NCBI GenBank assembly: GCA_963763135.1
Contig: CAVXNJ010000002.1
Coordinates: forward strand, 81,562 to 145,561
DNA length: 64,000 nucleotides
Source: an uncultured Acidimicrobiales bacterium
GTDB lineage: Bacteria; Actinomycetota; Acidimicrobiia; Acidimicrobiales; JANYDT01
Reading direction: 5' to 3'
Program-made: the position numbers and the translations under genes
Part shown: positions 1 through 64,000 of the stretch, one piece after another
Position numbering within the stretch: the first letter of the stretch is position 1
Layout: each line of letters begins with the position of its first letter
Notes under the pieces: model-generated
Seen by the model: only the letters and a program-made list of their open reading frames with translations
Databases searched by the model: none
What the model was told of the DNA's origin: nothing

Positions 1-869
1 GACGGCTCGCCTGGTGGGTCAGGTCGGGCGCCTTCGTTCGTGAAACCGACCCGGACGAACCGGCCGAGTCGGCCGGCCCGGAGGAAACCAGGCTCTGCAC
101 CGCGGTGCTGTGTCGAACTGTATGACAGCGGGAGCACCCGGCCGCTGTGAAGACCCCCTGCCCTTCGACCTGCGAGGCCGTGAGCGGTGCTGCGGCGGGT
201 AGGTACTGACCGGCCAGCCATGCCGCAAAGTCGGTTGGTTCATGGGCGACAACGACGACCGGCATGCGGGCGTGGTGGAGTCCGCAGAACTCGGCACACG
301 AACCCTCGAAACGGCCGGGTCGATCGGCTTCGATGATGAGCGTGTTCGTGTAGTCGGGGAACGCATCGAGTTTTCCGCTCAACTCCGGAACCCAGAAACT
401 GTGGATCACGTCGGTTGATCGGAGCTTGAGTTCAACGCGCTGCCCGCTTGGAATGTGAACCTCGTTGGCAGTCGAGACTCCGGCCGATGGGTACCTGACT
501 TCCCACCACCATTGGTGCCCGGTGACCTCCACGACCATCGAACCGGGAGCGCCCCGGTCGGCGATCGTGACCATGGCCTTGGCCGTGAACCCGAAGGCAA
601 TGAGAAGAACCACGGTGGGCAAAACGACACCACCGAACATCAACCAGCGATGGGTGAACGGTTGCGGCGTCGCCGTGGTCTCCGCGGCCAAGCTCGACTC
701 CGTCGTCACCCTCGGATCGCTGGGATCGTCGCAGACCGACGAAGAGCGCGAGCAGGAACAGTCCGTAGACGAACGCTCCGAGAGCGAGAAGAACCCACAG
801 CAGTTGGGCGATGGCCGACGACGTGGGGCCTCGAGGCGTGAAGGCAGCCAGCGTGAACGTGTAGGTCAT
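1..869 (-). pseudogene. ctaC: cytochrome c oxidase subunit II with fused C-terminal cytochrome c domain (caa3-type); 3' end leaves the window; apparent single-base frameshift between TM1 and TM2
   Basis: Not present as one ORF in the track. Hand translation of the minus frame over 1..~700 gives FTHRWLMFGGVVLPTVVLLIAFGF, VEVTGHQWWWEVRYP, VHIPSGQRVELKLRSTDVIHSFWVPELSGKLDAFPDYTN and GSCAEFCGLHHARM (cupredoxin/CuA site), then GCSRCH and APDLTHQASR (heme c site). The expected first TM helix (MTYTFTLAAFTPRGPTSSAIAQLLWVLLALGAFVYGLFLLALFVGLRR) is the N-terminus of ORF 432..869, one frame away. The CuA frame has a TGA at ~867 and no ATG before TM2. Confidence 0.75.
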
Positions 870-990
870 GCACCACCCCGATCGCGATCAGGAGCCGTCC
901 CTGACTTTTCGTCCCCGGTGTGTACCCTCGTGCGCGTCGCGCGAAACGTTGTTTCACGCTGGCTGGTCCCGCCGCCGGAACCCGCGAGTT

Positions 991-1848
991 CTATCCCTTG
1001 ACCGCTCCGCTGGTGAGACCGGCCACGAACCAGCGCTGCAGCAGCACATAGGCGACAACCATGGGTGCGCTCGCGATGACGACACCGGCAAACAGCGCCG
1101 GGTAGTCGGTGAGGTATTCGCCCCGTAACTGGGCGAGTGTCCGCGGGATGGTCCACTTCGACTCGTCGGTCACGAGGAGAAGCGGGTAGTACAGATCGTT
1201 CCAGTGCATAACGAACAGGAAGATCGCCACCGCGGCGACCGATGGCATCGAGAGAGGTATGGCGATCGAGCGGTAGAGCCGCCATGGGCTGGCCCCGTCG
1301 ACGACGCCGGCTTCGAACAGTTCCCGGGGGAGGGTCTTCATGAACCCGGTCAGGATGAACACCGACACGGGCAGCGTCACGGCGATGTTTATCAGAACGA
1401 GTCCGTGCAGGGAGTTGTTCAAGTGAAGCTGTTTGAACAACGCGTACTGCTGGATGCCATTCACCTGGGCCGGCACGGCCATACCGAGGGTGAAGAACCC
1501 GAACAGCACATTCGATCTCCAGCCCCCGAGGCGGGTCACCGCAAACGCGGTCAGCGAGGCGAAGAAGAGGGTCAACGCCACTGATGACCCGACGACCAAC
1601 ACCGAGTTCTTCAGAGAACGAAAGATATGTTCGCTTATGACCTTGCGGTAGCCTTCCAGATCACCTGAAGAAGGCGGACCGAGCGGGTTTTTGAAGATCT
1701 GTGCCTGTGACTTGAACGAGCCGAAGATCACGACCGCGATCGGAATGACAACGAGCAGCGCGTAGACGCCGAGCATGGCCCGAGGGCCGAGGCGGTTCAG
1801 GAACGTGGGCCGGGCCTGACCCGGGTGATGGGAGGAGGTCTGGCTCAT
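991..1848 (-). CDS. carbohydrate ABC transporter permease (MalG-like)
   Basis: 285 aa, multiple hydrophobic segments, EAA-loop motif LFEAGVVDGASPWRLYRSIAIPLSMP. ATGA start/stop overlap with the upstream permease at 1845-1848. Confidence 0.9.
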   Translation of the reverse strand: MSQTSSHHPGQARPTFLNRLGPRAMLGVYALLVVIPIAVVIFGSFKSQAQIFKNPLGPPSSGDLEGYRKVISEHIFRSLKNSVLVVGSSVALTLFFASLTAFAVTRLGGWRSNVLFGFFTLGMAVPAQVNGIQQYALFKQLHLNNSLHGLVLINIAVTLPVSVFILTGFMKTLPRELFEAGVVDGASPWRLYRSIAIPLSMPSVAAVAIFLFVMHWNDLYYPLLLVTDESKWTIPRTLAQLRGEYLTDYPALFAGVVIASAPMVVAYVLLQRWFVAGLTSGAVKG

Positions 1849-2762
1849 GCTGCGCTCGCATTCACGTCGGCCTTGGTCAGGCGGAGAACCCGTCGCTGCA
1901 CGAATGTGATCGCGGCGATCAGCACCATGAACAGCACCGACTCCGTCGCGGCTTCGCCGTACTGCTGGGCCTCAAAGGCCGTGCGGTAGATGTGGAACCC
2001 GAGCACGCGGGTCGAATTCAGCGGGCCTCCCTCGGTCATGATGTACACAAGGTCAAACACCCGAAACGACTGGAGGGTGGTGTAGGCCACCACGATGCCG
2101 GTCGCCGGACCGAGCAGCGGCCAGGTGACCGAGTGGAACTTCTGCCAGCGCGATGCGCCGTCGATCTCGGCTGCTTCGAGATAGTCCTTCGGAACCTGCT
2201 GGAGGCCGGCGACGAACACGACCATCATCTGCCCGGCGTGGAACCACACCTGGACGATCGCCAGAAAGAAGATTGCGGTCTTCGGGCTTCCGAGCAGCGC
2301 CGGGCGGTACCCGATCCCAAGCTTCTCCAGGACCGTCGTGATGAGGCCCGAACTGGGGTCATAGACGAACTGCCAGATAAAGGCGACGGCACTTGACGCA
2401 AGGATCGTCGGGAAGAACAGCAATGCGCGCATAGCAATGGTGGAGCGGTTGTTGCGCAGAAGGAACAGCGAGTAAACGAGAGCGATCGCCGTCTGGGCCA
2501 GCACCACGATGATCATGAACTTCAGGCTGACCCACACGCTGTTGTGGAATGTGGTGTCGTCGAAGAGTTTGGTCTTGTAGTTCTCCAGGGCGACGTAGCC
2601 CGGAGACGTGCCGGGTCCCTCCCAGTTGAAGAAGGAGTAGTACAGCGCCTGCAGCGTCGGGAATACAAAGAACAATCCGTACAGCAGGAGAGCGGGAAAC
2701 GCGAACAGGTACAGCGGTCGTCGCGGCGAGAGATGACGTGAACGAATGGTGGAGGCGGACAT
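1845..2762 (-). CDS. carbohydrate ABC transporter permease (MalF-like)
   Basis: 305 aa, EAA-loop motif YLEAAEIDGASRWQKFHSVTWPLLGP, polytopic membrane profile. Confidence 0.9.
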   Translation of the reverse strand: MSASTIRSRHLSPRRPLYLFAFPALLLYGLFFVFPTLQALYYSFFNWEGPGTSPGYVALENYKTKLFDDTTFHNSVWVSLKFMIIVVLAQTAIALVYSLFLLRNNRSTIAMRALLFFPTILASSAVAFIWQFVYDPSSGLITTVLEKLGIGYRPALLGSPKTAIFFLAIVQVWFHAGQMMVVFVAGLQQVPKDYLEAAEIDGASRWQKFHSVTWPLLGPATGIVVAYTTLQSFRVFDLVYIMTEGGPLNSTRVLGFHIYRTAFEAQQYGEAATESVLFMVLIAAITFVQRRVLRLTKADVNASAA

Positions 2763-2861
2763 GATGACCCTGTCGTAGTTGCGACGGTGTGGTTCCGGTT
2801 CAGGAGCAAACGAAAACGAGGGGCGCTCCGAATCGGAACGCCCCTCGCTGCATACTGGGAG

Positions 2862-4295
2862 CTACTTACCGAGCTTCTGGTCGATGATGGCCTGCGCGTC
2901 GGCGGCGGCCTTCTTCGGATCCTTGCCGCCGGCGACGGCGAGGAACGCATCTTCAACCGCGTTGCGGATGTCGAGGTTCAGGAACTGGAAGCGGGGAGCG
3001 AGGAAGACCCGCTTGTTCGCCCAGGCGCTCGTGTCCTGGAGTTCCTTCGTCTTGTACTTGACGTTCGCCACGGTGGAGTGCTGCGAGGTGCCGTTCGCGT
3101 ACTTCTCCGCGTTCTCCGGCTGGCTCATCCAGTCGACGAACTTGATCGCGGCGGCCTGCTTCTTCGCGTCTTTCTGACGGGCGTTGACGCCAAGAATGAA
3201 CGTGGCGTTGTAGATGCCTTCCCACTTCGGCTTCTGGCCGAGCGGGGTGGTGATCGGCGAGTACAGGTCGAAGTTGAGCTTCGGGTTGAGCTTGAGGGCC
3301 GGACCCATCGAGAACGTGCCGGTGGCGAGCATGAGCGCCTTGCCGTTGGCGAAATCGGCCAGTGCGCCGTTGTCGTTGACGGCGAGCGGGTTGTCGCCGA
3401 AGCAGTCTTCGGAGATCTCCTTGAACGTCTGCAGGCTCTTGGTCATCCAGAAGTCGGTGACCTTCGCCTGGCCCGTGTCGATCATCTCGAAGCCGTTGTC
3501 GGTCGGCATGATGTTCATGACGAGACCGTTCATGGAGAGCTGTCCGGCGTTGCCGCGCACGCCGCCCGGCCATGCGATCGGCGTGATGCCCTTGCTCTTG
3601 ACGGTCAGACAGAAGCGCTGCAGATCGTTGATGGTCTGCGGAAGGGTGACGTTGAGCGACTTCAGCAGGTCGACGTTGACCAGCGGCATGTTGAACACCA
3701 GCTGGTACGGGAGGCCGAGTTGCTTACCGTCGAACGAACCCGGAGCGATGAGGTTCTTGTTGTAGTTCTTCACAAACGGCTGGTTGCTCAGGTCGAGCCA
3801 CACGCTGCCGCCGTTGGCCTTCGCCATGTTGAAGAACTGGGCGCCACGGAAGGCGGTGAAAACGTCGGCCGGCTTGCCGTCGAGGATGTCCTGGAGGGCC
3901 TGCGACTGGTAGTCGTTGGAGTTCTTGATCGACTGCTCGACTTCGATGCCGGTCTTCGCGGTGAAGTCCTTGATGATGTCGGCGATGACGTCTTTGTCTT
4001 CAGCGCGCCAGTGGAAGAACGTGATCTTCGTGCCCTTGAGGTCGTCGGCGGCGGCACCGGCGTTCGAAGCACCTCCAGCGGCGACCGGGGCAATGGTGGC
4101 GGCGGTGACTTCGATTTCACGGTAGACGTACTTGCTGCCTTCCTTCTTGCAGATCAAGGTACCCGTCGTCTTGTTCACCTGCTTCTTGGTGCAGGCGCCA
4201 CCGGCTTTGGCAGCCGTCGCAGCGAATGCGACCGGCGTGACGAGCCCGGCGGCGAGTGTGCACGCGGTTGCGGCCGCGAGCCAGTGTTTCTTCAT
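2862..4295 (-). CDS. extracellular solute-binding protein of the sugar ABC system
   Basis: 477 aa with a signal-like N-terminus MKKHWLAAATACTLAAGLVTPVAFA. First gene of the SBP-permease-permease operon. AGGGGGA Shine-Dalgarno upstream of the ATG. Carries a short Cys-containing N-terminal insert before the SBP fold. Confidence 0.85.
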   Translation of the reverse strand: MKKHWLAAATACTLAAGLVTPVAFAATAAKAGGACTKKQVNKTTGTLICKKEGSKYVYREIEVTAATIAPVAAGGASNAGAAADDLKGTKITFFHWRAEDKDVIADIIKDFTAKTGIEVEQSIKNSNDYQSQALQDILDGKPADVFTAFRGAQFFNMAKANGGSVWLDLSNQPFVKNYNKNLIAPGSFDGKQLGLPYQLVFNMPLVNVDLLKSLNVTLPQTINDLQRFCLTVKSKGITPIAWPGGVRGNAGQLSMNGLVMNIMPTDNGFEMIDTGQAKVTDFWMTKSLQTFKEISEDCFGDNPLAVNDNGALADFANGKALMLATGTFSMGPALKLNPKLNFDLYSPITTPLGQKPKWEGIYNATFILGVNARQKDAKKQAAAIKFVDWMSQPENAEKYANGTSQHSTVANVKYKTKELQDTSAWANKRVFLAPRFQFLNLDIRNAVEDAFLAVAGGKDPKKAAADAQAIIDQKLGK

Positions 4296-4313
4296 GGATT
4301 CCCCCTGGTTGTG

Positions 4314-4409
4314 TTGCAGTGTGAAGTGGTGCGTGTGGAGTGATGTTGCAGTGTGAAGTGGTGCGTGTGGAGTGGTGTTGCAGTTGCAGTGTGGTGTTGC
4401 GTGGAGTGG
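4314..4409. repeat. 32-bp tandem repeat x3 (third copy degenerate) in the 5' leader of the SBP gene; C/A-rich on the mRNA strand
   Basis: Units TTGCAGTGTGAAGTGGTGCGTGTGGAGTG(A/G)TG at 4314-4345 and 4346-4377, degenerate copy at 4378-4409. The sense strand reads CACACTGCAACA.CACTCCACACGCACCACTT. Confidence 0.85.
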
Positions 4410-4427
4410 CTACCGAACCCAGCCTGA

Positions 4428-4439
4428 ACAACCGGTTGT
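4428..4439. promoter_or_regulatory. perfect 12-bp palindrome ACAACCGGTTGT upstream of the sugar SBP operon; possible operator
   Basis: Perfect dyad in the 225-bp region between the oxidoreductase stop and the SBP start. No regulator could be assigned. Confidence 0.25.
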
Positions 4440-4520
4440 GTCGGAATGGCCGGATATCTTCGCACACTTGAGCCAATAATTACACTGAGCCGTGCTGAAC
4501 CGGCCGGAGCCCCCGCTGCC

Positions 4521-5648
4521 TCAGCGGAGTCCGAGTTCCTCCAGGAGTACCGGGCGACCTTCGTCGATGGATCGGTGCGCCGCCACACCCACCGCGATCG
4601 ACCACAGCCCCTCCTCGACGGTCACGGCCGGTGGCTGACCGAGCCGGATGGCGTCGAGGAAACCGAGGTGTTCCAGGTAGCTCGCACCGTGGTGGTACCC
4701 GACATGGCCGACCCGCTCATCGGTCGACGCGTCGAGTTCGATCAGTTTGTTCGGGCTCGGGTGACCATCGGGTTGGGTTGGGATGCGCCGACCGATGGTC
4801 ACCGTACCTTCGGTCACCTTCGACTCAACCTTCCCGCGGTCACCGACCCCGACGAGTTCCTGTTCGTTCTTCGACGCCTCGGCGAACATGCACAGATCGA
4901 GAAGACCGCGTGCTCCGTTGGCATAGTCGACGATGACGAAGGCGTTGTCGAGAATGTCGGGCACTTCGCCGGCCGGGTTGCCCGGATAGCGCTCGTCGAG
5001 GTGGTTCACGTCCTGCCCGCCGCTCGCGTAGACGCGAACCGGGCGCGCGCCGACGGCCAGGTTCATCAGGTCGAAGAAGTGGCAGCATTTCTCGACCAGC
5101 GTTCCTCCCGTGTTCTGCGAGAACCGGTTCCAGTCGCCGACCTTGACGAGGAATGGAAACCGGTGCTCGCGGATCGAGATCATCTTCAGCGTGCCGATGT
5201 TTTCCGACGTCAGCTGGCTGAGGAACTGGGCGACCGGCGGCATGTAGCGGTACTCCAGCCCCATCCACACCACACCCCGGTGGGTCGCGGCCCGGGCCAC
5301 CACGTTCTGCGCGTCTTCGATGGTGGTGCAGAGAGGCTTCTCAACCATTACGTGAAGGTCGGGGGCCAGGGCGAAGATGTCGTCGAGCACGGCGGCGTGG
5401 GTGAAGTTCGGGGTGCAGATCACGACCGCGTCAACGAGGCCCGAGGTGAGCATGGTCCGGTAGTCGTCGAACTCGGTCGGCCCCGGTCGGTCGCCCATCG
5501 CCACGCGGGCCTTCTGTCGGGAGGGTTCGTGCGGGTCGGCGATGGCCGTCACCGAGGTTCCGGGGATGGCCACCAGGTTGCGGATGTGCTCGCAGCCCAT
5601 GAGGCCGGTTCCGATGATGCCGTAGCGGACGTGCGTTCCTTCGTTCAC
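4521..5648 (-). CDS. Gfo/Idh/MocA family NAD(P)-dependent oxidoreductase
   Basis: N-terminal Rossmann motif VRYGIIGTGLMG, then ICTPNFTHAA and VEKPL. Start trimmed to the GTG at 5648, because the 110 aa upstream in ORF 4521..5981 are Pro/Arg-rich and not protein-like. Confidence 0.8.
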   Translation of the reverse strand: MNEGTHVRYGIIGTGLMGCEHIRNLVAIPGTSVTAIADPHEPSRQKARVAMGDRPGPTEFDDYRTMLTSGLVDAVVICTPNFTHAAVLDDIFALAPDLHVMVEKPLCTTIEDAQNVVARAATHRGVVWMGLEYRYMPPVAQFLSQLTSENIGTLKMISIREHRFPFLVKVGDWNRFSQNTGGTLVEKCCHFFDLMNLAVGARPVRVYASGGQDVNHLDERYPGNPAGEVPDILDNAFVIVDYANGARGLLDLCMFAEASKNEQELVGVGDRGKVESKVTEGTVTIGRRIPTQPDGHPSPNKLIELDASTDERVGHVGYHHGASYLEHLGFLDAIRLGQPPAVTVEEGLWSIAVGVAAHRSIDEGRPVLLEELGLR

Positions 5649-5778
5649 GAACGTGACACGGTAGTGCGGCGTGCGGCGGTCAGCGTCGTTGGGATCATTT
5701 CGCGTTGAACAGGTTGGAAACACAGGGTTCACGGGACGGTAAAGCCTGGGAAACTGCCGACCCCTACGGTCGACACCG

Positions 5779-6528
5779 ATGTATACCGACCTGAATACGG
5801 TTCTCGGAAACACCTCGGCGACCTCGCCCACGGGGTCGGTAGGGGGCGCGGCCGCGGGATCGGGTCGGCTCGGTGACGACGCGTACTCGCTGTTGAAGAC
5901 CCGAATTCTGCGGGGCGAGTTCCCCCTGAACGTGCGGCTCGTCGAGACCCGACTGGCCAAAGAACTCGGCCTCTCCCGCACCCCGGTGCGCGAGGCGCTG
6001 GCCCGCTTGGCGGCGGAATCGCTGCTGAAGTCCCATCCCGACGGAGGATTTCAGCCGCGGATTCCCGACACGATCGCCATTCGGGAACTCTACGAAGTGC
6101 GGGCGGCGCTGGAGCACCAGGCCCTGCAGCGGCCGGGGCGCAACGGCACCCAGCACGACCGGACGATTCTTGAACCACTCCGCGATTTCTGGCTCAGCCT
6201 GCTGAACGGGAAACAACCCGAGCCCTCGCCTGAGTTCGTGCTGTTGGACGAATCGTTCCACGTCACCCTCGCCCTGTCGGCGGGTAACCGGGCGACGGCC
6301 GAGATGCTGACCCGGGTCAACGAGCGGATCCGCATCATCCGCATGCAGGACTTCCTCGATGAGACCCGCATCCGATTGACGATCGAGGAGCACCTGTCGA
6401 TCGTCACCGACGTACTCGACGGGAATGTGCTCGCCGCGGAGATGGCGTTCGTGGCGCACCTCGCCGAGTCCATGGCCTTCGTGGCCGAACGCGCGGCAGG
6501 CGGCGATCGCCCGCATGGTGATTGGGGG
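5779..6528 (+). CDS. GntR-family (FadR/FCD-type) transcriptional regulator module; no stop codon, reads in frame into the ABC ATPase
   Basis: The wHTH region is [30 protein letters not shown]. It is followed by an FCD-like helical domain ending about [15 protein letters not shown]. The ORF track shows 5779..7440 as one open frame. Confidence 0.8.
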
Positions 6529-8141
6529 ATGAACATGAACGGACTTCCTGATGCATCGCAACTGCACACATCGCGACCAGAGCCATCGCGACCAGAGGCA
6601 TCGCGACCACCGCTGCTGAAAGCCCGGGCCATCCGCAAAGTCTTCGGACCCGTGCTGGCCAACGACAACGTCGACCTCACCCTGTTGCACGGCGAGGTGC
6701 ACGCCGTTCTGGGCGAGAACGGTGCAGGGAAGTCGACGCTCATGAAGGTGCTGTTCGGCCTGTACCCCGCCGATGGCGGAACGATCGAAGTGGAAGGTCG
6801 AGCCGTCGAGATGGCGAGTCCGGCCATCGCCCGTGAGAACGGGATAGGCATGGTGTTCCAGGATCTCCGGCTCGTGCCGGCGCTGACGGTTGTGGAGAAC
6901 ATCGGGCTTTCGCTGCTCGACCGAGGTCTTCGTTTCGACCGGAAATCGCTGTCCAAACAGATCGTCGAAGCGGCCGAGCAGTTCGGGCTGGCGGCCAACC
7001 CGGCGGCGACGGTGCGGGAGCTGTCGATCGGCGAACGTCAGCGCGTCGAAATACTACGTGTGCTTATGACTGGTGCGAAGCTCGTAATCCTCGACGAACC
7101 GACGAGCGTTCTTGCTCCCCAGGAGGTCGACCAGCTCTTCGCCGGTCTCCGCTCGCTGAAGGATCAGGGCCTGGCCGTGGTCGTCATCACCCACAAGCTC
7201 GCTGAGTCACGCTCGATCGCCGACCGGGTGACGGTGCTGCGCGGGGGACGCCTGATCGTCGACGGGGCCGATCCGTCGACAATGAACAACGACGAGTTGA
7301 TCGAGGCGATGGTCGGCCGATCCGTTCAGGGATTGCCGGCCGACCGGGTGCCAACGCGCGAAGGACCGGCCCGCAGCCCTGTCACTGCGACCGGATCTCC
7401 ATCCACGATCGCCGTCGGGGCAACCTCCTCGAGGACGTGACATTTCAGGTGGAGGCCGGGGAGATGGTCGGCGTCGCGGGAGTGGCCGGTAACGGTCAGC
7501 TTCCCCTCTACGAGGTCGCCCTGGGTCTTGTCGCTCCGACCACCGGGACCCTGTCGATCGGTGGCCAACTGATCGCCAAGCCCACCCCGCAGGCGGTCCT
7601 GGCGGCCGGCGCCGTGGGTGTTCCCGAGGATCCGATCCGTGATGCTGTCGTTCCCGGACTCTCGGTCCACGAGCACGTCGCGCTCGACGCCCGACGACTG
7701 TTTCGCAAGGGTTTGAACATCGACTGGGGCAAGGTTCGGCACCACTATTCCGAGGGCAACCGCTTCAGCGAGTTGCGCGGCGCCCACGGCGACCGGCGGC
7801 TCGAATCACTCTCGGGCGGCAACATCCAACGGGTCATGTTGATACGCGCGCTTAGTGCATCGCATGCTTCGCTCGTGGTGGCGGCGTATCCGAGTCGCGG
7901 CCTTGACATCGCGACCACGCGCCGAACCCAGGAACTCCTCCTGGAAAAACGCGCCGGTGGGGCCGGCGTTCTGTTGATCTCCGAAGACCTCGACGAGCTG
8001 TTTGAGCTGTGCGACCGCATCGCCGTGTTGCACGCGGGTCGGTTGGTCGGCGTGGTCGATCCGAAGGTGTCGGACCGCTACGAAGTCGGCCGCATGATGC
8101 TCGATGCCCACGAACCGGTTGCGGCTGGCGGTGCGAAATGA
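6529..8141 (+). pseudogene. BMP-type (nucleoside/sugar class) ABC transporter ATP-binding protein with two NBDs, split by a frameshift near 7385-7400
   Basis: NBD1 has [21 protein letters not shown] and [12 protein letters not shown]2 (ORF 7437..8141) has GVAGVAGNGQ, LSGGNIQRV and LISEDLDEL. Translating upstream of 7437 in the NBD2 frame gives [23 protein letters not shown], the normal strand preceding Walker A. The two halves are therefore one gene in two frames. Confidence 0.8.
6569..6610 (+). repeat. 15-bp in-frame tandem repeat (2.8 copies) forming the regulator-ATPase linker
   Basis: CATCGCGACCAGAGC, CATCGCGACCAGAGG and CATCGCGACCAC, encoding [10 protein letters not shown] and SRPP. Confidence 0.9.
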
Positions 8142-9228
8142 CATCGACGGACGCTCAACTCACGACCGTCGGAGCGCTCTCGCACAACGAGGTCGTCACG
8201 TCGGACCGCGCCAGGGCGCTCGCCGCAAGCGACGGTCAGGTTTCTCGCGGCCTTCGGCGGCGCGCTCGCGCTGTTCGCGGTGCTCATGCTGATCAAGGGG
8301 GTGAACCCGTTCGTCGCCTACAAAGACATGGTGGTGTCGACGTTCGGGGACTCCTACCAGGTGGCCGGCATCCTCGTGCGGGCCACCCCGATCATCCTGG
8401 CCGGTCTCGCCGTCAGTGTGCCGGCCCGAGCGGGCCTCATCAATGTCGGTGGGGAGGGCCAGTTGATCATGGGTGGCGTCGCAGCGATGGGCGTTTCGTT
8501 GCTCATCGACGGCAGCCTTCCCGGCCCCGTTTCGCTGGTGCTCATGGGTCTTGCGGCGGCCGTCGCCGGTGGGCTCTGGTCAGGGATCGCGGCACTGCTG
8601 CGGTTGAAGATCGGCATCGCCGAATCGGTGACGACCCTGCTGCTCAACTACATCGCCCTCGACATCATGTACTTCCTCATCTACGACCGCTGGAAGGATC
8701 GAGCGGGATCGGGCCAACCGGCCACCCGGCCGGTGTCGACCGGTGAGCACCTGCCGCTGTGGTCCGATACCCGGGTTCACCTCGGCCTGATCGTCGCCCT
8801 GGCGTGTGCCGGGCTGATCTTCGTGCTGTTCCGCAAGACCGGTTGGGGCTTCCAGCTCCGGGTGGTCGGCGGCAACATGGAAGCAGCCCGCCGATCCGGG
8901 CTTAAGGTAAGTGCGCTTATCGTTAGTGCAATGCTCGTGGGTGGAGCCCTCGCCGGGCTCGGCGGCTTTGCCCAACTTGCCGGGGCCGAGTTCAAACTCC
9001 GATCCGGATTCCTTGCCGGTTACGGCTACGTCGGCCTTCCTCGGATCGTGGCTCGGACGCCATCGCCCCGTCGGTGTCACGGTGGCCTGCACGGTGCTCT
9101 CGGCGATCGCCATCACCGGTGACAGCCTGCAACTCGACTCCAAGCTTCCAGCGGCGAGCGTGAACGTTCTCATGGCCCTCGTGCTTCTCGGGGTCTTCGG
9201 TTTCGGCAAGAAGCGAAAGGCTGTTTAA
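8138..9228 (+). pseudogene. BMP-type ABC transporter permease 1, apparently disrupted by two +1 frameshifts (about 8150-8240 and about 9034)
   Basis: The ATG at 8138 overlaps the ATPase stop (ATGA), but it is in a frame that dies. The first TM helix (VRFLAAFGGALALFAVLMLIKGVNP) is in the 8280 frame, which has no ATG/GTG/TTG upstream of it. The C-terminus FLGSWLGRHRPVGVTVACTVLSAIAITGDSLQLD...LLGVFGFGKKRKAV is in the 8911 frame. Confidence 0.7.
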
Positions 9229-9231
9229 GCA

Positions 9232-10149
9232 ATGCTGATGCTTACGGAAGTGCTCACCGGAGGGGTCCGGGGAGGAACCTCGATTCTGTACGCCGCACTC
9301 GGTGAGTCGGTGTCGGAACGCTCGGGTGTGGTCTATCTCGGAACCGAAGGCTCGATGCTCATGGGCGCGCTGGCCGGGTACGCCGTGGCCTCCGAAACCG
9401 GCCAGGTGTGGTTCGGTGTCTTGGCCGGTGCCGCCGCCGGGGGAGCGCTCGCCGCGGTCCACGCGTATCTCGTGCTGAGCCGCGGCGCGAACCAGCTCGC
9501 GACCGGCCTGGTGGTGCTGTTTCTCGGGCTCGGCCTGACGTCGCTGTTCGGTGCGAACTACGTGCAGGCCCTGGCTCCGTCGTTTCGGCCCGTTGCTATA
9601 CCGGGCCTGTCGTCGATTCCGTTTGTCGGCACGGTGCTCTTCAAACAGGACCCCCTGGTCTACCTGTCGTTTGTCCTCGTGCCCGCGCTGTGGTGGTTCA
9701 TAAGTCGAAGTCGATGGGGCGTGCTGCTGCGCGCCGCCGGTGAACGCTCGGAAGTTCTCACCGCCACCGGCCACGGTGTGCTCCGTATCCAGTACGCGGC
9801 CGTCGTCGTGTGTGGCATGTTCGCCGGAATCGGTGGCGTTCACCTTTCGACCGCCTACACGAAGTCGTGGTTCGAGAACATGGCGCAGGGCCGGGGATTT
9901 GTCGCCGTCGCCGTTGTGATGTTCGCCGCCCGTCAACCGTTCAAAGTTGCCGCCGGCGCGTACCTTTTCGGTGCTGCCCTTGCGCTGTCTCCTGCTCTGC
10001 AGGCCCGCGGCTACGGCATCAACCAGTTTGCGCTCGATGCGGTCCCGTATCTGGTGACCCTCGGGGTGCTGATCGTGCTCGGGAAGCGGCGAACCGCCGA
10101 TCTTCCGGAAGGCCTGTCGAAGGTCTTCGAAGCGACGCCCACCACCTGA
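9232..10149 (+). CDS. BMP-type ABC transporter permease 2 (intact)
   Basis: 305 aa, polytopic. Typical motifs are LGESVSERSGVVYLGTEGSMLMGA and GFVAVAVVMFAARQP. Confidence 0.85.
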   Translation: MLMLTEVLTGGVRGGTSILYAALGESVSERSGVVYLGTEGSMLMGALAGYAVASETGQVWFGVLAGAAAGGALAAVHAYLVLSRGANQLATGLVVLFLGLGLTSLFGANYVQALAPSFRPVAIPGLSSIPFVGTVLFKQDPLVYLSFVLVPALWWFISRSRWGVLLRAAGERSEVLTATGHGVLRIQYAAVVVCGMFAGIGGVHLSTAYTKSWFENMAQGRGFVAVAVVMFAARQPFKVAAGAYLFGAALALSPALQARGYGINQFALDAVPYLVTLGVLIVLGKRRTADLPEGLSKVFEATPTT

Positions 10150-10160
10150 GCGCCCAAGAA

Positions 10161-10220
10161 CCCACAGCAACACAACCCCCACAGCAACACAACCCCACAG
10201 CCACACAGCAACACACACAG
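10161..10220 (+). repeat. C/A-rich 17-bp tandem repeat in the leader of the BMP lipoprotein gene
   Basis: CCCACAGCAACACAACC x2, then the degenerate CCACAGCCACACAGCAACACACACAG. Shares GCAACACAACC with the leader of the other SBP gene at 4296-4312. Confidence 0.85.
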
Positions 10221-10256
10221 TAATAAGCACACGTATTAAACCTTCTGGAGGATAAC

Positions 10257-11547
10257 TTGCGATCACGACTTCTCATTCCCGCGGCTTTGGCCGCGCTCTC
10301 GATCCTGGCGGTGGGGTGTTCGAGCGATAAAGCCGCCGACACCACCGTCGCGGCGGAGACCACTGCCGCAGCGGCCGAAACCACGGCTGCTGCGACCGAC
10401 ACGACCGCCGCGGCAGCCACGGAAACGACTGCAGCTGCTGCCACGGAAACGACCGTCGCCGCCGCAACCGAGACCACCGCTGCGGCCGCCGCCACAGGGA
10501 CCGGCCCGGGTGTCGGATCGAAGAAGGTCGGGTTCATCTTCGTCGGCCCGAAGGACGACTACGGATACAACCAGGCGGCGTACGCCGGCAGCCAGGCCGT
10601 GAAGGCGGCGTTCCCCGATCTTGAGGTGTTGACCGCCGAGAACGTGCCGGAAGACGACAACGCGACCCGCATCATGGAGAAGATGATCTCCGATGGCGCG
10701 AAGATCATCTTCGCCACGTCGTACGGTCACCTGGATCCGGCTCTGAAGGTTGCTGCTGCGCACCCTGACGTGGCCGTGGTCCAACAGGGCAACTTCATCA
10801 AGGACGCCGTTCCGGCCAACGCTGGCACCTACTTCGGTACCGTGTACGAGCCGGTGTATCTCGCGGGCATCGCCGCCGGCAAGGCCACCAAGAGCAACAA
10901 GCTCGGTTACGTCTATGCGTTCCCGATTCCGCAGACCATTGCGAACATCAACGCCTTCCAGCTCGGGGCCGCAGTCGGTGAACCCGGCGGTCGAGACGCT
11001 AGTCGTCAACACCTCGAACTGGTGCGACCCGGCCAAGCAGGCCGAGGCCGCGAAGAGCCTGTTCGCCCAGGGCGTCGACGTCATCACCCAGCACCAGGAC
11101 TGCACCGCCACCATCACCAAGGCGGCGGAAGAAGCGGGCAAGATGGTCGTCGGCTACCACGCCGACGCCTCGTCGCTGGCCCCGAAGGGCTGGGTCGCCG
11201 GTTCCGAATGGAAGTGGGACGACCTGTACATCGACATCGTGAAGACGGCTCTTGCCGGTAACTTCACCGGTTCGAAGTACAACGCCAACTTCCGGGTCGG
11301 TTACAAAGACGGTGGTAACCCGTTCGTCCAGTCGAAGTACGGCGCGATGATCGATGATGCGACGAAGGCCAAGATCGAAGAGGCCAAGACGCTGATTTCG
11401 AGCCCCGAAGGTTCCCCGTTCACGGGACCGGTCATGGCTCAGGATGGCTCGGAGATGTTCCCGGCCGGTGTGCCCGACTACGCCACGGTCGAGTCGAAGA
11501 ACACCGTGTTCGTCAAGGGCGTCATCGGAGAAATTCCGAAGGGCTGA
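10257..11547 (+). pseudogene. BMP-family (PnrA/Med-like) ABC substrate-binding lipoprotein, +1 frameshift near 10972
   Basis: TTG start after a GGAGGA Shine-Dalgarno, lipobox LSILAVGCSS, Thr/Ala-rich linker, then VGFIFVGPKDDYGYNQAAY. The N-terminal frame ends at INAFQLGAA. The continuation SVNPAVETLVVNTSNWCDPAKQAEAAKSLFAQGVDVITQHQDC to the true C-terminus is in the 10750 frame. Confidence 0.8.
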
Positions 11548-11563
11548 CCCGTCGGATCTTGGG

Positions 11564-11593
11564 CGGGGGTGGTCGATCCACCGGCCACCCCCG
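11564..11593 (+). terminator. GC-rich hairpin after the SBP gene
   Basis: The 9-bp stem CGGGGGTGG (11564-11572) pairs with CCACCCCCG (11585-11593) around a 12-nt loop. There is no U-tract. Confidence 0.4.
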
Positions 11594-11607
11594 TGCAGTT
11601 CTGCAAT

Positions 11608-11637
11608 TTGATATCGCTTCGGCGGACGAAGTTTTAT
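11608..11637 (+). promoter_or_regulatory. candidate sigma-70-type promoter of the hydrolase/FdrA operon
   Basis: TTGATA, 18 nt, TTTTAT in an AT-rich patch about 30 nt upstream of the AAGGAG Shine-Dalgarno and the GTG at 11664. Confidence 0.35.
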
Positions 11638-11663
11638 GTGTACCTACGATGTAAGGAGTCGGC

Positions 11664-12344
11664 GTGGCCGGACCCGTTCAAGCCCAACCGTACAACTGGC
11701 CCTATGACGACGTGATCGATCCGGCCCGCACGGCGTTGCTGTGCATCGACTGGCAGACCGATTTCTGCGGCGTCGGCGGCTACGTTGATTCGATGGGCTA
11801 CGACCTTTCGCTCACCCGATCGGGTTTGGAGCCGACGGCCGCGGTTCTCGCCGCCGTTCGGACGGCCGGATGGACGGTGATCCACACGAGGGAAGGGCAC
11901 CGGTCCGATCTGTCGGACTGTCCGCCGAACAAACTGTGGCGTTCGAAGGGCATCGGGGCGGGGATCGGCGATCCCGGCCCGTGTGGCCGAATTCTCGTTC
12001 GGGGCGAACCGGGTTGGGAGATCGTTCCCGAGGTCGCGCCGATCGCCGGCGAGATGATCGTCGACAAGCCCGGCAAAGGCGCGTTCTACGCGACCGATCT
12101 TGATCTGCTGCTGCGCACCGCGGGCGTAACCCACCTGGTATTCACCGGCATCACCACTGACGTATGTGTCCATACGACCATGCGGGAGGCCAACGATCGT
12201 GGTTACGAGTGTCTCCTGCTGTCCGACTGCACCGGGGCCACGGACTACGGCAACTACGAGGCGGCCCTGAAGATGGTCACGATGCAAAACGGCGTGTTCG
12301 GCGCCGTTGCCTCGTCGCAGGCGCTGCTGGCGGCGATTGCATGA
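11664..12344 (+). CDS. isochorismatase-family cysteine hydrolase, paralog 1 (BiuH/TrtA/RutB-like)
   Basis: 226 aa. Contains ALLCIDWQTDF (Asp), [13 protein letters not shown] (Lys) and ITTDVCVHTT (catalytic Cys), plus [17 protein letters not shown]. Confidence 0.85.
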   Translation: MAGPVQAQPYNWPYDDVIDPARTALLCIDWQTDFCGVGGYVDSMGYDLSLTRSGLEPTAAVLAAVRTAGWTVIHTREGHRSDLSDCPPNKLWRSKGIGAGIGDPGPCGRILVRGEPGWEIVPEVAPIAGEMIVDKPGKGAFYATDLDLLLRTAGVTHLVFTGITTDVCVHTTMREANDRGYECLLLSDCTGATDYGNYEAALKMVTMQNGVFGAVASSQALLAAIA

Positions 12345-14146
12345 CCTCTGACACGCAAACCGTCGGTTCCATCTCAACGGCAGGCTGGTCGGTCGCGGAT
12401 CACCTCGACGCCCGGCGCCGGGGAGTCTCGGCCGAGCAGGTCATGGACCAGATCCTGGAGCAGCTCGAATCGATCGACGATCCGGCAGTCCTGATCGGCG
12501 AGCCACTCCGACACGCGGCCATGACCGCCGCCCGCGAACTCGATACCCGGGACCCCGCCGACTATCCGCTCCACGGCGTGCCGTTCCTGGTCAAGGACAA
12601 CATCGATGTGCAAGGGGTCGAAACGACGTGCGGTTGCCCGTCGTTCGCCTATGTCGCCGCGGCCGACGCCGAGGTGGTGGCCCGCCTTCGCCGGGCCGGG
12701 GCCATACCGGTCGGCAAGACGAACCTTGACCAGTTCGCGACCGGATTGGTTGGAACCCGGTCGCCGTACGGGACCGCCCGGAACCCCTTGAATCCCAGCC
12801 TGGTTCCCGGCGGCTCAAGCTCGGGTTCGGCGGTGGCCGTCGCCCGCGGCCTGGTGCCGTTCGCACTCGGAACCGACACGGCCGGTTCCGGTCGGGTGCC
12901 GGCGGCCATGTGTGGCATCGTTGGCTTGAAGCCGACGGTCGGGCGCTTCCCCTCCCGAGGCGTGGTTCCTGCCGTCCGGCGAATCGACTGCCCGACGATC
13001 TTCAGCACCACGGTCTCCGACGCCCGGTACGTCGCACGCATCATGGCGGGTCACGACAATCTCGATCCGTTTTCGAAGTCACCGGTCGCTGCGAAGTCAG
13101 CCATCGGAACGATTGGTGTACCGACGAACCTGGGTGCTCTGGTCGAGTTCATGGACGACGATGCTCTGCGTGCATACGAATCGGCGGTCGCGGAAATCGC
13201 GACCCGTTGGAACGTTGTCGAGATCGACATCGAGCCCTACCTCGAGGCCGGACGCCTGCTCTACGGCGGTCCGTTCGTCGCGGAACGAACAGCGGCCGTC
13301 GGTGGATTCCTCTCGAAGGAACCCACGGATCTCGATCCGACGGTGGCTGCGATCATCCGAGGCGGCTCGGCATACGGGGCGGTCGAAGCCTACGAAAACG
13401 AGTACCGGGTACTCGACCTGAAACGGGAGATAGCGGCGGACTGGACGGTGGTTGATGCCATTGCCCTTCCGACCATCCCGGGCACCGCGACGCTGGCCGA
13501 TGTCGAGGCCGAACCGGTGGCGGCCAACGTTCGGCTCGGAACGTTCACGACGTTCGTCAACCTGCTTGATCTTGCCGCGATCGCGATACCGGTTGGTACG
13601 CGCGCTGATGGTCTTCCGTCGGGCCTGCAGCTCATCGGCCCGGCGTGGACCGATGAGGCATTGGCTGATGCGGCCCAGACGCTGCTGGGCGAGCCGATTC
13701 CGGTCGAAGGACCCCGCGTGGGTGAACAGCTGATCGCGGTCGTGGGAGCGCACCTCCAGGGCATGCCGCTCAACCATCAGCTGACCAGCCGAGGCGCCCG
13801 ACTGGTCTCGGTGACCGCCACCGCACCGGCGTACCAACTGTTTGCGCTGCCCGGCACCGTTCCTCCCAAGCCCGGATTGCGTCGGGTGGCTGACGGAGGG
13901 CACAGCATCATCGTCGAAGTGTGGGCGATGTCAGTGGCGGACTTCGGATCGTTCACCGCGGAGGTCCCACCACCGCTCGGTATCGGTTCCGTGGAGCTCG
14001 CCGACGGAACCCTGTGCAACGGCTTCATCTGCGAACCGGGCGGGTTCACCGATGCCACCGATATCTCGCACTATGGCGGCTGGAGGGCGTACCGGGCCGC
14101 GCAGTCCGCTCCCTCCACTACGGTCGAGGCCGGAGGTGCGTCATGA
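12341..14146 (+). CDS. allophanate hydrolase (amidase-signature domain plus allophanate-hydrolase C-terminal domain)
   Basis: The ATG at 12341 overlaps the upstream stop (ATGA). Contains GKTNLDQFA and [12 protein letters not shown]. The C-terminal domain has [21 protein letters not shown]...KPGLRRV...VEVWAM...[11 protein letters not shown]. Confidence 0.9.
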
Positions 14147-14802
14147 ACGTTGAAGCTCGCCCGTTTCCCTTCGTCGCCGATCCCGCGAGCACCGCGTTGG
14201 TGATCATCGACATGCAGCGCGACTTTCTCGAACCGGGTGGATTCGGAGAAATGCTCGGCAACGACGTGTCGCTGCTTCGATCAACGATCGAGCCGACCGG
14301 TCGCGTGCTCGCGGCCGCCCGTGCCGCAGGTCTGCTGGTGATTCACACCCGCGAAGGCCATCGGCCCGACCTCACCGACTGTCCACCGGCCAAGTTGACC
14401 CGGGGCGGCACGACCTTCATCGGAACCGACGGCCCAATGGGTCGAATCCTGGTCCGGGGCGAAGCCGGTCACGCAATCATCCCGGAACTGGCTCCGGTGC
14501 CAGGGGAGCCGGTCATCGACAAGCCCGGTAAAGGGGCGTTTTATGCGACCGACCTGGAGCTGATTCTCCGGGAGCGTCGGATACGCTCGCTGATTGTGTG
14601 CGGTGTGACGACCGAAGTTTGTGTACATACAACGGTGCGTGAGGCCAACGACCGGGGATTCGAGTCCCTGGTCCTCGAAGACTGCGTGGGGTCGTACTTC
14701 CCCGAATTTCAGCGGGTTGCGCTGGCCATGTTTGAAGCGCAGGGCGCCATCTTCGCCTGGGTTGGCGGGTCGGACGATCTTCTGACGGCCCTGAGCAGTT
14801 GA
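14143..14802 (+). CDS. isochorismatase-family cysteine hydrolase, paralog 2
   Basis: ATGA overlap with the allophanate hydrolase stop. 219 aa. By eye about half of its positions are identical to paralog 1 ([45 protein letters not shown]). Confidence 0.85.
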
Positions 14803-15872
14803 GTGTCGTCATGGAGCACTTCTCGGTTGAACGTCGAAGCTTGACTTCCCGCCGGACGGTGCGCGCCACCTCTCGAGGTTCGCTGGTCCCGAGGTCGGGT
14901 GTCGACGTGCGGCTAGGCGAGGTTCGCCTGTTCACCTCCAATGCGTTGTACGTGACCACGTCCCCGTCGTCCACGTCCCCGTCGTCCACTCCGCTCTCGT
15001 CGTCCCCGGCGTCCACTCCGCTCTCGTCGTCCCCGGCGTCGTCTTCCTCGTCACCGGCGTACCTGGACCCTTCCGCGGATGTGCTCTCGCTGCATCCCCC
15101 CGGCGTACCGCGCTCTCCCTGGTCGTTGCATACGGAGGCGTGGGACGCGTATACCGACGGTGGCTTTGAGCCCGGAGACCGGGCGGTCCTGGTGAACGGC
15201 ACGTTGGTGGTGACCAGTGCCTCGGGCAACGTGGTCGTATGCGATTTCGCCGATGCCCCGGTGTGGACCAGCTCCACCGAGATGGTGCCGATCGCCACCG
15301 ACACGGCGAAAGCTGCGCTCGCCGGCCTCCTGACGTTGAACCATGTAGCCATACACGACGCCTGGGACCGCTTGGTCGGGCGCGACGAAGCGTTGGTAAG
15401 CGCGCTGTGCAATCTGTCGGTCGGCTTCGGACACGACGGCGCTGCGTCATCGGATCCGAAGTATGCGGAGGCAGAACGGGCGTTGCTCGTCGAGGTGGAG
15501 CGGCTCACCGGTTTTGGCCCGGGTCTGACGCCCGCGGGCGATGACCTCCTGGCCGCGTGCCTGGTCAGTCTGTTGCGATGGGACGATTCGATGCGCTTCG
15601 GGCGCAGCTTGGCTTCGGCCGTCGCGACGCGATTGGCAATTCCGAACGCTACCGGGTTCGTCAGTCGCCAACTGCTGCAGTTGGCCCGCCTCGGCTTCAC
15701 CCACGAAGCGGTCGACGACCTGCTGCTCGCCGTGCCGCTCGGGATGGCCGCTACGCAACAGGCGGCGGAACGACTCCTGCAGGTCGGACAGACGTCGGGG
15801 TCGGATTCGCTCCTCGGCGTGGTCTCCGCGTTGCGGGTGTACTGCAGCGTGGCTGACCGGATGAGTCGGTGA
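14799..15872 (+). CDS. DUF2877-family protein (E. coli YlbF/AllH-like) with a Ser/Pro/Thr repeat insert
   Basis: The family hallmark is [26 protein letters not shown] overlap with the upstream stop (the ATG at 14811 is an alternative start). The N-terminal low-complexity stretch [33 protein letters not shown] is encoded by 15- and 27-bp DNA repeats at about 14950-15050. Confidence 0.75.
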
Positions 15873-17470
15873 AGTCGATGAGTCAGCCCGATGCGGTCGC
15901 AGCGCTCGAAGGGCGCGTCGCCCGATCTGCCGTTGTCGTGAACCGCTACCGCGATTCGGTGGCCCTCATGCGTGTCGCGGCGGCTGCGATGGCCATCGAC
16001 GGCGTTCACTCAGTGACGGTGGTGATGGCGACCGAGGCCAATCTGGCTGACGCGGCCGAGAAGGGTTTCGCCACCGACGCTGACACCTTTGGCTCAAGCC
16101 CGACGGCGAACGACGTGTTCATCGGCGTGATCGGCGACGAGGACGCCTGTGCGAATGCGCTCGACGAGGTGCGCTCCTCCCTGTCCGGCCGCAACGAAAA
16201 CCCGGGCTCCACCAGATCAGGCCGCAACGACGCGGAACTCACGTTGCCCAACTCGCTGTCTTCGGCGCTTCATCGGGCCGGTGGCTCGGACCCTTTCGAC
16301 GCGACATCGGTGGCCGTGATTTCCGTACCCGCGGTGTTCGCTGCGGCCGAAGCCCGCAAGGCCTTGGGTCGGGGCATGCACGTGATGTTGTTCAGCGACA
16401 ACGTCGACCTGCAGGCCGAAGCCGAGCTGAAGCGGCTGGCCGGTGAACGGGGTCTTCTGCTGATGGGACCGGATTGCGGTACCGCCATGATCAACGGTGT
16501 TCCACTCGGCTTTGCGAACGTGGTGCGCGCCGGTTCGGTGACGGTGATCGGAGCCTCGGGGACCGGGATGCAGGAGGTCATGGTGCACCTCCACCGATTG
16601 GGAGCGGGTGTTCGCCAGGCGATCGGCTGCGGCGGGCGCGACCTTCACCGGTCGATAGGCGGCGCCACGATGATCCAAGCGCTGACCATGGCGGCTGCCG
16701 ATGACGGCGTCGAAGCTGTCGTCCTGATCTCGAAGCCCCCCGACCCGGACGTTCTGGTCAACGTTGCTGCGGCCGCCCGATCGCTGATCGATCGCGGTGT
16801 CCCGGTAATTCTCTCGGCGACGGGCCTTCACGCGGGCGACCTTCCCGAGTCAGGTTTCGTGGTGGCTGACAGCCTCGAGGACGCGGCCCTCTTGGCGGTG
16901 GGGCGCTCGCCCGAAGCGGTGTCGTCGGAAGCGGTGTCGTCGGAACCGGTGTCATCGGAACCGGTGTCGTCGGAACCGGTGCTCGGCGGGTCCGGGAAGA
17001 CGGTCCGGGTCGTCGGGGCCTTCTCGGGCGGTACCCTCAAGACCGAGTTCGTGCACCTCCTCAGCCGCTTCCCCGACACCGTCAGCGTGCAGGCCATCGA
17101 CTTCGGCGACGATGACTACACGAAAGGCCGTCCGCATCCGATGATCGACCCCTCGCAGCGTGACGCCGAGGTACTGCGTGCGCTTAGTGACCCCGACGTC
17201 GACATCGTGCACTTCGATGTCGTTCTCGGTTTCGGGGCATCGATGGACCCGATCGGATCATTGATGGCGCAACTCCCCGCTGTCGCCGACCGCGGACCGA
17301 CAATCATCAGCGCGCATGTTTTAGGCACCGAGCTGGATCCCCAGGGCCGCGACACCATCGTGCGTCGCCTGACCGACGCCGGCGTGAACGTCTTCGACAC
17401 CAACGCGGGCGCCGCTCGGTTCATTCGTTCAGCCGCCCCGCATATCCTGAACGCAGTGGTTACTTCGTGA
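15869..17470 (+). CDS. fdrA: FdrA-family protein (succinyl-CoA-synthetase-alpha-like fold; E. coli FdrA/AllF-like)
   Basis: 533 aa. Contains GPDCGTAMINGVPLGFANVVRAGSVTVIGASGTGMQEV. GTGA overlap with the upstream stop. Confidence 0.8.
   Translation: MKSMSQPDAVAALEGRVARSAVVVNRYRDSVALMRVAAAAMAIDGVHSVTVVMATEANLADAAEKGFATDADTFGSSPTANDVFIGVIGDEDACANALDEVRSSLSGRNENPGSTRSGRNDAELTLPNSLSSALHRAGGSDPFDATSVAVISVPAVFAAAEARKALGRGMHVMLFSDNVDLQAEAELKRLAGERGLLLMGPDCGTAMINGVPLGFANVVRAGSVTVIGASGTGMQEVMVHLHRLGAGVRQAIGCGGRDLHRSIGGATMIQALTMAAADDGVEAVVLISKPPDPDVLVNVAAAARSLIDRGVPVILSATGLHAGDLPESGFVVADSLEDAALLAVGRSPEAVSSEAVSSEPVSSEPVSSEPVLGGSGKTVRVVGAFSGGTLKTEFVHLLSRFPDTVSVQAIDFGDDDYTKGRPHPMIDPSQRDAEVLRALSDPDVDIVHFDVVLGFGASMDPIGSLMAQLPAVADRGPTIISAHVLGTELDPQGRDTIVRRLTDAGVNVFDTNAGAARFIRSAAPHILNAVVTS
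16913..16987 (+). repeat. 15-bp in-frame tandem repeat x5 inside fdrA
   Basis: GAAGCGGTGTCGTCG x2, then GAACCGGTGTC(A/G)TCG x2 and GAACCGGTGCTCGGC. Encodes EAVSS EAVSS EPVSS EPVSS EPVLG. Confidence 0.9.
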
Positions 17471-18909
17471 ACGCCGCAAACGACGGGGCCGTGCGGGTCT
17501 TCAACATCGGCGTTGAGGAATTCCGACGGGGACCTGACTCGGTCGGCGCCGAAGTTCACCAGGTCGACTGGCGCCCGCCACTCGACGGCGATCCACATAC
17601 GGCCGACGTGTGTTCGCGCCTTCTGACCGACGCCCGCGTCGACGATGCCAACGCCGAAGCGGTGGCTCGAATACTGGCGGTCGATCCGACCGTGATCGAC
17701 GTGATCCCGGCGGCGCAGGCCATGCCCGGGTTGAGCGGAAGCGGGCCGAAGCTGCTTCACGCCGGACCGCCCATCGCCTGGGCCTCGATGTGCGGACCCA
17801 TGAAGGGCGCCCTGATCGGCGCCGTCATGTACGAAGGGTGGGCCGGCACCGCTGACGAGGCAACGGCGCTACTGGCCAGAGGACATGTGGGCCTTGAGCC
17901 GTGCCATCATCACGGCGCGGTCGGCCCGATGTCGGGGGTGATCAGCCCCTCGATGCCGGTGTGGGTCGTCGAAGATCCGGCCACCGGCCGACGATCCTTC
18001 AGCAATCTCAACGAAGGACTCGGGAAGGTACTCCGATTCGGGGCCTACGAAGCGTCGGTCCTCGAACGCCTGAACTGGATGGCCACCGAGCTCGCCCCGG
18101 TTCTGTCGGACGCGATCCGCTCGCTCGGCGGAATCGCACTTCGACCAATGATGGCTCAGGCTCTCCACATGGGCGATGAAGTGCACAACCGCAACGCCGC
18201 GGCCACGGGCCAACTCCTCAAACGGCTCGCCGCGCCAATCGCCCAGAGCTCGGCATCGAGCGCTCAGTCGAGCGGACAGTCGAGCGATTCGATTGTGCGG
18301 ACACTCCAGTTCATCGGCGGAAACGACCATTTCTTTCTCAACCTGTCGATGGCGGCATGCAAGCTTCAACTCGATGCCGCGTCAGGTGTACCGCATTCCA
18401 CGCTCGTGACGGCCATGGCCCGCAACGGCGTGAACTTCGGCATCCGGGTCAGTGGTCTTGGCAATACCTGGTTTGAGGCGCCCGCGTCGATGATCGAGGG
18501 TCTGTACTTCGCCGGTTTCGGCCCTGACGACGCCAACCCCGACCTCGGTGACAGCGCGATCACCGAGACCGCCGGGCTGGGAGGGTTCGCGATGGCCGCG
18601 GCACCCGCAATCGTTGGCTTCGTCGGAGGCACATCAGCCGACGCGTTGGCCTACACCCTGCGCATGCGCGAGATCTGTGTCGCGGAGAATCCGGTCTTCA
18701 CCATCCCATCACTCGGCTTTCGCAACACCGGACTCGGCATCGACATTCGACTCGTGATCGATACCGGCATACTCCCGGTTATCAACACCGGCATCGCCCA
18801 CCGTGAGGCCGGAATCGGACAGATCGGCGCGGGCATCACCACCGCACCATTCGTCTGCTTCACCCAAGCGGCTAGCGCACTCGTCGAGGCACAATCCGTC
18901 AGCAGCTAG
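17467..18909 (+). CDS. DUF1116-family protein (E. coli YlbE/AllG-like)
   Basis: 480 aa, GTGA overlap with the fdrA stop. Conserved blocks are HAGPPIAW, GLEPCHHHGAVGPMSGV, HNRNAAATG and ITETAGLGGFAMAAAPAIV. Confidence 0.75.
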   Translation: MNAANDGAVRVFNIGVEEFRRGPDSVGAEVHQVDWRPPLDGDPHTADVCSRLLTDARVDDANAEAVARILAVDPTVIDVIPAAQAMPGLSGSGPKLLHAGPPIAWASMCGPMKGALIGAVMYEGWAGTADEATALLARGHVGLEPCHHHGAVGPMSGVISPSMPVWVVEDPATGRRSFSNLNEGLGKVLRFGAYEASVLERLNWMATELAPVLSDAIRSLGGIALRPMMAQALHMGDEVHNRNAAATGQLLKRLAAPIAQSSASSAQSSGQSSDSIVRTLQFIGGNDHFFLNLSMAACKLQLDAASGVPHSTLVTAMARNGVNFGIRVSGLGNTWFEAPASMIEGLYFAGFGPDDANPDLGDSAITETAGLGGFAMAAAPAIVGFVGGTSADALAYTLRMREICVAENPVFTIPSLGFRNTGLGIDIRLVIDTGILPVINTGIAHREAGIGQIGAGITTAPFVCFTQAASALVEAQSVSS

Positions 18910-19137
18910 TGTCCCGTAAGCCAAATTCGCTGCGTAATTATCGGCCAGCTTCGGCCGTCGCTGCCTCCGTCGGCCGGCAGGGTAGCGAAGCAGGCCCTGC
19001 GCAGATGTTGCGGTTGGGTAAAGCAGGCGCTGCCTTCTGGCGTCCCGCAGGGCTGCGAAGCAGGCCCTGCGCAGAAGTTGCGACGACCAAACCGTGGCTC
19101 GCTAATTACGCGACCGTCTTAACTTACGGGACACTAG
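18906..19137. mobile_element. 232-bp MITE-like element bounded by perfect 15-bp terminal inverted repeats
   Basis: CTAGTGTCCCGTAAG (18906-18920) pairs with CTTACGGGACACTAG (19123-19137). A subterminal GCGTAATTA inverted repeat is also present. Inside are two direct copies of GCGAAGCAGGCCCTGCGCAGA, each able to form a GCAGGG/CCCTGC hairpin. There is no coding capacity. Confidence 0.45.
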
Positions 19138-19189
19138 CTCCCGCTCGATTCCCTTGAGCTGCCGTCGGGTGCGCCGCTGACATCACCGC

Positions 19190-19903
19190 GTGCGTCGAAT
19201 CTGTAAGGCTGGTGCTGTGCCACGCCATCGTTTCGTATCATCCGTCGCCATCGGGGCGCTCGTGACCCTGATCCCGCTTTCCATCGCCTCGTGCAGTTCG
19301 TCGTCGAGCGATGACACCGTCGTCGATACTGCTGTCGATACCGTCGTCGACTCCACGACCACTTCCACCGGAGACACGAGCGCGGTGGATTCGACGACTG
19401 CGTCGAGCGCTGACACGACTGCGACGGGCGCAACCGCTGAAACAACAATCTCTCCGACCGCGGCCGAGTCGACCGTGGCCGTGGCGGCCGACGACTCTGT
19501 CAACATCGCCGGACTCGCACTCGACAGCGCGGAAACGGTGATCGTAGAAATGCTCGGCGCTCCGGACGCCAAGTCGTCGACCGTAGAAGAGGGTGCCACC
19601 GGCGAATTCGTCTCTACCTGGACATGGCCGAAGACCGGTGTGACGGCCAAGATGGCCGCCGCTTCTCCCTCCGGTCCCTTTGTCGTACGTACGCTTACTA
19701 TCGCGCCACCGTCGACACTCCGTACCGTCGCCGGAATCGGGATCGGCTCGACCGATGCGGAGGTTCGTTCCGCCTACGGTGACAGCGTCAGCAAAGAGTC
19801 GACACCTGAACTCCTGATCGTCGGCTCGGTCTTCGGCGGTCTTCTCGTGAGCGTCGCCGACGGCAAAGTGACTGAACTCTTTGTCGGAGCAGCTGCTGAA
19901 TAG
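19190..19903 (+). CDS. hypothetical lipoprotein with a Thr/Ser/Asp-rich linker
   Basis: Signal plus lipobox IPLSIASCSSS, then a low-complexity linker and a globular C-terminal domain. The start is ambiguous (GTG at 19190 or a GTG nine codons downstream). Confidence 0.6.
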   Translation: MRRICKAGAVPRHRFVSSVAIGALVTLIPLSIASCSSSSSDDTVVDTAVDTVVDSTTTSTGDTSAVDSTTASSADTTATGATAETTISPTAAESTVAVAADDSVNIAGLALDSAETVIVEMLGAPDAKSSTVEEGATGEFVSTWTWPKTGVTAKMAAASPSGPFVVRTLTIAPPSTLRTVAGIGIGSTDAEVRSAYGDSVSKESTPELLIVGSVFGGLLVSVADGKVTELFVGAAAE

Positions 19904-20028
19904 ATGCCGCGGTCGGCACAGCGCGGCGGGTGCCCGGGGCTGTTTGGTTGTCAAGGTTCGGGGTTCGGTCAGGCTTGTGCGGACACGCGGGACAGCGTGC
20001 GCCTGCCTGGCCGGGAGGTGGTAGACGG

Positions 20029-21276
20029 TTATGCAGGTGTGCGCAATCGTCTGCCCGGTTGGATGAGTTCACCAGTGTCGCGTTGCACGATGTCAACCAG
20101 GCCGTCGGGTGCGCGTTCCACCACGAGCTCGTTCTCGTGGGTATGCGGGTGATGCGGGCGACATAGCGGCACCATCTTGTCGACATCGGTTTCGCCGTGG
20201 TCGAGGTGGACTTCGTTGATATGGTGAATTTGGCATTGGTCAGCCCATACCTGGCATTCGGGGTACACACAGCGTTGGTCACGGGCGATGATTGCGAGTC
20301 GTTGAACCGCTGTAGGTTCATGTCGGGCGCGTCCGAATTTGAGGACTTCGCCATGCATGTTCTCGAACAGGTAGTAGAGCTCGGAGCGGGTTTGATCGAA
20401 CAGCGACTCGGTGACTGGGATCGGGCCTTTGCCGATCAGGGTGGCCTTCCATTGGTCCACGTTGAATACGATGATCACCGCGGGTTTCGCGGTTTGCACT
20501 ACCGTTCCCGCTACCGGGGTTGAACCGCCAACCACCCGATCATCATCGCTCGCCTGTTCGGTGGGATTGCTGTCGGTGGCGGTGTCGTAGAACGGTCGGA
20601 CACCAGCGATATCGAGTAATGCGTCGGCCATCCGTTGATCGTGACTGTCACCACCGTGCCCACCCGCGGTTCGGGCGCGTTCGGGGTGATCCTTGCGCCA
20701 TTTGGCATTCACCAACGTAGCCAGCACTTCGCGGAAATGTTTCCCGTCGACCGGTGGCAACAACCCGCGAAACGCCAGCATGCCGTCGGGGCCGTCTCCA
20801 AACCGGAGATAGCGCTGCGCTCGCTGACGTTTCGCCGAGTCATCCCCGTGCTCGGCCGCTAGCCGGAACGATTCGACCGTTACCCTGAACTCTTCCGGTG
20901 ATTGCACCACTGCAACATCCAACAGGTCCTCTGCGCCAGCCATAGCGATGACTCGTTCCAACGCGGCCAGATGTTCGGGCGAAACCACACCCCGGCCGAG
21001 CAGTTCACGGGCTCGAGCGAAATTGTCACACGTCACTGCTACCTTGCTTCGTTGAAGCGCTTCCCCCGCCGACACTCCACACGCCCGAGCAATCGCAGTC
21101 GTTTTGTCTCGCGTCTCCGGCATTCCTGCGATCAACCCGGCCATTGCTGCGTGCGCCTCACGCACGATGCGTTCCAGCTCGGCCAAGCCCGCCATGCGCT
21201 CAACCTGCGTGAATCCACTGGCGTCCATCAACGGGACGTGCACGGCGGCCCACAACGCGATTCCGATCACTTCCAT
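20029..21276 (-). CDS. DUF222 / HNH endonuclease (13E12-repeat-like family)
   Basis: 415 aa. The C-terminus has CQIHHINEVHLDHGETDVDKMVPLCRPHHPHTHE (HNH motif). The long helical N-terminal domain is typical of actinobacterial DUF222 proteins. Confidence 0.85.
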   Translation of the reverse strand: MEVIGIALWAAVHVPLMDASGFTQVERMAGLAELERIVREAHAAMAGLIAGMPETRDKTTAIARACGVSAGEALQRSKVAVTCDNFARARELLGRGVVSPEHLAALERVIAMAGAEDLLDVAVVQSPEEFRVTVESFRLAAEHGDDSAKRQRAQRYLRFGDGPDGMLAFRGLLPPVDGKHFREVLATLVNAKWRKDHPERARTAGGHGGDSHDQRMADALLDIAGVRPFYDTATDSNPTEQASDDDRVVGGSTPVAGTVVQTAKPAVIIVFNVDQWKATLIGKGPIPVTESLFDQTRSELYYLFENMHGEVLKFGRARHEPTAVQRLAIIARDQRCVYPECQVWADQCQIHHINEVHLDHGETDVDKMVPLCRPHHPHTHENELVVERAPDGLVDIVQRDTGELIQPGRRLRTPA

Positions 21277-21307
21277 CTATTCTCAACTCCCTCCGGTTTC
21301 GTGTTCA

Positions 21308-21321
21308 CAAACATATGTTCG
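21308..21321. promoter_or_regulatory. imperfect LexA/SOS-box-like dyad upstream of the HNH gene
   Basis: CAAAC-ATAT-GTTCG lies 32-45 nt upstream of the ATG at 21276. It resembles GAAC-N4-GTTC with one core mismatch. Confidence 0.3.
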
Positions 21322-21441
21322 CGTTGAAATGACCCGATGTCAATCGCGATTTCGTCGAACAGGCAGAATTCCCAGGCCGTGTCCGCAGTAATCGGCGATC
21401 GCTTCGGTCCGGCTCAGTGTTGGACCGCTAGGTTGGGCGAC

Positions 21442-21830
21442 ATGGTGATGTGGGCGCATCGAAATTCGGCAACGACACCGTAAGATTTAGGGTGAGCGGC
21501 TCGGGCGACGCTCCAAACGATCCCTTCGACAAACGTGCAAACTGCGTTACATGCGGTCGTCGAAGCCGAGGTTCCCTCGGACCAAGACGCCATCTTCGAG
21601 CGCTTCGCCGTAGCGCAGCTCTCCTCTGCGAACCCTCGGTGGAGCTGAGTCCAGTCGATCTTGGTGCTTCGTCGCGGCGGGTGAGCGGGGGCGCAGCAAC
21701 CACATACCGCAGCGAATCCAACCCCGAAGGTGTCGCTTGGCGGTTCGCCCGACCGGAGGGGCCAGCCCCCCTGGCCTATGCAGCGAAGCTGGAGCATTTG
21801 GCATGGGCGGCAGGGAAGCACTCATGCGAC
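21442..21830 (+). pseudogene. degraded DUF4259 paralog
   Basis: The DNA aligns with the intact copy at 22441 (ATGG.GATGTGGGC..., CAACGACACCG, and an identical 19-mer GGACCAAGACGCCATCTTC). It has a 1-nt deletion after codon 4, giving a TAA 9 codons later, and at least one further frame change. Confidence 0.55.
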
Positions 21831-21924
21831 TCCAACCTTCGCCGTCTTCACCGGACCTTGACAGTCAGATTCAGGCCGTCCTCGAAAGTTGAGGTCAAAC
21901 GGCGACATCTGAGAGCCTGACGGT

Positions 21925-22416
21925 ATGCGTTACGAGGTGGTCGACGAGCTGCAGCCCGGCGAAGTCGATCTCCTTTCGCGGTTGTTGGACGAGGAGTTGG
22001 GCGGTCGTTGGCAGGTCCGCCTCGGAGAGCTGATCGATGTGCTCACCCTGCCGGTGGTGGCCGCACGTTCGGACGAGCGGCTCGGTGGCGTGTGCTGTTA
22101 CGCGCCTGATGTCCCACGGTGGGAGCTCGCCCTGCTCGAAGTCTTTCCTGCGGATCGGGGCAGCGGACTGGGCGGGGTCCTCATCGACGAGGTCGCAGCC
22201 CGAGCCACAGCAGCGGGGGCCGCCGGCCTTTGGCTGACGACCACGAACGACAACATTCCTGCGATCTCGCTGTATACGCGTCACGGCTTCACCGTCACGG
22301 AGCGCCGGCTGGGCGTGATCGCGTCGTACCGAACGTTGAAGCCGACGATTCCGCTGTTGGGCGTGGCCGGGGTGCCGATCACCGACGAGCTGATCCTTCA
22401 CCGAAACCTGCCGTAG
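21925..22416 (+). CDS. GNAT-family N-acetyltransferase
   Basis: 163 aa. The acetyl-CoA motif region is LEVFPADRGSGLGGVLIDEV, followed by NIPAISLYTRHGF. Confidence 0.8.
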   Translation: MRYEVVDELQPGEVDLLSRLLDEELGGRWQVRLGELIDVLTLPVVAARSDERLGGVCCYAPDVPRWELALLEVFPADRGSGLGGVLIDEVAARATAAGAAGLWLTTTNDNIPAISLYTRHGFTVTERRLGVIASYRTLKPTIPLLGVAGVPITDELILHRNLP

Positions 22417-22440
22417 GAATGGACGCTAGGTTCGTCCGGC

Positions 22441-22890
22441 ATGGGGATGTGGGCCGCTTCGGCATTTGACAACGACACCGCAATGGATTGGGCGAGCGGT
22501 CTGAGCGCCCGTCCAGACGAGCCCTTTGGCAAACTGGAAGCAGCATTTCGTGCGGTCGCCGAGGCCGACACGCTCGCGGACCAAGACGCCATCTTCCAGT
22601 GCGTGGGAGCGGCGGCGGCTCTCCTGCACAGCCTTGGTATCTCGACCGCCAGAACTGTCCATGAGGTCGAAACCTGGGCGAAGAACCTGCACGTCCCGAC
22701 ACCCGAAATGCTCCTTCCACTTGGGGTCGCTGCCATGCGAAAGGTCAGCGCAGACCCGGGCGTCGTCTCGAACACCATCGCTGCGCCGCGTGACGTGCTC
22801 CTCCTGGCTCGGCCTATTGGTCAAACTCGAATCGCAATTGTCCGGAGCAGCTCACCCCGCCGCCTCCGTCGATCGGTCAACGATCGATAG
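22441..22890 (+). CDS. DUF4259-family protein
   Basis: The N-terminal hallmark is MGMWAASAFDNDTAMDW. 149 aa. Confidence 0.6.
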   Translation: MGMWAASAFDNDTAMDWASGLSARPDEPFGKLEAAFRAVAEADTLADQDAIFQCVGAAAALLHSLGISTARTVHEVETWAKNLHVPTPEMLLPLGVAAMRKVSADPGVVSNTIAAPRDVLLLARPIGQTRIAIVRSSSPRRLRRSVNDR

Positions 22891-23033
22891 GTCAACCGAT
22901 GATCGAAAAGTCACGCCTGAACCGGCAACTCCGAAGCCGCGACGGCCAAGCGCAACAGAACGACTGATCGGCGGGTGGATGCGTTTGAAGACCGATCCTG
23001 AGTGCGTGGCCTATTGCGTGGCCGAAGCCCGAG

Positions 23034-23357
23034 TTGGTGGTCTCACCCTTATACCGTTTCGTTCCGAACAGGTCTCCGGTCGCTCGGAAGTACGCGCTTG
23101 CGGCGCCTTGGCAACCTCTGAACCTAGATCCTCGAGACGTGCGGAAATACTTCGCCGTAGATGCCAACCTCACGACTGTGGTCGTAGAACTGAACTACTG
23201 GCATAGCTTTCGCGTGTGGTCAGGCACCGTGCCGAAGACATTCTTCGGGTGTGTCGACGGCAAAGTGCGGACGCGCCGGCCATCAAACGCAGTCGTGTGG
23301 GAGAACGGAAACACAGCATCTTCGTACCCAACGCCGGATTGGTGGAAAGCCAATTGA
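23034..23357 (+). CDS. hypothetical protein (weak call)
   Basis: 107-aa ORF in a lower-GC patch. Third-position G+C is elevated only in its C-terminal half. No recognisable motif. The opposite strand also yields protein-like fragments, so this may be gene debris. Confidence 0.25.
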   Translation: MVVSPLYRFVPNRSPVARKYALAAPWQPLNLDPRDVRKYFAVDANLTTVVVELNYWHSFRVWSGTVPKTFFGCVDGKVRTRRPSNAVVWENGNTASSYPTPDWWKAN

Positions 23358-23377
23358 CGCACGGCGAAACGGAGACC

Positions 23378-23885
23378 GGCTACATGAACGTGGGGCTGAC
23401 GAACGTGTGGCCGTAGATGCTCCGCTGTGACGTCTACGGCTACATGAACGTGGGGTTGGCGATCGTGTGGCCGTGGATGCTCCGCTGTGACGTGTACGGC
23501 TACATGAACGTGGGGTTGGCGATCGTGTGGCCGTAGATGCTCTGCTGTGACGTCTACGGCTACATGAATGTGGGGTTGCTGATCGTGTGGCCGTAGGTGC
23601 TCCGCTGTGACGTCTACGGCTACATGAACGTGGGGGTTGGCGATCGTGTGGCGGTAGATGCTCTGCTGTGACGTCTACGGCTACGTGAACGTGGGGTTGG
23701 CGATCGTGTGGCCGTAGATGCTCCGCTGTGACGTCTACGGCTACGTGAACGTGGGGTTGGCGATCATGTGGCCGTAGATGCCTCCGTGACGACATCTACG
23801 GCTACGTGAACGTGGGGGTTGGCGATCGTGTGGCCGTAGGTGCTCGGTGACGACGTTTTCGGCTACATGAACGAGGGGCGGACCG
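23378..23885 (+). repeat. 60/61-bp tandem repeat, about 8.4 copies (MIRU-like minisatellite)
   Basis: The unit is GGCTACATGAACGTGGGGTTGGCGATCGTGTGGCCGTAGATGCTCCGCTGTGACGTCTAC. Copies start at 23378, 23438, 23498, 23558, 23618, 23679, 23739 and 23800, with a partial copy at 23861. Each unit has the hairpin GCCGTAGA-N15-TCTACGGC. Confidence 0.95.
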
Positions 23886-23924
23886 CTGGAGCGAAGAAGA
23901 ATCTGGAACAAATTCCGGGCTACC

Positions 23925-23951
23925 TGTCGATTCCGGGGTACAACGTTCGTT
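23925..23951 (+). promoter_or_regulatory. candidate ECF-type promoter for the DGPF/sigma operon
   Basis: TGTCGA, 17 nt, CGTT about 55 nt upstream of the ATG at 24004. A GGAAC-N16-GTCGA alternative overlaps at 23905-23930. Confidence 0.3.
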
Positions 23952-24003
23952 GTGGTGTCGAGGCCGGCAATCGTGCGGGTCGCACCAACCAAGGAGATCT
24001 GAA

Positions 24004-24363
24004 ATGAGCCAGTACCTGTTGTCAGTCCACGGCAGTGACGAGTCCGTTGCGGCCGTCGATCCGTCCACCATGCAGGGGATGTTCGAGGCGGTTGAAGCGT
24101 TCAACGAAGAGGTGCGCCAGGCCGGTGCATGGGTGTACGCGAACGGCCTGATGTCTGCCAGCACCGCCACAGTCGTCGACGCCACCGGGGGCGAAACCGT
24201 GTTCACCGATGGCCCGTACCTGGAGACCAAGGAGCACATCGGCGGCTTTTGGATCATCGACGTCGCCGACCTCGACGCCGCCCTCGCCTGGGCCGCCAAA
24301 GGTTCCGCGGCTTGCCAGGGTCCGGTCGAGGTCCGTCCGTTCCAGCCCACCGACGGCGCCTGA
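24004..24363 (+). CDS. YCII-related (DGPF) domain protein
   Basis: 119 aa with an AAGGAG Shine-Dalgarno. Contains the motif TDGPYLETKEHIGGFWIIDV. Confidence 0.85.
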   Translation: MSQYLLSVHGSDESVAAVDPSTMQGMFEAVEAFNEEVRQAGAWVYANGLMSASTATVVDATGGETVFTDGPYLETKEHIGGFWIIDVADLDAALAWAAKGSAACQGPVEVRPFQPTDGA

Positions 24364-24371
24364 CGCAAACC

Positions 24372-25776
24372 GTGCCAGATTCGCTCGCTGCCTCCGCCAT
24401 CGGTCGCATCTTCCGGGAGGAATCCGGACGCTCGATCGCCACACTGGTCCGCACCTTCGGCGACATTGACATCGCCGAAGAAGCGGTCCAGGAGGCGTTC
24501 GTCGAAGCGACCAGGCGCTGGCCCGAGTCCGGCCTTCCCCCGAACCCCGGGGCATGGATCACAACGACGGCCCGCAACCGCGCCATCGACCGGATTCGCC
24601 GTGAATCGACCCGCCATGAACGACACACCGCCGCTGCCCGACTCGACCCGGGCGAGGAACAAGCGACGCCGGTCGGCCCCGTGAACGACGACCGACTTCG
24701 GCTGATCTTCACCTGTTGCCATCCGGCTTTGGCCACGACCGCACAGGTCGCGCTGACACTTCGGCTCCTCGGGGGACTCGAAACCGGCGAAATTGCCCGA
24801 GCGTTTCTGGTGCCGGAGTCCACGATGGCCCAACGCATCGTGCGGGCGAAGCACAAGATCAAGGCGAACAACATTCCGTACCGGATTCCCGCCGATCACG
24901 AGCTGCCCGATCGACTCAAGCCGGTCCTTACCGTCGTCTACCTGATCTTCAACGAAGGCTACGCAGCCACGGGCGGCATCGAGCTTGTCCGTGACGACCT
25001 TTGTGCCGAAGCGATCCGACTCGGACGCCTGCTCGCGGAACTGATGCCCGACGAACCCGAGGTGAACGGGCTCCTCGCGCTCGATGCTGTTGATCGCATC
25101 ACGGCGTCCCGCACGGATCGGTCCGAACGGGGAGATCGTGTTGCTAGCCGATCAGGATCGCACCCGGTGGGATCGTGCGCTGATCGACGAGGGCCAAGCA
25201 CTGGTGCGGGCGTCGCTGCGGCGCAACATGCCGGGTCCGTATCAGGTTCAGGCGGCGATCAATGCGGTTCACAGTGACGCGGCAAGTGCATCCGACACTG
25301 ACTGGAACCAAGTGCTCGCGCTCTACGACCTCCTCTACCAGTTGTCGCCGAACGCAGTGGTGGCCCTGAACCGTGCTGTTGTGCTGGCCGAAGTCGAGGG
25401 CACGTCCGTCGCTTTGACCGCGGTCGACGCACTCGACCTCGACCGCTACCATCCGTTTCACGCAACGCGGGGAGAACTTCTCAGCCGCCTCGGCCGCCAC
25501 GCCGATGCCGCAACCGCCTTCCGACGCGCACTCGCCTTGACCACCAACGAGACCGAACAGGGCTTCTACACGGCGGCCGTCGGCCGGGCCATCGCGGCGT
25601 CGGCCGGCACGCGGCCGACGCCGACGCCGATGCCGACGCCATCGCGGCCGCCGACGCCATCGCCATCGCCGCCGACGCCAACCCCAACGCGGCCGCCATC
25701 GCCGCCGACCCCGACCCCAACTAACCGGGCGACAACCCGGTCGTTTCCTGTCCGATCTACCTCTCCATCAAGATAG
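24372..25776 (+). pseudogene. ECF sigma factor with a long TPR-like C-terminal extension (ECF42-like); apparent 1-nt insertion near 25083
   Basis: Sigma regions 2 and 4 are present (AWITTTARNRAIDRIRRE and GEIARAFLVPESTMAQRIVRAKHKI). The first frame ends at EPEVNGLLAL. The continuation MLLIASRRPARIGPNGEIVLLADQDRTRWDR...GPYQVQAAINAVH is in the +1 frame (ORF 25084..25776). Deleting G25083 restores GLLALMLLIA. Confidence 0.75.
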
Positions 25777-25793
25777 TTCGCAAAACTAACTAT
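25773..25793. promoter_or_regulatory. AT-rich inverted repeat, possible MarR operator
   Basis: ATAGTT-N9-AACTAT lies 19 nt upstream of the marR-like ATG at 25812. Confidence 0.3.
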
Positions 25794-25811
25794 CCGACGT
25801 AGACTGGTCGC

Positions 25812-26276
25812 ATGACGAAGAGTGAGCCGTCGATTCAAGAACATGAGCGATCCATCGAAGTGGCCTCACAGTTGCGCGTCGTGGTGGCCCGGTTCGCGTG
25901 GTTGCTTCGCCAACAGGATGACAGCGGCTTCGGGCCGACGCTCTCCGGGGCGCTGTCCACGATCGCCCAGCGCGGTCCGATCACGCTGGGCGATCTGGCC
26001 GAGCGCGAACGCCTGGCCAAGCCGACGGTCACCCGGCTGATCGAGCGTTTGGAAGGCGCCGGCTACGTCGCCCGGAAGTTCGATCCCAACGACAAGCGGG
26101 TCTGCATGGTGGTGGCGACTCCGTCGGGAAAGCGTCATCTGGAGCGGGTACGCGGCAGGCGCACGGCGTGGCTGGCCGAACGTCTGGCCGACCTGAGCTC
26201 CGAAGAAATCGAGCAACTCGAGAATGCTGTCCAGGTGCTGGAGCGAATGTCGCGTCCATTCGGCGAGGGGCGGTGA
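25812..26276 (+). CDS. MarR-family transcriptional regulator
   Basis: 154 aa. The wHTH region is ITLGDLAERERLAKPTVTRLIERLEGAGYVARKFDPNDKR. Confidence 0.9.
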   Translation: MTKSEPSIQEHERSIEVASQLRVVVARFAWLLRQQDDSGFGPTLSGALSTIAQRGPITLGDLAERERLAKPTVTRLIERLEGAGYVARKFDPNDKRVCMVVATPSGKRHLERVRGRRTAWLAERLADLSSEEIEQLENAVQVLERMSRPFGEGR

Positions 26277-26279
26277 TCC

Positions 26280-27614
26280 GTGAAAGTTGAAGAACAACCG
26301 TCGAATGGCACTACCGAGATCCATGGGGCACGGGAGCCGGATGGGGCTGCAGGGAACGGCGACGTCGTAGTGGGCGGCCGACTCAGCGTTGCACTGCACG
26401 AAACCTTCCGCTCGCTTTCGGTCAGGAACTTCCGGGTGTTCTTCGCCGGTCAGACGACCTCGCAGATCGGTAACTGGTTGACGCTGATCGCCCAGTCGCT
26501 GCTCGTGTTGAGGATCACGCACAACAACGGCGTCGCCGTCGGTGTCCTCAACGCGTTTCAGTTCGGACCGGTGCTGTTGCTCGGAGCGTGGGCCGGTCTC
26601 GTCGCCGACCGTAGTGACAAGCGCAAGCTCTTGATCATCGTGCAGACGTGTGCGATGGGTCAGTCGTTCGTGATGGCGGCCCTCGCCTTCACCGGACATC
26701 CCCCGTTGCTCGCGATCTATGCCGTCGCCATGGTCGGTGGAACGGCGAACGCGTTCGATAATCCGGCCCGGCGCGCCTTCGTTACCGAGATGGTTCCGCT
26801 GGATCACGTGCAGAACGCGGTGAGCCTGAACTCCGCGCTTATGACATCCGCTCGGGTCATCGGGCCCACGCTGGCCGGGCTGTTGATCGTCACCGTGGGA
26901 TTCGGATGGTGCTTTGTCGTCGACGGTGTCAGCTACCTGGCGGTCATATTTGGGCTCTGGCGCATCCGCCCGAGCGAGTTGCGCACGCCGAAGCCGACCA
27001 CTCGGGGGAAGGGTCAGATCCGGGCCGGCCTCCGCTATGCCCGATCAGTGCCCGACCTTTGGATTCCCCTCGTGATGACCGCCGTGATCGGTACGTTTGC
27101 CTTCAACTTCTCGGTCGTCGTGCCCCTGTTCGTGAAGCGCACGCTCCACGGCACCGACACCACGTTCACCGTGTTGTACTCCGTTCTCAGCCTCGGTTCG
27201 TTGACCGGGGCGCTGCGAGCGGCCCGACGAACCACGGTGGAGGTCCTCGACGTCGCCAAAGGTGCCCTCTTCTTCGGCGGGGCGATTCTGGCTATGTCCG
27301 TATCGCCGACCCTGGCAACCTCGTTTCCGATCGCCATCCTCCTCGGTTTCGGCGGCATCATGTTCATGAGTTCCTGTAACGCCATCGTGCAGATGCGGTC
27401 GTCGCAGGAAATGCGCGGCCGGGTGCTTGCGCTCCAGGCGATCGTGTTCCTCGGAAGCACCCCGGTTGGCGGTCCGATTCTCGGCCTGATCTGTCAGACG
27501 CTCGGGGCCCGAGCCGGCTTCGTCACCGGCGGTGTTTCGTGCCTGGCCGCTGCAGCGTGGGCCTTCAGCCGGGTCCGAACGTTGTCGAAACCGGTGGCGG
27601 CCGCGATGACCTGA
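26280..27614 (+). CDS. MFS transporter (EntS/MFS_3-like efflux type)
   Basis: 444 aa, about 12 hydrophobic segments. The GTG start is 3 nt after the marR stop. Confidence 0.85.
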   Translation: MKVEEQPSNGTTEIHGAREPDGAAGNGDVVVGGRLSVALHETFRSLSVRNFRVFFAGQTTSQIGNWLTLIAQSLLVLRITHNNGVAVGVLNAFQFGPVLLLGAWAGLVADRSDKRKLLIIVQTCAMGQSFVMAALAFTGHPPLLAIYAVAMVGGTANAFDNPARRAFVTEMVPLDHVQNAVSLNSALMTSARVIGPTLAGLLIVTVGFGWCFVVDGVSYLAVIFGLWRIRPSELRTPKPTTRGKGQIRAGLRYARSVPDLWIPLVMTAVIGTFAFNFSVVVPLFVKRTLHGTDTTFTVLYSVLSLGSLTGALRAARRTTVEVLDVAKGALFFGGAILAMSVSPTLATSFPIAILLGFGGIMFMSSCNAIVQMRSSQEMRGRVLALQAIVFLGSTPVGGPILGLICQTLGARAGFVTGGVSCLAAAAWAFSRVRTLSKPVAAAMT

Positions 27615-27705
27615 TCCAGCGGGGATCACCCCTGTTGAACAGGTCCGAAGCACACCCACCCACCGCTGTCACCGCCTCGGCGAGGCCGCAAGCTACCCTG
27701 AGGCC

Positions 27706-28608
27706 ATGCAGAAACGTGCGTTGGGTAAGACCGGATTATCGGTTGGCGAGATTGCCTTCGGATGCTGGCGATTCGGTGGGGTCGATGTGGCCACCGCCCA
27801 GGAACGTATCGAAACGGCCATCGAAACCGGCATGATCCTCATCGACACCGCCGACGTCTACGGCCTCGACAACAACTGCCCGTGGGGTGGCGCCGAGGCG
27901 TTGCTGGGCGAAGTGTTTGCCGTCGCTCCGGCCCTACGCGATCAGATCGTGCTTGCCACCAAAGGCGGCATCCACCTCGGTCCGGCCCATCAGGGGCGCG
28001 ACGGGCTCGGCGTTCCCTATGAATCGAGTCCGGGCTGGATCACCCACGCGTGCGACGAGTCACTTCGTCGACTCCAGGTCGATGTGATCGACCTCTATCA
28101 AATCCACCGGCCCGACTTCCTCGAGCATCCGGCTTCGACCGCGGCCGCACTCAACGGCCTGGTGCAGTCGGGCAAGGTCAAGCACATCGGGGTCAGCAAC
28201 TACACCGCAGCACAGGTGTCGGCACTACGTGCGCACCTCGATGTGCCCCTGCAAACCATCCAGCCCGAGTTCTCGGTCAGTCACCTCGACCCGATCGACG
28301 ACGGTGTCTTCGATCAGGCCATGGAACTCGGTCTCACTCCACTGGCGTGGAGTCCACTCGGCGGAGGGAGCGTCTTGAGCGCCGACGGTGCACTCGGGGC
28401 GAAGCTCGACGAATTGGCAAGCACGCATAGCACCTCTCGTACCGGAATCGCATTGGCGTTTGTGCTTGCCCACCCGGCCGGCGTCATCCCGATCATCGGA
28501 ACCGGCAAACCCGAACGCATCCGCGAATCGGCGGAAGCCGCAAACATCAAACTAACGAAGGCGGAGTGCTACTCACTCATCGCCGCAGCCGGAAGGGTCC
28601 TACCGTAA
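27706..28608 (+). CDS. aldo/keto reductase
   Basis: 300 aa. Contains LGKTGLSVGEIAFGCW, IDTADVYG and GVSNYTAAQV. Confidence 0.9.
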   Translation: MQKRALGKTGLSVGEIAFGCWRFGGVDVATAQERIETAIETGMILIDTADVYGLDNNCPWGGAEALLGEVFAVAPALRDQIVLATKGGIHLGPAHQGRDGLGVPYESSPGWITHACDESLRRLQVDVIDLYQIHRPDFLEHPASTAAALNGLVQSGKVKHIGVSNYTAAQVSALRAHLDVPLQTIQPEFSVSHLDPIDDGVFDQAMELGLTPLAWSPLGGGSVLSADGALGAKLDELASTHSTSRTGIALAFVLAHPAGVIPIIGTGKPERIRESAEAANIKLTKAECYSLIAAAGRVLP

Positions 28609-29675
28609 TGGAAGTCGCTTGGTTCTCAGCGTTGTGTGACGACGACTACGAGTTTCTCGGAGTCCCCGACCCGACGCTTCGTAGCTCGTGGGAGCACTGC
28701 TCAGACATTGTGAAGCGAGCCGAGGCAAACGGTTTCGACAACGTGCTGCTGCCCTCGGGTTACGAACTCGGTCTTGACTCCGCATCGTTCGCGGCTGCCA
28801 TCGCGCCGCAGACCTCACGGATCAATCTGCTGCTCGCCGTGCGTTGCGCGGAGATGTGGCCACCGCAACTGGCCCGCCAGATTGCGTCGATCGATCGGAT
28901 GGCGAAGGGGCGTCTTGTCGTGAACATCATCTCGAGCGACCTCCCCGGTTCGGTCCTCGACAGTGGCCCCCGCTACCGGCGCAGCACCGAGGTCATGCAG
29001 ATCGTACGCACGCTTCTCAATCGCGAGCCGCTCGACTTCGGCGGCGAGTTCTACCAGCTGAAGCTTCCCGTCCCCAACGTTCACACCGTCTCCGGCAAGT
29101 GTCCGCCGCTGTACTTCGGAGGGCTGTCCGAGGACGCGCGTGAATGCGCAGCAACCGCGGCCGACGTCTATCTCATGTGGCCTGACACTATTCCCGGAAT
29201 CACGTCGATCATCGACGACATGAAAGCCCGCGCCGCCGCGAAGAACCGTTCACTGCGTTTCGGTTACCGAGTTCATGTCGTCGTCCGGGAAACCGAGTCG
29301 TTGGCCCGCGCCGCCGCCGATCGTCTGCTGTCGAAGCTCGACGCAGAAGTGGGCGACGCCATCCGGGCCAAGTCACTCGACTCCCAGTCGGTCGGCGTTC
29401 GACGCCAGGCTGAACTTCGGGAGTCGGCCGCATCAGGTGACGGTTACATCGAAGACAACCTGTGGACCGGCATCGGCCGAGCCCGTTCCGGTTGCGGGGC
29501 TGCGATAGTCGGTGACCCCGACCAGGTGCTGGCCAAGTTGAAGGCGTACGAAGCGATCGGCATCGAAGCCGCGATCTTGAGTGGCTACCCGCACCTCGAC
29601 GAGTGCGACATGTTCGCCAAATACGTGCTGCCGAAGCTCAACCACGCACCTATACACGTTGCCTCAGCCGGGTAA
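28608..29675 (+). CDS. LLM-class flavin-dependent oxidoreductase (luciferase-like monooxygenase)
   Basis: The ATG at 28608 overlaps the upstream TAA by 1 nt. Contains GFDNVLLPSG, RLVVNIISS and PPLYFGG. 355 aa. Confidence 0.8.
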   Translation: MEVAWFSALCDDDYEFLGVPDPTLRSSWEHCSDIVKRAEANGFDNVLLPSGYELGLDSASFAAAIAPQTSRINLLLAVRCAEMWPPQLARQIASIDRMAKGRLVVNIISSDLPGSVLDSGPRYRRSTEVMQIVRTLLNREPLDFGGEFYQLKLPVPNVHTVSGKCPPLYFGGLSEDARECAATAADVYLMWPDTIPGITSIIDDMKARAAAKNRSLRFGYRVHVVVRETESLARAAADRLLSKLDAEVGDAIRAKSLDSQSVGVRRQAELRESAASGDGYIEDNLWTGIGRARSGCGAAIVGDPDQVLAKLKAYEAIGIEAAILSGYPHLDECDMFAKYVLPKLNHAPIHVASAG

Positions 29676-29792
29676 AACCCGAACCTTAGGGTTTCGGGTC
29701 GTGTGGCGAGTTTGTGGTCAGCGAACGGGTTTGTGGGCGTTGTGCATCCTGCTGGCTGCCCCCGAACCTGCAGACTGACCCGGAACCAGTGA

Positions 29793-30326
29793 CTACGCCG
29801 ACGCGGCGAACGCGTCGGTCACCCACTTCCAGTGCATGCGACCATGACCCGCGTTGGCGGCGAGTACTCCGCCAACCGTGCCATCGGCCCAGGGCGCGCC
29901 CGGCAGAACCTCACCCAGCTGCTCATCGCTAAGTTCACTTAGCAATGTGAGCGTGACCGCACGCGACTCCTGACCGAGCGCGACGACCGCATCGAACGAC
30001 TTGCCCGCGTGCTTCACCTGCCATTCATCGGTCATAGCGTGCACCGACGCCATGATCTCCGGCATCGTGCGCGGGTTGCCGGCATCGTCGTTGCGGAGGC
30101 CAACCGGGTTCGCATGGCCCGCGACATGGCGACGCACCATCGCAGCGAAGTTGTGCTCGATCAGCGACAGGTGGGCCAGGTGATCAAGCGCGCTCCACAT
30201 GTTCGACGGATCATGCTCGCTCGGCGTGAGCCCCCGCTGCATCTCCTCTTCGCTCAAACCTTTGAATTGGTTCAGCAACCAGATCCGGCCCTCGTGAAGT
30301 TCAATCTCAATGTCGATGCGTCGCAT
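29793..30326 (-). CDS. DinB-family protein
   Basis: 177 aa four-helix-bundle type with His ligands (LDHLAHLSLIEHNF and HGRMHWKW). Confidence 0.65.
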   Translation of the reverse strand: MRRIDIEIELHEGRIWLLNQFKGLSEEEMQRGLTPSEHDPSNMWSALDHLAHLSLIEHNFAAMVRRHVAGHANPVGLRNDDAGNPRTMPEIMASVHAMTDEWQVKHAGKSFDAVVALGQESRAVTLTLLSELSDEQLGEVLPGAPWADGTVGGVLAANAGHGRMHWKWVTDAFAASA

Positions 30327-30383
30327 CGGACTGGTCTAGCCGATCGGCTTCGCATCGTCCATTGCGCTGCGACTCTTGGTTTG

Positions 30384-30427
30384 TGTCCACACTTTGCACG
30401 AAATACGTGTCAAGCGTGGACATAAAC
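30384..30427. repeat. dispersed 44/45-nt AT-rich hairpin motif, copy A
   Basis: TGTCCACACTTTGCACGAAATACGTGTCAAGCGTGGACATAAAC. About 82 percent identical to 50417..50461. The stem is GTCCAC/GTGGAC. Confidence 0.8.
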
Positions 30428-30445
30428 GCTCGCTGAAGAGCGGAA

Positions 30446-31564
30446 CTACTTGGCGCAGACGGCGGCCAGGCTTCCGATTGCGCTGCCGCGGCGGGGTTCG
30501 CGAACGACGTTGAGGTCGACGCCGTTCGTGCAGTAGCCGAGTGACAGGCCCGTGGCCGGGTCGGCCCAGGCGAGTTGACCGGCGGCGCCGTTGTGTCCGA
30601 AGGCGCCGGCCGACACCGTGCGGCCCATGCCGCGAAGATGCGACTTGCCGTCGCTGCCGGCCAACACCAGGCCGAGGCTGCGGTTCGCCGGGATGCCGGT
30701 GAGACGGTCGGGGAGCGAGTTGCGGACCACGCTTGTTACGTTGGCGCGGATGGCCGGATCCCAGATCGTGCCGTCGTCGTGAAGGAGGCGCTGGTAGTAC
30801 AGCGCGAGATCACATGCGCGCATACAACCTCCGCCGCCGGGCACGCCGACCGTGCGAGCAGCCGGGTCGTTGAACCCGAGCAACGCGGCCGGGGTCACTT
30901 CGGTGACGGGCAGCGAGTCCACGCCGAACGCCGAACGAATTTCCTCGGTCGACGCCACATCGCCGACGGTGACCAGCTCGGCGATGTTGTCCTGCTGGTC
31001 CAACGGGATGGCGAGCAGGCGGGGGAGTCCGGCGGGCGTGGTGACCCGGTCCTGCACGACCGTGCGGAAGTCGATACCGGTCACGCGCTCGATGATCTCG
31101 GCGAGTACCCAGTGCGCACTTGTCGCGTGGTACTCGAACGATGTGCCCGGCTCCCAGTTCAGGCGCCACTGGGCGAAGCGGGCCGTGCGACCTTCCGACG
31201 TCGCCCCGACTGGAATCGGCATCGGTGCATGCGGGAAGCCCGAGGTGTGCAGCATGACCTGCTCGACCGTGATCTTGTCCTTGCCGTTCGCCCCGAACTC
31301 CGGGATGTAATGAATGACAGGGAGGTTGACGTCGATCAGCCCGTCGCCGATGAGCGCCCACACTGCACCGGCCACGAACGCCTTCGTGCAGGAGAACACC
31401 GAGTAGCGAGTGTCGAGCGTCGCGTCGCCGAAGGCCTCGTATGCCACCAGCTCGCCGTTGAACGCGAGCGCCACCTGAGCCGACGGAAGGAGCCCTTCGT
31501 CGACCTCCTTGCGTGCTCGGGCAATGAGTGCAGCAACGGCAGCGGAATCGATCGAGGTGCTCAT
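30446..31564 (-). CDS. serine hydrolase, beta-lactamase/esterase (class C-like) family
   Basis: 372 aa. The SxxK motif is in YSVFSCTKAFVAG, and a YHA/YxN-type region is present. Confidence 0.8.
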   Translation of the reverse strand: MSTSIDSAAVAALIARARKEVDEGLLPSAQVALAFNGELVAYEAFGDATLDTRYSVFSCTKAFVAGAVWALIGDGLIDVNLPVIHYIPEFGANGKDKITVEQVMLHTSGFPHAPMPIPVGATSEGRTARFAQWRLNWEPGTSFEYHATSAHWVLAEIIERVTGIDFRTVVQDRVTTPAGLPRLLAIPLDQQDNIAELVTVGDVASTEEIRSAFGVDSLPVTEVTPAALLGFNDPAARTVGVPGGGGCMRACDLALYYQRLLHDDGTIWDPAIRANVTSVVRNSLPDRLTGIPANRSLGLVLAGSDGKSHLRGMGRTVSAGAFGHNGAAGQLAWADPATGLSLGYCTNGVDLNVVREPRRGSAIGSLAAVCAK

Positions 31565-31711
31565 GGCGCCACCTTATGTCCCAGCCGGGCGAACATGCGA
31601 GGTCAGAGTCCGATGGTCGGCTTGTGTGCACTGGCGTAGTCCCGGGCTAAGAAATCGCACACACTCCGACCGGTTACACCGCTTGCTGTTTCCACCGGGC
31701 AAGATGAGGAA

Positions 31712-32200
31712 ATGCCGAGCGAACCCGACCCGATCGAGGAGATCCTCACGGCTCTCGCCGAATCGCCCGCAACCATCGAGCGGTTGACCGCTGGCCTTGC
31801 ACCGGCGCTCCTTCGAACGCCTCCGGCGCACGGTGAATGGTCGGCGAATGAGCTCCTGGCCCATCTCCGAGCCTGCGCGGACGTGTGGGGCGACTGCATC
31901 TCGGTCATGTTGAACCGAGACGAGCCCACCATCAAAGCGGTGAATCCACGACAATGGATCAAGAAGGTTGACTACCCGAATATCGAGTTTCGCGGCTCTC
32001 TCGAGGCCTTTACCACCCAACGCCACAGCCTGATCGCCCAATTGACGAGCCTGACTGCGACGCAATGGGAGCGGAGCGCGACCGTAACCGGCGCCGGCAG
32101 CCCCCTCCATAAAACCGTCCATGACTATGCGTTTCGTATGAAGAAGCACGAACGAGTCCATCTCGTCCAGTTGGCGCAGATCGTGCGGTCGTTCGGCTAG
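31712..32200 (+). CDS. DinB-family protein
   Basis: 162 aa. Contains WSANELLAHL and KKHERVHLVQL. Confidence 0.65.
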   Translation: MPSEPDPIEEILTALAESPATIERLTAGLAPALLRTPPAHGEWSANELLAHLRACADVWGDCISVMLNRDEPTIKAVNPRQWIKKVDYPNIEFRGSLEAFTTQRHSLIAQLTSLTATQWERSATVTGAGSPLHKTVHDYAFRMKKHERVHLVQLAQIVRSFG

Positions 32201-32449
32201 GACGAATGGTCACGAAGGGTCACGAAGTGGGCCCTGCGCAGATGAAGTGGGCCCTCCGCAGATGAGGTCCCAGGGGCCAGCTCGAGGGTCCAGTTAGGGC
32301 CCGGATCGCGTAACGACTCCCGGCTGCTAACCTTGCCGGGTTCCCTTGGACAGCTTCGTAGGGCTCACGCGACCAGATGTCGCCGAGTCGGTTTCACGAC
32401 GCGAGGCTTGCCAAACGGTGTCACCTAGATAAAGAGAGACAGTATTTCT

Positions 32450-32707
32450 ATGCCTGACAAGGCCAAAACCATCACCGAACATCGTCTGCACGAGACCGAT
32501 ACCGGTTCTCCGGAAGTGCAGATTGCGATCCTCACGGAGCGCATCAACCACCTCAACGACCACCTGAAGATGCACAAGGGCGATCACCACACCCGTCGTG
32601 GCCTGCTCCAGATGGTCGGTCGCCGACGTCGTCTCCTCGACTACGTGCGCAACACCGACGTCGAACGCTACCGCGGCCTGTTGGCCAAGCACGGCCTGCG
32701 TCGATAA
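32450..32707 (+). CDS. rpsO: 30S ribosomal protein S15
   Basis: 85 aa. Contains [52 protein letters not shown]. Confidence 0.97.
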
Positions 32708-32717
32708 CCAAGGTTTG

Positions 32718-32747
32718 ACCGAAGCGGCCCTACCCGGCCGCTTCGGT
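32718..32747 (+). terminator. hairpin after rpsO
   Basis: A perfect 12-bp stem, ACCGAAGCGGCC / GGCCGCTTCGGT, with a 6-nt loop. There is no U-tract. Confidence 0.55.
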
Positions 32748-33192
32748 GCATTCCGGGCCCGAATTTTCGGGTGCGGAATGGCACATTCGGCACTGCAAAA
32801 CTGCAGGTAACGCCGAATTCCGGCTCGGTTTGGGCCGGGTCCACCGCTTCTGCGGGTGGCCGAACCAAACTACGCAGGTCGCTCGCGTTCACTCGGAAGG
32901 TCGGGTAACTCAAGCGGCGAAGCAGACCCAGTAACCGGGGCCTTCCACGGGCGGTCAGCTGCCAGTTGTGGACCACTCGCTACGTTTTCCGGCATTGCGC
33001 CGAAACGATCGGCGGGTGCTCGACAACTGGGAACTGACCAAGGCGGGCTCCAACTGCACGAACCTCTCCGGCTGGATCGGCGTCGATTTTCGATATCGAA
33101 CTTCGATTTCGGTCCCGGCCGGGTTCCGAAACGTTCGGCGTGCAGCAAACCACCTGCGTCTCACGAAGAGGCGTAGCAAAAGGAGTATTCCC

Positions 33193-35706
33193 ATGGCAGA
33201 AGCCAAAACCGTTTCGGCGCCCATCAGCGGCACGAACAAAACCATGACGTTCTCGACCGGCAAGCTCGCTCAGCAGAGCCAGGGTGCCGTAGTCGCCAGC
33301 CTGGGCGGCACGTCCGTCCTCACCACCGCCAACGCCGCCAAGGGCGTCCGCGATGGCATCGATTTCTTCCCGCTTACGATCGACGTCGAAGAGCGTGCCT
33401 ACGCCGCCGGCAAGATCCCCGGCTCGTTCTTCCGCCGTGAAGGTCGCCCGACCGACGCCGCGATCCTCACCTGCCGCCTCACCGACCGCCCGCTTCGCCC
33501 GGCGTTCCCCGACGGTTTCCGCAACGAGACCCAGGTCGTCATCACCGTCATCGGTGCCGACCAGATCAACCCCCACGACGTGCTCGCCATCAACTCGGCC
33601 TCGGCCGCGCTGATGATCTCGGGCATCCCGTTCGAGGGCCCGATCGGCGCTGTCCGCATCGCGTACTCGACCGAGGGAGAATGGATCCCGCATCCGACCT
33701 TCGAAGAAGGCGCCGCCAGCACGTTTGAACTCGTTGTCGCCGGCCGCCTGGTCGAAGAGGGCGAGTACTCAGGCGACGTCGCCATCATGATGGTCGAGGC
33801 CGGCGGTACCGAAACCGCATGGGCTTCCTACGAAGACGGCGCCCCGAAGGTCACCGAAGACGTGGTTGCCGACGGCCTTATGGCCGCGAAGACCTGGATC
33901 AAGGAATCCATCGCACTGCAGAAGGAACTCGTCGCAGTTGCCGGTTCACGTCCGACCATGAGCTACGTGCCGGTGTTCGACTACGGCGACGACGTGATGG
34001 AAGCGGTTGAGAAGATCGGCAAGCCGATCCTCGATCCGGTCACCCAGATCATCATCAAGGCCGAGCGCAACGCCGCTACCGACGCCGCAACCTCCGAGAT
34101 CGTCGCCGCTCTCGCTGACCGGTTCGCCGGTCGTGAGAAGGAAATCAAAGAAGCCGTACGTTCACTTACGAAGAAGATGGTCCGTAGTCGGGTCGTCAAC
34201 ACCGGCATCCGCATGGACGGCCGTGGCCCGAAGGACCTTCGCCCGATCAGCGCCGAAGTCGGCATCATCCCGACCGCTCACGGCACCGGCCTCTTCCAGC
34301 GTGGCGAGACCCAGGTCATGAACGTATGCACGCTTGCTATGCCGAAGATGAACCAGATGCTCGACACCCTCGAGCCGGTCACCAAGAAGTACTTCATGCA
34401 TCACTACAACATGCCGCCTTCGGCCAACGGTGAAACGGGTCGTGTCGGTTCGCCGAAGCGCCGCGAAATCGGCCACGGCAAGTTGGCTGAGCGGGCCCTT
34501 CTGCCGGTCATCCCGAGCCAGGAAGAGTTCAGCTACGCGCTGCGTCTCGTCTCCGAAGTTCTGGCCTCCAACGGCTCGACCTCGATGGGCTCGGTCTGCT
34601 CGTCGTCGCTGTCGCTGATGGACGCCGGTGTGCCGATCAAGGCCGCCGTCGCCGGTATCGCCATGGGCCTGATCTTCGACGACGGCAAGTACACCACCCT
34701 CACCGACATCCTCGGTTCCGAAGACGCCTTCGGCGACATGGACTTCAAGGTCGCCGGTACGTCGGAATTCGTGACGGCTCTCCAGCTCGACACGAAGATC
34801 GACGGCATCCCGACCGACGTTCTCGCCGCCGCTCTGCAGCAGGCCAAGGAAGCCCGTCTCGCGATCCTCGAGGTCATGAACGCGGCCATCTCGGCTCCTC
34901 GCACCGAGGTCAACGAGACCGCTCCGAAGATCGTGTCGTTCGAGATCCCGATGGACAAGATCGGCGAAGTGATCGGGCCGAAGGGCAAGGTCATCAACGC
35001 GATGCAGCAGGAGACCGGCGCCGACATCACCATCGACGACGACGGCCGCGTGGGCATCGTCTCGATCGGTTCGACCAACGGCGCAGCCGTCACCGAAGCC
35101 CGTCGTCGCATCGAGTTGATCCTTGATCCGCCGAAGGCCGAAGTCGGCGCTGTCTACATGGGCAAGGTCGTCTCCACGACCAAGTTCGGTGCGTTCGTCA
35201 ACATCCTCCCGGGTCGCGACGGTCTGCTCCACATCTCGAAGATCGGCAAGGGCCAGCGCGTCAACAACGTCGAAGACGTGGTGAACCTGGGCGATGCCGT
35301 GGAAGTTCGAGTCGATGACATCGACGCTCAGGGCAAGGTTTCGCTCAGCTGGGCCGACCAGCCCGCCGGCGAGCCGGGCGCGGCCCGCGAAGACCGTGGC
35401 CCCCGTGAAGATCGCGGCGACCGTGGCGATCGCGGTGGACGCGATGGCGGCCGTTCACGTGACGGCGGCCGCGACAGCGGTCGCTCCCGCGACGGTGGCC
35501 GTCCCGAGCGTGCCCCACGCGCCGAGGCTCCGGCCCCCGGTGGCGCTCCCGTCGTGAGCTTCGAGGAGTCCTTCGACGCCGAGATCGCCGCCGAGTTCGG
35601 TGACCTCGGACCCGCTCCGGTCGAGGCCGACGCCGCTCCCCGCAGCGGTGGCGACCGCGGCGACTCCGGTCCCCGCCGCAATCGCAGCCGCGGCCCGCGT
35701 CGCTAA
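33193..35706 (+). CDS. pnp: polyribonucleotide nucleotidyltransferase (PNPase) with an Arg/Gly/Asp-rich C-terminal tail
   Basis: ATG at 33193 after an AAAGGAG Shine-Dalgarno. Two RNase PH domains, then KH and S1 (VYMGKVVSTTKFGAFVNILPGRDGLLHIS). The last ~117 aa are low complexity. Confidence 0.95.
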   Translation: MAEAKTVSAPISGTNKTMTFSTGKLAQQSQGAVVASLGGTSVLTTANAAKGVRDGIDFFPLTIDVEERAYAAGKIPGSFFRREGRPTDAAILTCRLTDRPLRPAFPDGFRNETQVVITVIGADQINPHDVLAINSASAALMISGIPFEGPIGAVRIAYSTEGEWIPHPTFEEGAASTFELVVAGRLVEEGEYSGDVAIMMVEAGGTETAWASYEDGAPKVTEDVVADGLMAAKTWIKESIALQKELVAVAGSRPTMSYVPVFDYGDDVMEAVEKIGKPILDPVTQIIIKAERNAATDAATSEIVAALADRFAGREKEIKEAVRSLTKKMVRSRVVNTGIRMDGRGPKDLRPISAEVGIIPTAHGTGLFQRGETQVMNVCTLAMPKMNQMLDTLEPVTKKYFMHHYNMPPSANGETGRVGSPKRREIGHGKLAERALLPVIPSQEEFSYALRLVSEVLASNGSTSMGSVCSSSLSLMDAGVPIKAAVAGIAMGLIFDDGKYTTLTDILGSEDAFGDMDFKVAGTSEFVTALQLDTKIDGIPTDVLAAALQQAKEARLAILEVMNAAISAPRTEVNETAPKIVSFEIPMDKIGEVIGPKGKVINAMQQETGADITIDDDGRVGIVSIGSTNGAAVTEARRRIELILDPPKAEVGAVYMGKVVSTTKFGAFVNILPGRDGLLHISKIGKGQRVNNVEDVVNLGDAVEVRVDDIDAQGKVSLSWADQPAGEPGAAREDRGPREDRGDRGDRGGRDGGRSRDGGRDSGRSRDGGRPERAPRAEAPAPGGAPVVSFEESFDAEIAAEFGDLGPAPVEADAAPRSGGDRGDSGPRRNRSRGPRR

Positions 35707-35734
35707 TTCGTAGCCAGCGTTTGTAGTTCCGAGC

Positions 35735-35769
35735 CGAAGGCCGGGTCCTCGTTAAGGACCCGGCCTTCG
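35735..35769 (+). terminator. hairpin after pnp
   Basis: A 14-bp perfect stem, CGAAGGCCGGGTCC / GGACCCGGCCTTCG, with a 7-nt loop. Confidence 0.55.
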
Positions 35770-36052
35770 CCGCGCCCGAGCCCGGGGATGCGAGTGTCGG
35801 CGGGATTTGTGTCGCCGGGCAATCGTCTTTCCGCACACCCCCAAGCCGGTCAGGCCAGTCAGGCCGGTGGGAGCCCGGGCCGTACCGAACCTTGGTGGTC
35901 GTGTACCCAACTTCGGGTGCTTTGGTACACAACCTCCCGGTTTTCGCGTGTCGTGGCCGTTTTTTCGTGGGGGTTGGGTACCTTTGGCCGCCAGGTTCGG
36001 TTCGGCGCGCCCGGGCGATCGTTTTCCCGCACACTCGCGGGCCTCGCGACAG

Positions 36053-36991
36053 CTAGAACTGGGCGAAGAAGGCGGCTACTTCTCGGCTTTCGCCGGGGAC
36101 GCGGGTCCACACGTTGGTGATGCGCCAGCCGTCCCATTTGTGGGCGTTGTCGAGGTATTCGATGGTCGTCATCGGGACTGAGCAGCCGTCGTAGGTGGTG
36201 GTGACACGGGAGTCGGTCCGCACCACGTCGACCTTCGCAGACTCGTCGCCACAACCGTTGGCGGTCCGCCAGGCCTCGACGGTTCCGTCGAAGCCGATCC
36301 AGTCGAACTCCGGATCGCCTGGGGTCATGCCGCCTTCGTAACGGACCCGCTGGTCCTTCGCCCCGTGCATCAACAGAATCGGTACCGGCCCCGTCGGTCG
36401 AAGCGAGTTGCGAACCGTGCCGATCGTGCCCGAGCCGACCGCGATGGCCCGCACCAGCGTTGGGTTCTCGGCGGCAAAGCGTTGCGCCATGAACGCGCCG
36501 TTCGAGAAGCCCACCATAAACACCCGGTCGCGGGGTACGTCGAATTCCACCACGAGCTTTTCGATAAGTGCGCGTAGGAAACTGACGTCGTCGGCCTTCT
36601 CCTTCCACCCGCTTCCGCAACAGAACTGGGCGTTCCAGCCGGGCTTGAGGCCTTGCTGCGTGGGCGAAAGCGCGTCGGGATAGGCAACGACCACCTCCGA
36701 CGGAAACGCATTGTGCAGCGCGGTGTAATAGGCGAACTGACGACCGTCGCCGCCAAAGCCGTGCAGGGCAAGCACCAGGCTCTTCGGCTTCGTGGTGGCG
36801 CCGCGGCGTCCCGTGACCAGGTAGGTCCGCCGGTTTCCCCCAACCACGACGGACGACCGACGATCGAGGAGCACGGCGCGGTCCCGTTGGGTGAACGCCA
36901 CGAGAACGGTCAGGGCGAGCAACACCACAATGACCGTCAGAACACCGCTCAGCACAACCACGAATCGCTTCCATTTCTTCGTCAACGCCAC
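36053..36991 (-). CDS. secreted or membrane-anchored esterase, PHB-depolymerase/LpqC-like alpha/beta hydrolase
   Basis: The GTG at 36991 gives a KKWKR N-terminus followed by a TM helix. Also LALHGFGGDG and the nucleophile elbow GFSNG. Only the 3' third of ORF 36053..37891 is protein-like. Confidence 0.7.
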   Translation of the reverse strand: MALTKKWKRFVVVLSGVLTVIVVLLALTVLVAFTQRDRAVLLDRRSSVVVGGNRRTYLVTGRRGATTKPKSLVLALHGFGGDGRQFAYYTALHNAFPSEVVVAYPDALSPTQQGLKPGWNAQFCCGSGWKEKADDVSFLRALIEKLVVEFDVPRDRVFMVGFSNGAFMAQRFAAENPTLVRAIAVGSGTIGTVRNSLRPTGPVPILLMHGAKDQRVRYEGGMTPGDPEFDWIGFDGTVEAWRTANGCGDESAKVDVVRTDSRVTTTYDGCSVPMTTIEYLDNAHKWDGWRITNVWTRVPGESREVAAFFAQF

Positions 36992-37093
36992 AGTGGTATT
37001 CGACACTACCGGCCGGCTTGGACGTACATCTCGAAAGCCGGGGCCGCCTCCAACGCGTCGTGTGTTCCGGGCTGCACTAACGTTGAATCCCTC

Positions 37094-38377
37094 ATGGCTC
37101 GCTTCGAAGAACACGTCCGTACCACTCGTCTCGATTCCGGGGTCACGGTGGTCACCGAGCACATGCCGAGTTCTCTCTCGGTCACCACCGGTGTCTGGGT
37201 GAATGTGGGTAGCCGCGACGAGCTCCCAGAGCAGGCCGGTTGCTCCCATTTCCTTGAGCATCTGCTCTTCAAGGGAACCGAATCGCGCAGCGCGCTCGAC
37301 ATCGCCCAGGCGATCGATGCCGTCGGCGGCGAGATGAACGCCTACACCACGAAGGAATACACCGCGTTCTACACCCGCACCGTGGCCGACGACGCCGCGC
37401 TCAGCCTCGACATTCTCTGCGACATCATCAGCCGCCCGGCGCTTCGCTCCGACGAAGTCGACTCCGAGCGTCAGGTGATCCTTGAAGAGATTGCTATGCG
37501 CGCTGATGATCCTGGTGATCTGGTGCACGACGTGATCCACGAATCCGTCTTCCCCGGCCATGGCTTGGGTCGCGACACTGCGGGCACCGCAGAAACCGTC
37601 GCGGCAACCACACGCGACCACATCGAAGACTTTCTTGATAGTACGTATACGTACGATTCGATCGTTGTTGCTGCGGCCGGAGCGGTGGACCACGAGTCCA
37701 CCGTGCAGCAGGTCAGCGAGCAGCTCCGGCGGCACACCTCCGACGGCGTTGGCGATCGGCATCGGCCCTCGGCGCCCAGAATCTCGTGCACCGTGGTGGA
37801 AGACGACACCGAGCAAACGCACATGGTCATTGCCTACCCGGGCATGAACCGCGACGATCCCGACCGCTTCGCCATGAGCGTCCTCGATCACGTGTTGGGC
37901 GGCGGGATGTCAAGCCGCCTGTTTCACGAGATCCGGGAGAAGCGCGGCCTCGCATACTCGGTTTACTCGTACCGGGCCTCCTACGCCGACGCAGGTTTCA
38001 TCGGCATCTACGCCGGTACCGCACCCAAGCGTACGGTCGAAGTGCTCGACCTCATCGCGAGCGAACTGGAGCGGCTACGCATGCACGGCCTCACCGATGA
38101 AGAACTTCGGCGGGCCAAGGGTTCCGTTCGTGGAGCGACCGCGCTGAGCCTGGAAGACTCCGGTGCCCGCATGACCCGTATCGGTCGAAGCCAACTCCTG
38201 ATGGGGGAGATCACGCCGGTCGAGGAACTCCTCGCCAAGACCGAGTCGGTGGAGTCCGCAGATATTCAACGGGTCATCGAGCGCTTCCTCGGCGGCCCGG
38301 CCTGCATCGCGGCGGTTGGCCCGTTATCAATGGCTGAAATCGCCGACCATCCGCTACTTTCGGGACCCAGCAAATAG
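37094..38377 (+). CDS. M16-family zinc peptidase (PepR-like)
   Basis: Contains the HxxEH motif GCSHFLEHLLFKGT. 427 aa. Sits at the conserved position downstream of pnp. Confidence 0.9.
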   Translation: MARFEEHVRTTRLDSGVTVVTEHMPSSLSVTTGVWVNVGSRDELPEQAGCSHFLEHLLFKGTESRSALDIAQAIDAVGGEMNAYTTKEYTAFYTRTVADDAALSLDILCDIISRPALRSDEVDSERQVILEEIAMRADDPGDLVHDVIHESVFPGHGLGRDTAGTAETVAATTRDHIEDFLDSTYTYDSIVVAAAGAVDHESTVQQVSEQLRRHTSDGVGDRHRPSAPRISCTVVEDDTEQTHMVIAYPGMNRDDPDRFAMSVLDHVLGGGMSSRLFHEIREKRGLAYSVYSYRASYADAGFIGIYAGTAPKRTVEVLDLIASELERLRMHGLTDEELRRAKGSVRGATALSLEDSGARMTRIGRSQLLMGEITPVEELLAKTESVESADIQRVIERFLGGPACIAAVGPLSMAEIADHPLLSGPSK

Positions 38378-38411
38378 CTGCCGGGCGGATCGCTCGAAAA
38401 AGGACCTTCAC

Positions 38412-39194
38412 ATGCGCGTTGTAGTTTTTGGAGCAGCTGGCCGGATGGGTGCCGAGGTGTGCCGCACGGTTCATGACGATCCTGACCTGGAGCTCGTTGC
38501 TGCTGTCGATCCGTTCCATGCGGGGAAGGATCTCCGGGCCGTCACGGGCGGCGTGCACATCAACGGCATGCAGATCGCGGCCACCGCCGACGAGATCCTC
38601 ACGACCAAGCCCGATGTCTGCGTCGACTTCACGCACCTCGACGCGGCGGTGCCGAACATCCTGTGGTGTGCGGCCAACGGCATCCATTGCGTGGTCGGCA
38701 CCACCGGGTTCACCGAAGCCCACCTGGCCTCCTTCCGGGAAGCGTTCACGAAGAGCAACCTGCTGATCGCGGCGAACTTCGCGATCGGGGCGATTCTGAT
38801 GATGCGATTTGCCGAGCAGGCCGCGCCGTACTTCGAAACCGCTGAGGTCATCGAGTTCCACCACGACCAGAAGATCGACGCACCATCGGGCACGGCCATG
38901 GCCACTGTCGCCCGCATGGCCGCGGCCAAGAGCGTGTGGGCCGAGGATCCGACCAAGAAGGAAGTGCTGCCGGGGAGCCGTGGCGGCAAGGGTGCTGCTG
39001 ACATTCGCGTCCACGCGGTCCGGATGCGCGGCATGGTGGCGAGTCAGGAAGTGATCCTGGGCACGACCGGCCAGACGCTCGTGATCCGCCACGACACGAC
39101 CGATCGCACGAGCTTCATGCCCGGTGTGCTGATCGGCGTGAAGAAGATCGCTGCGCATCCCGGCGTGACGATCGGCCTCGACAGCTACCTGTAG
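38412..39194 (+). CDS. dapB: 4-hydroxy-tetrahydrodipicolinate reductase
   Basis: Contains MRVVVFGAAGRMG and EFHHDQKIDAPSGTA. Confidence 0.93.
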   Translation: MRVVVFGAAGRMGAEVCRTVHDDPDLELVAAVDPFHAGKDLRAVTGGVHINGMQIAATADEILTTKPDVCVDFTHLDAAVPNILWCAANGIHCVVGTTGFTEAHLASFREAFTKSNLLIAANFAIGAILMMRFAEQAAPYFETAEVIEFHHDQKIDAPSGTAMATVARMAAAKSVWAEDPTKKEVLPGSRGGKGAADIRVHAVRMRGMVASQEVILGTTGQTLVIRHDTTDRTSFMPGVLIGVKKIAAHPGVTIGLDSYL

Positions 39195-39248
39195 GTTCCG
39201 GCCGGCGCGGCTGTCCGGCTGTCCGTCGGGTTGCCGACCCGACCGCTC

Positions 39249-39920
39249 TTACTTCTTGAAGAAGCCCTTCACGGCGCCGGCGCGCTTTGAACCGATGCGC
39301 AGCACGATGATGACCGTCGTCGTGACCGTTAGTACCAACAGCCACTTCGAGTACTTTGCGTTGAAGCTCAGGAACGAAGTGATTGGACCTTCGATCTGCT
39401 TGGCGAAGATACGCAACGCAAGAACGACGAGGAACGTGCCGATCACGTCGAGGGTGAAGAAACGCTTCGGATTGAGTCGGGCCGCTCCGGCCAATACACA
39501 GATGATCGGTCCGGCGAAGAACAGTGCCATCACGGTGCCCGCCTTCACGAAGAAGTTGCGCGTCGAGTCCATGGCCGGCTTGCCGAGGGCGTCTTCGAAG
39601 AACGAAATGGCCTTGTCGCCGTAGATCCAGCCGAGCATGAAGTAGATCGGGTCGGACGCGAGCAGGCGGATCACGCCGATGCCCATAAATGGCGCAAAGT
39701 CGACATTCGGCGACGCAACCACCATGTAGCGGTACCGCGGCGACAGCGCCATGAGCGTGAGCGGGTGGTTCTTCAGCAATTCCGGAGCAGCGCCGCCGGT
39801 GGCGAAACCGAGTATCCACAACCCGGCCACACAGGCAATGAGCACCCCGCCAAGCCACTTCGGATGGCCGCTGGAGTCGAGGGCCGTGAGGCCGTCGTGC
39901 CCGTTGTCGTCGTCAGTCAT
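39249..39920 (-). CDS. integral membrane protein (possibly DedA/VTT-like)
   Basis: 223 aa with 5-6 hydrophobic segments. The family assignment is weak. Confidence 0.5.
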   Translation of the reverse strand: MTDDDNGHDGLTALDSSGHPKWLGGVLIACVAGLWILGFATGGAAPELLKNHPLTLMALSPRYRYMVVASPNVDFAPFMGIGVIRLLASDPIYFMLGWIYGDKAISFFEDALGKPAMDSTRNFFVKAGTVMALFFAGPIICVLAGAARLNPKRFFTLDVIGTFLVVLALRIFAKQIEGPITSFLSFNAKYSKWLLVLTVTTTVIIVLRIGSKRAGAVKGFFKK

Positions 39921-40026
39921 GATCCAACGACGCTAGTGCGAGTTACGCATCAGATGGTGACGAAGCCTCCAGCCCGCGCACCTCGGTGGCACCACCCGGC
40001 ACCACCCGGCACCACCCGGCGCCCGT

Positions 40027-41043
40027 CTACGCCGGCTGGCCGACCTTCGCCGCGGCGACGTCTTGGGTCGCAGCGGCCTCGCGGCTCGTGAGCCGGCGCC
40101 ACAGCGCCATGTAGTTCTCGTAGACGAGACCTTCGGGGAAGTACCCGGCCGCTTCCAGTTCGGCGTGGAAACGGGGAAGGTTGCGCCAGGTCACTCCGGC
40201 GTCGAGGTGGTGGGCGACGTGCCATCCCGTGTGGAAGGGGACCATCCAGAAGCGGGCCATGAGGCTCTGCTTGCAATGGTGGGTGATGAGTCGCTCGTCG
40301 GAACTGGCCTGCATGCCACCGTGCTCGGCGATCGCACGCAGCCGGTTGATGACCCGCCAAACCGTCATCCACGGGGCGAACCACAGCACCGGGTAGGCCC
40401 ACCAACCGACCGTCAGCGTCAATACGACGATCAAAACGATCTGTGCGCTTAGGATCTTGACGACCGACATGCGGGCGACCGGATTCCTAAGTCCACGTAG
40501 CAATCCGCGGAAGATCTTGAGTCCGGACTCGCCGAAGGCGTCACGGCGCAGCTTTCGCTTGAACGACGCCTTGGTGATCGGATATCCGGCGTAGAGCGAC
40601 TTGTCGGGCTCATCGGGGCCGAGGGCATCGCGGTGATGCGCCATGTGCGAGCGGCGGTAGGCACCTTGCGACACGAAGGTCGGAGCGTTCACGAGCCAGA
40701 TGCCGGCGAAGTCGTTGATCTTCTGGCTCGAGAACAACAGGCGATGCGCCGACTCGTGACCGAGAATGCCGAACAGGCCATGACCGCGGCCCATAAGTAC
40801 GAAGACCGCGATCCACAGCGGCCACCAACCCGTCTGTGACACAACCCACTGGGTGGCGAGGATGAGGCCGAGCGTCTGCGCCCACACCGACGCGAGCGTG
40901 ATCGCGTTGCGGAAGTTTTCTATGTGGCGTAACTCGCCCCGGAGCGGCATGACCGCCATGCCCTTGGCGTTCAATCGATCGGTCGGAAGAACCGCGGGGA
41001 GAAGGCGGGGGTCGGGCAACATAGTGGTGGCCATGCGATTCAT
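40027..41043 (-). CDS. membrane fatty-acid desaturase family protein
   Basis: His boxes HESAH, HMAHH and HVAHH. Start set at the ATG at 41043 (MNRMATTM). The upstream part of ORF 40027..41565 is not protein-like. Confidence 0.8.
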   Translation of the reverse strand: MNRMATTMLPDPRLLPAVLPTDRLNAKGMAVMPLRGELRHIENFRNAITLASVWAQTLGLILATQWVVSQTGWWPLWIAVFVLMGRGHGLFGILGHESAHRLLFSSQKINDFAGIWLVNAPTFVSQGAYRRSHMAHHRDALGPDEPDKSLYAGYPITKASFKRKLRRDAFGESGLKIFRGLLRGLRNPVARMSVVKILSAQIVLIVVLTLTVGWWAYPVLWFAPWMTVWRVINRLRAIAEHGGMQASSDERLITHHCKQSLMARFWMVPFHTGWHVAHHLDAGVTWRNLPRFHAELEAAGYFPEGLVYENYMALWRRLTSREAAATQDVAAAKVGQPA

Positions 41044-41061
41044 ATTACATTCTTTGGACAA

Positions 41062-41874
41062 ATGACGAAAGTCCGTAACAACGAGTCGGGTCCGGCCGAC
41101 GAACCGGTGACCCTTCGACCGCTGAGCGCGAGGTCGGTCATCGCCAGCACGCTCCTCGGGACGCGTCCGCCGTCGCTCCCCGGGCGGCAACTCGTCCGGT
41201 CCTGCGAAATCCTTGGTATAGCCGGGGGGACCGCCCGGGTGGCGATGACGCGCATGGTTGCGACCGGTGAACTCGAGGCCGACGATGGCCGGTACACGCT
41301 CATCGGTCCGCTGCGTGAGCGGCAACGACGACAGGACGAAAGCCTTCGGGGAATCTCCGGCGTGGCGGACCCCACGACCGACGGCACCTGGTCGATGTTC
41401 GTGATCGACGGCTCCGGATCGCGCTCGGCGGGGGAACGGTCCTCGCTCCGGGCTGCGCTGCTGCGCTATCGCTACGGGGAAGTCCGGGAAGGGGTCTGGG
41501 CGCGGCCGGCGAACCTCGGCGACCGCACCCAAGCGCTGGAGGTGATTTCCCCTAACGCCACACACTGGATCGCGACCCCTGACGACGCGAAGGTGCTGGT
41601 CGACGCCCTGTGGGATCTCGACGCCTGGTCGATCGAAGCCGCCCGGTTACGCAACGCCATGAGGAAAGGGCAGCGAGACCTCGACGCGGCGGTCGCCGCG
41701 TCGTTGCCGGAGAACTTCGCCCTGGATGCCGCCGTGATCCGCCATCTTCAGGCCGATCCGCTGCTTCCGGCCTCGCTGCTTCCCGATAACTGGCCCGGTC
41801 GGGAACTGCGGGCTGAACACGCGACGTTCGACGCAGCATTCAATCGCGTGTGGCGCGCCGCGCTGAAAGCATGA
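41062..41874 (+). CDS. PaaX-like transcriptional regulator
   Basis: Contains LRPLSARSVIASTLLG...ILGIAGGTARVAMTRMVATGEL...GRYTL. Divergent from the desaturase gene. Confidence 0.7.
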   Translation: MTKVRNNESGPADEPVTLRPLSARSVIASTLLGTRPPSLPGRQLVRSCEILGIAGGTARVAMTRMVATGELEADDGRYTLIGPLRERQRRQDESLRGISGVADPTTDGTWSMFVIDGSGSRSAGERSSLRAALLRYRYGEVREGVWARPANLGDRTQALEVISPNATHWIATPDDAKVLVDALWDLDAWSIEAARLRNAMRKGQRDLDAAVAASLPENFALDAAVIRHLQADPLLPASLLPDNWPGRELRAEHATFDAAFNRVWRAALKA

Positions 41875-42019
41875 CGATGACCATGGGGCGCCGGCGGCAA
41901 CTCGTTGTCACCGTTCTCTCAGGACATTGCCGTTACGCTTCGCACGGGTCATCTTCTCCCGACCCGTCTGACGCTCGACGAAGTTTCGCACCGAGATTCA
42001 CATTGAGACTCGCACTGAC

Positions 42020-42874
42020 ATGAAATCCCGATCCTCCACCGCCGCTATCACGACGTTCCTGTTGATGTTCGCGTTCGGGTTTGCCGGTGCGTTCGCTGTC
42101 GTCCAGCAGAAGAACAAGTCCGACGTGGTCGTGGTCGACACCACTGACGCCGGAGTTGACACCGCTGCCGTCGATACGACGATTGCCCTGGGGCTCGACA
42201 CGACGATCGCGGATACCTCCGTTGCCGACACGACCGAGGCGCCACCTGAAACGGATCCGCCGACCACCGCCCCCAAGCCGACAATCCCTGCGGCCCGGTC
42301 CGAGCCGCCGATTTCGACCGACGGCGCGTTCCTCTCGACCCCGGACTCACCCGAACCCCGGCAGTACAACCCCGACGACGCCTGCAACAGCCTCGCCCGC
42401 ACCGGGTCTTCCGACGTCTGTGCGACCATCGGTATCGGTGACGCGACCTTCGCCTGGGTGTTCGAGAGCGGGGGAGAGGGTGTGGACCTCCTCGCGGCCG
42501 ACGCGGACCTGCCCGATGTGTACACGGTGCAACTGCGGGCAAACGGCCTCCCGGCTCAGCCGCCCCGCATCGTCGACGTGACCGGCGACGGCCAGGACGA
42601 CATCGTGCTCGGCTGGCGCAACGACGACGGCCTCCTGAACGTCGACATCGTCGAAGCCCGCGGCCGCTCACTCGTGGTCACGCTGCACCTCGAACTCGTC
42701 GACGGGCGGGTTTCCGCTGGTGGCGGATCACTCGACGTGTGGAACGGCGTCCCCCAGCCGGGCGACGACCCGGCCAATCCGAGCAGCTTCGACCGCTGGA
42801 GCTACGAAAAGCGTGGTGGTCGCTGGGTTGCCACCGCCGAGCGAGACGACAACCCGCCGAGCGGCCAGATCTAG
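42020..42874 (+). CDS. secreted hypothetical protein with an FG-GAP/VCBS-like motif
   Basis: Signal/TM sequence AITTFLLMFAFGFAGAFAVV, an Asp/Thr-rich linker, and VDVTGDGQDDIVLG. Confidence 0.6.
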   Translation: MKSRSSTAAITTFLLMFAFGFAGAFAVVQQKNKSDVVVVDTTDAGVDTAAVDTTIALGLDTTIADTSVADTTEAPPETDPPTTAPKPTIPAARSEPPISTDGAFLSTPDSPEPRQYNPDDACNSLARTGSSDVCATIGIGDATFAWVFESGGEGVDLLAADADLPDVYTVQLRANGLPAQPPRIVDVTGDGQDDIVLGWRNDDGLLNVDIVEARGRSLVVTLHLELVDGRVSAGGGSLDVWNGVPQPGDDPANPSSFDRWSYEKRGGRWVATAERDDNPPSGQI

Positions 42875-42886
42875 CGGGTTCGCCGT

Positions 42887-42937
42887 GGGAGTGGGTGCAG
42901 TTCGGCAGCCCGGGGCTGAGCGAATGCACCCACTCCC
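42887..42937 (+). terminator. long hairpin after the secreted-protein gene
   Basis: A perfect 13-bp stem, GGGAGTGGGTGCA / TGCACCCACTCCC, with a 25-nt loop, followed by TTTC. Confidence 0.55.
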
Positions 42938-42947
42938 TTTCAGATCC

Positions 42948-43111
42948 GTCTACCGACGGTGACAGCCGTCAATGTGATCGTTCACTGTGCTTGAGCCCCC
43001 GGGTTCCGGGTCACGTCTACCGACGGTGACAGCCGTCAATGTGATCGTTCACTGTGCTTGAGCCCGGTTCCGGGTCACGTCTACCGACGGTGCAGCCGTC
43101 AGATCGTTCAC
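42948..43111. repeat. 64-67-bp tandem repeat (2.5 copies) comprising the 3' end of tag plus its 3' flank
   Basis: Copy A is 42948-43014, copy B 43015-43078, and copy C (attached to the gene, with 4-nt and 1-nt deletions) 43079-43111. Confidence 0.9.
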
Positions 43112-43654
43112 CATGCCGGAACTCTGCATGAACGCGTACATCGTCGTCGGTCCCACGAAGCGGAATCCAAGCTTCTTCAACGCCTTCGACATGGCTTTGG
43201 ACTCAGCGGTCTCGGCTTGAATCGGCTCGTCGAGTTCGATGCCGGCTTTGCGATCGGTCGGTGCGAAGGACCACACGAACTCGTCGAGCGACTCGCCGCG
43301 GTCCAACATGGCGGCGGCCATTTGGGCGTTGGAGATCGCCGCGTTGATCTTGGCCCCGTTGCGAATGACGCCAGGGTTCGCCATGAGCCGGGCGACGTCG
43401 GCTTCACCGAACCGGGCGACGGTTTCGATGTCGAAGTTGGAGAACGCTTCCCGGAAGGTCTCGCGCTTGCGAAGGATCGTGATCCAGGACAACCCGGCCT
43501 GCATGCCTTCGAGCGTGATCTTCTCGAAGACCTTGTTCTCGCCGTGGAGGGTCACACCCCATTCGGTGTCGTGATAGCGCTGGTACAGGTCGTCGCTTGC
43601 GCACCAGGAGCAGCGAACGATGCCGTCGGAACCGGTATGGAGTCGGTCAGCCAT
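43049..43654 (-). CDS. tag: DNA-3-methyladenine glycosylase I with an altered C-terminus
   Basis: Contains RCSWCASDDLYQRYHDTEWG, EGMQAGLSWITIL and VGPTTMYAFMQSSGMVND. The ATG at 43654 has an AGGA Shine-Dalgarno. The ORF stays open to 44005 through a repeat region. Confidence 0.85.
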   Translation of the reverse strand: MADRLHTGSDGIVRCSWCASDDLYQRYHDTEWGVTLHGENKVFEKITLEGMQAGLSWITILRKRETFREAFSNFDIETVARFGEADVARLMANPGVIRNGAKINAAISNAQMAAAMLDRGESLDEFVWSFAPTDRKAGIELDEPIQAETAESKAMSKALKKLGFRFVGPTTMYAFMQSSGMVNDLTAAPSVDVTRNRAQAQ

Positions 43655-43697
43655 GATGTGATCCTGGCACGTTGAGGCGACTGGCTCGCCACGGAGA

Positions 43698-43990
43698 GGT
43701 CGCTCCGGAGTCGTTTTTGTTTCCGGTGGGTAGGTTTTCGGCTCCGGAGCGGTGTTGTCCGCGGCGGGTTTGGTCGCTCCGGAGTCGCCGGGAGTCGTTT
43801 CGTCGCTTGGGGGTCGACTTTTCGGCTCCGGAGCGGTGTTGTCGGTGGTGGGTTTGGCCGGTCTAGGTCGCTCTGGAGTCGTTTCGTCGCTTGGGGGTCG
43901 ACTTTTCGGCTCCGGAGCGGTGTTGTCCGCGGCGGGCTTGGTCGCTCCGGAGTCGCCGGGAGTCGCCGGGCGCCGACCCTTGGGAAACCG
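43698..43990. repeat. tandem repeat with alternating 74- and 94-bp spacing (168-bp super-unit, about 1.8 copies) between tag and dapA
   Basis: GGTCGCTC(C/T)GGAG anchors lie at 43698, 43772, 43866 and 43940. TTTTCGGCTCCGGAGCGGTGTTGTC recurs three times. Confidence 0.85.
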
Positions 43991-44091
43991 AGCCGTGCGA
44001 CTCATCGGGCGTCACCCACTAGAGTTCACGGGCAACACAGCGACGTCGGAAAACGGCGCTCGGATACGCCGCAGGAAAGAAGATCTTAAAG

Positions 44092-44979
44092 ATGGCCAGA
44101 TTTGGTGAAGTTCTAACGGCAATGGTCACCCCCTTCGATGCGAACGGAGCGCTCGATCTCGACGCTGCTCAGGTCCTCGCCAAGTGGCTGGTCGACCGAG
44201 GCAACGACGGCCTGGTCGTGGCCGGGACCACGGGGGAATCGCCGACCCTGACCGACCAGGAGCAGCTCGACCTGGTGAAGGCGGTCTGCGAAGCGGTGAA
44301 CGTGCCGGTAATTGCAGGAGCGGGCTCAAACGACACGCCCCACGCAATCCATCTCACGAAGGCGATGGCCGGGCTCGGGGCCGCCGGCGTGCTCTCCGTG
44401 ACCCCGTATTACAACCGTCCGTCACAGGTTGGCATCGCCAACCACTTCCGGGCCGTCGCCGCAGCGACCGAGCTCCCCGTCATCCTCTACGACATTCCGG
44501 TCCGAACCGGTCGCAAGATCGAAAACGCCACGCTCTGGAAGCTGGCCAGTGAGGTTCCGAACATCGTCGCCGTCAAAGACGCGGCCAACGACGTCGCCTC
44601 CAGCGCCACCCTGATGGCTCACGCCCCGTCGGGTTTCGAGCTCATCAGCGGCAATGACAACCAGACCCTCCCGCTGATGGCGATCGGGTGCACCGCGGTC
44701 ATCGGCGTAGCCACCCACTGGTCGGGCATGGAGCACAAGGAAATGATCACGTCGTTCAAGAAGGGCGACGTTGACCACGCCCGCCGGGTCAACGCCCGCC
44801 TGCTCGAGTCCTACGTGTTCGAAGGGAGCGACCTCACCCCGAACCCGCAGCCGTCGAAAGCGATGATGCGCACCCTCGGACTGAAGGTCGGGCGTTGCCG
44901 TCCGCCGATGGACGGCGAGCCGAGCACTCTCGAAGACACCGCCCGATCCGTGTGGAGCAATCTTCAGGCGAGCGCATGA
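44092..44979 (+). CDS. dapA: 4-hydroxy-tetrahydrodipicolinate synthase
   Basis: Contains TAMVTPF, VVAGTTGESPTL and IVAVKDA (active-site Lys). Confidence 0.93.
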   Translation: MARFGEVLTAMVTPFDANGALDLDAAQVLAKWLVDRGNDGLVVAGTTGESPTLTDQEQLDLVKAVCEAVNVPVIAGAGSNDTPHAIHLTKAMAGLGAAGVLSVTPYYNRPSQVGIANHFRAVAAATELPVILYDIPVRTGRKIENATLWKLASEVPNIVAVKDAANDVASSATLMAHAPSGFELISGNDNQTLPLMAIGCTAVIGVATHWSGMEHKEMITSFKKGDVDHARRVNARLLESYVFEGSDLTPNPQPSKAMMRTLGLKVGRCRPPMDGEPSTLEDTARSVWSNLQASA

Positions 44980-46727
44980 CGCCGAGCGCCCGCAAAGGCG
45001 CTTCAAAGTCAACCGCAAACAAACCGACCACGGCCATGACCACGTCTCCCACTACGCCAAGTTCGCCCACTCCGCCCGTCCGCGTCATCTTCTTCGGCGG
45101 CCTTGGGGAGATCGGTCGTAACTGCTCGTGCATCGAGGTCGAAGGTCGGCTCATGCTGATCGACGTCGGCCTGATGTTCCCCGAAGACGACATGCCGGGC
45201 ATCGACCTCGTGCTGCCCGACTTCACGTTCCTGCGGGAGAACGCCGACCGCATCGAAGGCGCAATCCTCACGCACGGCCACGAAGATCACGTCGGCGCGC
45301 TCTCGTACCTGCTGCGCGACATCTCGTTCCCGCTCTTCGCCACACAGCTCACGCTGAACCTGGCCCGGGGTCGCATCGAAGAAGCCGGGCTGACGAGCCG
45401 CACGAGTTTCAACGTGATCCAAGACGGTGAACGTCGCCAGATCGGCCCGTTCGACGTCGAGTTCATTCCCGTCGCGCACTCCGTGCCCGACTCGATCGGC
45501 ATTGCGTTCCACACTCCGCAGGGCGTGATTTACCACACGGGCGACTTCAAGCTCGACCTCACGCCCATCGACGGCCGCACCACCGACCTCGCCCGCATCG
45601 GCGCAATCGGCAAGGACCCGGGCATCCGCCTGCTGCTGTCCGACTCCACCAACGCGGAGTCCGACGGCTACACCGAGTCGGAGAAGGTGATCGGCAAGAA
45701 CCTCTCGAACATCATCCGCGACAACACGGGCAAGCGGCTCATCGTCGGGTGTTTCGCCTCGCACATCCACCGCGTGCAACAGGTCATCGAAGCCGGCGTC
45801 GCGTCGGGCCGCAAGGTCACTACGCTCGGCCGGTCGATGCGTCGCAACATCCAGATCGCCCGGGAAATGGGCAAGCTGACGATCCGCGACGAAGACCTCT
45901 TCGACATCGAGAAGCTCGGTGATCACGATCCGAGCAAGGTGCTGATTCTGTCGACGGGTTCGCAGGGCGAGCCGATGTCGGCGCTCGCGCTGATGGCCGC
46001 CGGTGAGAACCGTTTCGTGAAGATCGGCCCCAACGACACCGTGCTGCTGTCGTCGCATGCGATTCCCGGAAACGAGACGAGCGTCGGCCGGGTCATCGAC
46101 GGCCTCACCCGCCTCGGCGCCGACGTGATCCACTCCGGCCTGGCCAAGGTTCACGTAAGTGGGCACGCCAAGCGGGAAGAGCTGAAGACGCTGCTGGCCG
46201 TCGCCAAGCCGAAGTACTTCATCCCGATCCACGGCGAGTACCGCCACCTCACCCACCACACGCGTCTTGCAATGGACATGGGTGTTCCGCCCGACCACAT
46301 CCTGCTGTGTGAAGACGGCGACAGCGTGGTGCTTACCGATGAAGGCATCGACTTCGGCGACACCGTTCCGGCCGGATTCCTTTATGTCGACGGCATCGTC
46401 GGCGACGTAGGCCAGGGCGTGCTTCGCGACCGCAAGGTGCTCTCCAACGAGGGTGTTGTGGTCGTGATCGTGACGGTCGACGAGCAGGGCGGCGAGATCG
46501 TCACCGGCCCCGAGATCATCACGCGTGGCTGGGTCTACGCCCCGGAGGCGGAGACGCTGCTCGGCGAGGCGCAGGAGGTCATTCGCAAGAAGCTCCTCGA
46601 CTCCATGTCCGACGGTGGACGAGACCTCGAATCGATGAAGCGCACCGTCCGCCAGGCCACCGGCAAATTCGTAAGTGAACGTACGAAGCGCCGCCCCATG
46701 ATCGTCCCGGTGATCATCGAGGTGTAG
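44976..46727 (+). CDS. rnj: ribonuclease J
   Basis: ATGA overlap with the dapA stop. Contains ILTHGHEDHVGAL (metallo-beta-lactamase motif), a beta-CASP region, and HVSGHAKREE. Confidence 0.92.
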   Translation: MTPSARKGASKSTANKPTTAMTTSPTTPSSPTPPVRVIFFGGLGEIGRNCSCIEVEGRLMLIDVGLMFPEDDMPGIDLVLPDFTFLRENADRIEGAILTHGHEDHVGALSYLLRDISFPLFATQLTLNLARGRIEEAGLTSRTSFNVIQDGERRQIGPFDVEFIPVAHSVPDSIGIAFHTPQGVIYHTGDFKLDLTPIDGRTTDLARIGAIGKDPGIRLLLSDSTNAESDGYTESEKVIGKNLSNIIRDNTGKRLIVGCFASHIHRVQQVIEAGVASGRKVTTLGRSMRRNIQIAREMGKLTIRDEDLFDIEKLGDHDPSKVLILSTGSQGEPMSALALMAAGENRFVKIGPNDTVLLSSHAIPGNETSVGRVIDGLTRLGADVIHSGLAKVHVSGHAKREELKTLLAVAKPKYFIPIHGEYRHLTHHTRLAMDMGVPPDHILLCEDGDSVVLTDEGIDFGDTVPAGFLYVDGIVGDVGQGVLRDRKVLSNEGVVVVIVTVDEQGGEIVTGPEIITRGWVYAPEAETLLGEAQEVIRKKLLDSMSDGGRDLESMKRTVRQATGKFVSERTKRRPMIVPVIIEV

Positions 46728-46805
46728 GCCTGGTCCGGCGGCCGCACGGCCGCCTGGTTTGTGGATGATCTTTGTCGCCCAGCGACCGTTTTCATCCATA
46801 ACGGG

Positions 46806-47429
46806 TTACGCGGCGCTGGCGTCGCGGGGAAACAGCAGCGGTCGCACGTGGGCCGTGCCGCCGCGGTTCTGGCCGGCCATCGGGAGGAAGCGTTCGACGA
46901 TCTCGTCGTGGGTGACTTTCCCGCTGCGGAGGAAACGGCGCAGGAGGTCCTCGGCGCGGCCGGGTCGGGCGTCGTTCATCAACAGGTCGACCGCGGTCCG
47001 AGCGGGTGACGTCACGAGCGCGCCGCTGGGCAGGGCGATGACGTCGTCGGGCTGCAGGTCCGATCTACGGGTCACGATCGCAAGCGGGTTGGGATGACGG
47101 TCGCCGCGGGAGGCGATCAGCTGGGGAACGCCGCGTCGTTCGAAGCCCGGAAAGCCGTGCATCGCCGCCGCGGTGAGGTGCGACAGGGCCGACGGGTAAC
47201 GCCGGTCGGCACCGAACAGCCATGCTCCGATGCAGATGCGCTCCCAGGTGGGTTCGGTGAAGGGGAGAACGTAGATGCTGCGGCAGAGGGGAATCAGCCG
47301 GGCCAGATTCACGCGCCGGTCGATCTGCCGCTCGGTGAACCCGAGCTCGAGCAACTGCCAACGTGCCACGACCCCGTGCTGCGTTGTCATGAGACTGCGG
47401 AAAACTTCATCAACAAACATGAAATGCAT
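46806..47429 (-). CDS. hypothetical protein with an AbiEi-antitoxin-like N-terminal domain
   Basis: GVVARWQLLELGFTERQIDRRVNLARLIPLCRSIYVL resembles the AbiEi_4-type wHTH. The 5' end is AT-rich. No AbiEii partner is present. Confidence 0.5.
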   Translation of the reverse strand: MHFMFVDEVFRSLMTTQHGVVARWQLLELGFTERQIDRRVNLARLIPLCRSIYVLPFTEPTWERICIGAWLFGADRRYPSALSHLTAAAMHGFPGFERRGVPQLIASRGDRHPNPLAIVTRRSDLQPDDVIALPSGALVTSPARTAVDLLMNDARPGRAEDLLRRFLRSGKVTHDEIVERFLPMAGQNRGGTAHVRPLLFPRDASAA

Positions 47430-47517
47430 TCAAATGCACAGAACTGCCATCGTCAAGTGGCGCCAACCGCGGCGGTGCAGGCCGGGGGTGATGTCGTCCT
47501 GCTACCGTTGAAGCACT

Positions 47518-50394
47518 GTGCCTTCCTCCCAGCGGCCTTCCCCACGCTCGGGCGGTACGAGGGCTTCGGCATCTCGTGCACGCTCATCTTCGGCCAAGCG
47601 CACTTCGTCGCGGGCGCGCAGCCGTCCATCAGTGTGGTCCGGCGTCCGCGAGTTCTTCGGCCGACATCTGGGTGGTCAGTCCGACGACGTGTGGGGCCTC
47701 GTCCTCGTCGTAGTCGGCGTGCTCGCCGGTCTCGGTATGTGGCTCAACCGCACCGGCCCGTTCGGTCGGATGGTTCGCGACGCCACCGGCGCAGCGCTCG
47801 GCACGGCCAAGTTCCTGGTTCCTCTTGCGCTCGTCGCAATTGGCTGGAGCATGATCCGAGGCCGTGAGTACAAAGAACCGATCCCGGTCGGCATCGGTTC
47901 CACGTTCCTGATCGTCGCCGCCACCGGCCTGTTCCATCTGCGCAACGACTCGCTCCCGTGGGGCACGCCGGTTGGCCGCCTTCGTTCCGGCGGCGGACTC
48001 CTCGGTCTGATCGTCGCTGAGCCCCTGCAGAAGGTCGTCGCCACCTGGGGCACCGTCATCGTGCTGAGCGTGTTGGTATTGATAGGTCTACTTATCTTTG
48101 CCCGACTCGGCATCCGCGAAGCCGTTGATCGCACCGCGGAGCGTGTCGCACCGGTCGGTGGTGCGGCCGGCCGTGGTCTGCGCTCGCTGTTCTCCCTGGG
48201 TGAAGGCGAAGAGGATTACGACGAGATGGCCGATGAGCCGCTCAACGAAACGCATCGCACACGGCGCACGTCGCGGCCGGCCCGATTCTCCAAGGCACTC
48301 GTAGCGGCCGGTGCGGTCGGGACGCTCGACGGCACGCCTCGTCGTCCGGCGAGGCCATTGCGCACCGAGCGCCGCTCGGGCCATTACGCCCTTCCTGAAT
48401 ACGACAACATCGAGCCCTATTCCGACGATTACGCGACCGGCTACGCCGCTGACGGTTCCGACGCTTTCGACTCTGACACGATCGATCTCGACGCCAAACC
48501 GAAGCGCAAGAAGCGGGCCAAGAAGGCCAAGATCGTCGACGGCGACGCCAGCGGCTGGCTCGGCGACGACGAACTTCCGCACACCATCGATCTGGCCGCC
48601 GCCGAAGACGCCTCGGTTGCCGCGGCCCGCGGTCAGGTCAAGATCACGTTTCCACCCGAGCCGGTATGGACCGAGGAGCAGCCGACTCCGGAGCCCGTTC
48701 CGTTGCCCGGCCTCGATCCCCAGAAGCCTGCGATCGTCTGGAAGCTTCCTCCTCGCTCGATCCTGAAAAAGGGCAAAGCGATCGAGATTGATAAGCGCGC
48801 AGTCGAAGCGTTGGGCCGCACGCTCGAAGAAGCACTCGCGGCCCACGGCGTGGAGACCCGTCTCGTCGGTATGACGGTCGGCCCGACGGTGACCCGCTTC
48901 GAACTCGAACTCGCGCCCGGGGTCAAGGTCGCGAAGGTCACCGCGCTGCAGAAAGACGTGGCGTACGCCATGGCGACGGCCGACGTCCGCCTCCTCGCTC
49001 CGATCCCCGGCAAGTCGGCCATCGGCGTTGAAGTCCCGAACCGGCAGCGTCAGCTGGTGGCCGTGGGCGACGTGCTCAACACGCCGGATGCGAAAGCGTT
49101 CCCCGGTCCACTCAGTGTCGCCATCGGCCGCGACATCGACGGCAAGCCGGTCATGGTCGACCTCGCGAAGATGCCCCACGTGCTCGTGGCCGGTACCACC
49201 GGTTCCGGTAAGTCGAGCTGCATCAACTCGCTGCTCTGCTCGATCCTCATGCGTTCCACGCCCGAGGAAGTCCGCATGATCCTGATCGACCCCAAGATGG
49301 TCGAGCTCAGCCAGTACAACGGTCTGCCGCACCTTCTCACGCAGGTCGTCACGAACCCGAAGAAGGCCGCGAGCGCGCTGCAGTGGGCCGTCGACGAGAT
49401 GGAACGTCGTTACGAACTTCTGGCGAAGCTGGGCTTTCGCGACGTCACCGGTTACAACGCGGCAGTGGTGCGCGGCGACTTCCTCGATCCCTACGCGAAC
49501 GATCCGGCGGGTGGGATTGGCCTCCCGCCCGCGCCGGTCTACGACAAGATGAGCTTCATCCTCATCGTCGTCGACGAGCTCGCCGACCTCATGATGGTGG
49601 CCGCCCACGATGTCGAAGAATCGATCTGCCGCATCGCGCAGAAGGCCCGTGCGGTTGGCATCCACCTGGTGATCGCAACGCAGCGTCCGAGCGTCAACGT
49701 CATCACCGGTCTGATCAAGGCCAACGTGCCGTCGCGCTTCGCGTTTGCCGTAAGTTCGCTTACTGATTCGCGGGTCATCATCGACCAACCCGGTGCCGAG
49801 AAGCTGATCGGTCAGGGCGACATGTTGATGCTCACGGTCTCGTCGAACGTGACCCAGCGGGTGCAAGGCAATTTCGTTTCCGAAGAAGAGATCCGCGCTG
49901 TGGTGTCGTTCTGGCGCAAGCAGAACGAAAGCGTGATCCAGTCACTCCCGGGTGTCGAAGAGGGTAACGAGCCGGGCACCCGTGAAGCCACGAGCGGCTT
50001 CGTCGACTTCACTTCCGACGGCGGCGTCGACCGCATAGAGTCCGCAACACCGAAGATGATCGGCGGCACCCAGGGCGCGTTCGTCTACGGCGGCGTCGAA
50101 GAACTCTCCGGGAAGTCGAGCGGTGGGAGCCTGCTCGGAGGCGACGACGACGGCGATGGCGACGACATGCTCGACGCCGCCATGGAACTCATCGTCCGCT
50201 CCCAACTCGGATCGACGTCGATGCTGCAACGCAAGCTCCGTGTCGGCTTCGCCCGCGCCGGCCGCATCATGGACCTCCTGGAGAACAAGGGCATTGTCGG
50301 CCCGTCGACGGGTTCCAAGGCTCGCGAAGTGTTGATGACGGTCGAAGAACTCGAAGCCCTCATCAAACGCCGCGACGGCAGCACGGGTTTCTGA
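47518..50394 (+). CDS. ftsK: DNA translocase FtsK/SpoIIIE
   Basis: N-terminal TM segments, a long linker, the motor domain with VAGTTGSGKS and IVVDELADLM, and a C-terminal gamma wHTH (MLQRKLRVGFARAGRIMDLLE). Confidence 0.95.
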   Translation: MPSSQRPSPRSGGTRASASRARSSSAKRTSSRARSRPSVWSGVREFFGRHLGGQSDDVWGLVLVVVGVLAGLGMWLNRTGPFGRMVRDATGAALGTAKFLVPLALVAIGWSMIRGREYKEPIPVGIGSTFLIVAATGLFHLRNDSLPWGTPVGRLRSGGGLLGLIVAEPLQKVVATWGTVIVLSVLVLIGLLIFARLGIREAVDRTAERVAPVGGAAGRGLRSLFSLGEGEEDYDEMADEPLNETHRTRRTSRPARFSKALVAAGAVGTLDGTPRRPARPLRTERRSGHYALPEYDNIEPYSDDYATGYAADGSDAFDSDTIDLDAKPKRKKRAKKAKIVDGDASGWLGDDELPHTIDLAAAEDASVAAARGQVKITFPPEPVWTEEQPTPEPVPLPGLDPQKPAIVWKLPPRSILKKGKAIEIDKRAVEALGRTLEEALAAHGVETRLVGMTVGPTVTRFELELAPGVKVAKVTALQKDVAYAMATADVRLLAPIPGKSAIGVEVPNRQRQLVAVGDVLNTPDAKAFPGPLSVAIGRDIDGKPVMVDLAKMPHVLVAGTTGSGKSSCINSLLCSILMRSTPEEVRMILIDPKMVELSQYNGLPHLLTQVVTNPKKAASALQWAVDEMERRYELLAKLGFRDVTGYNAAVVRGDFLDPYANDPAGGIGLPPAPVYDKMSFILIVVDELADLMMVAAHDVEESICRIAQKARAVGIHLVIATQRPSVNVITGLIKANVPSRFAFAVSSLTDSRVIIDQPGAEKLIGQGDMLMLTVSSNVTQRVQGNFVSEEEIRAVVSFWRKQNESVIQSLPGVEEGNEPGTREATSGFVDFTSDGGVDRIESATPKMIGGTQGAFVYGGVEELSGKSSGGSLLGGDDDGDGDDMLDAAMELIVRSQLGSTSMLQRKLRVGFARAGRIMDLLENKGIVGPSTGSKAREVLMTVEELEALIKRRDGSTGF

Positions 50395-50416
50395 CCCGCC
50401 TCGCGACTTGCGTCTA

Positions 50417-50461
50417 TGTCCACGTTTTGCACGACATAGATGTTCAAGTGTGGACTTAAAC
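50417..50461. repeat. dispersed 44/45-nt AT-rich hairpin motif, copy B
   Basis: TGTCCACGTTTTGCACGACATAGATGTTCAAGTGTGGACTTAAAC, between the convergent ftsK and acyl-CoA synthetase genes. Confidence 0.8.
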
Positions 50462-50489
50462 ACCGAGGCGCCACGGTGTTACAGCGGCC

Positions 50490-52034
50490 TTACGGGCGCA
50501 GCTCGCTCTTCACGACCTTGCCGAGGGCGTTGCGCGGTAGGGCGTCGAGGAAGCGAACCGAACGGGGTTGTTTGAAGCGGGCCAGATGCCCGGCGGCGTG
50601 GGCCAGGATGCTGGCTTCGAGATTGGCGTCGCTCAGCTCGCCGCGGGCCGTCGCCACGACGTAGGCGACCACCGTTTCGCCCCATTGCGGATCCGGCACG
50701 CCGGCCACTGCGCATTCGGCCACGCCGGGATGCATCAGAAGGGCTTCCTCGACTTCGCGCGGGTACACGTTGTAGCCACCGGTGATGATCAGATCCTTGG
50801 AGCGGCCGACGATGCTGACGTAACCATCGGGGTCGAACTGCCCGATGTCGCCGGTGAGGAACCATCCTTCGGCGTCGAACGCGGCCTCGGTGGCGCCGGG
50901 GTTCTCCCAGTAAGTGTGCATAACATTCGGTCCGCGCAACAGAATTTCGCCGGGTTCGGTGACCGCTGCGGTTTCGTCGCCGGCCAGCCGAACTTCGACT
51001 CCTGGCAGCGCGATCCCGACCGATCCGGCCCGCCGTTCGCCGTCGTAGGGATTCGAGATGTTCATCACGGTCTCGGTCATGCCGTACCGCTCCACGATCG
51101 TCTGGTGTCCGTTCGTCGCCAGCGAGCGGAACACGTCGGGCGAGAGCGGGGCCGAGCCCGACACGCACAACCGTAGTGCGGCGAGTTCGCCGACCCGGGG
51201 CGACTCGGCGAAACGCACCCACATCGTCGGCACGCCGAAGACCAGTGATGCTTCCTCCGAGGCGACGAGATCGAGCACCGTGTCGAGGTCGAATCGCGCC
51301 ACGATGACCACGCTCGCTCCGGCCAGCAGCGTTCCGTGAACGCCCACGCCGAGGCCGTGCATGTGGAACAGCGGAAGGGCCAGCACGAGTCGATCCTCGG
51401 CCGTCCACCGCCACGCAATCCGCAGCGCTTCCGCGCTGGCCAGGATGTTGCCGTGGGTGAGCACGACACCTTTCGGCTTGCCGGTAGTGCCCGACGTGAA
51501 CATGAGCATGGCCGGGTCGTCGACGTCGCACTGGTCGAGTTGCGCATCGTCGAGTGGCATGGCTGATTCGGCTTGAGCCACGAGTGCTTCCGGCGTCGTC
51601 GACGCGACATGGGGTAGCCGGCTGGCGTCGTCGAGAATGGCGAACACCGGCCGGGACTGCTCGGCCACCGGGGTCACTTCCGACGCTGTGTACGCCGTAT
51701 TGACGGGGACGACGATGGCGCCGAGTCGGAGCGCGGCGACGTGGCTCAGCACGAGTTCCACGGAGGGCGGGGCGCTCATGATGACCCGGTCACCGGCTGA
51801 TACTCCCCAGGCGGTGAGGCACGCAGCCAGGCGGGCCGTTCGTTCCAGCACATCGCTGTTGGTCAGCCACGACGCTCCGGGTGAAAGCAGGGCGGTCGCG
51901 TCGGGATGGGTCCGCCAGTGCGCCGCCCAGGCCCTGGGCAGGGTCCGGGCCGCCACGAGATCGCTCGGTTCACCGGTAAAGCCGTGACGGCTCCAGGCCT
52001 CGTGATCACTTAGGGGTCCCGGTCGCGGCGTCAT
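50490..52034 (-). CDS. AMP-dependent synthetase/ligase (acyl-CoA synthetase)
   Basis: Contains LMFTSGTTGKPKGV, YGMTE and TGDIGQFDPDGYVSIVGRSKD. Confidence 0.9.
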   Translation of the reverse strand: MTPRPGPLSDHEAWSRHGFTGEPSDLVAARTLPRAWAAHWRTHPDATALLSPGASWLTNSDVLERTARLAACLTAWGVSAGDRVIMSAPPSVELVLSHVAALRLGAIVVPVNTAYTASEVTPVAEQSRPVFAILDDASRLPHVASTTPEALVAQAESAMPLDDAQLDQCDVDDPAMLMFTSGTTGKPKGVVLTHGNILASAEALRIAWRWTAEDRLVLALPLFHMHGLGVGVHGTLLAGASVVIVARFDLDTVLDLVASEEASLVFGVPTMWVRFAESPRVGELAALRLCVSGSAPLSPDVFRSLATNGHQTIVERYGMTETVMNISNPYDGERRAGSVGIALPGVEVRLAGDETAAVTEPGEILLRGPNVMHTYWENPGATEAAFDAEGWFLTGDIGQFDPDGYVSIVGRSKDLIITGGYNVYPREVEEALLMHPGVAECAVAGVPDPQWGETVVAYVVATARGELSDANLEASILAHAAGHLARFKQPRSVRFLDALPRNALGKVVKSELRP

Positions 52035-52070
52035 ACTCCGATCGTAGTGAGCGCAGCTGATGTGCCCGGC

Positions 52071-55000
52071 TCAGGGGGTGTATCGGCCGATGCGATTCGC
52101 TGACTGTTGGTTGAAGAGAATGTCGCCCGCGGCCACGATCAGGTCGGCCGTTCCCGAGATGTTCGCGTTGGCGGCCGACCCGGTCAGCAGTGGCAGCAGG
52201 CCCGGCTCGACCACGACACCCAACGTTCCCTTGTCGGCTCCGCTCATCCGGATGCGGAAGATGCGCGGTGCGGTCGTGTCGACGAAGACGATGTCACCCG
52301 ACGGTTCGTAGGCGACGCCGCCGACGTTTCGCAGTTCCGCGCTGTTGGCGAAGATGATCCCTTCACGTTTCGTTCCGCCGCCCGCGACCACCTCGACGCG
52401 GCCGTTCAACAGGTCGACGTGCAGCACGGTGTGATCGTTGGAGTCCTCGGCGATGGCCAGCTTGCCCGTAGGGCCTCCGAACACGTCAATGTCGATCGGG
52501 TTGTCGAGACGGTACTTCACCGCGCCGTCGTAGCCCTGAGGGTCAGACGGGTTTCCGAACACCGTACGTACTTCATTGTTGAGGACGTCGAGCACTCGAA
52601 CCCGCTTGTTTCCGGCGTCAAGTATGTAGACATTTCCGACATTGTCGGTGGCGAGAGCACGAATATCCTTGAACTCCGCCGTCAACGGTGCCCCGGGATC
52701 TGCAGCAAATCCGTTGCTGCCGGTACCGGCGACGGTCGTAATTATTCCGGTCGCGGCGTCAACTTTTCGGATTCGGTGGTTGCCGTTGTCGGCGATGTAG
52801 ATGTCGCCGTTCGGGGTACGTACTGAGGCGCTGGGTGAGTCGAGTTCGGCGTCCCTGGCCGGTCCGCCGTCGCCGGAGAACGCCTTGTTGCCGGTGCCGG
52901 CGACGAGTACCGCGGCGCCCGGGGTCACCATCTTCACCTGATGGGCCACGGGTGACGTCAGGTAGTAGTCGTTATTTCCCGGGCCGTTGGCGATGGTCTG
53001 GACATACAGGAGTCCATGGTTTGCGACCGGCCAAAGGCCGCCAATGAACGTCGAGTCCGTGGAGATCGTTCCGGCGGGCGCGGGTTGGGGTGTCGGGAAT
53101 CCTGCGGTTGGCGCTGGGCGCAGACCGATCCGAAGCGTTGACCAGTCGTTCGCGTCGAAGTATTCGACGATAAAGGTGTGGGGACCGGCCGTGAACGTTC
53201 GTTGGATGGCAAACGACCGAAGGTTGCTGGAAGTCCATGAATCGATGACCGGATCACCGTCTATCCAGACACGAATACCGTCGTCGGCGACCACTTCAAT
53301 ATCGGTCAATCCTGCTGCGAGGATGACGGTCGACTTGTAGCGGGCAGAGAAGTTGTCGGCGGAAACACCGGCGGCGGGTTGGCCGAGGTACCAGCGGTTG
53401 TTGACCATCGAGGTGCATGCCGTGCTCACGAGGCCGGCCGGGCTCAGGCTCGTGTTGTTGAAGTAGGTCGTCTCCCACTGGCCGTCGGAGCAACTCGCCG
53501 GGGCAACGGTGGTTGTCGTGGTGGTTGTGGTTGTTGTTGTTGTGATAGCCGTTGTTGTCGGGGTGGCGGTTGTGGTTGGCGCCACGGTCGTGGTGGTCGT
53601 ACCGGTCGTCGTGGTCGGCGCTACGGTCGTGGTGGTCGCTGCGGCAGTGGTGGTCGTTCCCGCGGGGAGAGTGGTGGTTGGAGCTGTTGTGGTTGGCGGC
53701 TGAGTTGTAGCAGGGGCCGCTGTTGTCGGTGCGACGGAACTACTCGTAGCAACCGTGGTCGGCGCGATCGGAATGGTGGGAGTGGGCGGGCTCGATGGTG
53801 CCTGAGTGTTGGCGCTCGCCGCCGGTGCACTGGTCGATGGCACGGTCGCCTCGGTTGTTGACGTTGACGTTGACGTTGACGTTGACGTTGACGTTGACGT
53901 TGAGGTGCTCGCTCGGGTGGTCGACGATGGCTTCGTCGTCGTCGTTGTCGTAGGTGCCTTCGGTTTCGCGGTGGTCGTGCTCGCTTTCGTCGCGGTGCCG
54001 GTCGACTCGAGTGGGGTGGGTTTGGGGGCGACGGGAGTGTTGCCCGAGGCACTGCTTCCGTCGATGGTCAGCGCCGCGTTAGGCGTCGCCGGAGCCTGGG
54101 GTGCGAGGGGCTCGCTCGATGAGGTGCCGGCGTCCGGTGAGGACGCATCGAAGGTGGGGGCCGCAAGCGCGTCGGAGGCCGCACCCGAAGGAGCTGGCGT
54201 CGGCGCGGATATGTTCGCAGAAGCGGGAGGAACTACCTCCACCGCCGGGCCATCCGGTGCCACGATCGCCGGTGCACCGGCGTCGGTCAGCGGTTGGCCG
54301 TTGCCGGCACGGTCGGTCGCGTCACCCACGGATTCGACGGACAGGATCGTGGTGGTGGTGACTGCGGCCGGAACGGTCAGCGCCAGCCGGTTCGGCACTG
54401 CCGAGTTGGTGGCCACCGGAGTAATCGCGGAGACCGCGCCGACCGCTACGGCGGTGGCCCCACTCAACGTCGCCGCCATCACATTGCTGATCTTCGCAGC
54501 GACGGCGCTTCCGCTTACGCCCAGGGTGGTGGAGCTTTCGATCACGGTCCTGGTGATGGTCGACAGCGGACCGTTGCCGGCTTGGAAATGGGTGATGAAG
54601 GACGAGAACGCTCCGGTCGCCACCCGCGATTTCTTCTCGCCGACCCGCAGCAGCGCCCGCACGACGAGAGGGTCGAAATGCGATCCCGAACAGCGAACCA
54701 GTTCGGCGCGGGCATCGTCCATCGTCATCGGCTTCTTGTACGAACGCGTTGCCGTCATCACTTCGAACGCATCGGCGACCGCGACGATCCGAGAGCCGAT
54801 CGACATCTGGTCACCGGTGAGGCCCAGGGGATAGCCGGTTCCATCCATGCGTTCGTGGTGTTCCCACGCGCAGTGGACCCATTCGCCGAGCCACTCCTCG
54901 ACGCCGGCCAACCGACTTCGCCCGGCGGCCGGATGCCCGCGAAGCGTCGCCCATTCCTCCTCGTTCGGCTTGCCCGCCTTGTTCAGAATCGCCGCCGGTA

Positions 55001-55583
55001 CGGCGAGCTTGCCGACATCGTGGAGCATGGCGCCCCACCGCAGACGCTCGCGGTCCTCCTCGGCCAGGTTCATTTCCTCCGCGATGACGTCAGCAAGGGC
55101 CCGGACCCGCTCGGAGTGGCCGCGGGTGCGTCGGTCGTGACGGTTGAGTTCGGCCACCAGCACGAGCACCTGCTCGGCCGCGGTCTGGGGATCCGACGAC
55201 AGACCGGTCCGTTTGAACGATTCGACGACCCGCTCGCGGTTGGTGGTGTTGCCCATCCGCAGGGCGAGCTTCACCCGGTTCGGCGCCGCTTCAGGGAATG
55301 CCAGGTTGGCCCTCGCCAGGGCCGACAGCGGTATGTAGCGCTCAAGCGCGCGGGACGTGTACTTCGCCAGGAAGCTGGCGACCACGAACGTCCCGAGGAA
55401 CCAGGCGCCCTTCAGCGGTAGCGACCACGACCGTGCGTAGAGAAGCTTGCCCAGGAGGCTGGTGAACAGCGCAGCGACAATGACCGGAGTGACCCACAGC
55501 AGGGCGCGAATGGCGCGAGACAGCCAGGGGCGAGGCTTCCACACCTTTCGGTTGGCATAGTTCTGCGGCGCGGGCGCTGACAC
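52071..55583 (-). CDS. membrane-anchored HD-GYP domain protein with a C-terminal Ser/Thr/Pro linker, a PA14 domain and NHL repeats
   Basis: 1170 aa, GTG start. Two N-terminal TM helices. HD-GYP domain (HSERV, MLHDVGK, HHERMDGTGYP). An Ala/Gly/Val-rich possible TM segment, then about 300 aa of low complexity. PA14-like region (WETTYFNN...FSARYKS...DDGIRVWIDGDPVIDSW...FIVEYFD). NHL-like repeats (GDIYIADNGNHRIRKVD and GNVYILDAGNKRVRVLD). Confidence 0.8.
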   Translation of the reverse strand: MSAPAPQNYANRKVWKPRPWLSRAIRALLWVTPVIVAALFTSLLGKLLYARSWSLPLKGAWFLGTFVVASFLAKYTSRALERYIPLSALARANLAFPEAAPNRVKLALRMGNTTNRERVVESFKRTGLSSDPQTAAEQVLVLVAELNRHDRRTRGHSERVRALADVIAEEMNLAEEDRERLRWGAMLHDVGKLAVPAAILNKAGKPNEEEWATLRGHPAAGRSRLAGVEEWLGEWVHCAWEHHERMDGTGYPLGLTGDQMSIGSRIVAVADAFEVMTATRSYKKPMTMDDARAELVRCSGSHFDPLVVRALLRVGEKKSRVATGAFSSFITHFQAGNGPLSTITRTVIESSTTLGVSGSAVAAKISNVMAATLSGATAVAVGAVSAITPVATNSAVPNRLALTVPAAVTTTTILSVESVGDATDRAGNGQPLTDAGAPAIVAPDGPAVEVVPPASANISAPTPAPSGAASDALAAPTFDASSPDAGTSSSEPLAPQAPATPNAALTIDGSSASGNTPVAPKPTPLESTGTATKASTTTAKPKAPTTTTTTKPSSTTRASTSTSTSTSTSTSTSTSTTEATVPSTSAPAASANTQAPSSPPTPTIPIAPTTVATSSSVAPTTAAPATTQPPTTTAPTTTLPAGTTTTAAATTTTVAPTTTTGTTTTTVAPTTTATPTTTAITTTTTTTTTTTTVAPASCSDGQWETTYFNNTSLSPAGLVSTACTSMVNNRWYLGQPAAGVSADNFSARYKSTVILAAGLTDIEVVADDGIRVWIDGDPVIDSWTSSNLRSFAIQRTFTAGPHTFIVEYFDANDWSTLRIGLRPAPTAGFPTPQPAPAGTISTDSTFIGGLWPVANHGLLYVQTIANGPGNNDYYLTSPVAHQVKMVTPGAAVLVAGTGNKAFSGDGGPARDAELDSPSASVRTPNGDIYIADNGNHRIRKVDAATGIITTVAGTGSNGFAADPGAPLTAEFKDIRALATDNVGNVYILDAGNKRVRVLDVLNNEVRTVFGNPSDPQGYDGAVKYRLDNPIDIDVFGGPTGKLAIAEDSNDHTVLHVDLLNGRVEVVAGGGTKREGIIFANSAELRNVGGVAYEPSGDIVFVDTTAPRIFRIRMSGADKGTLGVVVEPGLLPLLTGSAANANISGTADLIVAAGDILFNQQSANRIGRYTP
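53857..53898. repeat. hexanucleotide microsatellite (GTTGAC)x7 inside the HD-GYP gene linker
   Basis: Seven perfect units, encoding (ST)n on the minus strand. Adjacent poly-Thr tracts are encoded by GGT/TGT-rich DNA. Confidence 0.95.
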
Positions 55584-55913
55584 GTGACACGTTCTCCGTC
55601 CCCTTTATCGGCATACGCCCAAGCGAAGCGAAGCTACGGAGCGTGGCTTTTGGGGAATGCCCTCGAAATGAGACCGGTGGACTACCCGTAGCCATCTGCC
55701 GAAATAGCAGGTTGAGCGTTGACGTAGGAACGCGGCTCAGCGTTGAACCGCTGCTCAGAGTGGTTCTGCATCCGGGGCCAGCTTGTCTTGCACTTGTCCT
55801 ATCGACCGATAGGCTGGAGCAACCGTTTTCCCCGCTTCAGTTCCGATGGCCGCCGGCGAACCGCCCGTGTTCGCGTCTCCTATCGGAGCATCACACTCTT
55901 AAAGGAGCCTCCC

Positions 55914-57134
55914 GTGGCCAACAAGATCAAAGTCGTAACCCCCGTCGTTGAGATGGACGGCGACGAGATGACCCGCATCATCTGGCAGTTCATCAAAGAC
56001 AAGCTGATCCTTCCGTACCTCGACATTGATCTGAAGTACTACGACCTCGGCATCGAGTCACGCGACGCCACCGACGACCAGATCACGATCGACTCGGCCA
56101 ACGCCACGAAGCAGTACGGCGTCGCCGTGAAGTGCGCCACGATCACCCCCGACGAAGCTCGCGTTGAGGAGTTCGGCCTGAAGAAGATGTGGAAGTCGCC
56201 GAACGGCACGATCCGCAACATCCTCGGCGGCGTGATCTTCCGTGAGCCGATCGTCATCTCGAACATTCCGCGTCTCGTTCCGGGCTGGACCAAGCCGATC
56301 GTGATCGGCCGTCACGCGCACGGCGACCAATACAAGGCGACCGACTGGAAGGTCCCGGGTGCCGGTACCGTCACCATGACCTACGTGCCGAAAGACGGCA
56401 GCGCTCCCGTCGAGATGAAGATCGCCGACTACGGCGACGACGGCGGCGTGGTGATGGGCATGTACAACTACAACGACTCGATCCGAGACTTCGCCCGTGC
56501 TTCGCTGCGCTACGGCCTCGACCGCAACATGCCGGTCTATCTCTCCACGAAGAACACGATCCTCAAGGCCTACGACGGCCAGTTCAAGGACCTCTTCGAG
56601 GAGATCTACCAGACCGAGTTCAAAGCCGAGATGGACAAGGCCGGCCTCACCTACGAGCACCGCCTCATCGACGACATGGTCGCCTGTGCCATGAAGTGGG
56701 AAGGCGGCTACGTCTGGGCCTGCAAGAACTACGACGGCGACGTGCAGTCCGACACCGTGGCCCAGGGCTACGGCTCGCTCGGTCTGATGACAAGCGTGCT
56801 TATGACTCCTGATGGCAAGACCGTCGAGGCCGAAGCCGCGCACGGCACCGTCACGCGCCACTACCGCGAACACCAGAAGGGCAACAAGACCTCCACGAAC
56901 CCGATCGCCTCGATCTACGCGTGGACCCAGGGTCTGGCCTACCGCGGCAAGATGGACAACACCCCCGAGGTCACCGCCTTCGCCCACGCGCTCGAGCAGG
57001 TATGTGTTGCGACGGTCGAGTCCGGCAAGATGACCAAGGACCTCTCGCTGCTGATCAGTAAAGACGCCCCCTGGCTCACCACCGAAGACTTCCTCGACGC
57101 CCTCGACGAAAACCTCCAGGCCAAACTCGGCTAA
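55914..57134 (+). CDS. icd: NADP-dependent isocitrate dehydrogenase (homodimeric eukaryote-like type)
   Basis: The GTG at 55914 follows an AAAGGAG Shine-Dalgarno. Contains [29 protein letters not shown] and [14 protein letters not shown]. Confidence 0.93.
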
Positions 57135-57161
57135 CAGAGGTTCTGTTCCGTCCCGCTAAAG

Positions 57162-57207
57162 ACGGGCGGCTCGTGCGTGAAAACGCACGAGCCGCCCGTT
57201 TGCTTTT
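57162..57207 (+). terminator. intrinsic terminator after icd
   Basis: A perfect 17-bp stem, ACGGGCGGCTCGTGCGT / ACGCACGAGCCGCCCGT, with a GAAA loop, followed by TTGCTTTT. Confidence 0.85.
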
Positions 57208-57228
57208 AGCACCCCGCTCCTGGTGCTC

Positions 57229-57630
57229 CGCGAGGTTTGGATGTTTGTTGCCGCTGGGCGGGCAGATTCATCCAAACGTGTGGTGGTGTGTGCTGCGGGT
57301 TCGCGAGGTTTGGATGTTTGTTGCCGCTGGGCGGGAAGATTCATCCAAACGTTGGGTTGGGATCGGCGGGTGCTCGTTTGTGCTCGCCGAGCGAGCAGTT
57401 GTGTCCGTACGTTGAAGCGGGCTGCCGAAGGTCCGCGAGGTTTGGATGTTTGTTACCGCTACGCGGGCAGATTCATCCAAACGTGTGGTGGTGTGTGCTG
57501 CGGGTTCGCGAGGTTTGGATGTTTGTTACCGCTACGCGGGCAGATTCATCCAAACGTGTGCGGGTGGGAGCTGCTTGTTCGCGAGGTTTGGATGTTTGTA
57601 ACCGCTGGGCGGGCAGATTCATCCAAACGT
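57229..57630. repeat. five copies of a 51-bp hairpin-containing repeat at 73-bp spacing (one 132-bp gap)
   Basis: CGCGAGGTTTGGATGTTTGT(T/A)(G/A)CCGCT(GG/AC)GCGGG(C/A)AGATTCATCCAAACGT occurs at 57229, 57302, 57434, 57507 and 57580. The outer stem is GTTTGGATG/CATCCAAAC and the inner stem CCGC/GCGG. Confidence 0.95.
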
Positions 57631-57645
57631 TGGGAACGGTGGGGG

Positions 57646-58677
57646 TTACCGGCGGCGGCCGCGGTTTATCGCTCGGGTGCGTTCCACCTGGCGTTGGGCC
57701 AGATCGGTCTGCTCGGTGATGAGCTTCTTCCAGCCCGCGACGCGGGCGGCGTCGAGCGTGCCCGCTACCACTGCGGCGTTGACCGCACATCCGGGTTCGA
57801 GGTTGTGCTGGCAGTCGGCGAACCGACAATTGAGCGCCACGGTTTCGAGGTCGCTGAAGGCCTCGGCGGTGCCCGCTTCGGCGTCCCACAACTGCAGTTC
57901 CCGAAGGCCCGGGGTGTCGATGAAGAGGGTGCCGTCGTTCATCACCAGAAGTTGGCGGTGTTTCGTGGTGTGACGGCCCCGGCCGTCGTTGCGGACGTCG
58001 CCGGTGGCCATGATCTCGGTGCCGGCGAGCCGATTCACGAGCGTCGACTTTCCGACGCCGGAGGATCCCACGATCGCGAGCGTCTTCCCGTGACCCATAT
58101 GTGCGCGTATCAATTCCAGGCCGAAGTCGGTGACCGACGATACGGGGACCACTTCGCTTCCGACTCCGATGGCCCGAACCTCGGCGGCCAGGGCATCCCG
58201 TACTTCCGGCGTCACCGCGTCGGCTTTCGTAAGCGCGACTACGATCTGCGCGCCGCTTTCGAAGGCCATTGCGAGGAAGCGTTCCAGGCGTCGGACGTTG
58301 AAGTCGGAGCCGTAGGCCATTGCGATGATCAAGACGTCAACGTTGGCCGCGAGGGGTTGGGCCTCGGTCGTGTCACCTGCGACTTTTCGGGCCACGAGGG
58401 TCCGGCGCGGTACCAGGCCCTGGATCGAACCGACCTGTAGGGTGCTGCCCGGCTTGATGACCACCCAGTCGCCGACCGTCGGCATGTCGAGCGCCTGCGA
58501 CACGTGTTTGAATCGGCCGGTAAGCGAACAGATGGCCACGGCGTCTTCGGTGACGACCTCGATGTGGCCTCGAGCGTTGGAAACGACACGGCCGACGATC
58601 GAACCGGCGGGCACCTGAAGCTGACCCATCGTGCCGAGCCCAAGGTCGGCGAGAGACGGGCGTGCTGCGCTACTCAA
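57646..58677 (-). CDS. rsgA: ribosome small-subunit-dependent GTPase A
   Basis: Contains the circularly permuted GTPase motifs (LTKAD and GSSGVGKSTLVN) and the zinc knuckle CRFADCQHNLEPGC. The start is uncertain (TTG at 58677 or ATG at 58629). The ATG at 58761 would overlap the upstream gene by 77 nt. Confidence 0.85.
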   Translation of the reverse strand: MSSAARPSLADLGLGTMGQLQVPAGSIVGRVVSNARGHIEVVTEDAVAICSLTGRFKHVSQALDMPTVGDWVVIKPGSTLQVGSIQGLVPRRTLVARKVAGDTTEAQPLAANVDVLIIAMAYGSDFNVRRLERFLAMAFESGAQIVVALTKADAVTPEVRDALAAEVRAIGVGSEVVPVSSVTDFGLELIRAHMGHGKTLAIVGSSGVGKSTLVNRLAGTEIMATGDVRNDGRGRHTTKHRQLLVMNDGTLFIDTPGLRELQLWDAEAGTAEAFSDLETVALNCRFADCQHNLEPGCAVNAAVVAGTLDAARVAGWKKLITEQTDLAQRQVERTRAINRGRRR

Positions 58678-58684
58678 AGGCCAC

Positions 58685-59644
58685 TCAACGAGCGACGGGG
58701 CGGAGGTGCGTGGGCTTACTCGCCGAACGGGACGCCGCTCGTGAACCCCTGCGGCCAGCACCGGTCTTGCGGTTACGGGCGTCGTCCCAGCTGACCGGCT
58801 TCGGGAACATGGAACGGAGCAGAATCGGTGCTTCGAACGGCCGCCAGTCGTCGATCGGTTGCATCAGGCGGTCGGAGATGGCGTAGTGAACAGCGGGGTT
58901 GAAACCGAGGCCGGAATGGCTGCCGCGCACCTCGATGTTTTCGTGGTTCTCGTCGACCATGTCGATGCACGTGTGCCAACGCACCACACCGTCGGTGCGG
59001 GAGTAGATGGCGGTCGACGGAACGGTGAGCGGTGGCTTGTCGGCTTCGTTCATCGCGAGGCGGAGTACTTCATCGCTCCACGTCGGAGACAGGCGGTCGA
59101 CGAGCCCGGAGATCGACGAACGATCGGCCAGCGTCAGTCGAAATGGGCTGCCCAACGTGATGACCTGGCGGACGGCTTCGGGATTGTTGCGCGCCAGTTC
59201 GCGTGCATAGATACCGCCCAGACTCCAGCCGACGATGCTGACCGGTTTGTTGTGGCGCTGGTACAGCTTCTCCAAGCGATCGTGGATGCCGTCGAAGATC
59301 CGGTCAGTCGGGCCGATGTTCAGCCCAAGATTCCAGCCGTGCGCCCAGTACCCCTGGGAGCGGATCGTCCAACGTAGAGGAACAGTCGACAGGTCACCCG
59401 CCGTGAACCCCGGCAACACCAGGACCGGGTGGTTGTCGCCACGCCCCAGCAGACGAAGAATCGGTGACGACGCTGCGAACGCCCCGGCCTCGAAGATCGC
59501 CCGGCTTTCCGCCAACCGCAACAGCAGATGCGGCGCGCCCGTAAATCGGTGTTCCTTCGGCGCCTCAGCGCTTGGCGCAGTGTCGTGTTCTTGCACGTTC
59601 CCACGGTACCGCCGAAACCAGGGGAGTGGTAGTCGACGACGCAT
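58685..59644 (-). CDS. alpha/beta-fold hydrolase
   Basis: Start set at the ATG at 59644 (MRRRLPLPWF). Contains PVLVLPGF and the nucleophile elbow GWSLGG. The upstream 95 codons of ORF 58685..59929 lie in a tandem repeat and are not protein-like. Confidence 0.7.
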   Translation of the reverse strand: MRRRLPLPWFRRYRGNVQEHDTAPSAEAPKEHRFTGAPHLLLRLAESRAIFEAGAFAASSPILRLLGRGDNHPVLVLPGFTAGDLSTVPLRWTIRSQGYWAHGWNLGLNIGPTDRIFDGIHDRLEKLYQRHNKPVSIVGWSLGGIYARELARNNPEAVRQVITLGSPFRLTLADRSSISGLVDRLSPTWSDEVLRLAMNEADKPPLTVPSTAIYSRTDGVVRWHTCIDMVDENHENIEVRGSHSGLGFNPAVHYAISDRLMQPIDDWRPFEAPILLRSMFPKPVSWDDARNRKTGAGRRGSRAASRSASKPTHLRPVAR

Positions 59645-59750
59645 GAAAAGGACCTTTGAACCTACGCGGTGCTCCGAGTGTCCCGGTCTCCAACGTTGAC
59701 GCCGAAGGTACCCAACCCGGTGGTTCTTCGACGCTGCAGTGCGGTTTTTG

Positions 59751-59885
59751 GTCGGGTTGGGGACCAGGGCTGCCGGGTTGGAGGCCAGGGCTGCCGGGTT
59801 GGGGACCGGAGCGCCAGGGCTGCCGGGTTGGGGACCGGAGCGCCAGGACTGCCGGGTTGGGCTACGGAGCCCCGGAGTCGGGGGA
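59751..59885. repeat. 21-29-bp tandem repeat, about 4.5 copies, between prmA and the hydrolase gene
   Basis: The unit CAGG(G/A)CTGCCGGGTTGG(G/A)G(A/G)C(CGGAGCGC) is repeated head to tail. Confidence 0.85.
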
Positions 59886-59891
59886 CTCGGC

Positions 59892-61280
59892 CTACGGGCG
59901 CTCGAGTACGAGACCGACCCAGTTGCCATCCGTGGAGACGGCTGACAGTCGAAGGCCGTAGCGCTGGTAGGCGTCGACGACGGCGGCTCGTTGTTCCTCG
60001 ATGAGGCCGGCGAGAATCAGGTGGCCACCGGCTCGGACCCGTCCGCTGACGGGTTCGGCCAGCAAGATCAGCACCGGCGCCAAGATGTTGGCAACGACGA
60101 CGTCAAACGTTCCGGCGACGTCGGCAACCGGGCTGGTCGACGCGGTCAGCACCTCCCGACTGACCCCGTTGCGATCAGCGTTGGCCAATGTGTTGTCGAC
60201 CGCGGCCGCCTCGATGTCGACGGCGACCACGCTCGTCGCGCCCAATAGTGCTGCCGCGACGGCCAGGACGCCGCTTCCACATCCGACGTCGAGCACCGTG
60301 CGTCCCGCTTGCACCAGCGTCTCGAGGGCCGCCAGCGACAGGGCGGTCGTCGGATGGGCTCCGGTGCCAAAGGATCGGCCCGGGTCGATCACAAGCGGCT
60401 TCAAGCCCGAATCCGACCCCGGTCCCGACGCCTGGCCTGGGCCGAGATGGAGCGGGTCGAGATGGGGAGCCAGTGCGTCGTCGTCCCACCAACCGGGGAG
60501 GAGCAGGAACCCGCCAAGCTGCGTCGGCTCAAAGTGCTCACGCCACGCGTCGAGCCAGTCGTCGCCCAGGAGAACCTCGAAGCGGGGATTCCAGGCCGGA
60601 TCGAGCTCGGCCTCGGCGTCGGCGGCGGCCTCGTCGGAAGGAAACCCCGCCCGTAACGCGATCGTTCCTTCCGCCAGCGTCACCCGAGACCTGGGCCACG
60701 TGAGCTCCCCGACCGTGAGCTCCTCGATCCCGATGGTTCCGAGGTCGTACAGCTCGCTGCTCACCCACTCGAGATCGTCGGGCGAGATCGCAAGCTCAAC
60801 GACGGGAAAGCGGGCCGAGTCGGCCCCCGGGAGCTTGCGGACAACCCGAAAGGTTTCATAGGTCACGAGCGTGTCGTCGGTGATGGACCACGCGGGATCG
60901 TTGATATGTGTACGTATTTCTTCGGTGAACTGTGACCAGAACCGTTCGTGTCCTTCCCGCCAGTGCTCGACCGACATGAACGACTCACCTTCGGACTTCG
61001 CCTGTTCCCAGGTCACTTCGCTGATGGGCAGAACCGAAACCGTCAACGACTCCACCAACGCGATCGGCGCCCCGTTGGTACTGCGCATCACGAACACCGT
61101 ACCGGGCGATGGCGCGTCCTCGGGGTACATCTCGTTCAGCACGACGAGCGACATCGTGCCGGTCTTGCGCCCGGTCAGGGCGAGGCCGTTGAGTCGTTCC
61201 CGAAGCGGTCCGGGAGTTGCGAACTCCCAGTTGGGATAGGCGGAAAGCGCCTCGGAGGAAAGTAGTGGTTCGGTGGCCAA
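59892..61280 (-). CDS. prmA: ASCH-domain / ribosomal protein L11 methyltransferase fusion protein
   Basis: The N-terminal ~150 aa are YhfF-like ASCH (LALTGRKTGTMSL...EGESFMSVEHWREGHERFW). A complete PrmA follows (FEPTQLGGFLLLPGWW, DPGRSFGTGAHPTT, VLDVGCGSGVLAVAA). Confidence 0.75.
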   Translation of the reverse strand: MATEPLLSSEALSAYPNWEFATPGPLRERLNGLALTGRKTGTMSLVVLNEMYPEDAPSPGTVFVMRSTNGAPIALVESLTVSVLPISEVTWEQAKSEGESFMSVEHWREGHERFWSQFTEEIRTHINDPAWSITDDTLVTYETFRVVRKLPGADSARFPVVELAISPDDLEWVSSELYDLGTIGIEELTVGELTWPRSRVTLAEGTIALRAGFPSDEAAADAEAELDPAWNPRFEVLLGDDWLDAWREHFEPTQLGGFLLLPGWWDDDALAPHLDPLHLGPGQASGPGSDSGLKPLVIDPGRSFGTGAHPTTALSLAALETLVQAGRTVLDVGCGSGVLAVAAALLGATSVVAVDIEAAAVDNTLANADRNGVSREVLTASTSPVADVAGTFDVVVANILAPVLILLAEPVSGRVRAGGHLILAGLIEEQRAAVVDAYQRYGLRLSAVSTDGNWVGLVLERP

Positions 61281-61309
61281 GATGTCAGCCTACCCACGTT
61301 CGACAAGCG

Positions 61310-62803
61310 CTAGGCCGGTACCGGGCGACCGACGTAGGCGACAAGTTCTTCGAGGGGTGATCCCGGGCGGCCGAGAGCAACCGGTTCGTCGAACATGCCC
61401 GGACCGCGACGCGGTGGCACGTACTCCTCGGCGAACGAGCGCACCCGCTCGATGATCTTCGGGTCGATGTCAAAGCCTCGGCCGAGGGACTGCGCGAGGT
61501 CCCAGGCGTGTACGACATCGTCGCCGATGAACATCTCGGCGAGGTAGGAACCGGTACAGGAACCCCACGGCATGTTGATCGATCGTTCGAGAAGGCCGGC
61601 GTCGTCTCGGAACAACGTCGCCATCTCATCGACGGCGTCGCGATGCGCCTTCACCGGATCATCGCCCAGGTGGTTGCCGTAGAACTCGGGACCGATCTCA
61701 CGTCCGGTCAAACCATAAGTGACCATATGAATACCGCCAACTATGTGGTTGACGAGGGCCCGGACATCCCACGCTTCGCACGGGGTGGGCTTGGTCCACT
61801 CGTCGGGCTGGATCTGAGCGATCTGGTCGTGAAGCTGATCGCTCAGCACGAGAAGATCGACCAGTGGCTGCACCGAACCCGGGGCGAGCGGCGGTAGACG
61901 GCGAGCGTGGGCCTCGGCGGCGGTGAAGTAGACCATCCCTGCTCCCCAGTTGTGGGCCACCGTGCCGGGTGGAACCGCATGGTGGTCAGCGGCGTTGGCG
62001 CCGCACAGGAATGCCAGCTCGGTCGACGTGAGGACACCCCATTCGGCGAACGCCTCCGCTGGAGTCGGGTCGGGGCACGCGTCGGCGGTCGAGCCGGGGC
62101 TTACCGTCTCGAGCGCGTCGAGGTACGCGGCGAACGGCATCCAGCCGGGGACGGTCACCTCGCCGTTCGTGCCGCGGAAGATGAGGGTTGGGAACGCGTA
62201 ACGGTCGTGTCCCTCGGAGTGCTTCAAATTACCTATGCCCACATAGTTTCCTTCGAGGAAGCGGACATGGTCATTCGGTCGCCGGGTCTCCTCCCAGTCG
62301 GCCTGATACGCAGCGGCGACGGAAGGATCCGACAGGTCGGCCACGAAGCGCTCGACGTCGAGGCCGGGGACACCCTCCACGGCGGCGACGAACTCATCCG
62401 CGGTGTAGGGCGTGATGCCGAAGACAAACGTCGATTCGCGCAGCCGACGCAATACCCGGGCGGCGACTTCCGGCCCCTGGCGAAGTGCCGCGTGGACAGC
62501 GCGTCCGGCGGGGTCGGTGGAGCGTGCCATCCGACGCATGGGAACCGGGTAGGGCTGTCCGGTGTAGCGGTTGGTCTGTCGCCAGTAGGCCTGCATGGGC
62601 TTGGCCGCCAGAGCCGGATCCCAGTCGGGACGACCGTTCGTGGCGTCGCCGATGAGGCCACCCATCACCGTTCGCCATGCCATTCGGTGCCCGTGCCTCC
62701 ACCGCAGGAGTCGAAGTTTGGGCTCCGTGCCCCACGCCCAGGAGCAGATCGGGTCGGTGTACTCCGTGACGGAAACGGAAGCTTCGTTGGGCAGCGCGGA
62801 CAT
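61310..62803 (-). CDS. DsbA-like thioredoxin-fold domain fused to a DinB/MDMPI-like (TIGR03086-type) domain
   Basis: The N-terminus YTDPICSWAWG is a DsbA-family-like CxxW site. The C-terminal ~190 aa (WTKPTPCEAWDVRALVNHIVGG...HAWDLAQSLG) resemble a mycothiol-dependent-type DinB fold. Confidence 0.6.
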   Translation of the reverse strand: MSALPNEASVSVTEYTDPICSWAWGTEPKLRLLRWRHGHRMAWRTVMGGLIGDATNGRPDWDPALAAKPMQAYWRQTNRYTGQPYPVPMRRMARSTDPAGRAVHAALRQGPEVAARVLRRLRESTFVFGITPYTADEFVAAVEGVPGLDVERFVADLSDPSVAAAYQADWEETRRPNDHVRFLEGNYVGIGNLKHSEGHDRYAFPTLIFRGTNGEVTVPGWMPFAAYLDALETVSPGSTADACPDPTPAEAFAEWGVLTSTELAFLCGANAADHHAVPPGTVAHNWGAGMVYFTAAEAHARRLPPLAPGSVQPLVDLLVLSDQLHDQIAQIQPDEWTKPTPCEAWDVRALVNHIVGGIHMVTYGLTGREIGPEFYGNHLGDDPVKAHRDAVDEMATLFRDDAGLLERSINMPWGSCTGSYLAEMFIGDDVVHAWDLAQSLGRGFDIDPKIIERVRSFAEEYVPPRRGPGMFDEPVALGRPGSPLEELVAYVGRPVPA

Positions 62804-62857
62804 GGCCGTGACCCTACCGGGTTGGCTTCACGTTCGCACGAGCGGGGCCCGATCCGC

Positions 62858-63637
62858 TTACGTTCGCTTCGGTGGGCGGGGGATGAAGGAGCTGGTTCGG
62901 GCGATGTATTCCGCGTAGCCGGGTCGGCGGCGACCGATCGTCTTCTCCAGCATGGGCACACCGGAGACTCGAACAAGCAAGATCGTCATGGCGACACCGC
63001 CGATGATGCTCGCCAACGCCACCCCGCCGCCATCCATCGCCATCAGCGTCAGACCGATCCAGACACACGAGTCACCGAAGTAGTTGGGATGGCGGGTCCA
63101 GGCCCACAGGCCTCGGTCCATGACCTTCCCGGCGTTGTCGGGATTTGCTTTGAAGCGGGCCAACTGCGAATCGCCAATCGCCTCGAACGCCAGACCGACG
63201 GCCCAGAGCGCAACTCCGACGAAGGCCACCGGGCCGAGGGCCCGCTTCGGCATCTGGCCCAGCTGTAGGGGCATCGACACGACGAACATCAACAGTCCCT
63301 GGAGGCCGAACACCGAGTACAGCGACACGATCGGGAATCGGTCGCCGAACTTCTTCCGCATCGCTCGGTACCGGAAGTCTTCGCCTTTGCCGTGGTTACG
63401 CCAGTAGAGGTAGCCGGCGAGTCGAAGCCCCCACAGGGTCGCGCATCCGACGAGGAGATTCTGGCGGGCGGAGTTGCCGTTGGCGACGGCACGGGCGACC
63501 CACGCGACGACCACGAATCCGAATCCCCAGATGATGTCGACGATGCTCGCGTCTTTGAGTCTGACGCTGACCAGCCACATCGAAAACATAAGCACACATA
63601 CTGCTGCGGCCGACGCCCCGAGAACGCTCCACTGCAT
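62858..63637 (-). CDS. DUF1295 / steroid-5-alpha-reductase-like membrane protein
   Basis: 259 aa, polytopic. Contains GLWAWTRHPNYFGDSCVWIG. Confidence 0.75.
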   Translation of the reverse strand: MQWSVLGASAAAVCVLMFSMWLVSVRLKDASIVDIIWGFGFVVVAWVARAVANGNSARQNLLVGCATLWGLRLAGYLYWRNHGKGEDFRYRAMRKKFGDRFPIVSLYSVFGLQGLLMFVVSMPLQLGQMPKRALGPVAFVGVALWAVGLAFEAIGDSQLARFKANPDNAGKVMDRGLWAWTRHPNYFGDSCVWIGLTLMAMDGGGVALASIIGGVAMTILLVRVSGVPMLEKTIGRRRPGYAEYIARTSSFIPRPPKRT

Positions 63638-63646
63638 GTGCTGGGC

Positions 63647-64000
63647 CTACTTTCTGGTTGTGATCGGAAGTGCCAATTTCTCGGCTACCCACGAGTCCAT
63701 TTCCTCGAAACGGTCGAAGAGCCAAACATACGCGGCTTTCGCGTCTACCGGTATTTCAGCTCGCGGGATGCGCCACATGTGGACGTGAACGGTTCGCCGA
63801 AACGGCAGGTTGGCGAAGATTTTCGCGAGGTTAACGAACGGTTCGAAACCGGAATGCACGATGAGTACGACGTCGGCTTTGGGGTCTCGCTCCAGCATGG
63901 CGAGTGCACCACCCGTGCGGGGCGGAAGGACATGACGCAGGGCCTTCGCCCGGTCGACCAACTCCGGAGCCTGGGTCTCCAGGCGGCCGACGGCTCGATC
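63647..64000 (-). CDS. C-terminal part of a lysophospholipid-acyltransferase-like protein (5' end outside the window)
   Basis: The frame stays open to the window edge. The family call rests only on general resemblance of the C-terminal region. Confidence 0.4.
   Translation of the reverse strand, partial: DRAVGRLETQAPELVDRAKALRHVLPPRTGGALAMLERDPKADVVLIVHSGFEPFVNLAKIFANLPFRRTVHVHMWRIPRAEIPVDAKAAYVWLFDRFEEMDSWVAEKLALPITTRK

Follow-up and report, generated by a model that had tools for sequence, protein, structure and literature searches.

Five copies of a nested hairpin are arrayed between the convergent icd and rsgA genes of this Acidimicrobiales genome, and they probably represent the tandem amplification (5.7 copies of a 73-nt unit) of a lineage-specific REP-like palindrome by slippage or unequal recombination, with the hairpins acting as REP/BIME-like structures at RNA 3' ends. 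Comparison of copies from the window (the whole 64-kb stretch of DNA that was analyzed) with copies from related metagenome contigs shows that the hairpin belongs to a family that is dispersed at low density and whose structure is kept by compensatory change. The amplification itself is, as far as the data go, private to the source genome.

The icd/rsgA array and its surroundings

The array occupies positions 57229-57630 and consists of five 51-nt units that are 92-100% identical and all lie on the same strand as direct repeats (Table 1). Each unit contains a 9-bp outer stem (GTTTGGATG/CATCCAAAC) and a 4-bp inner stem (CCGC/GCGG), which are separated by a 7x7 internal loop; the triloop is TGG in units 1, 2 and 5 and TAC in units 3 and 4. 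The linkers between the units measure, in order, 22, 81, 22 and 22 nt. In these respects the array is as the original prediction had described it: five nested-hairpin units with both stems and both triloops, joined by 22-nt linkers, two of them identical, save for one 81-nt insert. The prediction had also treated the 22-nt stretches as spacers separate from the repeat, and here our analysis departs from it. Linkers 1 and 3 are identical (linker A), and linker B matches linker A at 16 of 22 positions (73%, counted from the sequence), so that A and B are diverged copies of one linker and the true repeat is a 73-nt unit made of the hairpin and a G/T-rich linker. Short stretches before units 1 and 3 resemble the 3' part of the linker, and TRF reports a period of 73, 5.7 copies and a score of 419 for the array, a head-to-tail repeat within the 10-100 bp range of minisatellites and VNTRs. 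The hairpin modules are conserved at 92-100%, the linkers at 73-100%.

Table 1. Positions of the array, its flanking genes and the second hairpin locus in the window.
Feature	Position	Strand	Description
Hairpin following RNase J	46737..46754	+	GC-rich, GGCGGCCG-CA-CGGCCGCC; after RNase J stop (46727); RNase J by Pfam
Sixth, diverged hairpin copy	46759..46801	+	R1 35.7 bits, E ~9e-8; not in model
icd, NADP-dependent isocitrate dehydrogenase	55914..57134	+	NCBIfam NF006156, 758 bits; ORF 55743-57134, likely start GTG 55914
icd terminator hairpin and T-rich tail	57162..57209	+	inverted repeat I5, 100% complementary
Unit 1	57229..57279	+	nested hairpin, triloop TGG; R1 61.3 bits
Linker A (GTGGTGGTGTGTGCTGCGGGTT)	57280..57301	+	
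Unit 2	57302..57352	+	triloop TGG, C35A; R1 60.1 bits
81-nt unique insert	57353..57433	+	own small hairpin TGCTCGC-CGA-GCGAGCA
Unit 3	57434..57484	+	triloop TAC, G22A; R1 57.4 bits
Linker A, second identical copy	57485..57506	+	
Unit 4	57507..57557	+	identical to unit 3
Linker B (GTGCGGGTGGGAGCTGCTTGTT)	57558..57579	+	
Unit 5	57580..57630	+	triloop TGG, T21A and G22A; R1 58.5 bits
rsgA, ribosome small-subunit GTPase	57646..58629	-	TIGR00157, 136 bits; ORF extends to 58761

The array is not a product of chance, given nhmmer E values of about 1e-19 per unit. Within the window, a 15-mer of the unit has five exact matches and one unrelated match at 3 mismatches, with 0.77 matches expected at up to 3 mismatches, and no exact or near-exact unit lies elsewhere in the 64 kb. 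The 81-nt insert does not qualify as a decayed copy of the terminator region upstream, since 21% of shuffled sequences reached its alignment score of 16.

The units differ at columns 21, 22, 28, 29 and 35, all five of which are unpaired. With 26 positions paired, the changes would all fall outside them with a probability of about 0.02 for five independent events and about 0.05 for four, and the confinement of variation to unpaired columns is thus weak evidence for structure. The original prediction had gone further and read the constant stems with varying loops as conserved pairing, which the array itself does not bear out: the stems never vary among the five units, no compensatory change occurs inside the array, and such invariance is expected of recent duplicates. 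Recent duplication alone may account for the conservation seen within the array. Folded singly, the units reach -20 to -23 kcal/mol on the plus strand versus -17 kcal/mol on the minus strand.

Upstream of the array, the hairpin at 57162-57199 has a 17-bp perfect GC-rich stem with a GAAA loop, followed by TTGCTTTT. It is an ordinary intrinsic terminator of icd, as had been predicted; a simple terminator pattern scan did not flag it, and the call was made by reading the sequence. Read on the minus strand, where it is followed by CTTTAG, the same hairpin may provide a weak end for rsgA transcripts. On the rsgA side, the first array hairpin lies about 20 nt past the stop codon. The likely rsgA start at 58629 agrees with relatives of 327 aa (P0002, P0003 and P0005).

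The window has a GC content of about 64% and represents core chromosome, with genes for PNPase, DapB, DapA, RNase J, FtsK, icd, rsgA, prmA and transporters. Among the approximately 45 main ORFs surveyed with Pfam and NCBIfam, which have housekeeping and transport functions only, there were no cas, transposase, RAYT or integrase genes. The window is also rich in tandem repeats: with a period of at least 15 and a score of at least 100, we counted 9 arrays in 64 kb, whereas control loci totalling 1404 kb have 13 and close relatives have 3 in 48 kb. Of the long-period arrays, those inspected (periods 32, 60, 73 and 84) appear to be rich in G+T on the plus strand, which has a positive GC skew. Intergenic amplification appears to be a general property of the source genome, which lowers the prior for any one array being a purpose-built device.

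A dispersed hairpin family kept by compensatory change

Relatives were found through RsgA homologues of 71-92% identity, which led to metagenome contigs, and the hairpins in the gap were located by synteny and not by motif. In the contigs that span the gap, icd and rsgA are convergent neighbors, except in one (L088), which has another gene between them, and the gap measures about 54-159 nt. A single GGATG...CATCC hairpin sits in the same gap in L086 (RsgA 92% identity), L081 (90%) and L082 (80%), with an interior between GGATG and CATCC of 25 nt in the first two and 23 nt in the third; the hairpin of L086 has 13 of 16 left-arm bases in common with the window unit. Other hairpins occupy the icd gap in L087 (92%), L084/L085 (79%) and L089 (71%). 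In L089, the gap contains a tandem pair of 88-nt units built on a hairpin of its own, a parallel amplification in the same place.

The presence of a homologous single hairpin in the relatives' gap indicates that the array unit descends from a resident gap hairpin. The five-unit array is absent from the closest relatives (L086 and L081; RsgA 90-92%), which have one hairpin each. These sequences are short-read metagenome contigs, a type of assembly that tends to stop at repeats (L083-L085 terminate right at the gap hairpin), so that the absence of arrays in relatives is biased and arrays are perhaps under-sampled. The best Icd relatives, with 90% and 87% identity, come from Ilumatobacteraceae MAGs whose loci (L001 and L002) show neither rsgA synteny nor an array and are uninformative. 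The RNase J protein of the window has a 100% identical public counterpart (P0121), encoded on a contig of 573,903 nt, whereas exact look-ups of its RsgA and Icd proteins gave no record, and no conspecific genome turned up. Searches with the exact unit pattern gave 0 matches in GTDB representative genomes and 0 in JGI metagenomes, an RsgA-based scan of metagenome contigs gave no relative, and blastn of the whole icd/rsgA gap against plasmids and phages gave no match.

Copies outside the icd gap were sought with a covariance model (R1) built from the four distinct window units and three orthologous gap hairpins. Its background did not exceed 14 bits in the window, nor 19.4 bits in 1.43 Mb of unrelated loci. 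The model detected a sixth, diverged copy in the window, which had been missed by nhmmer with the five units and was found by the structure-aware model alone. This copy has a 10-bp outer stem, a 5x5 internal loop, a 5-bp inner stem (GTCGC/GCGAC) and a CCA triloop. It lies in the 78-nt gap between the convergent RNase J gene and ORF 46806-47390, 4 nt from the stop codon of that ORF. Both window loci have the same layout, an ordinary terminator followed by a family hairpin.

In a 93% relative, the orthologous gap next to RNase J also has a copy (R1 26.4 bits), which was recovered in two independent assemblies (L092 and L093) and reads GTGGATG-GTTTGTG-GCGG-TGG-CCGC-TGGTTTT-CATCCAC. Its arms are micro-duplicated, in L092 as 11 nt x 3.8 and 24 nt x 2, and with the array and L089 this makes repeated duplication of hairpin arms or whole units a recurrent event in the lineage. 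In a 92% relative (L090/L091), the RNase J gap is 21 nt long and has no hairpin. A further copy (L088:32-74; 31.8 bits) lies in-frame within the hypervariable linker of prmA, 31 nt from the end of the contig, and its left arm (GGATGTTTCCGGT) is near-identical or identical to that of the icd-gap hairpin of L081. The original prediction had proposed a genome search to tell REP-like dispersal from specificity to the locus; the copies at 46759-46801, in L092/L093 and in L088 show that the element is not specific to the icd/rsgA gap.

The density of the family is low. It occupies 2 loci in the 64-kb window, where a broader model (R2) found no further copies, and 2 places (prmA in L088 and the RNase J gap in L092/L093) in 62 kb of relatives outside the ascertained icd gap. 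By itself, the GGATG...CATCC pattern turns up 2.9 times per 64 kb in the 1.43 Mb of other loci, a background rate, and so the motif alone does not define the family. Its consensus is TTGnGGATG-N25-CATCCnCAA, a 43-47-nt nested hairpin composed of an outer stem, a symmetric internal loop, a 4-5-bp inner stem and a triloop. Normally, the element is present as a single copy in 3'-3' convergent gaps in this lineage of Acidimicrobiia, which lies near Ilumatobacteraceae.

In an alignment of ten family copies, 95% of the cells pair, and compensatory changes are seen in 7 of the 13 pairs, including all four of the inner stem. The covariation score is 0.46, versus at most 0.11 with the partners slid. 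The five pairs of GGATG/CATCC never vary, and their spacing of 25 nt is constant except for 23 nt in one copy. Between these genomes, rsgA is only 34-46% identical at four-fold degenerate sites; neutral sites are thus saturated, and phylogenetic inertia does not explain why the core, the spacing and part of the left arm are retained. The explanation is either constraint on the sequence, for example from a protein that reads it, or a spread of copies after the genomes diverged.

These comparisons support the view that the hairpin is a selected structure and not random satellite sequence. The original prediction had favored a structured RNA or protein-binding module over neutral satellite DNA and had proposed covariance analysis with homologs. 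It was right to infer a selected structure, judged by the pairing and the compensatory changes across copies, though for reasons that lie outside the array; a discrete RNA gene is not borne out, given no Rfam match and no promoter-like site. It had also set its view against that of a common dispersed REP element with no transcript and no support from covariation. Dispersal was indeed found, with copies in the RNase J gap and in prmA, and the support from covariation exists as well.

Comparison with known elements

Ordinary terminators in the window (35735-35769, 32718-32747 and 57162-57199) are GC-rich perfect hairpins, whereas the family hairpins are 47-53% GC in a 64% GC genome. The latter read 5'-TTTGG...CCAAA-3' on both strands, which places the T's upstream and the A's downstream of the stem, opposite to the order in a terminator. 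No U-tract follows the array units on either strand, the next bases being GTGTGG on the plus and CTCGCG on the minus strand. Mycobacterial RNA polymerase requires a U-tract (PMC3993855), and termination at the units, if any, would therefore be non-canonical. Judging from these sequence features, the family hairpin is not an ordinary terminator. TTTG-headed hairpins make up 5 of 41 perfect-stem hairpins in the window, 4 of 19 in close relatives and 6 of 776 in control loci. A promoter/terminator pattern scan returned 0 sites and carries little weight, having also missed the icd terminator. Rfam gave 0 matches at the gathering score in the window, and at E<=10 the array had only a chance-level match.

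Several further candidates were rejected. A coding repeat does not fit a period of 73 nt, which is not a multiple of 3, and the long open frames that cross the array are artefacts of the kind common in high-GC DNA. On our reading, the arms run GTTTGG...CCAAAC, opposite in order to the RYYYAAC...GTTRRRY of integron attC sites. In the copies at 46759 and in L092 and L081, the sequence TGTGGATGA is reminiscent of the DnaA box TGTGGATAA, but its CACA is not conserved in the family, and the window units have CATCCAAAC instead. A CsrA-type site was dismissed because GGA sits in the stem and not in the loop.

REPs typically occur at high copy number, often above 100, dispersed through the genome, and REP/REPIN sequences are associated with a gene for RAYT, a Y1/HUH transposase. 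REP-like elements are well studied in Proteobacteria; to our knowledge, neither they nor tagged REPs have been described in Acidimicrobiia. The family differs in that its host is an Acidimicrobiia actinobacterium, that no RAYT gene is present in the 64 kb surveyed and that its copy number is apparently low. In form, a REP is a short (20-40 bp) imperfect palindrome that lies outside genes and mostly 3' of ORFs, where the neighboring genes are co-directional or convergent, and BIMEs are clusters in which the orientation alternates (PMC2817692, PMC3733652). The family resembles them as an imperfect, lineage-specific palindrome that folds with -17 to -23 kcal/mol and is given an orientation by an asymmetric internal mismatch. 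Its extragenic copies sit just past stop codons and preferentially in convergent gaps (icd/rsgA and RNase J/ORF in the window, and also in relatives), and one copy is intragenic; REPs inside genes have been reported (PMC3733652). The family hairpin further resembles REPs in being single or in regularly spaced clusters with short linkers, in its varying presence among relatives and in its invariant stem block. It differs in its length of 43-47 nt and its nested two-stem form, and the five array copies are direct, whereas BIMEs alternate. Tagged REP superfamilies carry an unpaired GTAG or CGTC at one end of the palindrome (PMC3733652). No such tag stands beside the stem in the flanks of all ten family copies, and the window units are flanked by CGCGAG and GT. 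Likewise, there are no target-site duplications or terminal inverted repeats of the kind found in MITEs flanking any family copy.

The array also invites comparison with the MIRU and VNTR loci of Mycobacterium, which lie between co-directional genes of operons and often contain small overlapping ORFs, the period being divisible by 3. The likeness consists in head-to-tail intergenic repeats of 40-100 bp in a high-GC actinobacterium, with several unrelated arrays per genome, a probable origin by slippage and a copy number that is expected to vary. The present array differs in its 73-nt period, in its location between convergent genes and in its palindromic unit, which is also dispersed singly.

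Rickettsia palindromic elements (RPE) are 100-150 bp long and can sit in-frame inside protein-coding genes, as does the copy in the prmA linker of L088. They are longer and far more abundant than the family hairpin and unrelated to it in sequence; here there is one intragenic copy, and it lies near a contig end.

Hairpin clusters and non-canonical 'I-shaped' terminators have been proposed for high-GC bacteria (PMC8355165), a proposal that has been contested (PMC3993855). The array is similar in having several hairpins near a stop codon in a convergent gap and no U-tract. In both window loci, the family hairpin accompanies a canonical GC-rich terminator and does not replace it; its 47-53% GC and its conserved core, which a generic terminator does not need, are further differences. 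As the family fails the tests for tagged REPs, BIMEs, CRISPRs, canonical terminators, MITEs and Rfam families, we file it as an element of the broad REP-like kind, under no named family.

Origin and possible function

Under the preferred explanation, the resident hairpin and its linker would have been multiplied by replication slippage or unequal recombination, to which the source genome seems especially susceptible. Once transcribed, the hairpins would act as REPs and BIMEs do, that is, as 3'-UTR structures that slow 3'->5' exonucleases, and they could dampen read-through between icd and rsgA without being canonical terminators. REP325 of E. coli acts as a terminator and stabilizer (bioRxiv 10.64898/2026.03.23.713779). 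By likeness to it, any activity of the family hairpin would most likely be at the RNA level, probably as a 3'-end RNA block. The invariant GGATG core is probably read by a protein, either an RNA- or ssDNA-binding factor or a transposase, and the copy number of the array is probably close to neutral.

It is also possible, though we consider it rather doubtful, that the palindrome is a selfish, non-autonomous REP/MITE-like element with no function for the host, whose folded single-stranded DNA is recognized by a transposase (RAYT-like or other) encoded elsewhere. GGATG/CATCC would then be the recognition site, and the array, the second locus and the prmA copy would be products of its activity. 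This explanation overlaps with the preferred one and differs from it on function only. It would fit a core and spacing that stay invariant at saturated neutral divergence while the rest co-varies, and likewise the differing presence of the hairpin between the close relatives L090/L091 and L092/L093, the near-identical left arm at different loci in L081 and L088, and the in-frame position of the prmA copy, which counts for less in that it lies only 31 nt from a contig end. The low density, the 64-kb window without transposase, RAYT or integrase genes, and the copies without target-site duplications or terminal inverted repeats argue against mobility. So does the hairpin kept at the same gap in four genomes with saturated silent sites, which suggests retention and not turnover.

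A bolder and more speculative possibility is that of an untagged, nested REP-type system in Acidimicrobiia, in which a dedicated protein, either a transposase or an RNA- or ssDNA-binding factor, would read the invariant GGATG-N25-CATCC core, and which would spread from gap to gap, insert in-frame into genes such as prmA and seed tandem arrays. If true, this system and the many other G/T-rich arrays of the lineage would together suggest that intergenic sequence expands by an unusual mechanism with a strand bias.

We regard it as unlikely that the array is a neutral, locus-specific minisatellite, in which an ordinary bidirectional terminator of icd and rsgA was duplicated by slippage, the likeness to other hairpins arose by convergence and nothing was selected. 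Much within the array would suit such an origin, namely the invariant stems without internal covariation and the two identical linkers, which suggest recent duplication, as would the many unrelated tandem arrays of the genome and the closest relatives without the array. Convergence, however, does not account for the detection of the sixth copy at 35.7 bits, and likewise of the L092 and L088 copies, by a model that does not contain them, or for a GGATG/CATCC block that is conserved while neutral sites are saturated. In addition, the units lack the features of a terminator, and both gaps have a separate canonical one.

The identical hairpins repeated at a regular 73-nt spacing, their conserved GGATG core, the better folding of the plus than of the minus strand and the better conservation of hairpins than of linkers might also suggest a dedicated array, either one ncRNA or long 3'UTR that sequesters a protein in the manner of CsrB/RsmZ sponges, or an operator- or centromere-like DNA array for a dimeric protein. 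We consider this very improbable, as relatives with 90-92% RsgA identity have one hairpin in place of the array and the family consists mostly of single copies; moreover, GGA is buried in the stem and not exposed in the loop, the only Rfam match (at E<=10) is at chance level and no promoter-like site was found. A degenerate or orphan CRISPR-like array, which the regular repeat/spacer look and a palindromic repeat of 51 nt, near the upper CRISPR repeat length, might bring to mind, is effectively refuted by 'spacers' that are homologous (two identical, a third at 73%) and of low-complexity G/T-rich sequence, by the lack of cas genes among the main ORFs of the window (Pfam/NCBIfam) and of phage or plasmid matches to the array, and by the occurrence of the same hairpin singly at other loci.

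The finding opens no new mechanism or long-standing question. If the family holds, the range of REP/BIME elements would reach into a deep actinobacterial lineage, in a variant without the GTAG/CGTC tag, and the conserved GGATG core could be used to search for a putative binding protein. In automated annotation, such arrays run the risk of being taken for CRISPRs or sRNA genes. For strain typing in an environmentally common, poorly cultivated group, the icd/rsgA array would be a candidate VNTR marker, as would the other eight long-period arrays of the window.

Tandem arrays of the window

Tandem arrays were about 15-fold denser in the window than in 1.4 Mb of control loci, actinobacterial and other. 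The plus strand of the long-period arrays looks G+T-rich, as read for periods of 32, 60, 73 and 84 nt. GC skew over the window is positive on this same strand, which is probably the leading strand.

Arrays and coding features in the window and in a related contig
Feature	Position	Strand	Context	Description
Intergenic array	4312-4391		solute-binding protein gene/next gene	32 nt x 2.5
ORF with DUF222 domain	20029-21276	-
Tandem array	23377-23878			60 nt x 8.3, 90% match (TRF)
Tandem array	within 42887-43101		after nested hairpin	67 nt x 2.4
Tandem array	43735-43965		divergent gap, glycosylase gene/dapA	84 nt x 2.8
Intergenic array	59753-59861		prmA stop to likely alpha/beta-hydrolase gene start	29 nt x 2.9 (also 21 nt x 2.6)
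prmA	59892-61280	-		PrmA, 462 aa
Tandem array	L088:2846-3030		directly upstream of rsgA	17 nt x 10.9, 97% match

The biggest array of the window (TRF score 777) has a 60-nt unit containing an 8-bp inverted repeat, TCTACGGC...GCCGTAGA. When two such units were folded, the plus strand was far more stable than the minus strand (-68 versus -32 kcal/mol). The copies differ by indels, which argues against a coding role, and the ORFs overlapping this array gave no Pfam match.

Mobile-element-related content of the window is hinted at by a single feature, the DUF222 ORF, whose domain is characteristic of the REP13E12/HNH-associated family of mycobacteria. The ORF lies 36 kb from the five-unit hairpin array between icd and rsgA, and no link between it and the hairpins was seen.

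Gaps around icd and the methyladenine glycosylase gene

A consensus terminator scan of window 56800-58000, which spans the icd/rsgA gap, returned no sites and missed a 17-bp GC-rich stem at 57162-57199 that is followed by TTGCTTTT.

The convergent gap ahead of the methyladenine glycosylase gene (42887-43101) contains a nested hairpin with a 13-bp outer stem (GGGAGTGGGTGCA) and a 25-nt interior, plus an inner stem. The orthologous gap of L090, a metagenome contig from a relative, measures merely 54 nt and contains GTTTGTGTGTG-N25-CACACACAAAC (L090:161-207), which is identical in geometry to the REP-like family hairpin but lacks its GGATG. On the other side of the glycosylase gene, the divergent gap to dapA spans 467 nt in the window versus 122 nt in L090 and a second such contig, L091, and every 84-nt unit of its array carries a CTCCGGAGCG/CGCTCCGGAG inverted repeat.

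PrmA and the hairpins of relatives

PrmA is 445-466 aa long in relatives, compared with 462 aa in the window. The NCBIfam models for prmA span 262-290 positions. The best-scoring model stretch on the window protein starts at about residue 291, a second matched stretch being reported without a position. A large N-terminal region, which carries no family assignment, is conserved among relatives. In the related contig L088, a family hairpin, TTTGGGGATG-N25-CATCCCCAAA (L088:32-74), lies in-frame within the hypervariable linker of prmA, where it encodes the peptide SFGDVSGTGRTESIPK and sits just ahead of the IDPGRSFGTGAHPTT motif; this copy is provisional because the contig end is 31 nt away.

The arrays of another relative, L089 (1130-1288 and 3554-3908), include two hairpin units of 88 nt each in the icd/rsgA gap as well as a 15-nt unit repeated 23 times. 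In the RNase J-gap hairpin of L092 (2817-2923), each arm has been micro-duplicated separately, the left as GGTTTGTGGAT x 3.8 and the right as two copies of the 24-nt CATCCACACTC(G/C)CGCTACGC(A/G)GCG. L092 and L093, two independent assemblies, have identical sequence here.
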